A stretch of DNA of 48,608 nt from Clostridia bacterium (GTDB lineage: Bacteria > Bacillota > Clostridia > Christensenellales > UBA1242): the NCBI GenBank assembly GCA_045638465.1, contig JAZUBK010000017.1:1-48608 (forward strand), read 5' to 3'. Below are positions 1 through 48,608 of the stretch, one piece after another (the first letter of the stretch is position 1; the number at the start of each line of letters is the position of its first letter). The notes beneath the pieces are model-generated. The model worked only from the letters and a program-made list of their open reading frames with translations, ran no database searches and had not been told where the DNA came from. A program made the translations under genes and the position numbers.

Positions 1-20
1 ATTACTTTATCAGTATACAT
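1..20 (-). CDS. iscU: Fe-S cluster scaffold IscU/NifU, N-terminal fragment running off the window
   Basis: ATG at 20 overlaps the iscS stop (TAATG) and follows an AGGAGG RBS. It translates MYTDKV, matching the MY(S/T)(E/D)KV start of NifU/IscU, in the canonical position after iscS. Confidence 0.75.
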
Positions 21-1201
21 TATTTGATTCCTCCTCTTGGTGATTTTTTACTTAATGGTGACATTTGTCTTAATTTTTTAACATTTTTCTTCAAAGATTC
101 GATTACATAATCAACTTCTTCTTTAGATGTTGATTTGCAGAAAGCAAATCTTAGTGAACCTTGAGCAACCTCTGGGCTAAGGCCAATAGCTTTTAGCACG
201 TGTGAAGTTTCTAAGCTTCCAGAAGAACATGCAGAACCTGTAGAAACTGCGATTCCATCAAGGTCAAGAAGCAAAAGTAATGATTCGCCTTCTATGAAAT
301 TAAATGAGATATTTACAAGGCCAGGAAGTCTTTGAACGGCATGACCATTTACTTTTACATCTTCAATTTCTTTAACGATGTTTGTAGTAAAGTACTCTCT
401 CATCATTTTTAGTTTTTTGTTATTTATAGATAAATCTCTAACAGCAATCTCAATAGCTTTACCAAAACCTACAATACTAGGAACGTTATGAGTACCACCT
501 CTCTTGCCTCTTTCTTGGTTTCCACCGTTAATCAAGTTGTTAATTTTGATACCTTTTTTTACATATAAAGCACCAACACCTTTTGGGCCATAGATTTTGT
601 GAGCAGACATGCTCATAGCATCTATATCCAAAGCCTTAACATCAAGTGTTAGAGCACCCACTGCTTGTACTGCATCTGTATGGAAAATTGCGTTCTTTTC
701 GTGAGCAATCTTTGCGATTGTTTGGATATTTTGGATAGTACCAATTTCGTTATTTGCAGTCATGATACTGACTAAGATTGTTTTATCATCAATCTCATGC
801 AATAGGTCTGCAATACTAACCAAGCCATTATGGTCAACAGGAAGATAAGAAACTCTAAAACCCATTGTCTCTAACTTTTTGCAAGTATCCAAAACAGAGT
901 GGTGTTCAATCTTTGATGTAATGATGTGATCACCTTTTGATTTGTTTGCTAAGGCAAGGCCCATTAGAGCCCAGTTATTTGCCTCTGTGCCACCACTTGT
1001 AAAATATATTTCGTTACTATTTGAACCGATAGCTTTTGCAACTCTGTCTCTTGCTTTGTCAACCAAACTATTTGCTTCTCTACCAAAGCTATGAAGACTT
1101 GCGGCATTACCATACATAGTGTTAAAAGCTGGTAACATCTCTGTCAAAACTTCATTTGAAACATAAGTTGTTGCTGCGTTGTCTAAATAAATTTTTCTCA
1201 T
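20..1201 (-). CDS. iscS: Cysteine desulfurase IscS/NifS
   Basis: IYLDNAATT, FTSGGTEANN, HTDAVQ, SAHKIYGPKG (PLP lysine) and STGSACSSG (catalytic Cys). Confidence 0.97.
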   Translation of the reverse strand: MRKIYLDNAATTYVSNEVLTEMLPAFNTMYGNAASLHSFGREANSLVDKARDRVAKAIGSNSNEIYFTSGGTEANNWALMGLALANKSKGDHIITSKIEHHSVLDTCKKLETMGFRVSYLPVDHNGLVSIADLLHEIDDKTILVSIMTANNEIGTIQNIQTIAKIAHEKNAIFHTDAVQAVGALTLDVKALDIDAMSMSAHKIYGPKGVGALYVKKGIKINNLINGGNQERGKRGGTHNVPSIVGFGKAIEIAVRDLSINNKKLKMMREYFTTNIVKEIEDVKVNGHAVQRLPGLVNISFNFIEGESLLLLLDLDGIAVSTGSACSSGSLETSHVLKAIGLSPEVAQGSLRFAFCKSTSKEEVDYVIESLKKNVKKLRQMSPLSKKSPRGGIK

Positions 1202-1261
1202 AAAAGCTCCCCTTTCGAGTCGTCAAAATATTCACACATTATGACATTTTACTATGTAAAT

Positions 1262-1290
1262 AGTTTATCACACTGGTATTTTGGTGTCAA
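1262..1290 (-). promoter_or_regulatory. SigA-type promoter of iscS-iscU
   Basis: TTGACA-17 bp-TAAACT with a TG extension. Confidence 0.7.
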
Positions 1291-1313
1291 TCCTATATTT
1301 TTATTATAAAAAT

Positions 1314-1345
1314 AAAAAAGGCAATAAAGTATTTTTACTGCCTTT
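1314..1345 (-). terminator. Intrinsic terminator after trxA
   Basis: AAAGGCAGTAAA/TTTATTGCCTTT hairpin followed by a T-run on the minus strand. Confidence 0.75.
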
Positions 1346-1350
1346 AACTT

Positions 1351-1671
1351 TTAATCTAAATTTGTGATTGTGTCTACAATTTCTTTTTCTTGTCTGTAAC
1401 CTACAAGTCTTTTTCTTTCTTCACCCTCATACAAAAAAGCCATTGTTGGTACACTCATAATACCAAATTTCTTTGCTATTTCTTCGCACTCATCAACATT
1501 AACCTTAACAATTAGGTAGTTTTCGTCCAATTTCTTTGCCACTTTTTCCAAAACCGGAGAAAGCATCTTACATGGAGGGCACCATGTAGCATAAAAGTCA
1601 ACAAGTACTGTATCTACAGATTTTACTAGTTCTTCAAAGTCTTTTTCATTAGCAATAACGATATTTGCCAT
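1351..1671 (-). CDS. trxA: Thioredoxin (WCPPC active site)
   Basis: VLVDFYATWCPPCK and cis-Pro motif SVPT. Start moved to the ATG at 1671 (MANIV) because AGGAGG lies just upstream. Confidence 0.93.
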   Translation of the reverse strand: MANIVIANEKDFEELVKSVDTVLVDFYATWCPPCKMLSPVLEKVAKKLDENYLIVKVNVDECEEIAKKFGIMSVPTMAFLYEGEERKRLVGYRQEKEIVDTITNLD

Positions 1672-1681
1672 AAAACACCTC

Positions 1682-2935
1682 CTATCTAAAAAGGTCAATA
1701 AGTTTATCAAAAGATACTTTTGACTCTTCACCGCTTTCCATATTCTTTACGGTCATCATATTATTTGCAAGTTCATCCCCACCTAAAACAAAAACATATT
1801 TTGCAGAGATTTTGTTTGCATATTTAAATTGAGCTTTGAAACTTCTATCCAAAAGGTCAGTTTCGCAAGTGATACCATTATTACGAAGTTCTTTTGCGAT
1901 TTCTACATCTTTGTTTGTTTCAAGACCAGGTTGTTTTGCGATATAAACTTGAACTTGATTTTCGTTTGGTATTTCTCTACCTGTTTGTTCTATTACCATA
2001 AGTAATCTTTCAAGTCCCATACCAAAACCAACAGCTGGAGTGTGAGGGCCAGACAATTCTTCAACTAAGTAATTGTATCTTCCGCCTCCACCAACAACGC
2101 CAACAGAACCCATACCCTCAATATTTGCAAAGAACTCAAATACTGTACGAGTATAATAGTCCAATCCTCTAACAACGTTGTAGTCTACTACATAGTTTAT
2201 CTTTGCATCATCAAGAAGTTTTAATAGTTTTGCAAAGTGCTCTTTGCAATCATCACAAAGATAATCTTTTAGCATAGGCCTATCTGCAAGAAGCTCTTGG
2301 CAGTGCTCTACCTTGCAGTCTAGTATTCTTAGTGGATTTGTACCAAACCTTCTGTTACAGTCACCACACATATCTTTTAGTCTTGGCTCAATATATGATT
2401 TAAGTGCCTCATTGTATTTTTTTCTACAATCGCTACAACCAATAGAATTGATGTGAACAACTATATCATCAAGACCAATGCTTTTCAAAAAGTCAGTGGC
2501 CAAAGATATTACTTCTAGTTCACATTTTGGGCTATCACTACCATAATACTCTATTCCAAATTGGTGATGTTGTCTTAGTCTTCCTGCTTGTGGATTTTCG
2601 TATCTAAAGATAGGGCTTACATAGTACATCTTAGTTGGTTGTGGGTTATTAAACAAACCATTTTCGATATAACTTCTAGCAACACCTGCAGTGCCTTCTG
2701 GCTTTAGAGTAATACTTCTATCACCTTTATCAAGGAAAGTATACATTTCTTTGTTTACAATGTCAGTGCTATTTCCGATACCACGAAGGAAAAGTTCTGT
2801 ATGTTCAAATACAGGAGTTCTTATTTCTTTTACATTATAAATCTTTGTAACTTTTCTTATTCTTTCTTCCAAAAAGTGCCATTTGTAAGCATTTTGAGGA
2901 AGAAGGTCTTTTGTACCCTTTGGAATTTCTATCAT
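1682..2935 (-). CDS. hisS: Histidyl-tRNA ligase
   Basis: PKGTKD, LKPEGTAG, FRYENPQAGRLRQHHQ, VRGLDYYT, GGGRY, GFGMGLER and a C-terminal anticodon-binding domain. Confidence 0.98.
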   Translation of the reverse strand: MIEIPKGTKDLLPQNAYKWHFLEERIRKVTKIYNVKEIRTPVFEHTELFLRGIGNSTDIVNKEMYTFLDKGDRSITLKPEGTAGVARSYIENGLFNNPQPTKMYYVSPIFRYENPQAGRLRQHHQFGIEYYGSDSPKCELEVISLATDFLKSIGLDDIVVHINSIGCSDCRKKYNEALKSYIEPRLKDMCGDCNRRFGTNPLRILDCKVEHCQELLADRPMLKDYLCDDCKEHFAKLLKLLDDAKINYVVDYNVVRGLDYYTRTVFEFFANIEGMGSVGVVGGGGRYNYLVEELSGPHTPAVGFGMGLERLLMVIEQTGREIPNENQVQVYIAKQPGLETNKDVEIAKELRNNGITCETDLLDRSFKAQFKYANKISAKYVFVLGGDELANNMMTVKNMESGEESKVSFDKLIDLFR

Positions 2936-2952
2936 AGTTTTTCTCCGTAAAA

Positions 2953-4278
2953 TTATTCTTCGCCACCAAATCCCATATTCTTTTTAGTAGATTTGACAAC
3001 ATTTCCTAAAATTTTCTTAACATATTCTTTATCTACAACAACGTCAATCATTGGGTGGTCGCCACTTGCGTTAAAGCTTATGTCCTCAAGCAAAGCCTCC
3101 ATTATAGTATGAAGTCTTCTTGCACCCAAGTTTTCATTGTTGTTATTTGCTTTTTCTGCATACTCTGCTATTTCTTTCAAAGCCTCTTCTTTCAAGATAA
3201 GGTTGATATTATCAACTTTCAAAAGTTCTTGATATTGTAATGTAACAGCATTTTGAGGTTCTGTCAATATCTTTAAAAATTCTTTTGCAGTCAAATTATC
3301 AAGTTCTACTCTTATTGGGAATCTGCCTTGGAACTCCGGTATAAGGTCATCCATCTTGCTAACGTGGAAAGCACCTGCGGCAATAAACAATATAAAGTCT
3401 GTTCTTATTGTTCCATATTTTGTTGATACTGTACAACCTTCTACTATAGGTAGAATATCTCTTTGTACACCCTCTCTACTTACGTCTGGACCACCACGAT
3501 TACCTTTTCCTGCAACCTTGTCTATCTCATCTATAAAGATGATACCTTCTTGCTCAGCTCTTGAGATAGCTTCGCTATTTACACTGTCAAGATCGATAAG
3601 TTTGTCGCTTTCTTCCGCCATCAAACTTTCTCTTGCTTGTTTAACAGTCATCTTTCTTTTCTTCTTTCTTCCGCCACCAAAAGCATCGCCAAAGATGTTT
3701 CCTATATCTAGTTCTACACCACTGCCTGGCATAAGATTTAGTTGTTTAGGGGCTTGTTTTATCTCTAATTCGATAAGTTCATCGTCATAGTCGCCTCTAA
3801 TTAATCTTTCTAAAACAGTATGCTTAAACTCTTCTTCGTCGGTGATAACATCTGCAGCAGCCTTTTTGATAGGAAAGACAATATCAAGAAGTTTGTTATT
3901 TACTATGGGTGTTGCCTTTGCTGCAACCTCTGATAGTTTTTCTTCTTTGACAAGTCTTACTGCAGTTTCTACCAAGTCTCTAATCATGCTCTCTACATCT
4001 CTACCAACATAACCAACTTCGGTAAATTTTGTAGCTTCTACTTTGATAAAAGGTGCTTTGACAAGACGAGCAAGTCTTCTTGCTATTTCTGTTTTACCTA
4101 CACCAGTAGGACCTTTTAGTATGATGTTTTTTGGTGTGATCTCTTCTCTAAGTTCTACAGGAAGTTTGCTTCTTCTGTATCTGTTACGCAAAGCAATAGC
4201 AACTGCTTTTTTTGCTTTGTCTTGACCGATAATATATTTGTCAAGTTCGGTAACAATTTGTTTTGGTGATAAATTCAT
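2953..4278 (-). CDS. hslU: HslU/ClpY AAA+ ATPase with a non-canonical C-terminus
   Basis: IIGQDKAKKAVAIALRNRYRR, Walker A GPTGVGKT, pore loop GYVG, Walker B IFIDEIDK, SREGVQRD, PEFQGRFPIRVEL and GARRLHT. Confidence 0.97.
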   Translation of the reverse strand: MNLSPKQIVTELDKYIIGQDKAKKAVAIALRNRYRRSKLPVELREEITPKNIILKGPTGVGKTEIARRLARLVKAPFIKVEATKFTEVGYVGRDVESMIRDLVETAVRLVKEEKLSEVAAKATPIVNNKLLDIVFPIKKAAADVITDEEEFKHTVLERLIRGDYDDELIELEIKQAPKQLNLMPGSGVELDIGNIFGDAFGGGRKKKRKMTVKQARESLMAEESDKLIDLDSVNSEAISRAEQEGIIFIDEIDKVAGKGNRGGPDVSREGVQRDILPIVEGCTVSTKYGTIRTDFILFIAAGAFHVSKMDDLIPEFQGRFPIRVELDNLTAKEFLKILTEPQNAVTLQYQELLKVDNINLILKEEALKEIAEYAEKANNNNENLGARRLHTIMEALLEDISFNASGDHPMIDVVVDKEYVKKILGNVVKSTKKNMGFGGEE

Positions 4279-4279
4279 A

Positions 4280-5593
4280 TTAAACCTCTGTTTCTTTAAT
4301 TATTCTTTCTAGTTCTAAAATTGACCTTTCGGCATACATTTGTTTTTTCAATTTATCGTCTTTTACACGCTCAGTCAATGGCTCAATTATTCCGTAATTT
4401 GAATTCATCGGTTGGAAACCATTTGGACTTGCATTTGTAATATAATTTATTATAGCACCAAACATTGTTTTTGGCGATAAAATAAATGGTTTTTTGTTAT
4501 TAATCATTTGATATACATTTATCGCAGCTATAAGGCCACTAAATGTACTTTCTAAATACCCCTCTACACCACTAAGTTGACCCGCAACAAAGATATTTTT
4601 ATCACTCTTTAGTTGGAAGGTATTTGTTAGCAAGGTCGGAGCGTTAATATATGAGTTTCTATGCATAACTCCATATCGTACAAAATTTGCCTTTTCAAGA
4701 CCAGGAATCATACTAAATACTCTTTTTTGCTCTGGGTATGTAAGGTTTGTTTGAAAACCTACTAAATTATAAAGTCTGTTTTCATTATCTTCTTTGCGTA
4801 ATTGCACTACAGCATATGGCTTTTCGTCTTTGTGTGGATTTGCAAGGCCCACAGGTTTTAGCGGACCAAATCTTATACTATCTTCTCCACGCTTTGCCAT
4901 TACCTCTACAGGCATACAACCCTCAAAGACTTTTTTATTTTCAAACTCATGAAGTTTGACAGACTCTGCGTTTATAAGTTCGTTATAAAACTTTAGGTAC
5001 TCTTCTTTGTTCATCGGACAGTTGATATAGTCGCCATTTCCTTTGCCATATCTATCCCCTACAAAGGCAATGTCCATATTTATACTTTCTGCAGTAACAA
5101 TAGGACTAGAAGCGTCAAAAAAGTATAAATATTCGCTGTTTATTTTTAATTGCAAATCTTTGATTATCTCATCGCTACTAAGAGGACCTGTTGCAATAAT
5201 TACAACTTCGTTTTCCGGAATCTTAGTTACTTCTTCGTTTATAATTTCAATATTATCAAAAGATTTTAAAGTCTCTGTTATATATTCAGAGAATTTATCT
5301 CTATCTACCGCCAGTGCTCCACCTGCAGAAACAGAGTGTTTGTATGCGGCCTTTATAATCAAACTATCAAGCATTTCCATTTCTTTTTTCAAAAGACCTG
5401 AGCTTGTAGTTAGTTCTTTAGCTTTAAGGCTATTGCTACAAACAAGTTCTGCAAAGTTTGTATTTTTGTGTGCAGGAGTAAACTTATGAGGTTTCATTTC
5501 ATAAAGTTTTACATTTACTCCCCTTTTGGCTAGTTGGTAAGCAGCTTCGCTCCCTGCAAGACCTGCGCCAATTATTGTAACATTATTTGTCAT
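4280..5593 (-). CDS. trmFO: Folate/FAD-dependent tRNA m5U54 methyltransferase TrmFO (Gid)
   Basis: IIGAGLAGSEAA, AELVCSNSL, FEGCMPVE, VGFQTNL, RYGVMHRN and AGQLSGVEGY. Confidence 0.97.
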   Translation of the reverse strand: MTNNVTIIGAGLAGSEAAYQLAKRGVNVKLYEMKPHKFTPAHKNTNFAELVCSNSLKAKELTTSSGLLKKEMEMLDSLIIKAAYKHSVSAGGALAVDRDKFSEYITETLKSFDNIEIINEEVTKIPENEVVIIATGPLSSDEIIKDLQLKINSEYLYFFDASSPIVTAESINMDIAFVGDRYGKGNGDYINCPMNKEEYLKFYNELINAESVKLHEFENKKVFEGCMPVEVMAKRGEDSIRFGPLKPVGLANPHKDEKPYAVVQLRKEDNENRLYNLVGFQTNLTYPEQKRVFSMIPGLEKANFVRYGVMHRNSYINAPTLLTNTFQLKSDKNIFVAGQLSGVEGYLESTFSGLIAAINVYQMINNKKPFILSPKTMFGAIINYITNASPNGFQPMNSNYGIIEPLTERVKDDKLKKQMYAERSILELERIIKETEV

Positions 5594-7871
5594 TTTCTTC
5601 CTTTGTAATAGTTGAGGTATAATCGCACTCTGTATTACTACATTTAATTTTTGTTTCTTTCTTTAATTCTTTCTTTGTTAGGTATTTACCACATTTTGGG
5701 CACTTTTCTTGCATAGGGATATCCCAGCTCATAAACTTGCAATCTGGGTAACCACTACAACCATAGAAGATTTTGCCTTTGCCACCACGTCTTTCAAATA
5801 CTGGCTTTCCACAATCTGGGCAAACACCAACAGGCTCTTTTGGCATAACATCATCAAGCCCTTTGATATTTTTGCAAGTTGGATAATTAGAACAAGCAAA
5901 GAACTTACCATATCTTCCATTACGAAGGACCATATCACTACCACATTTGTCGCACTTTAGGTCCATTTCTTTTAACTTTTTATCTTCTTCACTTTCTTGC
6001 TTTTCGCCATTTTGTTCATTTAGTTGTTTTACGTTGCGGCATTTTGGGAAGTTAGGACATGCAAGGAATTTACCGAACTTGCCATCTCTTACTACCATAT
6101 TTGCTCCGCACTTGTCACAAATAACATCTGTTACTTCTACTGCCATTTTTACTTTTTTACTCCCTGTTAATGCAAAATGTAATTTATCTTCAAAGCCGTT
6201 ATAAAAGTCGGCTACGATTTTTTGCCAATTTTCTTTTCCTTCTTCTACAAGGTCAAGTTTTTCTTCCATACCTGCAGTGAAAGAAATATCCATAATATCA
6301 ACAAAATATTTTTCCAAAAATTCTACAACAGTCACACCAAGTTCGGTAGGAACTAGATACTTGCCTTCTTTTTCGGTGTAGTTTCTATTAGCCAAAACCA
6401 AAATAGTAGGTGCGTATGTTGCTGGTCTACCGATACCTTTATCTTCCATTGCTTTGACTAAAGTAGCGTCGGTATATCTTACTGGTGGCTTAGTAAATTT
6501 TTGTTCTTTCAAAACATCTTGAAGAGATAGTTTGTCGCCTTGCTCTAGTGGAGGAAGGTTTATTCCATCTTTTGGTTCGTCTTGTTTGTCGTCGTCTTTT
6601 TCTTCATAAATTTTGTATGCGGCTGTAAAACCAGCAAACAAAAGTGTCTTACCTGTAACTTTAAAGCCATAATCTCCAGCTGATATATTTACAGTAAGTG
6701 TATTATAAGTAGCCTCAGCCATTTGACTGGCTACAAATCTATCATAGATAAGTTTATATAGTTTATAAACATTAGAAGATCCACCAAAGTTTGCTTTTAC
6801 TTCTTCTGGTGTTCTTTCAAGAGAAATAGGCCTTATCGCTTCGTGGGCGTCTTGGGCGTTTTTCTTAGTTTTAAAAACATTATAACTGCTTGGTGCATAG
6901 TCTTTACCATATTTGTTTATGATATACTCTTTTGCCATAGCTTGAGCTTCTGGTGAAACTCTGGTTGAGTCAGTTCTGATATAAGTAATAAGCGCTGTCT
7001 TGCCACCCTCTTTGAAGTTTACGCCTTCGTATAAAGTTTGAGCAGTCATTGTTACTTCTTTTAGGCTCATACCTAGTTTGTTCATCGCATCTTGTTGCAT
7101 AGTACTAGTAATAAATGGTGCTGGAGCAGATGATTTAGAAACTGCCTTTTTTACACTATCTACAACAAAGTCTTGAGCTTTTATATAATCAATTATATCA
7201 AGAGTTGTTCTCTCACTATCGCTTTCGTACTTTTTGCCTTTGTATGTTGTCAGAGCTGCTTTAAATTTGTTGCTGCTTCCTTTTGTAAGCAGTGCAGTAA
7301 TATTCCAATACTCTTTTGGTTTAAAAGCTCTTATTTCTTTTTCTTTTTCAACAACTAGTTTTAGTGCTACAGATTGAACACGACCAGCACTTAGGTTGCT
7401 TTTTATCTTTTTGCAAAGAATAGGCGATACTTGATAACCAACTAATCTATCAAGAACTCTTCTGCCTTGTTGAGCATGAACCAAATTCATATCGATTGTT
7501 CTTGGGGCATTGATTGCTTTGTTTACAACATTTTTAGAAATTTCATTAAATACAACTCTGCAAGGGTTGTTTTCGTCTATTTTCAAAATATGTTGTAAGT
7601 GCCATGCTATAGCCTCTCCCTCTCTATCAGGGTCGGTTGCGATAATAACTTGTTCTGCCTTACCTGCTTTTTCAAGAAGTGTCTTTATAACATCTCTTTT
7701 GTCTGGCATAATTTCGTATTTTGGTTCAAAGTTATGATTTATGTCTATTGCGATAGATTTTGCTGGTAAATCTCTAACATGACCTTTGGTCGCAAATACA
7801 TCATATTCGTTTCCTAAATATTTTTTTAAGGTGTCTCTTTTACCAGGACCTTCGATTATAACTAATTTCAT
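5583..7871 (-). CDS. topA: DNA topoisomerase I with four C-terminal zinc ribbons
   Basis: TOPRIM ATDPDREGEAI, SAGRVQS, catalytic ITYIRTDS, QDAHEAIRP, GIGRPATY and four C4 ribbons. Confidence 0.98.
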   Translation of the reverse strand: MKLVIIEGPGKRDTLKKYLGNEYDVFATKGHVRDLPAKSIAIDINHNFEPKYEIMPDKRDVIKTLLEKAGKAEQVIIATDPDREGEAIAWHLQHILKIDENNPCRVVFNEISKNVVNKAINAPRTIDMNLVHAQQGRRVLDRLVGYQVSPILCKKIKSNLSAGRVQSVALKLVVEKEKEIRAFKPKEYWNITALLTKGSSNKFKAALTTYKGKKYESDSERTTLDIIDYIKAQDFVVDSVKKAVSKSSAPAPFITSTMQQDAMNKLGMSLKEVTMTAQTLYEGVNFKEGGKTALITYIRTDSTRVSPEAQAMAKEYIINKYGKDYAPSSYNVFKTKKNAQDAHEAIRPISLERTPEEVKANFGGSSNVYKLYKLIYDRFVASQMAEATYNTLTVNISAGDYGFKVTGKTLLFAGFTAAYKIYEEKDDDKQDEPKDGINLPPLEQGDKLSLQDVLKEQKFTKPPVRYTDATLVKAMEDKGIGRPATYAPTILVLANRNYTEKEGKYLVPTELGVTVVEFLEKYFVDIMDISFTAGMEEKLDLVEEGKENWQKIVADFYNGFEDKLHFALTGSKKVKMAVEVTDVICDKCGANMVVRDGKFGKFLACPNFPKCRNVKQLNEQNGEKQESEEDKKLKEMDLKCDKCGSDMVLRNGRYGKFFACSNYPTCKNIKGLDDVMPKEPVGVCPDCGKPVFERRGGKGKIFYGCSGYPDCKFMSWDIPMQEKCPKCGKYLTKKELKKETKIKCSNTECDYTSTITKEENDK

Positions 7872-7880
7872 AAAAACTCC

Positions 7881-8963
7881 TTATTTTGCCGAATACATAT
7901 TTCCTGCTAGTTTTTTTATTAAACCATTTAGCGACATAGTTGTCAACAATGTATTAAGCGTTTTTGTATCAAATTTTGTCCTATCTAGTATTTCTTGAAA
8001 ATAAACTTCTTCCTCTCCGATAGCATCAAGAATAATTTGCTCATCGATAGAAACCGAAATTGATTTTTCCTTTGGCACAAATTTGATATTATATTCATCT
8101 AAAATATCGTCTAAATCACAAACTGCCTTAGCTTGGCCATTTGCAATTATACGGTTACAACCTTTGCTTACAGAACTAGTAATATTGCCAGGAACGGCAT
8201 AAACATCTTTTCCATAATCTAAGGCATAATTTTTTGTATACATAGAACCTGACTTCTCATCAGCTTCGGTAATAAGAGTACCTACGCTCAAAGCCGCTAT
8301 GATTCTATTTCTTATTGGGAAGTAATAAGTCCTTGCTTTTTCTACAGGTTTTATCTCTGTTACAAGCAGCCCTTTGTTTGCAATCTCCATTGCAAGATTT
8401 GTATTGGTATCAGGATAGATATTATCAAAACCACCTGCAAGAACGGCAATAGTTTTTCCGTTTTCTTCAAGGGCGGTTTTATGTGCGATAGTATCAACGC
8501 CTGATGATAAGCCGCTAACTATAGTAAACCCGGCATTTGCTAGGCCTTTTGCAAACTTTTCAGTAACGGTTCTGCCGTAATTTGTAATACGGCGAGTACC
8601 AACTATTGCAAAACACTTTGACTTTAGCAGTGAAATATCGCCTTTGCAATACAAAACAAATGGTGGACAATCTGTGTTTAGCAAACTCTCAGGATAGTCA
8701 TTTGAAAATTTAGTAACGGCTATTACCCCTTTTTTATCCAAATTTTCAGCCAAGCTATCAAGTGCTCTTTCGCTATGACCGTAGGCCATTTTGTTATATA
8801 AACTTTCTGTAAGTATTTGAGATAGCAGTTCTCTTTCGGCCAAAAAGTTATCAAAAAGTTTTGACGGAGAATCAAACTCATCTAAAATATACTCTTTCTT
8901 TTTGTAGCTCAAATTGTCAAACAAATCAAGCCACAACAAAACTTTATCATCTTTTGTATACAT
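7881..8963 (-). CDS. dprA: DNA-processing protein DprA
   Basis: AIVGTR, IVSGLSSGVD, FPIRNRIIAALS, EADEKSGS, AVPGNI and a C-terminal winged-helix-like region. Confidence 0.96.
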   Translation of the reverse strand: MYTKDDKVLLWLDLFDNLSYKKKEYILDEFDSPSKLFDNFLAERELLSQILTESLYNKMAYGHSERALDSLAENLDKKGVIAVTKFSNDYPESLLNTDCPPFVLYCKGDISLLKSKCFAIVGTRRITNYGRTVTEKFAKGLANAGFTIVSGLSSGVDTIAHKTALEENGKTIAVLAGGFDNIYPDTNTNLAMEIANKGLLVTEIKPVEKARTYYFPIRNRIIAALSVGTLITEADEKSGSMYTKNYALDYGKDVYAVPGNITSSVSKGCNRIIANGQAKAVCDLDDILDEYNIKFVPKEKSISVSIDEQIILDAIGEEEVYFQEILDRTKFDTKTLNTLLTTMSLNGLIKKLAGNMYSAK

Positions 8964-8964
8964 A

Positions 8965-10497
8965 CTACACCCAATATTTGTTGTCCAGTGACCTATAACT
9001 GATAGCCTCTAGCAAATGGCAAACCTCTATGTTATCACTACCATCAAGGTCTGCTATTGTTCTTGCTACTTTTAAGATTCTATCATGAGCCCTTGCACTT
9101 AGTTTTAGTTTATCAAAGGCTTGTTCCAATATCTTTTCGCCATCTGGTGATAATTTACAATATTTTTTAATCATAGTGCTAGTCATTTTGCTATTGCTAT
9201 ATATCTTTTTGCCGTCATATCTTATAAGCTGAACTTTTCTAGCAAAGTCTACTCTCTTTTTGATATCAGCTGAAGTTTCTTCTGTATGGTTATTGTTTAG
9301 TTCTTTGAAACTTAAACTATCAACCTCTACGTGAAGATCAATTCTATCCATAAGTGGGCCACTAATTTTATTTAGGTACTTATGTATTTGCATAGGTGAG
9401 CACTTGCACTCTTGAATCTTACTTCCATAATTTCCACAAGGGCAAGGATTCATACTAGCAATCATAGTAAATGACGCCGGATAAACAATGGTTTGGGTAT
9501 TTCGAGCGACAGTAATTACGCTATCTTCTAGAGGCTGCCTCAAAGTCTCAATGGTATATCTTGAATACTCTGGCAATTCATCTAAAAACAAAACCCCATT
9601 ATGTGCTAGGCTTATTTCACCAGGTTTTGCATTATGACCACCACCAGTTAGGGCAACTGTAGTTGCCGTGTGGTGAGGCGCTCTAAATGGTCTGTTAAAT
9701 ATCAAACCAATTTCATTATCAAGCGTTCCTGCCACACTATGAATCTTTGTTACCTCCAAAGCCTCTTCAAAAGTCATATCGGGCAAAATACTTGGAAAAC
9801 ATTTTGCTATCATAGTTTTACCGCTACCAGGGGGTCCAATCATAAGTACATTGTGCCCACCAGCAGCAGCTATTTCCATTGCTCTTTTTGCACTGGCTTG
9901 ACCTTTTACTGCAGCAAAATCAAATGGATATGCGTTTTCGCTCTTTGCTGACAGATAAGAAACTATCTCAACAGGCTCTAAAGTAATACTTGAGTTAAAA
10001 AAGTCAACTACTTGCTTTAGATTGTCTATGGCAAAAACTTCTACCCCTTCGATAAATCTAGCTTCTTTTTTATTTCCACTAGGGATAATAAGTTTTTTGT
10101 AGCCTTTGTCTTTGGCGGTGATTAATATAGGAAGTACGCCTTTTACCGCTCTCAAACTGCCATCGAGTGAAAGTTCACCAATAAAAGCATAATCTTTGAT
10201 TTTGTCGATTGGTATTTGATTTGTAGCAGACAAAATCGCAACTGCTATAGGAAGATCATAAAGGGAACCTTCTTTTTTCAGATCCGCAGGAGCAAGGTTT
10301 ATTGTTATTTTTTCCACAGGAAAGTTTAGCCCACTGTTTTTAATAGCGGATCTAACCCTTTGCTTAGACTCTTTTATTGCGGTATCTGCAAGACCAACAA
10401 TATCGTAGGTAGGCAAACCCTTGGCTATGTCTACTTCTACTTTTACTATATTTCCATCTAGGCCTGTAAGCCCAAAACTATTTACAATAGATAGCAT
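8965..10497 (-). CDS. comM: ComM/YifB Mg-chelatase-like AAA+ helicase
   Basis: ITINLAPADLKKEGSLYDLPIA, GPPGSGKT, PFRAPHHT, LAHNGVLFLDELPE and NPCPCG. Start moved to 10497 (MLSIV) after GGAGG. Confidence 0.95.
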   Translation of the reverse strand: MLSIVNSFGLTGLDGNIVKVEVDIAKGLPTYDIVGLADTAIKESKQRVRSAIKNSGLNFPVEKITINLAPADLKKEGSLYDLPIAVAILSATNQIPIDKIKDYAFIGELSLDGSLRAVKGVLPILITAKDKGYKKLIIPSGNKKEARFIEGVEVFAIDNLKQVVDFFNSSITLEPVEIVSYLSAKSENAYPFDFAAVKGQASAKRAMEIAAAGGHNVLMIGPPGSGKTMIAKCFPSILPDMTFEEALEVTKIHSVAGTLDNEIGLIFNRPFRAPHHTATTVALTGGGHNAKPGEISLAHNGVLFLDELPEYSRYTIETLRQPLEDSVITVARNTQTIVYPASFTMIASMNPCPCGNYGSKIQECKCSPMQIHKYLNKISGPLMDRIDLHVEVDSLSFKELNNNHTEETSADIKKRVDFARKVQLIRYDGKKIYSNSKMTSTMIKKYCKLSPDGEKILEQAFDKLKLSARAHDRILKVARTIADLDGSDNIEVCHLLEAISYRSLDNKYWV

Positions 10498-10519
10498 TTT
10501 GCCTCCTTCCAATATGTTT

Positions 10520-10548
10520 ATTGTATAGCAATTAAAAAAATAAAACAA
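10520..10548 (-). promoter_or_regulatory. Candidate SigA-type promoter of the comM-dprA-topA operon
   Basis: TTGTTT-17 bp-TACAAT upstream of the GGAGG RBS. Confidence 0.45.
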
Positions 10549-10701
10549 ACAAAATCACTAAATATTTTTGCATATATTATATATGCATGTAAAAACATAC
10601 AATTTTCAGCTACTTTTTTGTTACAAAAAAAAAAAAGATAAACAAGCAATAATATTGAAACTAAAAATATACTCAAAAGTATTAAAAAAAAATTTTAACA
10701 C

Positions 10702-10737
10702 AAAAAAAACAACTCTAGGAATTTCCTAGAGTTGTTT
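10702..10737 (-). terminator. Intrinsic terminator after rplS
   Basis: AAACAACTCTAGG/CCTAGAGTTGTTT hairpin plus T-run. Confidence 0.85.
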
Positions 10738-10743
10738 AATTTG

Positions 10744-11085
10744 TTATCTTTGTTCTTTAATCTTGGCAGCGTTACCTGTTCTTTCTCTTAGGTAGAACAA
10801 TTTAGCTCTTCTAACTTTACCTTTCTTAACAACCTCAATTTTGTCAATTTTTGGGCTGTGAATTGGGAAAGTTCTTTCTACGCCAACACCAAATGAAAGA
10901 CGTCTAACAGTGAAAGATTCTCTTACACTACCGTTCTTTCTAGCGATAACAACACCTTCGAATACTTGGATTCTTTCTTTGTTACCTTCGATAATCTTAA
11001 CATATACTTTTACAGTATCGCCAATTCCAAATTCTGGAACATTAGCTTTAAGATTCTCTTTTTCGATGATATCGATAAGATTCAT
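10744..11085 (-). CDS. rplS: 50S ribosomal protein L19
   Basis: [26 protein letters not shown] and [12 protein letters not shown]. Confidence 0.99.
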
Positions 11086-11112
11086 TGTGACTTATACCTC
11101 CCTATCTAAACT

Positions 11113-11157
11113 AAATGTTCATGCCTACAAATCATACAAAATGGCAGAGGACCATCC
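11113..11157 (-). ncRNA. L19 leader (ribosomal protein leader RNA)
   Basis: The rplS 5' UTR reads GGAUGGUCCUCUGCC...GGCAUGAACAUUU, resembling the GAUGUUCCGCUG...GAACAU hairpin of the Firmicute L19 leader. Confidence 0.75.
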
Positions 11158-11170
11158 GAAGTCGAAAATT

Positions 11171-11199
11171 ATTATACACGATATATATATAAATTGCAA
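11171..11199 (-). promoter_or_regulatory. SigA promoter of rplS
   Basis: TTGCAA-17 bp-TATAAT. Confidence 0.75.
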
Positions 11200-11334
11200 G
11201 TACTTTTTCTATTTTTTTATAAATATTTTATATAAATTATTTTGCGCAAAAAACTCAAATTTTTAACCAAAACAATCCTAAAAAAGCTAAAAACCAAATC
11301 AAAAGTTAAAACAAGACTTTTTTTAGAAATCATT

Positions 11335-11366
11335 AAAAAAGAAGGCTCTTTCTAGCCCTCTTTTTT
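11335..11366 (-). terminator. Intrinsic terminator after tyrS
   Basis: GAGGGCT/AGCCTTC hairpin flanked by A- and T-runs. Confidence 0.75.
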
Positions 11367-11376
11367 GATAGTTTTA

Positions 11377-12630
11377 TTAAATTTCAACTTTTAGGAAGTT
11401 CTTTTTGCCTTTCTTTAGTATTACATAACCATCAGTAAATACATCTAAGGTTACAGGTTCTGCAAAGTTTGCAGGTTTTTTATCACCAATAGTGATTCCG
11501 CCTTGATCGATAAGTCTTCTTGCCTCTGATTTTCCACCAACAAAACCAGTGATAGTTGTAACAAAGTCAACTGCTGTAACTGTATTATCAAAGATATTTT
11601 TATCAATTTTTACTGTAGGAACGTTAGACATGTCTACACCGCCACCAAATAGCGCTGATGTTGCTTCTTGAGCCTTTTTAGCGTCTTCTTCGCCCCTTAC
11701 AAAACGTGTAACTTCGTAGCTTAATACTTTCTTTGCGTTAACAATATCTTCTTTTACAAGGCTTCTTACCTCGTCCATAGGAACATCTGTAAATAGCGCA
11801 AACATCATCTCTACACAAGCGTCTGGAGTTTGGTATACACCTTGGTAAAAGTCATAAGCTGATATTTTGTCTTTATCAATCCAGATCGCACCCTTTTCGG
11901 TTTTACCCATTTTCTTACCTTCTGGAGTAAGTAGTAGTGGGTTTGTAGCACCAATCAAAGATACATCTGTGCCATTTGCAAAGTTTAATTTTCTTTGAAG
12001 TTCTACACCAGCAACAATGTTACCCCATTGGTCACCACCGCCATATTGAAGTGTACATCCATATTCACGATTTAGATGGATAAAGTCATACGCTTGCATA
12101 AGCATATAACCCATTTCAAAAAATGTAAGGCCGCCCTCTTCGATGCGATTTGCATAGATTTCGTTAGAAAGCATTTTGTTTACATTAAAGTGAACGCCTA
12201 TCTCTCTCATAAAATCAATATAGTCATAACCTTTGAACCAATCAGCGTTGTTTACGATAATTGCTGGATTTTCGCCATCAAAATCAAGGAAAACTTTTAG
12301 AGTGTTTTTGATTTTTTCGATATTTGCTGCGATTTGTTCTTTTGTCATCATTTTACGAAGTTCGGTTTTGCCGCTAGGATCACCTACACATGCAGTTGCT
12401 CCGCCCATAAGAAGAAGTACTTTGTGACCTGCTTTTTGGAATCTTCTTAAAATGCAGTAAGGAACACAGTGGCCAATATGCAAACTATCTGCAGTAGGGT
12501 CAGTTCCTTCGTATAGTGTGATAGGAGTGCCAGACTCTAGTGCTTTTTTCAAAGCTTCTTCATCTGTACATTGGTACAAAAGTCCTCTTTCCTTTAGTTC
12601 ATTAAATAAATTTGTGTCTACTTTTTTCAT
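11377..12630 (-). CDS. tyrS: Tyrosyl-tRNA ligase
   Basis: DPTADSLHIGH, GDPSG, QAYDF, GGGDQWGNI, KMGKT and a C-terminal S4-like domain. Start moved to 12630 (MKKVD) after GGAGG. Confidence 0.98.
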   Translation of the reverse strand: MKKVDTNLFNELKERGLLYQCTDEEALKKALESGTPITLYEGTDPTADSLHIGHCVPYCILRRFQKAGHKVLLLMGGATACVGDPSGKTELRKMMTKEQIAANIEKIKNTLKVFLDFDGENPAIIVNNADWFKGYDYIDFMREIGVHFNVNKMLSNEIYANRIEEGGLTFFEMGYMLMQAYDFIHLNREYGCTLQYGGGDQWGNIVAGVELQRKLNFANGTDVSLIGATNPLLLTPEGKKMGKTEKGAIWIDKDKISAYDFYQGVYQTPDACVEMMFALFTDVPMDEVRSLVKEDIVNAKKVLSYEVTRFVRGEEDAKKAQEATSALFGGGVDMSNVPTVKIDKNIFDNTVTAVDFVTTITGFVGGKSEARRLIDQGGITIGDKKPANFAEPVTLDVFTDGYVILKKGKKNFLKVEI

Positions 12631-12639
12631 AATTTCCTC

Positions 12640-12852
12640 CAATAAAAAAATCCTATGTAAAACTTTACATAGGACGAAATTTCTTCGTGGTACCACCTAA
12701 TTTTATAATCTTTGCGATTACCTCTTTTGCCATCTTCCTTAGGCATGTTTGCTACGAGCAATGTAATTCATTTTATACCCCTGAAAGCCTCGCACCAAAC
12801 GGCTTTTCTCTAATTGCCAGATATAAAACTACTGATTTGCACATCAAACGCA
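12640..12852 (-). ncRNA. T-box riboswitch with Tyr (UAC) specifier
   Basis: Stem I has AGUA, AGAGA and GGUG motifs and specifier loop GAAU-UAC-A (UAC at 12763-12765). T-box is AAUUAGGUGGUACCACG. Terminator is UCCUAUGUAAA/UUUACAUAGGA plus U-run. Confidence 0.95.
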
Positions 12853-12869
12853 AATATTAAGATGTCACT

Positions 12870-12898
12870 ATAATAACAAAACAAATATTTATTGTCAA
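12870..12898 (-). promoter_or_regulatory. SigA promoter of the tyrS T-box leader
   Basis: TTGACA-17 bp-TATTAT with a TG extension. Confidence 0.75.
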
Positions 12899-12900
12899 GT

Positions 12901-13239
12901 CTAAAAGGCATTTTCTATATGAGTAATTTTGTCCCCCATAATCTCAACAACATCAAACCTACAACTTACATCAAACAACTTTTTGTATTTAATATAGCCT
13001 TGAGCTACAAGCCTGATTTTGTGTTGTTTACGAAAATCTACCGCCTCTCTTCCAAGACCAAACTTATCACCAGACCTTGATTTTACTTCTACAAAAACAA
13101 GTACATCATTTTCTTTTGCAACAATATCAATCTCACCAATTTTGTTTGTATAATTTGTCTCAACAATTTTATAACCTTTACCTTTCAAAAAGGCAACAGC
13201 CTCCGCTTCTCCAATATTTCCAACTCTTTTATTTATCAC
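12901..13239 (-). CDS. yraN: YraN family PD-(D/E)XK nuclease
   Basis: GNIGEAEA, GEIDIVA, LVFVEVKSR and RFDVVEI. Confidence 0.95.
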   Translation of the reverse strand: MINKRVGNIGEAEAVAFLKGKGYKIVETNYTNKIGEIDIVAKENDVLVFVEVKSRSGDKFGLGREAVDFRKQHKIRLVAQGYIKYKKLFDVSCRFDVVEIMGDKITHIENAF

Positions 13240-13847
13240 TTGTCAACCTCTACAAAATGACCAATAAAACTTTTTCTATGAATAGGACTTGGGCCATATT
13301 TTTTCAAAGCCTCAATATGCTCTTTTGTTCCATAACCTTTATGCTTGGCAAACTTATATTCTGGGAAGACGGTATCAACTTTACACATAAGATTATCTCT
13401 ATGCACCTTAGCTAAAATACTAGCTGCCGCTATGTTATAACTTTTTGCATCGCCCTTAATTATGCTCTCAAGCGGAATATCACACTCAAAGTTTAGAGCG
13501 TCAGTCAAAACCACTTTTGGCTTAATTTTTAGGTTTTCTACCCCTTTTTTCGCGCCTAATTTTGTAGCAGCCAAAATATTTATCTCATCTATAGTTGTCT
13601 CATCAACCTCTACTATTGAGTAAGCAATAGCGGTGTTTATTATTTTTTCAAACAAGGCTTCTCTCTTTTTTGGAGTAAGCTTTTTGCTATCATTTATGCC
13701 ATCTATTATCTTGTCTTCATCCAAAGGCATAATAACAACAGCAACGACTACAGGTCCTGCAAGAGGCCCTCTTCCTGCCTCATCAAGTCCTGCAACAAGA
13801 CCCAAATTTTTATATTGATTTTCATACTCAAACATATTATTTTGCAT
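13236..13847 (-). CDS. rnhB: Ribonuclease HII
   Basis: GLDEAGRGPLAGPV, DSKKL, IKGDAKS, AAASILAKV and HKGYGT. Confidence 0.98.
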   Translation of the reverse strand: MQNNMFEYENQYKNLGLVAGLDEAGRGPLAGPVVVAVVIMPLDEDKIIDGINDSKKLTPKKREALFEKIINTAIAYSIVEVDETTIDEINILAATKLGAKKGVENLKIKPKVVLTDALNFECDIPLESIIKGDAKSYNIAAASILAKVHRDNLMCKVDTVFPEYKFAKHKGYGTKEHIEALKKYGPSPIHRKSFIGHFVEVDK

Positions 13848-14682
13848 ACTTATCTAAAATGATTTTTCCAAATCTACCCTTTCTAAAGTCATCAATTATC
13901 ATACGAGCACATCTTTCATAATCAGGCTCATTTCCTTTCAAAACGCATTTCTTTGCAAGGCATATTTCATCAAAAATTTCGATAGTTTCTTTATCTTCAG
14001 TTTGAACGCTATACCTTTGCTCAAAAATATCGTTTTTACCGCCTTTAAATTCGTTTATAAAGTCGAAAGCAAGGTTTTCGATATCTAAAACGTCATCTTT
14101 AATTGAGCCCAAATAAGCCAAATGTTGAGCCACAGTTTTGTCATCAAAACTAGGCCACAAAGTTCCTGGCATATCAAGAACTTCGATACCATTATCGATA
14201 GTAACCCATTGTTTACCACGTGTAACACCTGGTTTATTACCAGTCTTAGTTCTTGCCTTACCACACAAATTATTAACTAGGGTTGACTTGCCAGTATTTG
14301 GCACCCCAACAACCATTGTTCTTATTATTTTATTTATATTTTTTGCCTTAGCCTTTTCTATCTTTTCTTCCAAAAGTTTTCTAATGATCGGAACAAGAAC
14401 TCTAGTTGAATTTGACGCCGTGCTATCAAGAGCTATAGCGGTTGAGTTTTCTGTTGTAAAGTGAGCAATCCATTTGTTTAATTGTTGTTCATCTACAAGA
14501 TCCGCTTTGTTTAGCACATATATAATAGGTTTATTTTGTGACATGCTAGATAGTTTTGGATTAACAGTAGAATAAGGCGCTCTACTATCCAGAACATAAA
14601 TGATTACGTCTACAACTTTTATATCTTGTTCTATAAGTCTAAAGGTCTTGGTCATATGACCCGGAAACCATTGTATAGTCAT
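13837..14682 (-). CDS. rbgA: Ribosome biogenesis GTPase RbgA (YlqF)
   Basis: IQWFPGHM, NKADL, GVPNTGKS, PGVTRG and DMPG. Confidence 0.97.
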   Translation of the reverse strand: MTIQWFPGHMTKTFRLIEQDIKVVDVIIYVLDSRAPYSTVNPKLSSMSQNKPIIYVLNKADLVDEQQLNKWIAHFTTENSTAIALDSTASNSTRVLVPIIRKLLEEKIEKAKAKNINKIIRTMVVGVPNTGKSTLVNNLCGKARTKTGNKPGVTRGKQWVTIDNGIEVLDMPGTLWPSFDDKTVAQHLAYLGSIKDDVLDIENLAFDFINEFKGGKNDIFEQRYSVQTEDKETIEIFDEICLAKKCVLKGNEPDYERCARMIIDDFRKGRFGKIILDKYAK

Positions 14683-14683
14683 T

Positions 14684-15358
14684 TTAATCTTCCTTTTTAA
14701 ATAAATCTGGTCTACGTTCTTTGGTTATCTTGACACTTTGCTCATATCTCCACTCTCTCACCTTTTCGTGATTGCCAGATACAAGTACATCGGGTACTTT
14801 AAGCCCCATAAATTCGGCAGGACGGGTGTATTGTGGATATTCGAGTAAATTATTGGAAAAACTTTCCTCATCGGTAGAGCCCTCACTCAAGACTCCATCA
14901 ACATATCTTGAAACAGAGTCAACAAGCACCATCGCAGGAAGTTCCCCTCCAGTTAAAACATAATCACCAATAGACACTTCTTCGTCAATACATAGATCAA
15001 TAATTCTTTGGTCTATGCCCTCATAGTGCCCACAAACAACAATAAGGTGGTTATATGTTTTTGCGTAGTTGATAACTTTTTTACCTGTCAAAACATTGCC
15101 TCTTGGTGACATATATATAACATAAGAGTCATCAGTTTTTACCGACATAATAGCATCATATAGTGGTTGTGGAGTCATAAGCATACCAGCTCCACCACCA
15201 AATGGGTAGTCATCACATTTTTTGTGTTTATCTTTAGAAAAATCTCTAATATTAACTAAATTTACCGCTATTAAGTTTTTTTCTTGAGCCCTGCCCAAAA
15301 TGCTCATTTTTAGATTTTCAAACATTTCAGGAAATAGAGTTAAAATATCTATTCTCAT
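14684..15358 (-). CDS. trmD: tRNA (guanine-N1)-methyltransferase
   Basis: DDYPFGGGAGM, CGHYEGIDQR, SIGDYVLTGGE and LEYPQYTRP. Confidence 0.98.
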   Translation of the reverse strand: MRIDILTLFPEMFENLKMSILGRAQEKNLIAVNLVNIRDFSKDKHKKCDDYPFGGGAGMLMTPQPLYDAIMSVKTDDSYVIYMSPRGNVLTGKKVINYAKTYNHLIVVCGHYEGIDQRIIDLCIDEEVSIGDYVLTGGELPAMVLVDSVSRYVDGVLSEGSTDEESFSNNLLEYPQYTRPAEFMGLKVPDVLVSGNHEKVREWRYEQSVKITKERRPDLFKKED

Positions 15359-15852
15359 ATCATAACCTCTTTTAGTCTTTCGGCTTTAACAACCATAGTT
15401 TTTGCCGACATATCTGCAGATATAACCATGTCTTTTACAAAAGGAAAAGTATGCACTCCCTTTCTTCCAACAATGGTATAGACATCAGCAGCACCATATT
15501 GTGCAATGTCAGTAATTTCACCATACTCTACGCCATTTTCGTCAAAAACTCTTACACCTATCATATCTTCGATAAAAAATTCTTGCTCGGCAAGTACTGG
15601 TCCATCTTCTCTTTTTATCTCAACTATTTTATTGCGCAAAGCCTCTACACCATTTGGCTCAACAATGCCTTCTACCATAATATAAGCAAAGCCTTGTCTT
15701 GCGGTAGCAGATTTTATATTATAAGTTTTACCATTAATAATCACGTATTTAAGGGTTTTAAAAAAGTCCATATCTTTGATAATAGGTTCAAGTTTCATCT
15801 CACCTTTTATGCCTTGTGGCTTTAAAACTTTTGCAATTTTTAATAAATCCAT
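15355..15852 (-). CDS. rimM: 16S rRNA processing protein RimM
   Basis: KPQGIKGE, EFFIEDMIG and GAADVY; located between khpA and trmD. Confidence 0.95.
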   Translation of the reverse strand: MDLLKIAKVLKPQGIKGEMKLEPIIKDMDFFKTLKYVIINGKTYNIKSATARQGFAYIMVEGIVEPNGVEALRNKIVEIKREDGPVLAEQEFFIEDMIGVRVFDENGVEYGEITDIAQYGAADVYTIVGRKGVHTFPFVKDMVISADMSAKTMVVKAERLKEVMI

Positions 15853-15943
15853 AATAATCTCCTAAAAACATATTAGCACAAAAATATAAAAAAATAAACT
15901 ATGTAACTGAAATAACTTTTAACAATCTCAAAATTATATAAAT

Positions 15944-15972
15944 AAAAAAACCACTAAACAATGTTTAGTGGC
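15944..15972 (-). terminator. Intrinsic terminator after khpA
   Basis: CCACTAAACA/TGTTTAGTGG hairpin plus T-run. Confidence 0.8.
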
Positions 15973-15980
15973 TAAAAATA

Positions 15981-16211
15981 TTAAGATACTACTTTAACAA
16001 CATATCTTTTCTTAGTTTTTGCAGAAACAGAACGAACAATTGTTCTAATACTTTGAACAACTTTTCCGTTTTTGCCAATAACTTTACCAGCATCACTTTC
16101 GGCTACTTTTACATTGATAACAATAGTTTTGCCGTCAAGTTCTGTTGTAACCTGCACTTGGTCTTTATTATCTACCAAATTTTCGATAATTACTTTAACA
16201 AAATTTTCCAT
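15981..16211 (-). CDS. khpA: KH-domain RNA-binding protein KhpA (YlqC)
   Basis: DAGKVIGKNG KH motif; follows rpsP. Confidence 0.95.
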   Translation of the reverse strand: MENFVKVIIENLVDNKDQVQVTTELDGKTIVINVKVAESDAGKVIGKNGKVVQSIRTIVRSVSAKTKKRYVVKVVS

Positions 16212-16230
16212 ATTCCCTTACTCCTATCTA

Positions 16231-16530
16231 TTAAGCATTTTTAGATTCTTTTTTAGGAGCAGTAACTTTTTTAGAAGTGTATGGTTTTGCATCTTTAACA
16301 GCGCCGCTCTTTACAAGAATAGTTCTTGCAGTTTCAGTTGGTTGAGCACCGTTAGCAATCCATTTTGTTGCTTTGTCGTTGTCGATTTTGATTTCTTCAT
16401 TTAGTGGGTTGAAGAATCCAAGAGTATCGATAACTTTGCCATCTCTAGCTGTTCTAGAATCAGCAACAACTACTCTATAAAATGGAGATTTTTTATCTCC
16501 CATTCTTGTTAGTCTAATTTTAACTGCCAT
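16231..16530 (-). CDS. rpsP: 30S ribosomal protein S16
   Basis: [22 protein letters not shown] and GAQPT. Confidence 0.99.
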
Positions 16531-16595
16531 TTGTATTTCTCCTTTATATTTTTATATATTTTACTAATTTATTAGTTAGTAACTAAGTAAGTTGT

Positions 16596-17921
16596 TTAGA
16601 ACAAACCTTTGAACATACCACCTTTACGTTTACCGTTTAGCTGTTTCATAAGTTCTTTGCTTTGTTCAAATTGTTTTAGCAATCTATTAACATCTTGTAT
16701 TTGAGTACCGCTACCTTGAGCAATTCTTCTCTTTTGAGAAGCTTTGATAAGGTCTGGGTTTCTTCTTTCCTTTTTGGTCATACTTTGTACGATTGCTTTG
16801 TTTTTGATAAGTTCTTTTTCGTCTACTTTCATACCTTTTAGCTTACTTGCTGCCCCTGGTATCATAGCAATAAGGTCATTGATATCTCCCATTTTGCTCA
16901 TATTTTCCATTTGCACCAAATAGTCTTCAAAGTTGAAACTATTTTCTTTAAACTTCTTTTCAAGTTCTTTTGCTTGTTTTTCATCTACTGCAGTTTGGGC
17001 TTTTTCGATCAATGTTAATACGTCGCCCATACCAAGTATTCTTGATGCCATACGATCTGGATAGAAAGGCTCTAAATCGCCAATCTTTTCACCAACACCA
17101 CAGAATTTAATAGGTTTGCCTGTAACTTCTCTAATAGAAAGTGCCGCACCACCTCTAGTGTCACCATCAAGTTTTGTAAGTATAACACCAGTAATATCAA
17201 GGTCACTATTGAATTTTTCGGCTACACCTACACTTTCTTGACCAAGCATAGAGTCAACTGTTAACAAAATCTCAGTAGGATTTACAGCTTTTTTGATTTC
17301 TTTTAATTCGTCCATCAACTCTTCGTTAATAGAAAGACGACCTGCAGTATCGATAATAACTGTGTCATACATCATTTTGTTTGCATATTCTATGGCTTGT
17401 TTTGCAGTTTTTACAGGACTTTGAGTTCCCTTTTCAAAAACTTCTACATTTGCAGTCTTTCCTACAACTTGAAGTTGTGAAATTGCCGCCGGTCTATATA
17501 TATCTCCTGCTACAAGCAATGGCTTTTTGCCTTGAGATTTTAGGTGCATAGCAAGTTTGCCACACATAGTAGTTTTACCTGCACCTTGAAGGCCACACAT
17601 CATAATAACTGTAGGAAGATTAGAACTTACTAGTAGTTTTGAATTGCTACTACCCATAAGTGCTGTTAATTCTTCGTTAACAATCTTGATTACTTGTTGC
17701 CCTGGAGTCAAGCTTTCTAGAATATTTTGACCAATAGCTTTTTCGCTAACACTAGCTACAAACTTTTTTGCTACCATAAAGTTTACGTCTGCTTCAAGCA
17801 AAGCAACACGAACTTCTCTCATAGCCTCTTTGATTTCTAGCTCAGTTAGACGACCTCTTTTGGTAAGTTTACTAAAGATATGGTTAAGTCTAGTAGATAG
17901 CCCTTCAAAAAGTCCCATCAA
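16596..17921 (-). CDS. ffh: Signal recognition particle protein Ffh
   Basis: ALLEADV, GLQGAGKTT, DTAGRL, TKLDGDTRGGAA and the M-domain SMT...ER motif. Start could be the second Met at 17918. Confidence 0.98.
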   Translation of the reverse strand: MMGLFEGLSTRLNHIFSKLTKRGRLTELEIKEAMREVRVALLEADVNFMVAKKFVASVSEKAIGQNILESLTPGQQVIKIVNEELTALMGSSNSKLLVSSNLPTVIMMCGLQGAGKTTMCGKLAMHLKSQGKKPLLVAGDIYRPAAISQLQVVGKTANVEVFEKGTQSPVKTAKQAIEYANKMMYDTVIIDTAGRLSINEELMDELKEIKKAVNPTEILLTVDSMLGQESVGVAEKFNSDLDITGVILTKLDGDTRGGAALSIREVTGKPIKFCGVGEKIGDLEPFYPDRMASRILGMGDVLTLIEKAQTAVDEKQAKELEKKFKENSFNFEDYLVQMENMSKMGDINDLIAMIPGAASKLKGMKVDEKELIKNKAIVQSMTKKERRNPDLIKASQKRRIAQGSGTQIQDVNRLLKQFEQSKELMKQLNGKRKGGMFKGLF

Positions 17922-18247
17922 AAATCCTCCAAAATACTATTTAAGTTAGCTTTGGCCTTTTGGGTATCACTATTTTCTATGCAGTCAATAGTGCTATTTA
18001 CTTTTTCTTTTATTGCATTAAATCTTTTCAAAAGTCCTAGTTTATCTTCATAATTTTCTAGCACCTTCAAAGTTCTTTTTATAAGGTCATTAGCAGCTTG
18101 TCTAGTAACCCCATAACTTTCTGCAATCTCAGTCAAAGATAAATTGTTATCCAAAAAGTCAGTTAGCATATTTTTTTGTTTGTCGGTAAGCAAATTGCCA
18201 TAAAACTCAAACAACATACTACTATTAAATTGCTGAGTAATATTCAT
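17918..18247 (-). CDS. ylxM: YlxM (UPF0122) HTH protein
   Basis: FYGNLLTDKQ, LSLTEIAE, VTRQA and LENYEDKLGL. Start moved to 18247 after AAGGAG. Confidence 0.93.
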   Translation of the reverse strand: MNITQQFNSSMLFEFYGNLLTDKQKNMLTDFLDNNLSLTEIAESYGVTRQAANDLIKRTLKVLENYEDKLGLLKRFNAIKEKVNSTIDCIENSDTQKAKANLNSILEDF

Positions 18248-18258
18248 AACTTGCTCCT

Positions 18259-18310
18259 TGTAAAGTAAACTTACTTTACATAGTATATACCTATATATAT
18301 TGTTTGTCAA
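18259..18310 (-). promoter_or_regulatory. SigA promoter of ylxM-ffh with a downstream palindrome
   Basis: TTGACA-17 bp-TATACT (18282-18310); perfect inverted repeat TGTAAAGTAA-N2-TTACTTTACA at 18259-18280. Confidence 0.8.
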
Positions 18311-18338
18311 GCATAAATTTTAACTTTTCATCTAAAAA

Positions 18339-19238
18339 TTAATCTAAAATAGCGGAAACAAATTCTTCGCTATTAAACTCATCTAAATCGTCAAGTCCTT
18401 CACCAACACCAATAAAGCAAACTGGAACATTAAGCTCTTGAACAATAGAAAATACTACTCCACCTTTGCTTGTTCCATCAAGTTTGGTAAGAACTATGCC
18501 ATCTATACCAACAGCATCTTTGAAAGCGTTAACTTGAGATATTGAGTTTTGGCCGATTGTAGCGTCTAGTACAATAAGGTTGCAAACATTTGCTTCTTCC
18601 CATTCTCTACCGATTACTCTACCAATTTTTTTAAGCTCTTCCATAAGATTTACTTTGGTATGAAGTCTACCAGCAGTGTCTACAATCAAAACGTCTGTCT
18701 TTTTAGCTTTAGCTGAGGCAATACCATCGTATACTACAGCTGCAGCATCAGCTCCTTCTGTATGTTTTACAATTTTTACATCGCTACGTTTTGCCCACTC
18801 ATTTAGTTGCTCACTAGCAGCCGCTCTAAAAGTATCTCCTGCAACCAAAGTTACAGACTTGCCTTTCTTTTTAAAATAATTAGAAAGTTTACCGATAGTA
18901 GTTGTTTTTCCTACGCCATTTACACCTACAACCAAGATTACTTGTGGATATTCCCACTCATATTTTGGGGCATTGTCCAAAATATCAATAAGTACAGTCT
19001 TTAGAGCGTTTTTCGCCTCTTCTGCCTTATAAATCTTTTGTTTTTTAATCTCTTGTTTTAGGTTTTCGATGATGGTTGCAGATGTTTCTGCACCAATATC
19101 TGAGCTAATTAGTATAAATTCAAGTTCATCATAAAAATCGTCATTAATTTCGCCAAGCCCGAACAAACTGTTTAGCTTGTTAACAAAATTGTCTTTAGTC
19201 TTTTTAAGTCCATTTAATAATTTAGTAAAAAATCCCAT
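18339..19238 (-). CDS. ftsY: SRP receptor FtsY (short form, NG domain only)
   Basis: GVNGVGKTTTIGK, DTFRAAA, DTAGRLH and TKLDGTSKGG. Confidence 0.98.
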   Translation of the reverse strand: MGFFTKLLNGLKKTKDNFVNKLNSLFGLGEINDDFYDELEFILISSDIGAETSATIIENLKQEIKKQKIYKAEEAKNALKTVLIDILDNAPKYEWEYPQVILVVGVNGVGKTTTIGKLSNYFKKKGKSVTLVAGDTFRAAASEQLNEWAKRSDVKIVKHTEGADAAAVVYDGIASAKAKKTDVLIVDTAGRLHTKVNLMEELKKIGRVIGREWEEANVCNLIVLDATIGQNSISQVNAFKDAVGIDGIVLTKLDGTSKGGVVFSIVQELNVPVCFIGVGEGLDDLDEFNSEEFVSAILD

Positions 19239-19277
19239 AATCCACCTTTATAACATATTTATTATAATACAAAATAT

Positions 19278-19315
19278 AAAAAAACAAAACAATATTTAGT
19301 AAAATACTGTTTTGC
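19278..19315 (-). terminator. Intrinsic terminator after smc
   Basis: CAAAACAGTATTT/AAATATTGTTTTG hairpin plus T-run. Confidence 0.65.
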
Positions 19316-19325
19316 TCTTTTAATT

Positions 19326-22300
19326 TTATTTTGCGTTTTTAACTGCTTCACTAAGGTTAACAGAAACTTGTTTAGAAACACCTTTTTCTTCCATAGTGAT
19401 ACCATATAGTCTATCAGCAAGTTCCATAGTTGGTTTTCTGTGGGTTATAACTATAAATTGAGTTTCTTGAGAGAATCTCTTTAGGTATCTTGCAAATCTA
19501 TCTACGTTAGCATCGTCTAGCGCTGCCTCTATTTCGTCAAGAAGACAGAAAGGCATTGGACGAAGTTTAAGTATAGCAAATAGAATAGCAATAGCAGTAA
19601 GTGCTTTTTCACCACCAGATAGAAGGGTGATACTTTGTAGTTTTTTGCCAGGTGGCTCAGCTACAATTTCTACACCAGCAGCTAGTGGGTCTTCACTTTC
19701 GGTAAGTTCAAGTCTTGCATTACCGCCACCAAATAGCTCTTTGAATATCTTGCTGAAGTTTTCTTGAATCTTATTAAATTCAGTTTCAAATCTAGTAATC
19801 ATTTCTGTAGACAACTCTTTGATTACTTGGACAAGGTCTTCTTTAGCCTTCATCAAATCATCAACTTGAGTTCTATAATGTTCGTATCTTTCACAAACAA
19901 GTTTGCTCTCTTCGATAGCGTTAACGTTAACATGACCAAGTTTAGAAATTTCTTTTTTAAGAAGTGCTGTTTGAGTAAGGCCTTCTTTGATATCATAATC
20001 TTCTTGTTTAAATGGTAAACAAGTCTCATATGTAAGTTCATAATCTTCAAAAATCTTCTCTTGCATAGCTTCGATATCAGTATCAACTTTTGTAAGTGAA
20101 GCTTCTTCTTGATATCTCTTGTCAAGAGCTCTGTTTTGCTCACCAGTAAGCACAGATCTTTCGTCATCGTACTTTTTGATTTGTTGTTGAAGATTTGCTT
20201 TGTGTCCGTCTAATGATGCTAGTTTTGTTTTTACTTCATCTAGTTCTTTTACTGATTTTTCAGTAGAAGCTTTGTCTTTACTCTCATCAACAGATAGAGT
20301 TGCTCCAGAAATAGCACCATCTAGTTGACCGATAACATCTTCTAGGTCAACAATGTTTCTATCTGTTACAGTAATAGAATTTGTAAGTCTTTCGATTTCG
20401 CCATCAAGAGCCATAATTTCACTTTCGATACTAGCAATATTTACTTTAATTGCAGTCATATCTTCGTGGTATTTATCTTTTTGAGCTTTTAGGTCGTTAT
20501 AAATCCTTTGTCTCATTTCAATATTTTCTTCAGCATCAGATTTAGTAACTTCCATTTCGTCTTTGCCATCTACTTGAGCTATAGCCTTTGAGATAAGTTC
20601 AATTCTCTCAAAAACTGCAAGTCTTTCTTGAGCAAGGGCCATTCTTTCTTTATCGTGCTCTTCAATAAAGATATTAAATTGTTCAAGAAGTTGACTCTTT
20701 TGAGCGTTGTTTACTTGAGTTGACACTGCTTGAGCGTTTGCTTTTTCAAGCTCTAGTGAAAGCGCTGCAAGTTTTTTATCATAAACTTCTTTATCAGCTT
20801 TTCTACTATCAAGAGATTTTCTTAGTTTTTCTAGCTGTTTAGAAAGTTCTTCTATTTCTGCATCACGCATCAAAATATTAGATGTTATAGCTTTTTTGCT
20901 ACCACCAGACATAGAACCTTGTGGGTTGATTACATCGCCATCTAGCGTTACGATTTTGAAAGCAAAGTTACTTGCCTTTGCCAAAGAAGCTGCATCATCG
21001 ATAGTATCTACGACTACAGTTCTACCAAGTAGTGACTCAAAAATATTTTTCAATTTTTTGTCATATTTTACAATGTCACTAGCTACGCCGTGGCAGTGAT
21101 TTCTATTTAAGAATTTTTCTTCTCTTCCGTCCAAAACTTTTGGCTTCATAGAAGAAATAGGAAGAAATGTTGCTCTACCTAAATTGTTTTGTTTTAGGTA
21201 ATTAATAAGAGCCTTACCATCATCTTCATCACTAGTAATGATGTTTTGAACGGCATTACCAAGTGCTACTTCGATAGCGGTTTCAAAACCTTGAGGAATA
21301 GTCATTGATGCTGCAACAACACCAACAATCTTGCTCTTTAGTTCTTTGTTGTGTTCGCTATCTTGCATAAGTCTTTTTACAGAATAGTTAAAGCCATCAT
21401 AATCTCTTTGCATATCTTCCAAAACTTTCTTTCTGTTTTCCATAATTTGAATGTTAGAAGATGAGTTTATGATATATTCGTTATTTTCATCATTTTGAGT
21501 TTTTAATTCTTGTAAAGAATTAGATATTGTTTCAACTGTTTGCTTAGCTTTGATATATGCATCATAAGCGTCAGTTGCTTCTTGAGAAATAACTAATTGT
21601 TCTTTTTGTCTTTCTGCAATCTTTGATACCAAACTTTCAATCTTTTTGTCCAACTCTTCTAGGTTTGCAGTATACGCTACTTTTTCAGCCTTCAAAGCAG
21701 ACAAATTTGATTTGATATCAGTAAGTTTAGACAAAGCATCAATCATTTGTTTTTGTTTTAGGTTAGCTTCTTGTTCGCTTTGGGTTAATTCATCTACGAT
21801 AGCCAAGTATTTATCAGAAATATCGCTAGAATGTTTTTTCAAAGTTTCAAGATAGGTTTGTTGATTTACTTTTTTGTCTTGATTTGATTTTAGTTGAGCA
21901 ATCATCATATCTTTGCTTGTTTTTTGTCTTTCAAGTTCAGCTTTCTTTTGCTCATACTCTTCTTTCAAAAATTTAATTCTTTCTCTTACAACATTTGCCT
22001 CACCAGCACGTTTTTCAAGGAAAACTGTAAGGTGCAATATACGGTCATGAAGTTCGTTCATAGTTTTGTCTATTTTGCTAACTTCGTCCATACTTTCGTT
22101 GTATTTGTTTGTGGCTAAGTTAATGCCTTTTTGCTTCAATTCTATTTCTTCGTTTAAAGCATCAATTCTCTCTTGAATCTTTGCCTTAGTTGACGCTGCA
22201 GATTCGTATTGATAAATGTAGTTGTTTACTTCATACTTTTTAAGTTCATCTCTAAACTCTAAGAATTTTTTTGCAGCTTCGGCTTGTCTTTGAAGTGGTC

Positions 22301-22907
22301 CTACTTGTCTTTCTAGCTCGTCTAAGATAATTTGAACACTGTTTAGGTTTTCTTGTGTTCTCTCTAGTTTTCTTTCGTTTTCTACTTTTCTTGCTTTAAA
22401 CTTAGCAATTCCTGCAGCCTCTTCAAAGATTGCTCTACGGTTTTCAGGCTTAGAGCTGATAATTTCTTCTACCTTACCTTGACCGATAATAGAATAACCT
22501 TCTCTACCAACACCAGAATCATGCAAAGCATTAGTTATATCTTTTAGACGGCATGGTGTTCTATTGATAAGGTATTCACTTTCGCCAGAACGATATAGTT
22601 TACGAGTGATAACAATTTCATCAAAGTCAAGATTGAAGTTTCTGTTTGTGTTATCAAAAACTAGTGATACCTCACAATAACTCAAGCTTTTTCTTTTTTC
22701 TGTACCATTAAAGATAACGTCTTGCATAGAACTACCACGAAGGTTTTTAGAGCTTTGTTCACCCAAAACCCATCTAATAGAGTCTGCAACATTACTTTTT
22801 CCACAGCCGTTAGGTCCTACAATTGCAGTAATACCAGAGTCAAATTTAATAACTGTCTTATCTGCAAATGATTTGAAACCTGCAAGTTCGATTTGTTTGA
22901 AATTCAT
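19326..22907 (-). CDS. smc: Chromosome segregation ATPase SMC
   Basis: GFKSFAD, GPNGCGKSN, hinge GRATFLP, LSGGEK, LDEIEAALD and long coiled coils. Confidence 0.99.
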   Translation of the reverse strand: MNFKQIELAGFKSFADKTVIKFDSGITAIVGPNGCGKSNVADSIRWVLGEQSSKNLRGSSMQDVIFNGTEKRKSLSYCEVSLVFDNTNRNFNLDFDEIVITRKLYRSGESEYLINRTPCRLKDITNALHDSGVGREGYSIIGQGKVEEIISSKPENRRAIFEEAAGIAKFKARKVENERKLERTQENLNSVQIILDELERQVGPLQRQAEAAKKFLEFRDELKKYEVNNYIYQYESAASTKAKIQERIDALNEEIELKQKGINLATNKYNESMDEVSKIDKTMNELHDRILHLTVFLEKRAGEANVVRERIKFLKEEYEQKKAELERQKTSKDMMIAQLKSNQDKKVNQQTYLETLKKHSSDISDKYLAIVDELTQSEQEANLKQKQMIDALSKLTDIKSNLSALKAEKVAYTANLEELDKKIESLVSKIAERQKEQLVISQEATDAYDAYIKAKQTVETISNSLQELKTQNDENNEYIINSSSNIQIMENRKKVLEDMQRDYDGFNYSVKRLMQDSEHNKELKSKIVGVVAASMTIPQGFETAIEVALGNAVQNIITSDEDDGKALINYLKQNNLGRATFLPISSMKPKVLDGREEKFLNRNHCHGVASDIVKYDKKLKNIFESLLGRTVVVDTIDDAASLAKASNFAFKIVTLDGDVINPQGSMSGGSKKAITSNILMRDAEIEELSKQLEKLRKSLDSRKADKEVYDKKLAALSLELEKANAQAVSTQVNNAQKSQLLEQFNIFIEEHDKERMALAQERLAVFERIELISKAIAQVDGKDEMEVTKSDAEENIEMRQRIYNDLKAQKDKYHEDMTAIKVNIASIESEIMALDGEIERLTNSITVTDRNIVDLEDVIGQLDGAISGATLSVDESKDKASTEKSVKELDEVKTKLASLDGHKANLQQQIKKYDDERSVLTGEQNRALDKRYQEEASLTKVDTDIEAMQEKIFEDYELTYETCLPFKQEDYDIKEGLTQTALLKKEISKLGHVNVNAIEESKLVCERYEHYRTQVDDLMKAKEDLVQVIKELSTEMITRFETEFNKIQENFSKIFKELFGGGNARLELTESEDPLAAGVEIVAEPPGKKLQSITLLSGGEKALTAIAILFAILKLRPMPFCLLDEIEAALDDANVDRFARYLKRFSQETQFIVITHRKPTMELADRLYGITMEEKGVSKQVSVNLSEAVKNAK

Positions 22908-22910
22908 TAG

Positions 22911-23561
22911 TTAATTTCCTTTTAGTATATTTATTGCATTTTTTGCAGCTACTTTATCAGCCTCTTGCTTGGTCTTGCCAGAGCCAGTCGCCACAATTTT
23001 ATCATCTATTACAACAGCTCTTACAAAAAGTTCATCATCTTTTTCCAAATCAATATAATTTGGTCTTATATGCTCTTTTTGTACAAGCTCTTGCAAAGTT
23101 GTCTTATAATCTAAATTATTCTCAGCAAGAAAACTGATTTTTGCTTCAAAATCTATATTTTGACACACAAAGTTTCTTGCACTATCTAGGCCACCATCAA
23201 GATAAATAGCACCCAAAACACTCTCAAAGACATCAGATTTTAGTTTGGTTGATAGTTCTTGTTTTTTCAAACTTCCACCTATTTTTAGGTGCTCCATCAA
23301 ACCAAGCTTTTCTACTATTTCACTCAAAGAATATTTATCAACTATTTGTTTTTTCCACTCGGTTAGTTTGCCTTCGTCTTCTTTGTATAAATGATAGATT
23401 TTTTCTCTTACGATAAGTTCCAAAACACTATCACCCAAAAACTCAAGCCTTTCACCACTATCAATTTTGTGTTCGTTGCCATAAGTTGAGTGAGTCAAAG
23501 CCCTGTCCAAAAGGCTTTTGTCACAAAAATGATAACCTAGTAATTTTTCAATATTTTCCAT
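22911..23561 (-). CDS. rnc: Ribonuclease III
   Basis: ALTHST, ERLEFLGDSVL, DVFESVLGAIYLD and the dsRBD DYKTTLQE. Confidence 0.97.
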   Translation of the reverse strand: MENIEKLLGYHFCDKSLLDRALTHSTYGNEHKIDSGERLEFLGDSVLELIVREKIYHLYKEDEGKLTEWKKQIVDKYSLSEIVEKLGLMEHLKIGGSLKKQELSTKLKSDVFESVLGAIYLDGGLDSARNFVCQNIDFEAKISFLAENNLDYKTTLQELVQKEHIRPNYIDLEKDDELFVRAVVIDDKIVATGSGKTKQEADKVAAKNAINILKGN

Positions 23562-23564
23562 ATA

Positions 23565-24572
23565 TTAGCCTTCTACATTAATAGCAGGAATGTTTTGCTC
23601 GATAGTTTTGATAAACTCAGACTCATGCATCTTCATTACTTGCTCTACACATCTAAGTATAGCCAAACTATCACTAGAGCCATGAGATTTTATCACAAGT
23701 TTTCTAACCCCTAAGAAAGGTGAACCACCATAGTTTGAAGTGTTAAGTTTTGCTTTAATACCTTTAAAAGCGCCTCTCATAAATAGTGCACCAATTTTAG
23801 CAACAAAACTTGATTTTATTTCTTTCTTTACTTGGCTTAGAGCAAACATAACAGCACCTTCTGTAGATTTTAGAAGGATATTGCCATAAAAACCATCAGC
23901 CAAAACGATATCGTATTCGCCTGACATAAAGTCTCTTGCTTCCATATTTCCTACAAAGTTAATACCTGGCATTTCTTTCAAAAGGCCAAAGCACTCTTTA
24001 GTAAATTCATTACCTTTTTTATCCTCAGTACCAATGTTTAAAAGTGCAACTCTTGGGTTTTCTATTCCAACAACAGATTTCATATAGGTAGTTGCAAGTA
24101 ACGCAAAATGGCAAAGGTTAATTGGTTTGCAATCAACGTTAGCACCTGCATCTACAAGCATAACTTGACCACCATTTTTTGTTGGCAAAATAGGAGAAAG
24201 ACAAGGTCTTGATATGCCCCTTATTCTACCTACCTTCAAAAACGAACCAGTCAAAATCGCACCTGTTGATCCTGCAGAAATAAGACCTGCAACATCAGGG
24301 CTTTTTAAAATATCAAAAGCTCTTACCAAAGAAGAATCAGTTTTGTGTTTGATAGCGTCTGTTGGCGTGTCGTCATTTGTGATAACATCTTCTGCATTTA
24401 CAATAGAGATTTTATCGCCAGTATAGTTTAGCTCTTGCAAAACTTTTTTTATCTCTACTTCTTTGCCTGTCAAGATAATCTCAACATCATATTGACTAAC
24501 CGCTCTTACAGCGCCTTTTACTATTTCAAATGGGGCTTTGTCGCCACCAAAAGCATCAATTACTATTTTCAT
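23565..24572 (-). CDS. plsX: Phosphate acyltransferase PlsX
   Basis: IDAFGGDKAP, SAGSTGA, DAGANVD, NIGTE, DGFYGNI and KSHGSS. Confidence 0.97.
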   Translation of the reverse strand: MKIVIDAFGGDKAPFEIVKGAVRAVSQYDVEIILTGKEVEIKKVLQELNYTGDKISIVNAEDVITNDDTPTDAIKHKTDSSLVRAFDILKSPDVAGLISAGSTGAILTGSFLKVGRIRGISRPCLSPILPTKNGGQVMLVDAGANVDCKPINLCHFALLATTYMKSVVGIENPRVALLNIGTEDKKGNEFTKECFGLLKEMPGINFVGNMEARDFMSGEYDIVLADGFYGNILLKSTEGAVMFALSQVKKEIKSSFVAKIGALFMRGAFKGIKAKLNTSNYGGSPFLGVRKLVIKSHGSSDSLAILRCVEQVMKMHESEFIKTIEQNIPAINVEG

Positions 24573-24595
24573 AAAATCCTCACATTACAAAGTAT

Positions 24596-24624
24596 ATTAT
24601 ACATAAATATATTATATTTAGCAA
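24596..24624 (-). promoter_or_regulatory. SigA promoter of plsX-rnc-smc
   Basis: TTGCTA-17 bp-TATAAT. Confidence 0.6.
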
Positions 24625-24658
24625 ACAATTTTTTAGCATTTGAAAAGGTGTAGGCAAT

Positions 24659-24685
24659 AAAAAAGCAGACAAAAAACTGTCTGCT
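24659..24685 (-). terminator. Intrinsic terminator after rpmF
   Basis: AGCAGACA/TGTCTGCT hairpin plus T-run. Confidence 0.8.
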
Positions 24686-24709
24686 AAAAAACTAATTAAA
24701 TTGTTTTAA

Positions 24710-24904
24710 TTATTTGCTTTCTTTTTCTTCTTTTTGAGCTACTCTTTCTTTTCCGTCATAGTAACCACAAGCTTTACAAACTACGTGAGGTTGTTTAAGC
24801 TCTTTGCAATGTGGACACTCAACAAGAGTAGGAACACCAGCCTTCCAGTTAGCTTTACGGCTATTTTTTCTTGCTTTTGATACTTTAACCTTTGGAACTG
24901 CCAT
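24710..24904 (-). CDS. rpmF: 50S ribosomal protein L32 (zinc-binding form)
   Basis: MAVPK.KVSKAR and CPHC...PHVVCKACGYY. Confidence 0.98.
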   Translation of the reverse strand: MAVPKVKVSKARKNSRKANWKAGVPTLVECPHCKELKQPHVVCKACGYYDGKERVAQKEEKESK

Positions 24905-24906
24905 TT

Positions 24907-25419
24907 TTATCTATCCTCCTGCTTATATTTCAATTTATAAAATGGATTGTCTTGATTATCAAGCTCTTGTTTTATCTGTTGACAATTACAAGAGTGATAA
25001 TTCAGGTTCTTGCCACACCTATCACACAAACCTTTACAATCATCTTTGCAGACGATTCTTGAAGGTAGGTTTTCAAAAAAGTTGTCAACAACCATTGGTG
25101 TAACATCTACCGAAGTAGAACCTATTTCATAATAGTTACTATCATCACTATTGCTTTTTGCAAAAACTTCTTCTATAGGAAATGTAAAACTCTTTTCTAA
25201 ATCTTCTCCACACAAGTCGCAAAATGCTTTGATCGAAACCTCAGCATTAGCTGTAAGCTTTAATGCTTCAAACTCATAAACAAGAGTGCCTACAAGTCTG
25301 CAAGGAGATGTAAAAGTGTAACCTTTTTCCTCTATTAAATTATTATCCATAGGCACGTCAATAGCAAAATCTATTGCCTTGCCTTGTGAGTTTTTAGCAA
25401 TTTGAAAATCTAATAACAT
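24907..25419 (-). CDS. yceD: YceD/DUF177 family protein
   Basis: CDLC and CKDDCKGLCDRCGKNLN...CNC; directly upstream of rpmF. Confidence 0.92.
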   Translation of the reverse strand: MLLDFQIAKNSQGKAIDFAIDVPMDNNLIEEKGYTFTSPCRLVGTLVYEFEALKLTANAEVSIKAFCDLCGEDLEKSFTFPIEEVFAKSNSDDSNYYEIGSTSVDVTPMVVDNFFENLPSRIVCKDDCKGLCDRCGKNLNYHSCNCQQIKQELDNQDNPFYKLKYKQEDR

Positions 25420-25434
25420 ATAAAACCACGACCT

Positions 25435-25463
25435 ATTATAATCAAACTAACGTAATTTGTCAA
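25435..25463 (-). promoter_or_regulatory. Consensus SigA promoter of yceD-rpmF
   Basis: TTGACA-17 bp-TATAAT, a perfect consensus. Confidence 0.85.
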
Positions 25464-25466
25464 CTA

Positions 25467-26669
25467 TTATTTGTTTGAAATTACTTTTTTTGTTTCTCTA
25501 GCGATCAAAAGTTCTTCATCTGTAGGAATAATATATACTTTTACCTTAGAATTTGGTTTAGTAAGTAAGTTTACTTCGCCTCTTTTGAAGTTTCTGTTTG
25601 CCTCAAAGTCAAAATCAACACCAAGGTATTCCATATCTTTCATTACGCCTTCTCTTAGTTCAAAGCTATTTTCACCAATACCAGCGGTAAAGATAATAGC
25701 GTCTGGACCATTAAGTGCAGCAGAATAAGAACCAATGTATTTTTTCAATCTATAGTAGCACATATCAAGTGCTAGTCTTGCTCTAGCATTACCTTCGCCA
25801 GCTGCGGCATTAACATCTCTGTTGTCAGAAGAAATACCAGTAATACCCAAAAGACCACTCTTTTTGTTTACTGTGTTAGTAAATTCAGCAATAGACATAC
25901 CAGTTTTGTTCATGATATGCTCTGCAACTGCTGGGTCAAAGTCACCACTACGTGTGCCCATGATAAGACCTTCAAGTGGAGTAAGTCCCATGCTTGTATC
26001 AAAACATTTACCATTTTTTACAGCAGACACACTAGCACCGTTACCTACGTGACAAATAATAAGTTTTAAATCTTCTGGATTTTTGCCCATAACACGTGCA
26101 GCTTCACCTGTAATGAATTGGTGGCTCATACCGTGGAAACCATATCTTCTTACGCCATAGTCTTCACACCACTCATAAGGAAGTGCATATCTATATACGT
26201 ATTCTGGCATAGTAGAATGGAACGCAGTATCAAAAAGTGCTACGTTAGGAGTGTTTGGCATAACTTCTTGACATGCTTTAATTCCTGCAATATTTGGAGG
26301 CATATGTAGAGGTCCTAGTGGTACTAGTTCATCTAGCGCTTCCATAACAACTGGGGTAATTAGGGTCGCATCGTCAAATTTTGTGCCACCATGCAAAACT
26401 CTGTGTCCAATAGCAGAGATTTCATCAAAGCTTTTGATTACTCCAATTTTGTCATCTTGCAATGTTTCAAGAACAAGTTTCAAACCTTCTTTATGGTTTG
26501 GAAGTAGTTGATTAATTGTTGTAGCTGTTCCGTTTGCTTTGTGTACAAGTCTAGAGTCTTTTAAACCGATTTTTTCAACTAAACCTTTTGCAATAACGTT
26601 TTCGTTTTCCATATCAATAAGTTGATATTTGATAGAACTACTACCTGCGTTTATAACTAATATTTTCAT
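25467..26669 (-). CDS. ackA: Acetate kinase
   Basis: INAGSSSIK, GHRVLHGG, FDTAFH, RRYGFHG, TSMGLTPLEG and FTAGIGEN. Confidence 0.98.
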   Translation of the reverse strand: MKILVINAGSSSIKYQLIDMENENVIAKGLVEKIGLKDSRLVHKANGTATTINQLLPNHKEGLKLVLETLQDDKIGVIKSFDEISAIGHRVLHGGTKFDDATLITPVVMEALDELVPLGPLHMPPNIAGIKACQEVMPNTPNVALFDTAFHSTMPEYVYRYALPYEWCEDYGVRRYGFHGMSHQFITGEAARVMGKNPEDLKLIICHVGNGASVSAVKNGKCFDTSMGLTPLEGLIMGTRSGDFDPAVAEHIMNKTGMSIAEFTNTVNKKSGLLGITGISSDNRDVNAAAGEGNARARLALDMCYYRLKKYIGSYSAALNGPDAIIFTAGIGENSFELREGVMKDMEYLGVDFDFEANRNFKRGEVNLLTKPNSKVKVYIIPTDEELLIARETKKVISNK

Positions 26670-26679
26670 TATTTTCTCC

Positions 26680-27675
26680 TTAAATTGTTTGTGTTTGGAT
26701 AACAGTAACTGCTGTCATAACAACGATGTCTTCTACATGGCAACCTCTTGATAGGTCGTTAACAGGGAATCTAAAGCCTTGTTGAATTTGACCAACTGCT
26801 TGAAGTCTACCAAATCTTTCTGCAATTTTATAACCGATATTTGCACTAGTAAGGTCTGGGAATACCAAAATGTTTGCCCTACCCGCTACTTTACTCTTTG
26901 GAGCTTTTAGCTTACCTACAGATTCGATAATTGCAGCGTCTAGTTGCATCTCGCCATCTACCTCTGCAATACCTTTTAGTCTCTTTTGAGTAAGTTTTAC
27001 AGCATTTCTGATTTTTTGTAATTCATCACTATTGCCGCCACTACCCATAGTAGAAAATGATAGCATTGCAACTCTTGGTTCAATATCAGCAAGAAGTTTT
27101 GCAGTTTCTACTGTAGAAACTGCAACGTCTGATAGTTGGTTTTCATCTAAAGTAATGTTTAGGCTAGTGTCTGCAAAGAAAATAACATTGTTTTCACCAA
27201 ATTTTAATTTGTCAGTACCAACAAACATTGTACAAGAAGAGATAGTTTTGATTCCTTCTTTTGCTTTGATTATTTGAAGACCTGGTCTTAGAGAATCTGC
27301 AGTTGATGTTTCTGCACCACCTAGTGTGCTATCTGCATATCCGCAATAAACCATCATAGCAGCAAAGTAAAATGGGTTTTCTACAGTTTTCTTTGCTTCT
27401 TTTTCTGTCATACCTTTTGCTTTTCTAAGTTCATATAACTTTTCAGTAAATTCTGGCAAAAGTTCACTCTTTTTAGGATTAATAATAGTAGCACCAGTTA
27501 GTTTATAACCCTTTGCCAATATTTTTTCCTCATCACCTAAAAGAATTGGTCTTGCAACCTTCTTTTTTAAGATGATTTCTACAGCCTTTAGTATTCTGTC
27601 GCTAATTTCTGCTTCAGGAAACACTATAGACTTGTCAAGTTTACTAGCTTTTTGTAGTAATTGTTTAACTTTCAT
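26680..27675 (-). CDS. pta: Phosphate acetyltransferase
   Basis: IVFPEA, PRVAMLSFSTMGSG, DGEMQLDAA and PVNDLSRGC. Confidence 0.96.
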   Translation of the reverse strand: MKVKQLLQKASKLDKSIVFPEAEISDRILKAVEIILKKKVARPILLGDEEKILAKGYKLTGATIINPKKSELLPEFTEKLYELRKAKGMTEKEAKKTVENPFYFAAMMVYCGYADSTLGGAETSTADSLRPGLQIIKAKEGIKTISSCTMFVGTDKLKFGENNVIFFADTSLNITLDENQLSDVAVSTVETAKLLADIEPRVAMLSFSTMGSGGNSDELQKIRNAVKLTQKRLKGIAEVDGEMQLDAAIIESVGKLKAPKSKVAGRANILVFPDLTSANIGYKIAERFGRLQAVGQIQQGFRFPVNDLSRGCHVEDIVVMTAVTVIQTQTI

Positions 27676-27763
27676 TTTTGCACCCCTAAATTGTTTGTTA
27701 TTTAACTATTTTTAGTATATACTTACTATAATACAAAACAACTAAAAAGTAAATTAAAAAAAT

Positions 27764-28990
27764 ATGAAAACAGATAAAATATGTGTAATAATTTGCGAAT
27801 ATAACCCTTTGCACAATGGTCACAAATTACTTATCGACAAGGCTCGAGAATTAAGTGGCTGTAATTTTGTTGCCTGTATTATGAGCGGAAACTTTAGCCA
27901 AAGAGGTAACCCTTGTATATTAAATAAATATAGCAGAGCCCACCTTGCCCTACTTGCAGGAGCAGATATAGTCTTGCAACTGCCAACACCATATGCGTGT
28001 TCTTCGGCAGAAGTTTTTGCAAGGGGTGGTATCAATATCGCAAACAGCCTAAAAAATGTCTCTCACATCATCTTTGGTAGTGAGTGCGGAGATATAACTA
28101 AACTCAATGAAGTTGCTGACTTTTTTGCAAAAGAGCCAAAAGACTATCAAACCCTTTTGAAAAAACACCTGGAAAATGGCAATAGTTATCCAAACGCAAG
28201 AAACAAAGCAATAGAAGACCTTGCAAAAGATGGCAAAATATCTAGCGCTTTTGTTGATATTATTAACAAACCAAACAATATCTTGGGAATTGAATATCTA
28301 AAAGCCCTAAAACAAACCAAAAGTAAGATTATTCCGCTTACAATAGAGCGTCAAGGTGAAGATTATAATAGTAAAAATTTATCAACCTACGCTTCAGCCA
28401 GTGCCATAAGAGAGCTTTTGCTTGACAAAAAAGGTCTAAAAAATAGCGAAAAATATATGCCTTCTGAGTGCTACTCTACCTTTAAAGATTGTGTAGAAAA
28501 ACAAACGGTCAACACAAAACTTTTTGATGACCTAAAAATGTTTACTCTAAAAACAAAAAGTGTAGACACTCTAAAAAATATCTTTGACGTAACAGAAGGC
28601 CTTGAAAATCGTTTACACTCTCTTGCTAGAGAAACAACTACATTTTCAGACTTTGAAAACCTTTGTAAAACAAAAAGATATAGTAGCGCTAGGTTAAACC
28701 GTATTTGCCTTGCATCTATGCTAGATATTACAAAAGATATCACAGACAATGTTTACACAAACAACCAACCTTTTATCAAGGTTTTGGCTATTAAGAAAAA
28801 TAATATAATGAGTTTACTAGATAGTACAACACCACTAATTATAAGAAACAATGATATACCAAAGCTATCTTCAACCGCTCAAAAATTAATCGAAATAGAA
28901 GATAGAGCTGATGCGCTTTATAATCAATTAATAAACGTGCCAACTACTCTACCTTATCTATACCAACCAACACTTATACTAAACAAATAA
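27764..28990 (+). CDS. tmcAL: tRNA(Met) cytidine acetate ligase TmcAL (YlbM)
   Basis: EYNPLHNGH, MSGNFSQRG, FGSECG, PNNILGIEY, SASAIR and EGLENR. Confidence 0.93.
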   Translation: MKTDKICVIICEYNPLHNGHKLLIDKARELSGCNFVACIMSGNFSQRGNPCILNKYSRAHLALLAGADIVLQLPTPYACSSAEVFARGGINIANSLKNVSHIIFGSECGDITKLNEVADFFAKEPKDYQTLLKKHLENGNSYPNARNKAIEDLAKDGKISSAFVDIINKPNNILGIEYLKALKQTKSKIIPLTIERQGEDYNSKNLSTYASASAIRELLLDKKGLKNSEKYMPSECYSTFKDCVEKQTVNTKLFDDLKMFTLKTKSVDTLKNIFDVTEGLENRLHSLARETTTFSDFENLCKTKRYSSARLNRICLASMLDITKDITDNVYTNNQPFIKVLAIKKNNIMSLLDSTTPLIIRNNDIPKLSSTAQKLIEIEDRADALYNQLINVPTTLPYLYQPTLILNK

Positions 28991-29006
28991 CATAGGAGAA
29001 ATAACA

Positions 29007-29498
29007 ATGCCAAAAAGAGAAAATTATATCAGCTGGAACGACTACTTTATGGGGGTTGCTCTACTTGCCGCAAAAAGAAGTAAAGATCCAAACTCTCAAG
29101 TAGGTTGCTGCATCGCAACCGAAGATAATATCATCGTATCTGTGGGATACAATGGTTTTCCTAGGGGTTGTAGCGACGACGACTTGCCTTGGGAACGTGA
29201 AGGAGATTGGGGCGACACAAAATACCCATATGTAGTTCACGCCGAACAAAATGCAATTCTAAATAGTTTTAGAAACCTAAACGGCTGCAAACTATTTGTT
29301 ACATTATTTCCATGCAACGAATGTTGTAAAGCCATTATCCAATCAGGAATTAAAGAGGTATTTTATCTAAGTGACAAATACGCAACTAGCAAAGAAACAA
29401 TCGCTTCAAAAAGAATGTTTAACCTAGCTGGAATCAAAACTACAAAGTTTACCCCTAGCCAAGATACATTAACAATCGACTATAGAGTTGACAAATAA
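29007..29498 (+). CDS. dCMP deaminase
   Basis: RSKDP, GYNG, HAEQNAI and PCNEC zinc motif. Confidence 0.95.
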   Translation: MPKRENYISWNDYFMGVALLAAKRSKDPNSQVGCCIATEDNIIVSVGYNGFPRGCSDDDLPWEREGDWGDTKYPYVVHAEQNAILNSFRNLNGCKLFVTLFPCNECCKAIIQSGIKEVFYLSDKYATSKETIASKRMFNLAGIKTTKFTPSQDTLTIDYRVDK

Positions 29499-29506
29499 TA
29501 AAAAAT

Positions 29507-29535
29507 AAGAGCCATAATATGTCGGCTCTTTTTTT
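29507..29535 (+). terminator. Intrinsic terminator after the dCMP deaminase gene
   Basis: AAGAGCC/GGCTCTT hairpin plus T-run. Confidence 0.8.
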
Positions 29536-29586
29536 ATTTTATTAACCTTTAATTTAACCCCAAAATATTTCTAAAAATAAGCCATA

Positions 29587-29615
29587 GTATAATATTATCC
29601 ACTCAATCATACAAT
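29587..29615 (+). promoter_or_regulatory. SigE-like sporulation promoter of ylbJ
   Basis: ATA-16 bp-CATACAAT matches the SigE consensus ATa-N16/18-CATAcanT. Confidence 0.65.
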
Positions 29616-29620
29616 AAATT

Positions 29621-30595
29621 ATGTCAAAAACAAAAATAAACTATTTTCAAATAGCCTTTATATTCTTATCATTTTTTATTTTTATAACTATCATACTAAA
29701 CCCAAACTTATATTTAGGTTCGGTTTCAAAAGGCATACTTTTATGGGCAACAATTATTTTGCCAGGGCTCGTGCCATTTGTCTTTTTGTCTAATATAATG
29801 AGCAAACTTCCATATACATATACAATCTGCGCCCCTTTATCCTACCTTACAAAAAAATGTTTCCGCTCCCCCATCTGCACAGGTTACATATACTTTATGA
29901 GCATACTATCTGGTTATCCTTTGGGAGCAAAATTAATAAAAGATTTCCACGCAGCAGGTCACCTAACAGACCTTCAGGCAAAAACCGCAACTGCTTTTTG
30001 CTCTACCTCTGGCCCGATATTTATGATAGGTAGCGTAGGCGTTGGATTACTCAACAATTACAAAAGCGGAATAATAATATTTTGTGCACATATTTTAGCA
30101 TCGTTTGTTAATGGCATTTTATTCCGTCAAAAAGACAACCAACCCAGCACCCCGATATTAAATCACAATCCAAACAACCTATTGAGCAACAGCATGGAAC
30201 AAACGGTCATCTCCTGTATATTTGTAGGCGGTTTTATTTCTTTTGCCTATCTTCTTATTGACATTTTGTCAAATGTCGGAATCCTTAGCATAATTGGAAA
30301 CTTTGTCGATAATATACTTTTGTTTGGCAAAGCAAACTTCGGTCAATATCTTGCAAGTGGTATGTTTGAGGTAACTAGAGGTTGTTTAGATTTGTCACAA
30401 AGCAACCTAAGTATTATGTCAAAAACTATAATTGCAACAGGCCTTACTGCCTTTGGGGGGTTATCTGTGCATTTGCAATCAATGGGTTTTTTGTCTGCGG
30501 CAAATATAAAGTACACTTTCTTTTTAAAAACAAAAATAGCACATACTGTGATTGCAGTAGTGCTATCTTATATACTATGTATTATATTCTTTTAA
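29621..30595 (+). CDS. ylbJ: Sporulation integral membrane protein YlbJ-like
   Basis: W...ILPGLVPF, SGYPLGAK, STSGPIF, GMFEVTRG, FGGLSVHLQ and multiple TM helices. Confidence 0.88.
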   Translation: MSKTKINYFQIAFIFLSFFIFITIILNPNLYLGSVSKGILLWATIILPGLVPFVFLSNIMSKLPYTYTICAPLSYLTKKCFRSPICTGYIYFMSILSGYPLGAKLIKDFHAAGHLTDLQAKTATAFCSTSGPIFMIGSVGVGLLNNYKSGIIIFCAHILASFVNGILFRQKDNQPSTPILNHNPNNLLSNSMEQTVISCIFVGGFISFAYLLIDILSNVGILSIIGNFVDNILLFGKANFGQYLASGMFEVTRGCLDLSQSNLSIMSKTIIATGLTAFGGLSVHLQSMGFLSAANIKYTFFLKTKIAHTVIAVVLSYILCIIFF

Positions 30596-31459
30596 TTAAT
30601 CATTTTGAGCAAAGAATCTTGCATATGCGCCAGTTATATTTCTTAGGTTTTCTTTAAGTACTTTTTCAGAGCCACCTACTTCATTTATGGCGATCATAAG
30701 TGAACTCAAAAGCAACATATCTTTAAGCTCACAAACTTTAATAAGGCCTTTTAGAATAATTACAACATTTTCTCTTCTTACTGCTTTTTTGATATAAGGA
30801 GCAAGTTGTTGCATATACTCTGCTTGAGTCTTGATTTCTTCAAACAAAACATCAAGAGCTGTCTTTTCGATTTTTATATCTTCAGGGATAGCCATAGAAA
30901 CTGCGATTTCTTCTTCAGCCTCTTCTTCTACAACTTCTACCTTTTGACCTTCTAGTTGTTCTTTGATCTTTTGGTCGATTATGCTTAGTTCTTCTTTTGG
31001 TTCTTCCTTCTTTCTTGGCTCTGTAGAAACATCAAATAAACCCGCTATACTGTCTCTAAAAGGAATGATTACATGTTCAGAGAACTTATCATATTCTTCG
31101 TTTTGACCTTTTGCAAAAGGAAATTGAGTCTTTAAAAAGTAATTGAAGTCAACTCTCTTGCTATCGATTTGAACAAGCAAACAAAATACTATTGGTATAA
31201 GTTTGTAAGTCTCTGTAGGCAAAGCAAATGATGCATTTTCTGTACCAGTTTTTACGCAGCACTTCTTTAGCTCGTATTCAAAGTCAAAATTAATCATACA
31301 CTCAGCAAGTAGATTATAAATATCCCCACTACTAGCAATAGCCTTCAAAATTTTTGATATTTTAATATCCGCAAGGATAAATTTACCATTAATAAATTCG
31401 TTACAAGCCTCTACAAAATCTTGTACTTCATTTAGTTGTTCTGCAGTCAAATTAGCCAT
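30596..31459 (-). CDS. Hypothetical two-domain helical protein with an acidic linker
   Basis: 287-aa ORF with a GAGGT RBS and a TTTACA-17-TATATT promoter; no family recognised. Confidence 0.85.
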   Translation of the reverse strand: MANLTAEQLNEVQDFVEACNEFINGKFILADIKISKILKAIASSGDIYNLLAECMINFDFEYELKKCCVKTGTENASFALPTETYKLIPIVFCLLVQIDSKRVDFNYFLKTQFPFAKGQNEEYDKFSEHVIIPFRDSIAGLFDVSTEPRKKEEPKEELSIIDQKIKEQLEGQKVEVVEEEAEEEIAVSMAIPEDIKIEKTALDVLFEEIKTQAEYMQQLAPYIKKAVRRENVVIILKGLIKVCELKDMLLLSSLMIAINEVGGSEKVLKENLRNITGAYARFFAQND

Positions 31460-31563
31460 AAAAAATACCTCTATAAGATAAATATATCATAATAATTTTT
31501 AATTGTAAAACGATTATTAAAAGTCAAATTAAAATAATATTAACAAAAACCATCTAAAAAACA

Positions 31564-31603
31564 TTGTTTTATCTTATCCCTTGTGTTATAATTAAATGTC
31601 GAA
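31564..31603 (+). promoter_or_regulatory. SigA promoter with a Spo0A box at the start site
   Basis: TTGTTT-17 bp-TATAAT (31587-31592) with a TG extension; TGTCGAA at 31597-31603. Confidence 0.65.
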
Positions 31604-31626
31604 TTATAAAATACGGGGATAATAAT

Positions 31627-32199
31627 ATGGATTTTGTTGCTGACGCAATGGTAAACAAGTTAATATTATTGTTTGTACTTGACAAAATGGAGATTCCACT
31701 TACCGAAAACTCAATTATTGACATTTGTACAAGTAGAAACGGTTGGCTAAACTATATGGACTGCAAAGAGGTCCTATATCAACTACTAGAAGCCAAATTT
31801 ATCTACAAAACAGACAATAAACCAAAAACTATCCGCACTGAAACTGATGTAAAAAACGATGCAGTATTTAACATCACCTACGACGGAAGGAACTGCATAT
31901 CACACTTTTTCAACCGCATACCACTTAGCATGAGAGAAGAAATTTCTGCCTTTGCTAAACAAAACCGTATGACATTTAAACGTAGCCAAGAATATGTTGC
32001 AGATTATTTCAAAAACACCGAAGATGGCTCACATACAGTTGTTCTTCGTATCAAAGAACCTATGATGCCTCAATCAATGTTTGAAATAAAACTAAAGAGC
32101 CCTACTCGCCATGCAGCAGTAAATGCTTGTAAAAAGTGGCAAGAAAAAGCCCCTCAAATATACGAATACATTTTCGAAAATCTAATTGATAACAACTAA
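31627..32199 (+). CDS. DUF4364 family winged-helix protein
   Basis: NKLILLFVLDK...PLT, WLNY, ITYDG, ADY and ACKKWQEKAPQIY pattern. Start moved to 31627 after GGGGA. Confidence 0.85.
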   Translation: MDFVADAMVNKLILLFVLDKMEIPLTENSIIDICTSRNGWLNYMDCKEVLYQLLEAKFIYKTDNKPKTIRTETDVKNDAVFNITYDGRNCISHFFNRIPLSMREEISAFAKQNRMTFKRSQEYVADYFKNTEDGSHTVVLRIKEPMMPQSMFEIKLKSPTRHAAVNACKKWQEKAPQIYEYIFENLIDNN

Positions 32200-32237
32200 A
32201 AAACAACTTACCATTTATTTGATAAGTTGTTTTTTTT
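32198..32237. terminator. Bidirectional terminator
   Basis: AAAAACAACTTA/TAAGTTGTTTTT hairpin between convergent genes. Confidence 0.85.
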
Positions 32238-32238
32238 G

Positions 32239-33225
32239 TTATATTTTATCAATATTATATTTATCAGCTAAAGCTTCATAATCTTTCAATGTTTTTGCAG
32301 ATGCAGCATCGTTTTTAACTTCATCTAATTTTTCATTAAATCTTCTTGTATTTTCATTTTTGATATCTACCAATTTTTGTTCATATTTCTTAACAATATT
32401 ATTTCTAAAAAGATATATTCCAATTACAATAGCACCAATAGCAATTAAAGGAATAGATGTAGGAATAACCATAGATTTTTCCATATTAATATAAGTACCT
32501 AAAGGAATAAACAATGATAAAAGCAATAACAACCCCATAGCAGCAATATATCCACCAATCCAAACCATAGCCTTTGGAAATTTATTTTTTTGCTCTGGTT
32601 TTTTAACATAATCTACTCTTTCAGCAACACTAGCACTCGCAGATTTACTTATTAACTTTTCTTTATAATAATTAATTTTTGCATTTTGTCTTAATGTATC
32701 AATCCATTCTTTTTCACTAGCATTTGGGGCAACCTTTGTTGCAGTATTAAGTCCCCTTAATAATTCTTCTAAAATTTGATCAAAGTTATAGTCCCCCAAA
32801 CCATCATTTTTGCCATACAACCATTGATACTCATCTTCCATGTATGCAGCATAGTGCATAAGTACAAGACATCTCCAACCATCATAGTTTGTTGGATCTT
32901 TTTTTACCACTTCGTGAGCTAGGTTGTATGCAGTTTTGCATAGTGTAGGATCTAGATTTGTTCCTTCTAGCTTAAGATTAACATAATCATATCCAGCAGC
33001 TTTTAAAGTCTTATAGGCTTTTTCCAAATCCTTTTTTACTTTTGAGTCTGTTGTTTCACCATAATATATGTTTGTAGAATTATCTACATTTGTAATGTTT
33101 GTAACATTAATTACTTTTTCTGTTATAAACTCAGTGCCACAATGTTCGCAAACGCCTTTTTCCTGGCTATCATCTACCTTGATTGATGATCCGCACATTG
33201 TACATTTTGCAGCTACCATTGCCAT
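32239..33225 (-). CDS. Hypothetical membrane protein: N-terminal zinc ribbon, TPR-like helices, two TM segments
   Basis: CTMC...CEHC, KDPTNYDGW (TPR-like turn), two hydrophobic helices near the C-terminus; AAGGAG RBS. Confidence 0.85.
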   Translation of the reverse strand: MAMVAAKCTMCGSSIKVDDSQEKGVCEHCGTEFITEKVINVTNITNVDNSTNIYYGETTDSKVKKDLEKAYKTLKAAGYDYVNLKLEGTNLDPTLCKTAYNLAHEVVKKDPTNYDGWRCLVLMHYAAYMEDEYQWLYGKNDGLGDYNFDQILEELLRGLNTATKVAPNASEKEWIDTLRQNAKINYYKEKLISKSASASVAERVDYVKKPEQKNKFPKAMVWIGGYIAAMGLLLLLSLFIPLGTYINMEKSMVIPTSIPLIAIGAIVIGIYLFRNNIVKKYEQKLVDIKNENTRRFNEKLDEVKNDAASAKTLKDYEALADKYNIDKI

Positions 33226-33251
33226 AATATTCTTCTCCTTTGCTTTGATTT

Positions 33252-33314
33252 TGTGTCAATTTTTGACACACTCATCTTGTCTAAAGTATACCTTTCTCCC
33301 AAAAAAAATGTCAA
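33252..33314 (-). promoter_or_regulatory. SigA promoter with a downstream operator-like palindrome
   Basis: TTGACA-18 bp-TATACT (33285-33314); TGTGTCAA-N3-TTGACACA at 33252-33270. Confidence 0.7.
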
Positions 33315-33362
33315 GCGTATTTAATTAATTCCTTATTATTAGGTCACTTTATAATAAAAAAC

Positions 33363-33392
33363 AAAACCTATCATATTTTTGATAGGTTTTTT
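33363..33392. terminator. Terminator after the GNAT gene
   Basis: AAAACCTATCA/TGATAGGTTTT hairpin. Confidence 0.75.
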
Positions 33393-33399
33393 AATATTA

Positions 33400-33855
33400 T
33401 TATTGTTCTAGCGGTTTTTCTTTTGGAGTCAACGAATAATCAACATCCTTATTTCGCCCTAAAATCTCTTCTCTATTTAGAGATTTAGAAATATATTGTT
33501 CATAGCCATCTCTATATATTTGATATCCATGACTTTCATAAAAATCTTTTGAGTATTCTGCACCTTCACCATCTGGATAAAATCTACCATCGACAAATGA
33601 TGCACGGCTTCGACATGCATAGTCTTCAAAGCAATTTAGCATAACAGTCCCCACGCCTGTTCTCAAAAAGTCAGGATCACTCACTTTAAATGACCAAATA
33701 TAAGCAGTGCCATCTTTTAGTCTAAAATTTAAATATCCTATTTGGTGCAAATCTTTGCTATCATATGCAGTGATAGAGTTTGTGCTATCATAAAATTCCC
33801 CTCTTTCAAGTTCTAGCTGCACCTTTCTGTCGTCTTTTACTATAAATTCTTTCAT
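33400..33855 (-). CDS. GNAT family N-acetyltransferase
   Basis: IGYLNF, acetyl-CoA motif A (V.DPDFLRTGVGT) and FYESHGY. Confidence 0.85.
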   Translation of the reverse strand: MKEFIVKDDRKVQLELERGEFYDSTNSITAYDSKDLHQIGYLNFRLKDGTAYIWSFKVSDPDFLRTGVGTVMLNCFEDYACRSRASFVDGRFYPDGEGAEYSKDFYESHGYQIYRDGYEQYISKSLNREEILGRNKDVDYSLTPKEKPLEQ

Positions 33856-33861
33856 ACTTTT

Positions 33862-33890
33862 AGTATAACATTTATAATATAGTTTTTCAA
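33862..33890 (-). promoter_or_regulatory. SigA promoter abutting the GNAT start codon (leaderless)
   Basis: TTGAAA-17 bp-TATACT with a TG extension, 6 nt before ATG; no SD. Confidence 0.7.
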
Positions 33891-33943
33891 TAATCTAACT
33901 ATATTTTTTGATTAAAAACTTATGTTCTATTTCAAATAGCAAC

Positions 33944-33974
33944 AAAAAACTAGGTAACACTTTACCTAGTTTTT
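33944..33974 (-). terminator. Terminator after valS
   Basis: AAAAACTAGGTAA/TTACCTAGTTTTT hairpin. Confidence 0.85.
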
Positions 33975-33986
33975 ATATGTTTTATA

Positions 33987-36605
33987 TTACAACGCTTTGA
34001 TTGCTTCGATAATTGTTTCTTTCAAAGCTTTGTTTTTCTCAAGTTTTGCTTTTTCGTTTTCTATCATTTGCGCTGGAGCTTTGTTTACAAAACCAGGGTT
34101 TGATAGCATCTTTTCGCTTCTTGAGATTTCAAACTCAACTGCAGTTAATTCTTTGTTTAGTCTGATTAATTCTTGTGAACTATCAATCATAGAACTCATA
34201 GGAATAAATACTTTAGCTATGTCAAATATCATTGTAACTGAGTTAGAATCAACGTCTTTTTCGTCGTATACAAATGATACTTCACTTGCAGTTGTAAGTT
34301 TTGCGATATATTTTGTAGAATAAATCAAGATATTTTCATCTTTGATTGCCATGATAACTACTCTGATTTTTTTGTTATCAGGGATATTCTTTTCGTTACG
34401 AGCATTACGGATATTTCTTATAATGTTCATAATATCTAGAGTGCTCTTTGATTCTTTAGCAAAGTTATATGCTTTGTTAACTTCTGGCCAGTTAGAAATT
34501 ACGATACTTTCATCATGTTTTGGAAGTGAAAGGTAAATTTCTTCTGTAATAAATGGAATAAATGGGTGAAGCATTTTTAGAAGTGCAGTAAGTACATAAA
34601 TAAGTGTTGCTACTGTTGCCTCTTTTTCACTTTCGCTATCGCTCATAATGTGAGTTTTTGCAAGTTCGATGTACCAGTCACAAAACTTAGTCCAGAAGAA
34701 ATCATAAAGTTCACTAGCAGCCATACCGATATCGTATTTTTCAAACTTATTATCGATACTTTCGATAAGTTTGTTAAGTTCAGTCAAGATCCATTTATCT
34801 GCCATATTTAGTGTTACGTCAGCAAGGTCTTTAACTTTAACGTTTTCAGTTTGCATCAAAACAAATCTACTAGCGTTCCAGATTTTATTGATGAAGTTTC
34901 TGTTTAATTCAACTTTCTTTTCTGAGAATTTGCTATCCATATCGATAGAAACACCATTAAATAGTGAGAATCTCAATGTATCTACGCCAAATTCTTCGAT
35001 AATCTCTACAGGGTCAACGCCGTTGCCTAGGCTCTTACTCATTTTTTTGCCTTTGGCGTCTTTTACTGTTCCGTTAATCAAAACTTCTTTAAATGGGATA
35101 TCTCCCCTATACTCTAGACCACTAAATATCATTCTAGCAACCCAAAGTTGTATGATTTCTTGAGCAGTAACCATTACGTTTGTTGGGTAGAAATAGTCAA
35201 GCTCTGGTGTTTTTTCTGGATAACCCAAAGTTGATAGTGGCCATAGCGCTGAGCTAAACCAAGTATCCAAAGTATCTTCTTCTTGAACTAGGTGTTTGCT
35301 ACCGCACTTAGGACATACTGTTGGGTCTTCCATTTCAACGATAACTTCTCCGCAATCTTGACATGTAAAGATAGGAATACGGTGACCGCTCCAAAGTTGT
35401 CTTGAAATACACCAGTCTTTAATGTTTTTCATCCAGTGAAGGTAGATTTTTTTGAATCTTTCTTCAGTGAAGTGTACGCTATCATTTTCTACTACTTCAA
35501 TAGCTGGTTTTGCAAGTTCATCCATCTTAACAAACCATTGACTAGAAATAAGAGGTTCGATAACTGTTTTGCATCTATCACAATGACCTACATTGTGTGT
35601 ATAATCTTCAATTTTAACTAGATTGCCTAGTTTTTCAAGTTCAGCAACTACGGCCTTTCTTGCGTCCATTCTGTCCATACCGGCAAATTTACCAGCAAGT
35701 TCGTTCATTCTGCCGTCTTCATCGATAACTTTGATAACCTCAAGGTTGTGTCTTAGGCCTACCTCAAAGTCATTAGGGTCATGTGCAGGAGTAATTTTTA
35801 CAACGCCTGTACCAAAATCCATCTCTACATAATCATCAGCTACAATAGGAATAGCTTTGTTTAAAATAGGAAGAATTACATTTTTGCCAACTAGTTTTGT
35901 ATATCTTTTATCTTTTGGGTTTACAGCTACTGCAGTATCACCAAGCATAGTTTCTGGTCTTGTTGTTGCAATTTCAATATAATCGTTTGTGCCTTCAATT
36001 TGGTATCTCATATGCCAGAAATTGCCTTTAACTTCTTTAAAGTCAACTTCTATATCAGAGATTGAGCTTTTACAGTGTGGACACCAGTTAACTATTCTCT
36101 TACCTTTGTAAATCCAACCTTTTTTGTACAAATGAACAAATACTTCTCTTACTGCCCTGCAGTTTACTTCGTCCATAGTAAATCTTAGTCTATCCCAGTC
36201 GCAAGAATAACCCATGCGTTTGAATTGACTAATGATTGTACCTTTGTATTCATCATACCACTCAGCGATATATTTACCAAAAGCCTCTCTACCGATATCT
36301 TCTTTTTTGATACCAGCTTTTGCTAGTTTTTCTACAACTTTTGCTTCTGTGGCAATAGCAGCGTGATCTGTACCAGGTAGCCACAAAGCTTCAAAGCCTT
36401 GCATTCTTTTGCGTCTGATAATAATATCTTGTATTGTTTGTTGAAAAGCGTGGCCCATATGCAATTTGCTTGTAATATTTGGTGGAGGCATAATAATTGT
36501 AAAAGGTGTCTTGTCAGGGTTAACCTTTGCTTTAAAATAGCCTTTTTTCAACCACTTTTCATATAATCTTTCTTCAAAATCCTTAGGATTGTATATCTTT
36601 TCCAT
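33987..36605 (-). CDS. valS: Valyl-tRNA ligase
   Basis: PPPNIT..LHMGH, GTDHAAIAT, ATTRPET, ITPAHDPND, WCISRQLW, KMSKS and a C-terminal coiled coil. Confidence 0.99.
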   Translation of the reverse strand: MEKIYNPKDFEERLYEKWLKKGYFKAKVNPDKTPFTIIMPPPNITSKLHMGHAFQQTIQDIIIRRKRMQGFEALWLPGTDHAAIATEAKVVEKLAKAGIKKEDIGREAFGKYIAEWYDEYKGTIISQFKRMGYSCDWDRLRFTMDEVNCRAVREVFVHLYKKGWIYKGKRIVNWCPHCKSSISDIEVDFKEVKGNFWHMRYQIEGTNDYIEIATTRPETMLGDTAVAVNPKDKRYTKLVGKNVILPILNKAIPIVADDYVEMDFGTGVVKITPAHDPNDFEVGLRHNLEVIKVIDEDGRMNELAGKFAGMDRMDARKAVVAELEKLGNLVKIEDYTHNVGHCDRCKTVIEPLISSQWFVKMDELAKPAIEVVENDSVHFTEERFKKIYLHWMKNIKDWCISRQLWSGHRIPIFTCQDCGEVIVEMEDPTVCPKCGSKHLVQEEDTLDTWFSSALWPLSTLGYPEKTPELDYFYPTNVMVTAQEIIQLWVARMIFSGLEYRGDIPFKEVLINGTVKDAKGKKMSKSLGNGVDPVEIIEEFGVDTLRFSLFNGVSIDMDSKFSEKKVELNRNFINKIWNASRFVLMQTENVKVKDLADVTLNMADKWILTELNKLIESIDNKFEKYDIGMAASELYDFFWTKFCDWYIELAKTHIMSDSESEKEATVATLIYVLTALLKMLHPFIPFITEEIYLSLPKHDESIVISNWPEVNKAYNFAKESKSTLDIMNIIRNIRNARNEKNIPDNKKIRVVIMAIKDENILIYSTKYIAKLTTASEVSFVYDEKDVDSNSVTMIFDIAKVFIPMSSMIDSSQELIRLNKELTAVEFEISRSEKMLSNPGFVNKAPAQMIENEKAKLEKNKALKETIIEAIKAL

Positions 36606-36700
36606 AAGTAACTCCTTAAATCTAACATAATAGTTTTATCAAAAATATATATAAAATGTCAAATAATAGACACTAAAATAAAAAATACTTTTACTTTAAT

Positions 36701-36730
36701 AAAAAAAGCACAGGCAAAATAGCCTATGCT
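36701..36730 (-). terminator. Terminator after the small membrane protein gene
   Basis: AGCATAGGC/GCCTGTGCT hairpin plus T-run. Confidence 0.75.
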
Positions 36731-36745
36731 ACATAAACAAATAAA

Positions 36746-36982
36746 TTAACTTGGTATAGCAATTAGAATAAATCCAGCCACCATGATAGATACTCCGACG
36801 ACTTTTAGGACTGATTCTACTTTACTAGGTTGATTAGTTGGTTGTTTGTTTACGGCGTCAGCAATTCTACCAGCAAGTAAAGCCATACTAGCGCCCACGA
36901 CCAAACAAATCATACCGATAATTACGGTAGGTCTTTCAAGATATGTAAGTAAATCTATAAATCCAAGTAATGATGTTGTCAT
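36746..36982 (-). CDS. Small two-TM membrane protein of unknown function
   Basis: 78 aa with two hydrophobic helices, GAGGTG RBS, upstream TATAAT and its own terminator. Confidence 0.85.
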   Translation of the reverse strand: MTTSLLGFIDLLTYLERPTVIIGMICLVVGASMALLAGRIADAVNKQPTNQPSKVESVLKVVGVSIMVAGFILIAIPS

Positions 36983-37122
36983 AATTCACCTCAAAATACA
37001 CTTGTATTATAACAAACTAAATCTAAAAATACAATACCTTTTTTGAAAAAAAGTTATTTTATCTATAACAAACCGTCACAATTTCGAATATTATAACATA
37101 TACCAACAAAAAGGAGATATTT

Positions 37123-38139
37123 ATGAAAAAAGTATTTTTGGCAATAGTTGCGCTAATGCTATCACTATCATCAATATTTATGGTAGGTTGCGGCAAAAAA
37201 GACGACAACCTTATCCGTATCAATGAGGTAACACACAGCATATTTTACGCACCTTTGTATATCGCCATCAATAACGGCTACTTTGAAGAAGAAGGATTAA
37301 AGATAGAACTTACCAATGGCGGTGGCGCTGACGCATCTATGACTGCTATACTATCTGATAGCGCAGACATCGGACTTATGGGCCCAGAGGCTGCCATATA
37401 TGTAAAGGCAGGTGGTGCTAAAGATAGCGCAGTAATATTTGGCCAATTAACAAAACGTGACGGATCATTTTTAGTTTCAAAAACACCAACAGACAACTTC
37501 CAGTGGTCAGACCTTATCGGCAAAACAGTAATCGGCGGCAGAGCTGGTGGCGTACCTGCTCTAACATTAGAAGACACTATGAAAGCAAACGGCCTAAGAC
37601 CAGGAGCCCAAATTGATAGCGAACATGATGTAAAATTAAGAACTGACGTTGCCTTCAACCTTACTGCCCCTACTTTTACCGAAACAGATGCAGACTACTG
37701 CACATTGTTTGAACCTGTTGCCAGTCAAATAGTAAAAGAAGGCAAAGGCTATGTCGTTGCAAGTATAGGTGAGTATAGTGGTGAAATTCCATACACCGCT
37801 TTTATGGCAAAAGAAAGTTACCTAAAGAAAAACCCAGAACGGGCTAAAAAGTTTTTAAGAGCAGTAATGAAAGGCTATGAGTATTTGACCACTGCAGATA
37901 TTGATGATGTTGTAGAAAGCATCTATCCATCATTTAGCGATACCGACAAAGCAGATATCAAGTCTTCTCTACAAAGATACATTAGCATCGACGCATGGAT
38001 GTCAACTCCAGTTATGCAAGAATCATCTTATGCACGACTTCATACAATTTTAAAAAATTCTAACCTTATCGACAACGATGTTCCATTTGCAAGTTTGGTT
38101 GACAATAGCTATGCAGAGTCTATCTTATCAGCAAAATAA
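37123..38139 (+). CDS. ABC transporter substrate-binding lipoprotein, NMT1/THI5 (YtlA-like)
   Basis: Lipobox MVGC, EVTHSIFYAPLYIA, GYFEEEGL, GQLTKRDGSFLV and FEP. Confidence 0.92.
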   Translation: MKKVFLAIVALMLSLSSIFMVGCGKKDDNLIRINEVTHSIFYAPLYIAINNGYFEEEGLKIELTNGGGADASMTAILSDSADIGLMGPEAAIYVKAGGAKDSAVIFGQLTKRDGSFLVSKTPTDNFQWSDLIGKTVIGGRAGGVPALTLEDTMKANGLRPGAQIDSEHDVKLRTDVAFNLTAPTFTETDADYCTLFEPVASQIVKEGKGYVVASIGEYSGEIPYTAFMAKESYLKKNPERAKKFLRAVMKGYEYLTTADIDDVVESIYPSFSDTDKADIKSSLQRYISIDAWMSTPVMQESSYARLHTILKNSNLIDNDVPFASLVDNSYAESILSAK

Positions 38140-38160
38140 TTAACCAATATCATAGTCATT

Positions 38161-38188
38161 AGAAACAGGTTATCCTGTTTCTTTTTTT
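38161..38188 (+). terminator. Terminator between the binding-protein and ATPase genes
   Basis: AGAAACAGG/CCTGTTTCT hairpin plus T-run. Confidence 0.8.
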
Positions 38189-38197
38189 ATAAAATCT

Positions 38198-38225
38198 GCA
38201 CACTCAAAAATCTACAACATATAAT
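38198..38225 (+). promoter_or_regulatory. SigK-like (or weak SigA) promoter of the ATPase-permease pair
   Basis: GCAC-16 bp-CATATAAT. Confidence 0.5.
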
Positions 38226-38254
38226 GAAATATAAAGATAATAAAGGAGTGACAA

Positions 38255-39061
38255 ATGAAAGAACTGGTAAAACTAAAAAATGTAAGTTTGACCTACCAAA
38301 CAAAAACAAGCGAAACTTTGGCTATAGACAATCTAAACTTGAGCATATACGAAGGTGAATTTGTCGCAATAGTTGGCCCTAGTGGTTGCGGAAAAACTAC
38401 TATATTATCTTTAATATCAAAGGTACTTTTGCCAACCAAAGGCACTGTTGAAATATATAGCAAAAATGATAAAAATATCACTGGTTATATGTTTCAACAC
38501 GACCACTTGTTCGGGTGGCGTAGCATAATGAAAAACATAACTCTAGGCCCTGAGATACAAAAGTCGAACAATGGGTCGGTAAAATCTTACGCCGAGCTAC
38601 TTTTAAGGAAATATGGGCTATATGAGTACAAAGACCGTTACCCGAACGAGTTGTCGGGAGGAATGAGGCAAAGAGTGGCTTTAATTCGGACCTTAGTGCT
38701 CAAACCCGAAATTTTACTCCTAGATGAACCCTTCTCTGCACTTGATTTTCAGACTCGTTTAGATGTGTGTGACGACGTGTCAAACATAATAAAACAAGAG
38801 CAAAAAACAGCAGTGCTAGTAACCCACGATTTGTCCGAAGCAATCTCTATGGCAGACAGGGTTATAGTGTTATCACCTCGTCCTGCTAAGGTGAAAAATA
38901 TTTTTACTATAAATCTCAAAGAATACGGCCCACCACTCAAACGTCGTGAGCACCCAGACTTTTCTAAGCTATTTGACAAAATATGGAAGGAAGTAAAAAC
39001 CGATGAAAAACAACCTATCACCAGAAAGAAAACTTTTTCTGAAAAAACAGAGAAACAATAA
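38255..39061 (+). CDS. ABC transporter ATP-binding protein, NitT/TauT family (YtlC-like)
   Basis: GPSGCGKT, LSGGMRQR, LLLDEPFSALD and VTHD. Confidence 0.95.
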   Translation: MKELVKLKNVSLTYQTKTSETLAIDNLNLSIYEGEFVAIVGPSGCGKTTILSLISKVLLPTKGTVEIYSKNDKNITGYMFQHDHLFGWRSIMKNITLGPEIQKSNNGSVKSYAELLLRKYGLYEYKDRYPNELSGGMRQRVALIRTLVLKPEILLLDEPFSALDFQTRLDVCDDVSNIIKQEQKTAVLVTHDLSEAISMADRVIVLSPRPAKVKNIFTINLKEYGPPLKRREHPDFSKLFDKIWKEVKTDEKQPITRKKTFSEKTEKQ

Positions 39062-39809
39062 AGTACTCATTCTCTCTTGCCAAATAGTTTTGCTTGTTGC
39101 ACTTTTTGGCCTTTGGGAAATATTGACCTACTATTATATTCTTGACCCTTTTTATTTTAGTTCACCATCAAGAATAATCAAAACCATCTCCAACCTATTT
39201 GCTCATGAAAATATGCTCTACCATATAGGCATCACATTGTATGAGGCTATACTTGGTTTTGGGATATCTATGTTACTTGGTTTCTTGATTTCAGTTTTGC
39301 TTTGGTGGAGCGAAACACTAAGAAAGATTTTAGACCCTTATATTGTTGTTTTGAATAGTTTGCCAAAAATAGCTCTTGGTCCCGTTATAATCATATGGTT
39401 CGGTGCGGGTACAAAATCTATAGTCGTTATGGCGATACTAATATTAATAGTTATAACTATTCTATCTATGCTCTCTGCTATGCTATCTTGTGACAAAAAC
39501 AAAATACTTCTTTTAAAATCTATGGGAGCAAACAAACTACAAATTTTGTTCAAACTAGTCCTTCCTAACGCCTTTCCAGAATTTGTGTCTATACTAAAAA
39601 TAAATGTAGGTATGACATGGGTTGGTGTTGTTATGGGCGAATACCTTGTAAGCGGTGCGGGTCTTGGATATCTTATTGTTTATGGAGGTCAAATATTCAA
39701 GCTAGACCTTGTTATGGCAAGTACACTTATACTTTGTATTTTGGCAGGAGGAATGTACGCATTAGTTGCCTTGCTTGAAAAGAAAATACTAAAAAACACA
39801 AAACGATAA
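39003..39809 (+). CDS. ABC transporter permease, NitT/TauT family (YtlD-like)
   Basis: SSPS, LNSLPKIALGP, EAA-like KSMGANK and GEYL...GLGYLI. Confidence 0.95.
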   Translation: MKNNLSPERKLFLKKQRNNKVLILSCQIVLLVALFGLWEILTYYYILDPFYFSSPSRIIKTISNLFAHENMLYHIGITLYEAILGFGISMLLGFLISVLLWWSETLRKILDPYIVVLNSLPKIALGPVIIIWFGAGTKSIVVMAILILIVITILSMLSAMLSCDKNKILLLKSMGANKLQILFKLVLPNAFPEFVSILKINVGMTWVGVVMGEYLVSGAGLGYLIVYGGQIFKLDLVMASTLILCILAGGMYALVALLEKKILKNTKR

Positions 39810-39842
39810 AAAAAACTATTAGGCAGTGCCTAATAGTTTTTT
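39808..39842. terminator. Bidirectional terminator
   Basis: AAAAAACTATTAGGCA/TGCCTAATAGTTTTTT hairpin. Confidence 0.85.
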
Positions 39843-39846
39843 ATTT

Positions 39847-40422
39847 TTATTCAAAACTAATTCCATACAATTCAGATTTAAATACTAAGATCTTTGACTC
39901 AACGTTTACAATATCAATTAATGCAACTAAACTTTGACTTTGTGTTACAATTTGGATTCTTGTTTCGCCAAGTTTTAAAGAATAATCAAAAGCCATCACG
40001 CTTGAAATATGTTCTTCAATATCTGCCTCTATGATTGTATCATAATCTAATTGATCTAGTGGAGTTCCATTGTATGTTGCTTGATATGAAGCATATGTGT
40101 ATGTTGGATAGTCGCTTTGTTTAGAATTAATATCAAAAACAAAAGTTGCTGTTACACCACTATTTGTCCATATAAGTTTTAATTGAGTCTTTTTAACACT
40201 TACAACACAATCAACTATTTTCATATTACCAGACAAGTTTGTAACATAAGTACCCGGTTGATATTGAACATACCCCTCTACCTCTGTATTATCTACAACA
40301 ACTTGCATACCTAATAATTGATAATCTTGTTCTATAATAAATTGCTCTCCACAACCAGTAAAAATAAATCCAGAGCAAATTATCGCACAAAAAACTAAAA
40401 TAGACATATATATCTTTTTCAT
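39847..40422 (-). CDS. Hypothetical lipoprotein (beta-rich)
   Basis: Signal peptide with lipobox FTGC; AGGAGG RBS. Confidence 0.85.
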   Translation of the reverse strand: MKKIYMSILVFCAIICSGFIFTGCGEQFIIEQDYQLLGMQVVVDNTEVEGYVQYQPGTYVTNLSGNMKIVDCVVSVKKTQLKLIWTNSGVTATFVFDINSKQSDYPTYTYASYQATYNGTPLDQLDYDTIIEADIEEHISSVMAFDYSLKLGETRIQIVTQSQSLVALIDIVNVESKILVFKSELYGISFE

Positions 40423-40436
40423 GAAATTCCTCCTAT

Positions 40437-40475
40437 TACACTAATTAGTGTACCCCCACCCAACTTTCTTGTCAA
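40437..40475 (-). promoter_or_regulatory. SigA promoter with a G-tract spacer and overlapping palindrome
   Basis: TTGACA-17 bp (ending GGGTGGGGG)-TACACT; perfect palindrome TACACTAATTAGTGTA at 40437-40452. Confidence 0.75.
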
Positions 40476-40486
40476 ATATTTTAAAC

Positions 40487-40522
40487 AAAAAACCTACTAA
40501 GATTTTTCTTAATAGGTTTTTT
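40487..40522. terminator. Terminator after the 471-aa lipoprotein gene
   Basis: AAAAAACCTATTAAG/CTTAGTAGGTTTTTT hairpin on the minus strand. Confidence 0.8.
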
Positions 40523-40543
40523 GTATTTTTATTATGTTATTTA

Positions 40544-41959
40544 TTAGTTCCAGGCTGACTCTACTGCAACGCCTTCTATCGTTGGCAACATATTATTATC
40601 AATCAAATACTCATCTGTTACTTCTCTAATAATATTTGTATAGTCTTTTTTTGCAATTACTATAGGAAATTTCATACTACTAGCAGAAATAGATGGAAAA
40701 TACGTATTTGCTGTAAGTAGTACCCTTTCGGTCTCTGGATAAAAATTATACAAACACCTTGTCTCCCAAGAAGAAACCTTATCTGATTTATTCCAGTCTC
40801 CAAAACCATATATTAAAGCAAGTAGCAATCTATTCGTCTCTATGTTTGTCTTGTCAAAAAATTTAGTTATCGGATATTCGTCTATATTTCTATAATCAGT
40901 AAATATTTTTTGATATGCAAGATGTAAGTTTTCAGCAGTTGATTCTTTTTTATAACTACCTAGCATAACATCAAACTTTTTAGTTGGGTTGTAATTATCT
41001 AAAACACTAGTTAACACATTTTTTGTTGCCCAGTCTAGATACAACACGCCAAAATCTCCATAGTGAATACTAACAAGAGTATTATACTCTGCCGTTTGGT
41101 CATAATCTATTGTAGATATATATTTTATTGGGCCACCTTCATATTCATACTGTACACGGCCAGTAGGCTCAATGATTGGCTCTGGAGAATAAAAATCTAC
41201 GCTATAAGAATAAGTCCTTCCACTATGTTTAAATGTTTGAGTAATAGTAGTATCATTTTGGATTTTTACTATATCATAACCAAAAAATTCGGCATAATAC
41301 AAAGAAAGTAAATAATCTCCATTATATTCGTAATAAAAATTTTCATCTCCAATATTTAAATTAAGATTTCCTTCAAGATAAGGCTTCATTCTTCCTTGCA
41401 AATGTTCCGGGCTTATAGCAAAAATATCTTCCATTGATATACCATCGTAATATAAATCACCCATAACATAATCATACCAATATTCTAGGTCTATACCCAT
41501 ATCTGGTCTATAATATGTCCCTATACTAAAATAATTAAAAAACAACTGCGCATCAATATTTATTTTAGATTCATTAGTTACTACAAGATAGTCAATAATC
41601 ATTGTTCCTGTTTCGTTATCCCATTTAGTACTATTGGTAAATGCTTCATAAAACCTTGAAAAATCACTGTCACAACCAACTACTCTTGGATCTATAACCA
41701 TAGTTTTACCATCAGGAAACCAAATAACTTGAGCAGTATTCCCGCCATATTTGTATGTTACAACTCTCATATCATATAATGTAGTTATAGTAGATACATC
41801 GTCATCTTTATTGTCATTACCACCATTATCGCTACTTCCAGTATCTTGACTCGGAGTATCGTTTTGGTCTGCAGGTGGTTTTTGACCACAAGCAGTTAGC
41901 AAAAAACAAGGTATTATCAAAAAGATTGCAAATAAAAAACTCAATATTCTTTTCTTCAT
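40544..41959 (-). CDS. Lipoprotein with a degenerate ComEC/metallo-beta-lactamase-like fold
   Basis: Lipobox LTAC, D/N-rich linker, FPDGKTMVID, IDYLVVT and IHYGDFGVLY; metal-binding His residues absent. Confidence 0.75.
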   Translation of the reverse strand: MKKRILSFLFAIFLIIPCFLLTACGQKPPADQNDTPSQDTGSSDNGGNDNKDDDVSTITTLYDMRVVTYKYGGNTAQVIWFPDGKTMVIDPRVVGCDSDFSRFYEAFTNSTKWDNETGTMIIDYLVVTNESKINIDAQLFFNYFSIGTYYRPDMGIDLEYWYDYVMGDLYYDGISMEDIFAISPEHLQGRMKPYLEGNLNLNIGDENFYYEYNGDYLLSLYYAEFFGYDIVKIQNDTTITQTFKHSGRTYSYSVDFYSPEPIIEPTGRVQYEYEGGPIKYISTIDYDQTAEYNTLVSIHYGDFGVLYLDWATKNVLTSVLDNYNPTKKFDVMLGSYKKESTAENLHLAYQKIFTDYRNIDEYPITKFFDKTNIETNRLLLALIYGFGDWNKSDKVSSWETRCLYNFYPETERVLLTANTYFPSISASSMKFPIVIAKKDYTNIIREVTDEYLIDNNMLPTIEGVAVESAWN

Positions 41960-41984
41960 ATTTACTCCTCCAAATTACTTTTGT

Positions 41985-43589
41985 TTATTTATCACTTATA
42001 TAAAACTTCCAAAAGTCTTCTTGGTTTACATTAAAATATTTGCAAGTTTCTCTAATTGTTGTTTTATTTCTAAAGCTATCAAACTCATAATAAATAATAG
42101 CTGCCAAAATATATGGATCTTCTATTCCTTCTTTGCAAAACTCTTTTATATTATCAAAATAATAGTTTAGATTATAAATCCATCTATTACCACTTTTTCC
42201 GATAATACGATTAACAAGTAAAGTATACGCTTTATAAAATACTTCGTCCTTTTTATTTTTCATAGACAAAGGCACAAAACCAATCAAGTTACCATCATAA
42301 GAGATAACATAATCTTCGTTATAACCCAAATCTAGTCGTCTTGATATAATTATTTGTTTAAGTGTTTTATCGACCTCTTCTGCAACATATAATTGTTGGA
42401 ATAACTCTTTTAGCCCCAATATCTTAGAAGCTCGTGTAAAGAATAAGTTTTTTAAATGCTTATCTTTAATGGTTGCAACCCATTTTACAAAGGCCTCATC
42501 GCAAGAAACTGTTTCTTCAAACTTATCATCAGAATACTCAACCACAGCCTTCAACTTTGACTTTAACTTTCGGTCAAAAGTTTTACACATTGTAAAATAA
42601 TCATAAGTTTTTGGGCTTTCATTTTTTTCACATAATTTAAGCATCTCTAAATAATAGATAACATCTAGTTTAGCAACTTCCTTTAGATCAAGTAATTTAT
42701 CTTTTGCCTTACTAAATAACCCAAGCCCTAAACAAATAGATGCGTATAAGTTATTTGCATTTTTATCATATGGTTTAATCTTCAAAAACTTCTCTAAAGT
42801 CTCTAAACATAACATCATATCATCAGATTCTAAAAGCGACAAAGCAAACTTAAACAAATCAACTTCATTTAGTTTTGCTTTTTTTATCTCTTCGACTAGC
42901 GCTTTCCTTTCTTCTTCTCTACCTAGTTCATTTAAAACAACCACCATGCTTATCTTATCTCTAATAGTCATTTCTTCACTAGGTAATAGATTTATTGCTA
43001 TATCTGATTTCCCTGACATATAATAACAATCAATAAGAAGTTCTCTTGTCTCTTGAGATTTTTTATAATCATATTTGCTTAAAACCTCAATAGCCTCATC
43101 AAAGTGCTCATCTTCGTACAAATCTAAAGCATAGTTGTAGTCTTTTTGAAACTCTTGGCTATCTTCTAGTTTTACTTCTCTTATTTTTGGTTTTAGTTCT
43201 TTATGCAAAAACTCAAAAACCTTATTTACAGCTTCTTTCTCTTTTTTGTCAGCCTCAGTAAACATAAACAATTCTTTATATTTATTTGCCAAAATAAGGT
43301 TCTTTTCGGTCACGGCGTTTTCAAACATTGACCTTACAGCCTTAGACTGAAGTGGCCTTGATAGTAGCGACAACATAAAATACTCACTGCTTCTAGCATA
43401 ATCTTCCATACAATTATACATAAGTCCCAGTATAAAGTAGATTTCAAGTTTTTCTCCACCAACTGCTACTTTTTCGGCCTTATTCAAAAATTTAACGCTA
43501 TTTATAAAATTTTTATTTTCAAATGCCCCCATTGCTTTTTCACAATAGTATCCGGCATCTCTTCTTATGTTAGTAATCATTGCATCCAT
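41985..43589 (-). CDS. TPR-repeat protein with a C-terminal cyclin/TFIIB-like helical motif
   Basis: Repeated TPR patterns (YFILGLMY...YARSSEYF, YNYALDLY...FDEAIEVL, LKIKPYD); C-terminal ILAAIIYY...TIRETCKYFNV. Confidence 0.8.
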   Translation of the reverse strand: MDAMITNIRRDAGYYCEKAMGAFENKNFINSVKFLNKAEKVAVGGEKLEIYFILGLMYNCMEDYARSSEYFMLSLLSRPLQSKAVRSMFENAVTEKNLILANKYKELFMFTEADKKEKEAVNKVFEFLHKELKPKIREVKLEDSQEFQKDYNYALDLYEDEHFDEAIEVLSKYDYKKSQETRELLIDCYYMSGKSDIAINLLPSEEMTIRDKISMVVVLNELGREEERKALVEEIKKAKLNEVDLFKFALSLLESDDMMLCLETLEKFLKIKPYDKNANNLYASICLGLGLFSKAKDKLLDLKEVAKLDVIYYLEMLKLCEKNESPKTYDYFTMCKTFDRKLKSKLKAVVEYSDDKFEETVSCDEAFVKWVATIKDKHLKNLFFTRASKILGLKELFQQLYVAEEVDKTLKQIIISRRLDLGYNEDYVISYDGNLIGFVPLSMKNKKDEVFYKAYTLLVNRIIGKSGNRWIYNLNYYFDNIKEFCKEGIEDPYILAAIIYYEFDSFRNKTTIRETCKYFNVNQEDFWKFYISDK

Positions 43590-43596
43590 ATTATAT

Positions 43597-43625
43597 AATA
43601 TACCAAAATATTACAAAAATGTCAT
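43597..43625 (-). promoter_or_regulatory. SigA promoter abutting the TPR gene start (leaderless)
   Basis: ATGACA-17 bp-TATATT with a TG extension, 7 nt before ATG; no SD. Confidence 0.6.
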
Positions 43626-43676
43626 TACAAAAAACCCTAGTAGTATACTTTTTTTGTTTTCACACAAATTATATAT

Positions 43677-44258
43677 ATGAAACATAAAGGTATCTATATA
43701 TTTTTTGGATTAATTACTCTATTTTCTATGACCTCTTTTGTATTGCCTAGCTTTGCACAAACAAAAACTGCTGCCTCAAAACAAGAACAAATCAAAGAGG
43801 TAGAAACAAAAAAAGAACCCGTTATCCTATACAAAGACAACTGGTTTGATTTTGTAAACGAATATTGGGAAAAATACACCACAGTAGCTACTGTCATTGA
43901 TATAAATAGCGGCATCAGTTACGATGTTTTGAGAGTTGGAGGATACAACCATGCCGATGTTGAGCCAATAGACAGTTTAAATACCACAATTATGCATGAT
44001 ATATATTCAAATCAATGGCAATGGACTAGAAGGCCTGTATGGGTAAAAATCAAAGACAGATATATAGCAGCATCAATTAACGGCTATCCTCACGCATACG
44101 ATTATGTAGCAGGTAACGATATGACAGGGCATACTTGTATTCATTTTTACAAAAGCCGCACCCACGGTACAAACAACTGGGACCCTGAGCACAGAGAATG
44201 TGTAGAAATAGCCTACGCCTCTCAAGAACTTTTTAATAACTATGTAGGCAACAAATAA
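43677..44258 (+). CDS. Secreted or anchored protein with a His/Cys-rich domain like those at the C-terminus of clostridial peptidoglycan-binding proteins
   Basis: N-terminal signal peptide; GGYNHADVEP, WQWTRRP, AASINGYPH and GHTCIHFYKSRTH. Confidence 0.75.
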   Translation: MKHKGIYIFFGLITLFSMTSFVLPSFAQTKTAASKQEQIKEVETKKEPVILYKDNWFDFVNEYWEKYTTVATVIDINSGISYDVLRVGGYNHADVEPIDSLNTTIMHDIYSNQWQWTRRPVWVKIKDRYIAASINGYPHAYDYVAGNDMTGHTCIHFYKSRTHGTNNWDPEHRECVEIAYASQELFNNYVGNK

Positions 44259-44288
44259 AAAAAGTTAGGCAATTACCTAACTTTTTTT
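44257..44288. terminator. Bidirectional terminator
   Basis: AAAAAAGTTAGG/CCTAACTTTTTT hairpin. Confidence 0.85.
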
Positions 44289-44305
44289 AAGGAGTATTAT
44301 ATGAA

Positions 44306-45001
44306 TTATTTTTTATAGATAAGTCTTCTACATTGTTCGCACTCTACATACCCGTTGGCATTTAGTTTGCTCTCATATGCTGCAGATAGTCCCATACTGC
44401 AACCACCACATGATTTACCATTTAGTGCTACAAAAACTGGGAATATTCCATCTGCTCTTGACTTTTTGTATCTATCCAAAATCTTTGAATCGATTTGTTT
44501 TTCTAAACTAGCAAGTTGAGAAGTTACTTCTTTGATTTGTGGCTCTAGTGTTGCACAAACTTTATCATACTCTTCTTTTGCTTGTTTGTGCTTTGTCTTT
44601 GCAACGATAATATTTTGTCTTACTTTTTCAAAGTCTTTCAAAATTTGATTTCCTTGCATAGATGCTTTTGATACTGCCCTTCCCAAATTACTCAATTTGT
44701 TTGACATATCAGTAATTTTTTTGTTAAGGTCTTCAAGTTCTTTTTCACTCTTATCATCAATAGGTGTTGAAATCAACTTTTCCAAAGCTTTTTCTACTTG
44801 TACATACTCTGCTTTGCATTTTTCAAAACCATCAAAAATATCTTTTGCTTGAATTTCTAAAGTAGCAAGATCTGATTGTTCTTTCTTTACAGTTGCTACC
44901 ATCTTAGCCAAAAGATCTTTTGCCTTATTGTTATTTAACTCTCTATTTAGTTTGATTAATTTTGCTTCAGTTGCTTGATAATTTAGAATTTGAGTTAACA
45001 T
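44306..45001 (-). CDS. Coiled-coil protein with a C4 zinc ribbon (DUF164/CT398-like)
   Basis: Long coiled coil followed by CGGC...CEQCRRLIY. Start moved to 45001 (MLTQI) after GGGAGA. Confidence 0.88.
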   Translation of the reverse strand: MLTQILNYQATEAKLIKLNRELNNNKAKDLLAKMVATVKKEQSDLATLEIQAKDIFDGFEKCKAEYVQVEKALEKLISTPIDDKSEKELEDLNKKITDMSNKLSNLGRAVSKASMQGNQILKDFEKVRQNIIVAKTKHKQAKEEYDKVCATLEPQIKEVTSQLASLEKQIDSKILDRYKKSRADGIFPVFVALNGKSCGGCSMGLSAAYESKLNANGYVECEQCRRLIYKK

Positions 45002-45678
45002 AAATCTTCTCCCTTTTTTATACATTGGCAAAGAACATCATAATAAAGTTTTTTCTCTTGCGTTAGCGTCTTTGCACTTTTTAATATTTCATCATATAGT
45101 TGTTTTTCACTAGCCAAATATTCCCTGAAATCTTCTGGGTATTGCTCTACATTTGTCTTACCAAAAAATAACTCTGGTTTAGTCAAAGTATCCTCACCAA
45201 AAACAGCTTCCAACACGAAATAAAATTGTTTACCATCTTTGACAACAACATCTTGATTTATTTTGTAGCCATTGTTTATAAGGTACTCTCTTAAATTTAC
45301 TACATTTTTTTGTGGTTGCAAAATAAATGAGTGAATATTTTGTTTATTTTTAATTTTTGACAAAATTTTAATTATTTCTTCGCCACCCATACCTGCAATA
45401 ATTGTTTGTACATTATCTTGAATATCGCAAAGTCCATCAAGGCCATCACAAACAACAAAAACAGATTTATCCAAAAAATTTAGTTTTTGCATAAGTTGTC
45501 TAGCTTTTTCTAAACTTTTGCTACTAATATCAGTAAGATAAGCTTTTTTAATTTTGCCGTCTAAAAACAACTGGCCAACCAACTTGCCATGGTCAGTACC
45601 AATATCTGCTATGATATTGTGGCTAGTCATATCGTATATTTTTTTTAGTCTACAATCTTTTATAAGATTAGGCATCAC
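44995..45678 (-). CDS. trmK: tRNA (adenine22-N1)-methyltransferase
   Basis: [18 protein letters not shown] and ILQP; follows sigA. Confidence 0.93.
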
Positions 45679-46729
45679 AATAACCTTTTAGTCTCTTACA
45701 TCTGTTTGGATTTCTTAGTTTTCTCAAAGCTTTTGCTTCGATTTGTCTTATTCTTTCTCTTGTTACATTAAACTCTTTGCCGACTTCTTCCAAAGTTCTT
45801 GGGTGTGAGTCATCAAGACCATATCTTAGTCTGATAACTTTTTGCTCTCTAGGAGTTAGTGTATCAATAGCAGCAAGTAGTTGCTCTTTCAAAATCAAAT
45901 CTTCAGCAGCTTTTACTGGAGACTTCATACTTTCATCTTCAACGAAGTCTTTGATTGAGCTATCTTCTTCTTCACCAACTGGGTTTTCTAGAGATACTGG
46001 GTCTTGAGCTATCTTTTGAATTTCGTGTACTTTTTCTACAGAAATTCCCATTTTGTCAGCAATTTCTTCAGATGTAGGGTCTCTACCCAACTCTTGAAGT
46101 AATTGTCTACTAACACGGATAAGTTTATTGATTGTTTCAACCATATGTACAGGAATTCTGATTGTTCTTGCTTGGTCAGCTATTGCTCTTGTGATAGATT
46201 GTCTAATCCACCATGTAGCATAAGTTGAGAATCTAAAGCCTTTTGTGTAGTCAAATTTTTCTACAGCTTTCAAAAGACCAAGGTTTCCTTCTTGGATAAG
46301 GTCCAAAAAGTGCATACTAGTTCTACCAACATATTTTTTTGCAATAGAAACAACAAGTCTTAGGTTAGCTTCGCTTAGTTTTGCTCTAGCATAAGCATCA
46401 CCTTCTGCCATTCTTTTTGCAAGTTCTATTTCTTCATCTTGTTGCAAAAGTGGAACTTTACCAATGTCTTTTAGATACATTTTAACTGGGTCATCTACAC
46501 TTACTTCGCTGATGATTTTAGAAAAATCTTCTACTTCTTCTACAGCGTCTTTTTGGTATTTGATTTTGAAGCCTTGTTCTTGAAGATAAGTCAAAACTTC
46601 ATTTACTTCTTCTACAGAAGCATCGTACTTCAAAAGTCTTAAAACAACGTCTTCTTCATTAATAAATTCTTTTCCCTTTGATACCTCAACAAGTTTGTTA
46701 ACTTCTGGTACAAATCTCTCATTAAACAT
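45668..46729 (-). CDS. sigA: Primary sigma factor SigA (RpoD)
   Basis: [40 protein letters not shown] and TRERIRQIE. Start set at ATG 46729 after GGAGA. Confidence 0.98.
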
Positions 46730-46733
46730 AAAA

Positions 46734-48524
46734 TTATTCTCCAATTTTTCTATTTTTTAATTCTTTAGTAACTATGCTTAGTTGCATAGCAATAGCTCTG
46801 CGCTTATCAAGGTCTGTTTCTTTTTTGTATTCTTCCATAAGCTTTTCTTGTTTCATTTGAAGTCCCATAGAATAAATAACTCTCAAACTTTGCTTGAAAT
46901 ACGCCTCTTGCTTTTCACCAAACTCTTCAAAATTAAAATCTATAATATCTTTTATATCAGGGTTTTCGTCCACATCAAACATATCAAATAAACTACTTAC
47001 AGTAAATTTGATATCTTTTTCGAAACAATCTTTTACATAATCAAATAATTTTTGATGATTTGGGTTTTTGAAATACATTGTTCCCAAATCTTCAAAGTGC
47101 GCATAAGGTTTTTTGTGTATAAAACTTGCAATAATAAACTTAATTGCTTTTTGAATAGAGTTTTCTCTCTTTTCTAAGGATTTTTCTTGGGTTTGTGAAA
47201 TCTCTACTTTAATCTCTTTGCCAATATCACGTCTCAAAATGTCAACAGCAATATTTGTAAGTTTACTCAAAAGTTTCAAATAAACTTCTTGCTCTGAGTT
47301 CGTGCCAAGATCTTTGATTATCTCAAAAGCCTCTGCCAAAAACTTTCTCTTATCATAGTTGTTTGTCAAATTAAAACGCTTAGATAAACTAATCAACTTA
47401 TAGTCCAAGGCAGGAATTGCTTTTTCTATATACTCTAGCAATTTGTCCTTACCATACTTTGTCAAAAAGTCATCTGGGTCAAGTCCGTCTGGCAAAACCG
47501 CACATCTAACGTCTAAGCCACCATCAAGCAAAATATCAACCGATCTAAACATTGCTTTTTGACCAGCGTTATCTCCGTCTAAGCACAGTACAACTCTTTC
47601 GCAGAATCTCTTTAGTTCTCTTGCATGATGTTCGGTAATTGCCGTACCCATACACGCAACAGTATTTTCGATTCCTGATTTTACCATTGATATAACATCA
47701 ACGTTTCCTTCTACAATAATAATTGTATCAAGACCTCTTTCTTGCTTTAATTTTTTAATATTGTTTATGTTATATACAATTCTGCTCTTATCAAAAATCG
47801 GCGTTTGAGTTGTATTTTTATATTTTGCATAATCTGAAGCTTCCAAAACTCTTCCCGTAAAACCTATACAGTTTCCATAAGAGTTAATAATAGGAAACAT
47901 AACCCTATCAGCGTTAACGTCATAATAATATTTATTGCCGTTGCCTTTGTCTTTGCACTCGGTTATACCTGCCTCTTTCATAAGTGCTGCAGATATACCT
48001 TTGCTTTTAAAGTGCTCTATACTACTTGTCCAACCATCGCAATAACCTATATGGAACTTTTTGATTATTTCATCATTAAGCCCTCTTTTTGCCAGGTAAT
48101 CTCTTGCTTTTTGTGCCACAGGCAATTTTAGGTTGGCCTCATAAAAAGCCATAACCTCATCACATACATTATAAAGTTTGTCTTTAACTTTTTGCTTTTT
48201 TAAAACTTCTTCATCGCCTGTCCACTCAGGAACTTCCATACCGACAGACTTGGCTAGTTGTTTAACTGCGCCCATAAAGTCTAGTGATTCCATTTTTTCT
48301 ACAAACTTGATTACATCACCACTTTCGCCACAACCAAAGCAGTGATAAAATTGCTCTACCTCGTTTACAGCAAAAGAAGGTGTCTTCTCAAAGTGAAATG
48401 GACAACACCCCCAGTAAGTTTTTCCCTTTTTGTTTAGTGGGACATATTTTGATATAGTAGACACTATATCGCATTTTTCCTTCAACTGCATTATAAAATC
48501 AGTTGGATATCCTTTGTTTTGCAT
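46734..48524 (-). CDS. dnaG: DNA primase
   Basis: CHC2 zinc finger CPFH..KTPSF...HCFGC, KYKNT, TOPRIM VEGNVD, LDGDNAG and DPDD. Confidence 0.98.
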
Positions 48525-48555
48525 TATCTCTCCGATAAAAAACCTAATACCTATT

Positions 48556-48583
48556 ATTTAGACACAAAGTTTGTTTTTCCTTT
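48556..48583 (-). promoter_or_regulatory. SigH-like promoter of dnaG-sigA
   Basis: AAAGGAAAA...GTCTAAAT, i.e. AGGA-18 bp-AAAT, one mismatch to GAAT. Confidence 0.4.
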
Positions 48584-48608
48584 TTTTATTTTAAAAAATT
48601 TTTAATTT

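Follow-up and report, generated by a model that had tools for sequence, protein, structure and literature searches.

Repeated replacement of the HslU C-terminal tail in HslV-less gut Clostridia and a possible switch of the unfoldase to ClpP

What does an HslU unfoldase do once its peptidase is gone, and why should such a protein end in a hydrophobic-Gly-Phe tripeptide? HslU-HslV and ClpX/A/C-ClpP are the textbook examples of fixed unfoldase-peptidase pairs, and HslV and ClpP are unrelated proteins with different ring symmetries. The window analyzed here, a stretch of 48,608 nt from a Clostridia bacterium, encodes an HslU with an M-G-F tail and no hslV beside it. We lean slightly towards a reading in which gut Clostridia with small genomes possess a natural hybrid protease of HslU and ClpP, one to which HslU would have switched from HslV at least six or seven times.

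The hslU gene and the loss of hslV

The ORF between trmFO and hisS is an intact hslU (Table 1), as the earlier note had proposed from its AAA+ motifs. It scores 573.3 bits against TIGR00390 (cut-off 362.45). The match runs from residue 3 to residue 430 and covers positions 1-433 of the 441 in the profile, leaving only the tail positions 434-441 unmatched. E. coli HslU (1g4a_E, residues 4-433 of 443) aligns to residues 3-428 (E 7e-131). This single continuous alignment also covers the I-domain region inserted between the Walker motifs, and 13 residues of the query are left unaligned after its end. The translation contains Walker A (G56-T63), the pore loop G89-Y-V-G92, Walker B (I246-K254), G318-R-F-P321 and the sensor-2 motif G385-A-R-R-L-H-T391. 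The AAA+ motifs (Walker A/B, GYVG, the arginine finger region and GARRLHT) are invariant in an alignment of 17 sequences (A2) and, for the regions shown, in 69 relatives. Identity as a ClpX was rejected, since TIGR00382 gives only 200.6 bits, below its cut-off of 370.75, and the true ClpX of the genome lies on contig C45 (604.8 bits). The HslU encoded here is best explained as a functioning ATP-dependent unfoldase. An AlphaFold2 model of the whole protein, built from the shallow 17-row A2 alignment, had a mean pLDDT of 44.2 and was unusable, and no structural argument is drawn from it. A tRNA and Rfam search of the window gave no match.

Table 1. Positions of the features discussed, numbered from the first letter of the window.
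Feature	Position	Strand	Basis
hisS, downstream neighbor	1682..2935	-	TIGR00442, 498 bits
hslU, AAA+ unfoldase, 441 aa + stop codon	2953..4278	-	TIGR00390 match; alignment to E. coli HslU
Replaced tail, residues 429-441, KSTKKNMGFGGEE	2956..2994	-	Lies beyond last residue aligning to solved HslU
M435-G436-F437, hydrophobic-Gly-Phe, candidate plug for the ClpP H-pocket	2968..2976	-	[MI]GF in 31/31 close orthologues
Junction of trmFO 3' end and hslU start, putative hslV excision scar	4279..4300	-	Junctions of G000/G001/G002 compared with G003/G004/G005
trmFO, upstream neighbor	4280..5593	-	NF003739, 666 bits

The end of hslU had previously been placed at 4280, which is 2 nt too far. The spacing given for the gene holds: 1 nt separates the end of trmFO from the hslU start and 17 nt separate the hslU stop from hisS, so there is no space for hslV between trmFO and hisS. 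The gene is not encoded elsewhere in the genome either, as far as our searches could detect it. The assembly (1.15 Mb, 58 contigs, 97.84% complete) has no match in a TIGR03692 search for HslV and no proteasome-family gene (PF00227) even at E<=10, and no hslV was found in the two closest species (99% complete). The earlier note had named an intact hslV elsewhere as a refuting finding, and its description of this HslU as an orphan stands. Sister species of the same genus have the gene order trmFO-hslV-hslU-hisS. Both the final codons of trmFO here (...KETEV*) and the stretch that holds the ribosome-binding site are similar to the 3' end of the sister-species hslV (...TVEEV*), and by this likeness the junction is in all probability the scar of hslV excision.

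In the HslV-less clade, hslU is still under strong purifying selection, with a dN/dS of 0.039-0.071 vs 0.043-0.053 in the HslV-bearing sister clade. The hslU ORFs are intact throughout whole genera (8 genomes in genus g212 and 8 in g226).

A tail that changes where HslV is absent

The C-terminus of this HslU reads ...LGNVVKSTKKNMGFGGEE* and ends in KKNMGFGGEE, where canonical HslUs carry D-L-x-K-Y-[IV]-L. The HslV-activating tail of its relatives has the form D-[LI]-x-K-[YF]-[IV]-[LIM]. It is absent from the ORF and from both other frames at the hslU 3' end, in agreement with what had been reported from the sequence. Past a fixed D-K-x-Y-V motif the tail is 21 residues long here, four of them following M-G-F, vs 18 in 47/47 canonical HslUs. 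The canonical geometry is uniform in the 47/47 relatives, with an aromatic residue at position 16 and two further residues to the C-terminus. GF tails extend 20-26 residues past the motif, with 2-6 of these after the Phe (25/25), so that the C-terminal carboxylate is no longer positioned as in canonical tails. G436 and F437 are invariant in A2. Conservation of the motif among orthologues had been set beforehand as a refuting test, and the GF pair is kept in 31/31 orthologues of at least 87% identity, with variable residues on both sides.

The earlier note also proposed to test whether [ILVM]GF tails co-occur with hslV loss, and they do. HslV is absent from 38/401 genomes of the same family. 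HslU is kept in 24 of these 38, and all 24 have the longer, lysine-rich [MILV]-G-F tail, the count being of HslU-positive, HslV-less family genomes with hslU away from a contig end. Four HslV-less genomes of the family have an HslU with a canonical tail, and in all four hslU lies at a contig end. Ten more of the 38 are missing HslU as well. On the other side, the canonical tail was found in 32/32 HslV-positive relatives (27 + 5), these being the ones individually read from a total of 363 HslV-positive genomes in the family. In a sample of 80 unrelated loci drawn from many phyla, HslU ends in the canonical tail at 77, and at 74 of these hslV lies no more than 2.5 kb away; the only two complete non-canonical tails are both GF and both without hslV. 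The single case outside the family, locus L136, comes from this sample. An order-level survey (401 genomes) yielded three good HslU-positive, HslV-negative genomes, all in the source family. In a class-level survey (300 scored genomes) 66/67 HslU matches extend to the last profile position, the exception being that of the source genome, which stops at position 433. The genome of one odd-tailed protein, P0116, was sought and not found, the best match being 67% identical.

The GF tails are convergent. In a maximum-likelihood tree of 69 HslUs, made with the tail columns removed, the GF tail needs six changes. Well-supported branches force six origins, and a single origin is allowed by 0/200 bootstrap trees. 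Each GF lineage branches from within the canonical HslUs of the genus to which it belongs. One more origin, in another family, carries T-G-F and brings the count to seven. We also built a tree of 74 rows, where one badly extracted row (L140) has a very long branch and lowers the branch supports; the 69-row tree is cleaner. A sign test on independent pairs reaches no better than p = 0.0625 on well-supported branches (5/5 pairs), and 7/7 pairs agree on all branches. Among these related gut bacteria the tail was exchanged on six or more separate occasions. Few convergent substitutions were seen in the HslU body, which, like the modest sign test, weighs against the ClpP reading discussed below, and one column alone (residue 379 of the source HslU) changed in 4/6 lineages. 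A Pro tied to the tail in E. coli HslU, according to the available text of Sung and Song (2014, PMC4106860), is unconserved even in the canonical relatives here and so gives no signal.

This history makes it very improbable that the tail is a neutral relic, a meaningless product of frameshift or read-through that followed hslV loss in a gene that is itself on its way out. Given the amino-acid composition of the long ORFs in the window, [MILV]GF has a probability of 0.0068 in 10 random tail positions, and a relic would have had to reach the same motif in six to seven independent origins at about 0.007 each. Nor would a relic keep GF fixed in 31/31 orthologues amid variable flanks, or the ORFs intact in whole genera at a dN/dS of 0.04-0.07. 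What speaks for it is an alignment of the hslU 3' end of the source genome to the codons of the ancestral tail, which takes a gap of 4 nt and in which the two have AAT ATG in common, though out of frame. That alignment is A-rich, shares few words, and is too weak for a frameshift origin to be claimed.

A stand-alone role, which the earlier note had also raised, deserves more weight, although we still regard it as rather unlikely. Here HslU would be a peptidase-free unfoldase or chaperone, and the tail would serve HslU itself, e.g., by occupying the inter-subunit cleft in which free HslU keeps its canonical tail, and thereby stabilizing or regulating the hexamer. Purifying selection does persist on HslU without HslV, and free E. 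coli HslU is described in the available text of PMC4106860 as burying its tail between subunits, the aromatic residue against hydrophobic residues. However, the canonical tail already meets such a tucked-in role and would not have needed replacement. Nor would a stand-alone function lead one to expect that tails converge time and again on exactly the tripeptide used for ClpP docking, that they gain 2-8 residues, or that they resemble the ClpX loop of the same genome. In the GF genomes this loop reads LGFG or LGFN and the HslU tails are similar (MGFGG vs LGFGSG in g1, PLGFN vs SLGFN in g212). Finally, ten relatives lost both hslU and hslV, as one would predict were HslU of little use alone.

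Candidate receptors for the GF tail

We consider it fairly probable that HslU now docks on ClpP. A search of the source genome for clpP, as had been suggested, found one gene, which adjoins clpX in a clpP-clpX operon on contig C45. ClpP is present in 25/25 GF genomes searched, i.e., the source genome, 23 others with one copy each, and the seventh lineage. In the source genome, LGF stands on the ClpP-docking loops of ClpX (..STLGFGSGVK..) and of the ClpC-type ATPase (..SASLGFSNMG..). We know of no other receptor of the hydrophobic-Gly-Phe tripeptide. In the text available, Sung and Song (2014, PMC4106860) liken the tail of HslU to the IGF loop of ClpX, each being a docking element that protrudes at the periphery.

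The switch most likely ran as follows. Deletion of hslV from the operon would have removed HslU's own peptidase. In each switch about 10-18 C-terminal residues would have been rewritten into a flexible, lysine-rich tail with hydrophobic-Gly-Phe. Six such tails would leave the periphery of the ring on the protease-facing side, where canonical tails enter HslV, and would insert instead into the hydrophobic pockets that the heptameric ClpP ring has on its apical face. This would make HslU a third ClpP partner, passing substrates to ClpP in a cell that has neither Lon nor HslV. The data show that hslV was lost, that HslU is intact and under selection, that the GF tails are convergent and that ClpP is present; from these we infer that the GF tail has ClpP as its receptor and that HslU and ClpP form a 6:7 complex which degrades proteins. 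Against this, HslU is normally paired with a six-fold partner, and to our knowledge no HslU operates across a 6:7 mismatch.

Three copies of ClpP were folded with HslU residues 405-441. The score was 0.52 (runs 0.39, 0.53, and 0.52) against 0.01 for the best of three controls, on a scale where the mark is reached by 58/80 solved complexes and 2/110 mismatched pairs, and where only 7 of the 80 solved complexes, plus both mismatched pairs that pass the mark, score at or below 0.60. At least 42% of contacts agree between runs and the partner pLDDT is at least 36; the ClpP-tail complex prediction gave no contacts. This fold is a weak indication of docking and may echo solved ClpX-ClpP structures, and that the predicted docking so far comes from such a weak complex prediction is a further point on the side of a stand-alone HslU.

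It is also conceivable, but distinctly unlikely in our view, that the GF tail docks on another, unrecognized partner, be it a peptidase, an adaptor or a membrane protein. ClpP is after all a predicted receptor, and the T-G-F tail of one lineage lacks a hydrophobic residue ahead of GF. We saw no sign that ClpP has co-evolved: between GF genomes and canonical controls of the same genus, only five in number, there is no consistent convergent ClpP change. In the source genome, however, neither a proteasome-family gene nor a Lon gene was found. No new peptidase gene and no conserved new neighbor stands beside hslU across five lineages, the neighbors being topA, trmFO, hisS, a UvrD-like helicase, ThiF, and NifS. 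In the available text of PMC8745299 and PMC11448347 the hydrophobic pocket of ClpP is the only receptor named for the tripeptide.

Relation to known unfoldase-peptidase machines

Compared with HslUV (ClpYQ; 1g4a, 1do0), the protein described here has kept the whole ATPase body, the I-domain region, and the nucleotide and pore motifs, and its gene has stayed at the ancestral operon position beside trmFO/topA. It differs in that the genome has no HslV and that a 21-residue M-G-F tail replaces the 18-residue HslV-activating tail. With ClpXP, ClpCP, and ClpAP it shares a tripeptide of the IGF/LGF/VGF class and a genome that encodes ClpP. In known ClpP partners the tripeptide belongs to a loop inside the large AAA+ domain rather than to a C-terminal tail, whereas in HslU it is on the C-terminal tail, a point against docking on ClpP; the carrier is HslU rather than ClpX, ClpA or ClpC, and its docking on ClpP is a predicted one. 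By analogy with what the available text of PMC4106860 describes, the motif would in both cases sit on a flexible, peripheral, protease-facing element. In a third type of machine the C-terminal tails do bridge different symmetries. The proteasomal ATPases PAN and Rpt have HbYX-type C-terminal tails, with an aromatic residue in the penultimate region, which enter pockets of the peptidase ring even though the symmetries do not match (6:7). The likeness to the GF tails is one of principle only, as family, motif, and peptidase are all different.

We found no prior description in the literature of an HslU re-tailed for ClpP. That the tail was swapped repeatedly suggests that a protein-degradation machine has been rewired in nature. 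If this is correct, an unfoldase has moved from HslV, a six-fold threonine peptidase, to the unrelated seven-fold serine peptidase ClpP. Partner choice in compartmental proteases would then be set by a short, portable peptide that can re-evolve repeatedly, and little sequence would suffice to re-wire unfoldase-peptidase machines. The C-terminal tail would be a second type of carrier for the ClpP-docking motif, and ClpP would have a new natural partner bearing the substrate-selecting I-domain of HslU. The switch would also explain how genome-reduced bacteria (about 1 Mb, no Lon or HslV) retain the substrate range of HslU with one peptidase gene fewer. Even without ClpP as the receptor, seven-fold convergence on the tripeptide marks an unrecognized function of HslU. 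The natural tails, with MGF, IGF, LGF, VGF, and TGF on varied linkers, could serve as a ready set of mutants from which to read the rules that govern docking on ClpP.

The hslU gene and loss of hslV in its genus

The window's hslU sits in the gene order dprA, topA, trmFO, hslU, hisS, thioredoxin, nifS, all on the minus strand, spaced 1 nt from trmFO and 17 nt from hisS. Against TIGR00390, an equivalog model for HslU with a cut-off of 362.45, residues 3-430 match profile positions 1-433 of 441; residues 3-428 align to E. coli HslU (1g4a_E) at 4-433 (E 7e-131), and 13 unaligned residues come after them. Walker A, the GYVG pore loop, Walker B, the GRFP region and the sensor-2 motif GARRLHT are all present. 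The protein ends in KSTKKNMGFGGEE. The canonical HslV-activating tail (D-L-x-K-Y-[IV]-L) is thus replaced by one carrying [MILV]-G-F, here called a GF tail, and no canonical tail was seen in the other two frames at the 3′ end of the gene. The earlier note's description of the motifs, tight flanks, changed tail and other frames was correct; only its end coordinate, 4280, had to be changed, to 4278. The thioredoxin ORF shares 50 nt with the end of hisS, and its true start is probably further downstream than the GTG listed. The window consists of densely packed housekeeping genes, mostly on the minus strand; no tRNA genes, and no Rfam families at the gathering score, were found in its whole 48.6 kb (1-48608).

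Coordinates of features in the window
Feature	Position	Strand	Remarks
Thioredoxin ORF	1351-1731	minus	listed from GTG start
hisS	1682-2935	minus	
hslU	2953..4278	minus	ORF, 441 aa; TIGR00390 573.3 bits
E-T site in hslU	3100-3140	minus	HslU residues ~376-384, before sensor-2; variable in some canonical HslUs too
Stretch compared with sister-species junction words	4279-4300		

The earlier note proposed a genome search for hslV and clpP. In the window's own genome (G000; 1.15 Mb, 58 contigs, 97.84% complete) HslV was not found with the TIGR03692 profile, a proteasome-family match (PF00227) was absent even at E ≤ 10, and a single clpP is present. A search of 41 genomes, those of G000 and 40 close relatives, detected HslV in 34; those without it are G000, the two nearest species (G001 and G002) and four genomes that also lack HslU. 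G001 and G002 are both 99% complete, and their HslUs, 88% and 96% identical to that of the window, end in KKSIGFNNED and KKSMGFGGEE. Three sister species of the same genus (HslU 77% identical) have the order trmFO-hslV-hslU-hisS and an HslU ending ...HDLRKYVL. In G000, trmFO ends ...KETEV* immediately before the hslU start, matching the end of the sister-species hslV (...TVEEV*) and its ribosome-binding stretch. This match indicates that hslV was excised cleanly and that hslU is still translationally coupled to trmFO. In the sister loci (L011-L013) a similar short word, made up of a ribosome-binding stretch, a stop and ATGAA, occurs at both the trmFO/hslV and the hslV/hslU junction. Recombination between the two words would remove hslV exactly, and such words may be the reason for recurring clean deletions of hslV in the family.

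HslU remains intact and under selection after the clean loss of hslV, with a lengthened tail and an invariant GF. The hslU dN/dS is 0.039-0.071 in the HslV-less clade of the genus versus 0.043-0.053 in the HslV-bearing sister clade, rough values as dS is near saturation. Among the best 120 database homologues of the window HslU, every one of the 31 with 87% identity or more has the pattern K-[KRT]-x-[MI]-G-F-x-x-x-x; its GF pair never changes (31/31), while nearly all flanking positions vary. The motif is therefore conserved among orthologues, one of the points on which the earlier note had let its proposal stand or fall. The remaining 89 comprise 85 with the canonical pattern, two ending ...RKFML, one ending ...KMVVGFKGK (P0117) and one with an odd short tail (P0116, 433 aa). 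The tail of P0116, ..KCHNTKRNYKFK, is neither canonical nor GF, and the protein branches basal to the clade of genera g1 (the window's), g20 and g204; it may represent an intermediate, a truncated form or an error of assembly. Canonical tails have 18 residues after the D-K-x-Y-V motif (47/47), with an aromatic at position 16 that only the last two residues follow. GF tails are longer in 25/25 (20-26 residues), with lysines or arginines preceding a Phe at position 17-22 and 2-6 residues after it. In the HslU body, only one column is altered in four of six GF lineages. The E-T pair of the canonical E-N-E-T-S-E-N-[IL]-G-A-R-R-L is altered in all six (NN, ND, EN, E[MVI], KN and KN).

GF tails have arisen repeatedly, tied to hslV loss

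At the order level (401 genomes), HslU was found in 383 (E ≤ 1e-60), HslV in 381 (E ≤ 1e-10), and HslU without HslV in five. In two of the five, both poor assemblies, the tail is canonical and hslU lies at a contig end; the other three comprise G000 plus a pair from a different genus in its family, with HslUs ending ..KIKMGFTIE and ..KIKMGFQAN. At the family level HslV is missing from 38/401 genomes (18 of the 38 deduced from gaps among the matches listed). Four of these have a canonical tail and an hslU abutting a contig end, so hslV is probably unassembled there. HslU is kept in 24 others, and all 24 carry [MILV]GF: three in g1 ([MI]GF), four in g37 (MGF), one in g204 (VGF, identical to P0117), eight in g212 (..KKK[ILV]PLGFN..) and eight in g226 (..P[KR][IM]GFY..). 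The co-occurrence of [ILVM]GF tails with hslV loss, which the earlier note had suggested checking, thus holds wherever HslU is kept among these 38, contig-end cases aside. In g212 and g37, members that do carry HslV have the canonical tail. HslU was also not found in the remaining ten (G006, G021, G428, G447, G572, G667, G674, G682, G728 and G766), some of which are incomplete. Given these ten, hslV loss in the family has two outcomes: hslU is lost too, or is kept with a GF tail.

An independent sample of 80 HslU loci from many phyla gave 77 canonical tails, with hslV at most 2.5 kb upstream in 74, one locus at a contig start and two in which the locus contains no hslV. Another locus is cut off by the edge of its contig. 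The last two lack hslV, and their HslUs end ..KPRMGFYEV and ..KHLKITGFSNME. The latter (L136, 'Candidatus Coproplasma avicola'; HslU at ~2486-3832 of its locus) has Thr-Gly-Phe and belongs to a family other than the window's; its nearest HslUs are canonical (79-83% identical), HslV was not found in its genome at E ≤ 0.001, and one ClpP is present. Of 300 scored genomes sampled across the class, 67 have HslU; the match extends to the last profile position in 66 of these and stops at 433 in G000 alone.

The GF tail has six to seven independent origins. In a maximum-likelihood tree of 69 HslUs (24 GF, 45 others; tail columns removed), each GF group falls next to canonical HslUs from the genus it belongs to. 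The GF label needs 6 changes, 6 of them forced by well-supported branches (shuffled mean 20), and a single origin is allowed in 0/200 bootstrap trees. Adding the L136 lineage and four further canonical rows raises the number of changes to 7, 6 forced by supported branches, with branch supports lowered by one badly extracted added row. Independent pairs relating HslV loss to tail type run in the same direction in 5/5 cases on supported branches, for which a sign test gives p = 0.0625 (the lowest attainable with five pairs), and in 6 or 7 of 7 on all branches. The chance of [MILV]GF within ten random tail positions is 0.0068 with the window's amino-acid make-up. GF clades sit on longer stems than their canonical sisters do, e.g., 0.18 versus 0.059 in the window's genus. 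That the GF-tailed HslU is a neutral relic is contradicted by this convergence and by the selection on hslU, and we regard it as highly improbable.

ClpP as a candidate receptor

It is established that tripeptide-carrying loops of Clp ATPases bind hydrophobic pockets of ClpP (PMC8745299; PMC11448347), and also that the HslU tail is the peripheral element plugging into HslV, likened by the authors of that study to the ClpX IGF loop (PMC4106860). G000, the GF genomes searched besides it (23/23) and 5 canonical relatives each have a single ClpP gene. In GF genomes the ClpX loop has the sequence LGFG.. or LGFN.., and the HslU tail resembles the local ClpX loop (MGFGG vs LGFGSG in g1; PLGFN vs SLGFN in g212). 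The neighbours of GF-type hslU genes are housekeeping genes only. We found no candidate peptidase other than ClpP, which is always present in the GF genomes searched.

When three ClpP copies were folded together with HslU residues 405-441, support was weak, at a median score of 0.52 (runs 0.39, 0.53 and 0.52; highest of three controls, 0.01). The mark it passed is reached by 58/80 solved complexes and 2/110 mismatched pairs; scores of 0.60 or less include only 7 of those 80 and both passing mismatches. Contact agreement between runs was at least 42% and partner pLDDT at least 36, with no contacts reported. The pass may stem from ClpX-ClpP structures already known to the predictor.

The motif, its recurrence and the constant presence of ClpP suggest that the GF tail probably plugs into the ClpP pockets, and that HslU would then feed ClpP. 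The main rival, in which HslU unfolds proteins without any peptidase and the tail acts on HslU itself, fits the retention of hslU but not the convergence on a GF-type tripeptide or the longer tail, and seems rather unlikely. A third partner of another kind as the tail's receptor is less likely still. The tripeptide is known from ClpX/ClpC-type docking; what is new is a known unfoldase family, HslU, with this motif in a new position. The literature searched, which lay mostly outside subscription journals, described neither docking of HslU on ClpP nor a GF-tailed HslU nor a conserved HslU without HslV.

In G000, clpP adjoins clpX on a contig other than the window's. The docking loop of ClpX is ..STLGFGSGVK.., and a ClpC-type ATPase (817 aa) has the loop ..SASLGFSNMG... 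Lon was not found at E ≤ 1e-20. The ATP-dependent proteases found in this genome (contigs C45, C57 and C18) are reduced to ClpP with ClpX and the ClpC-type ATPase, plus FtsH.
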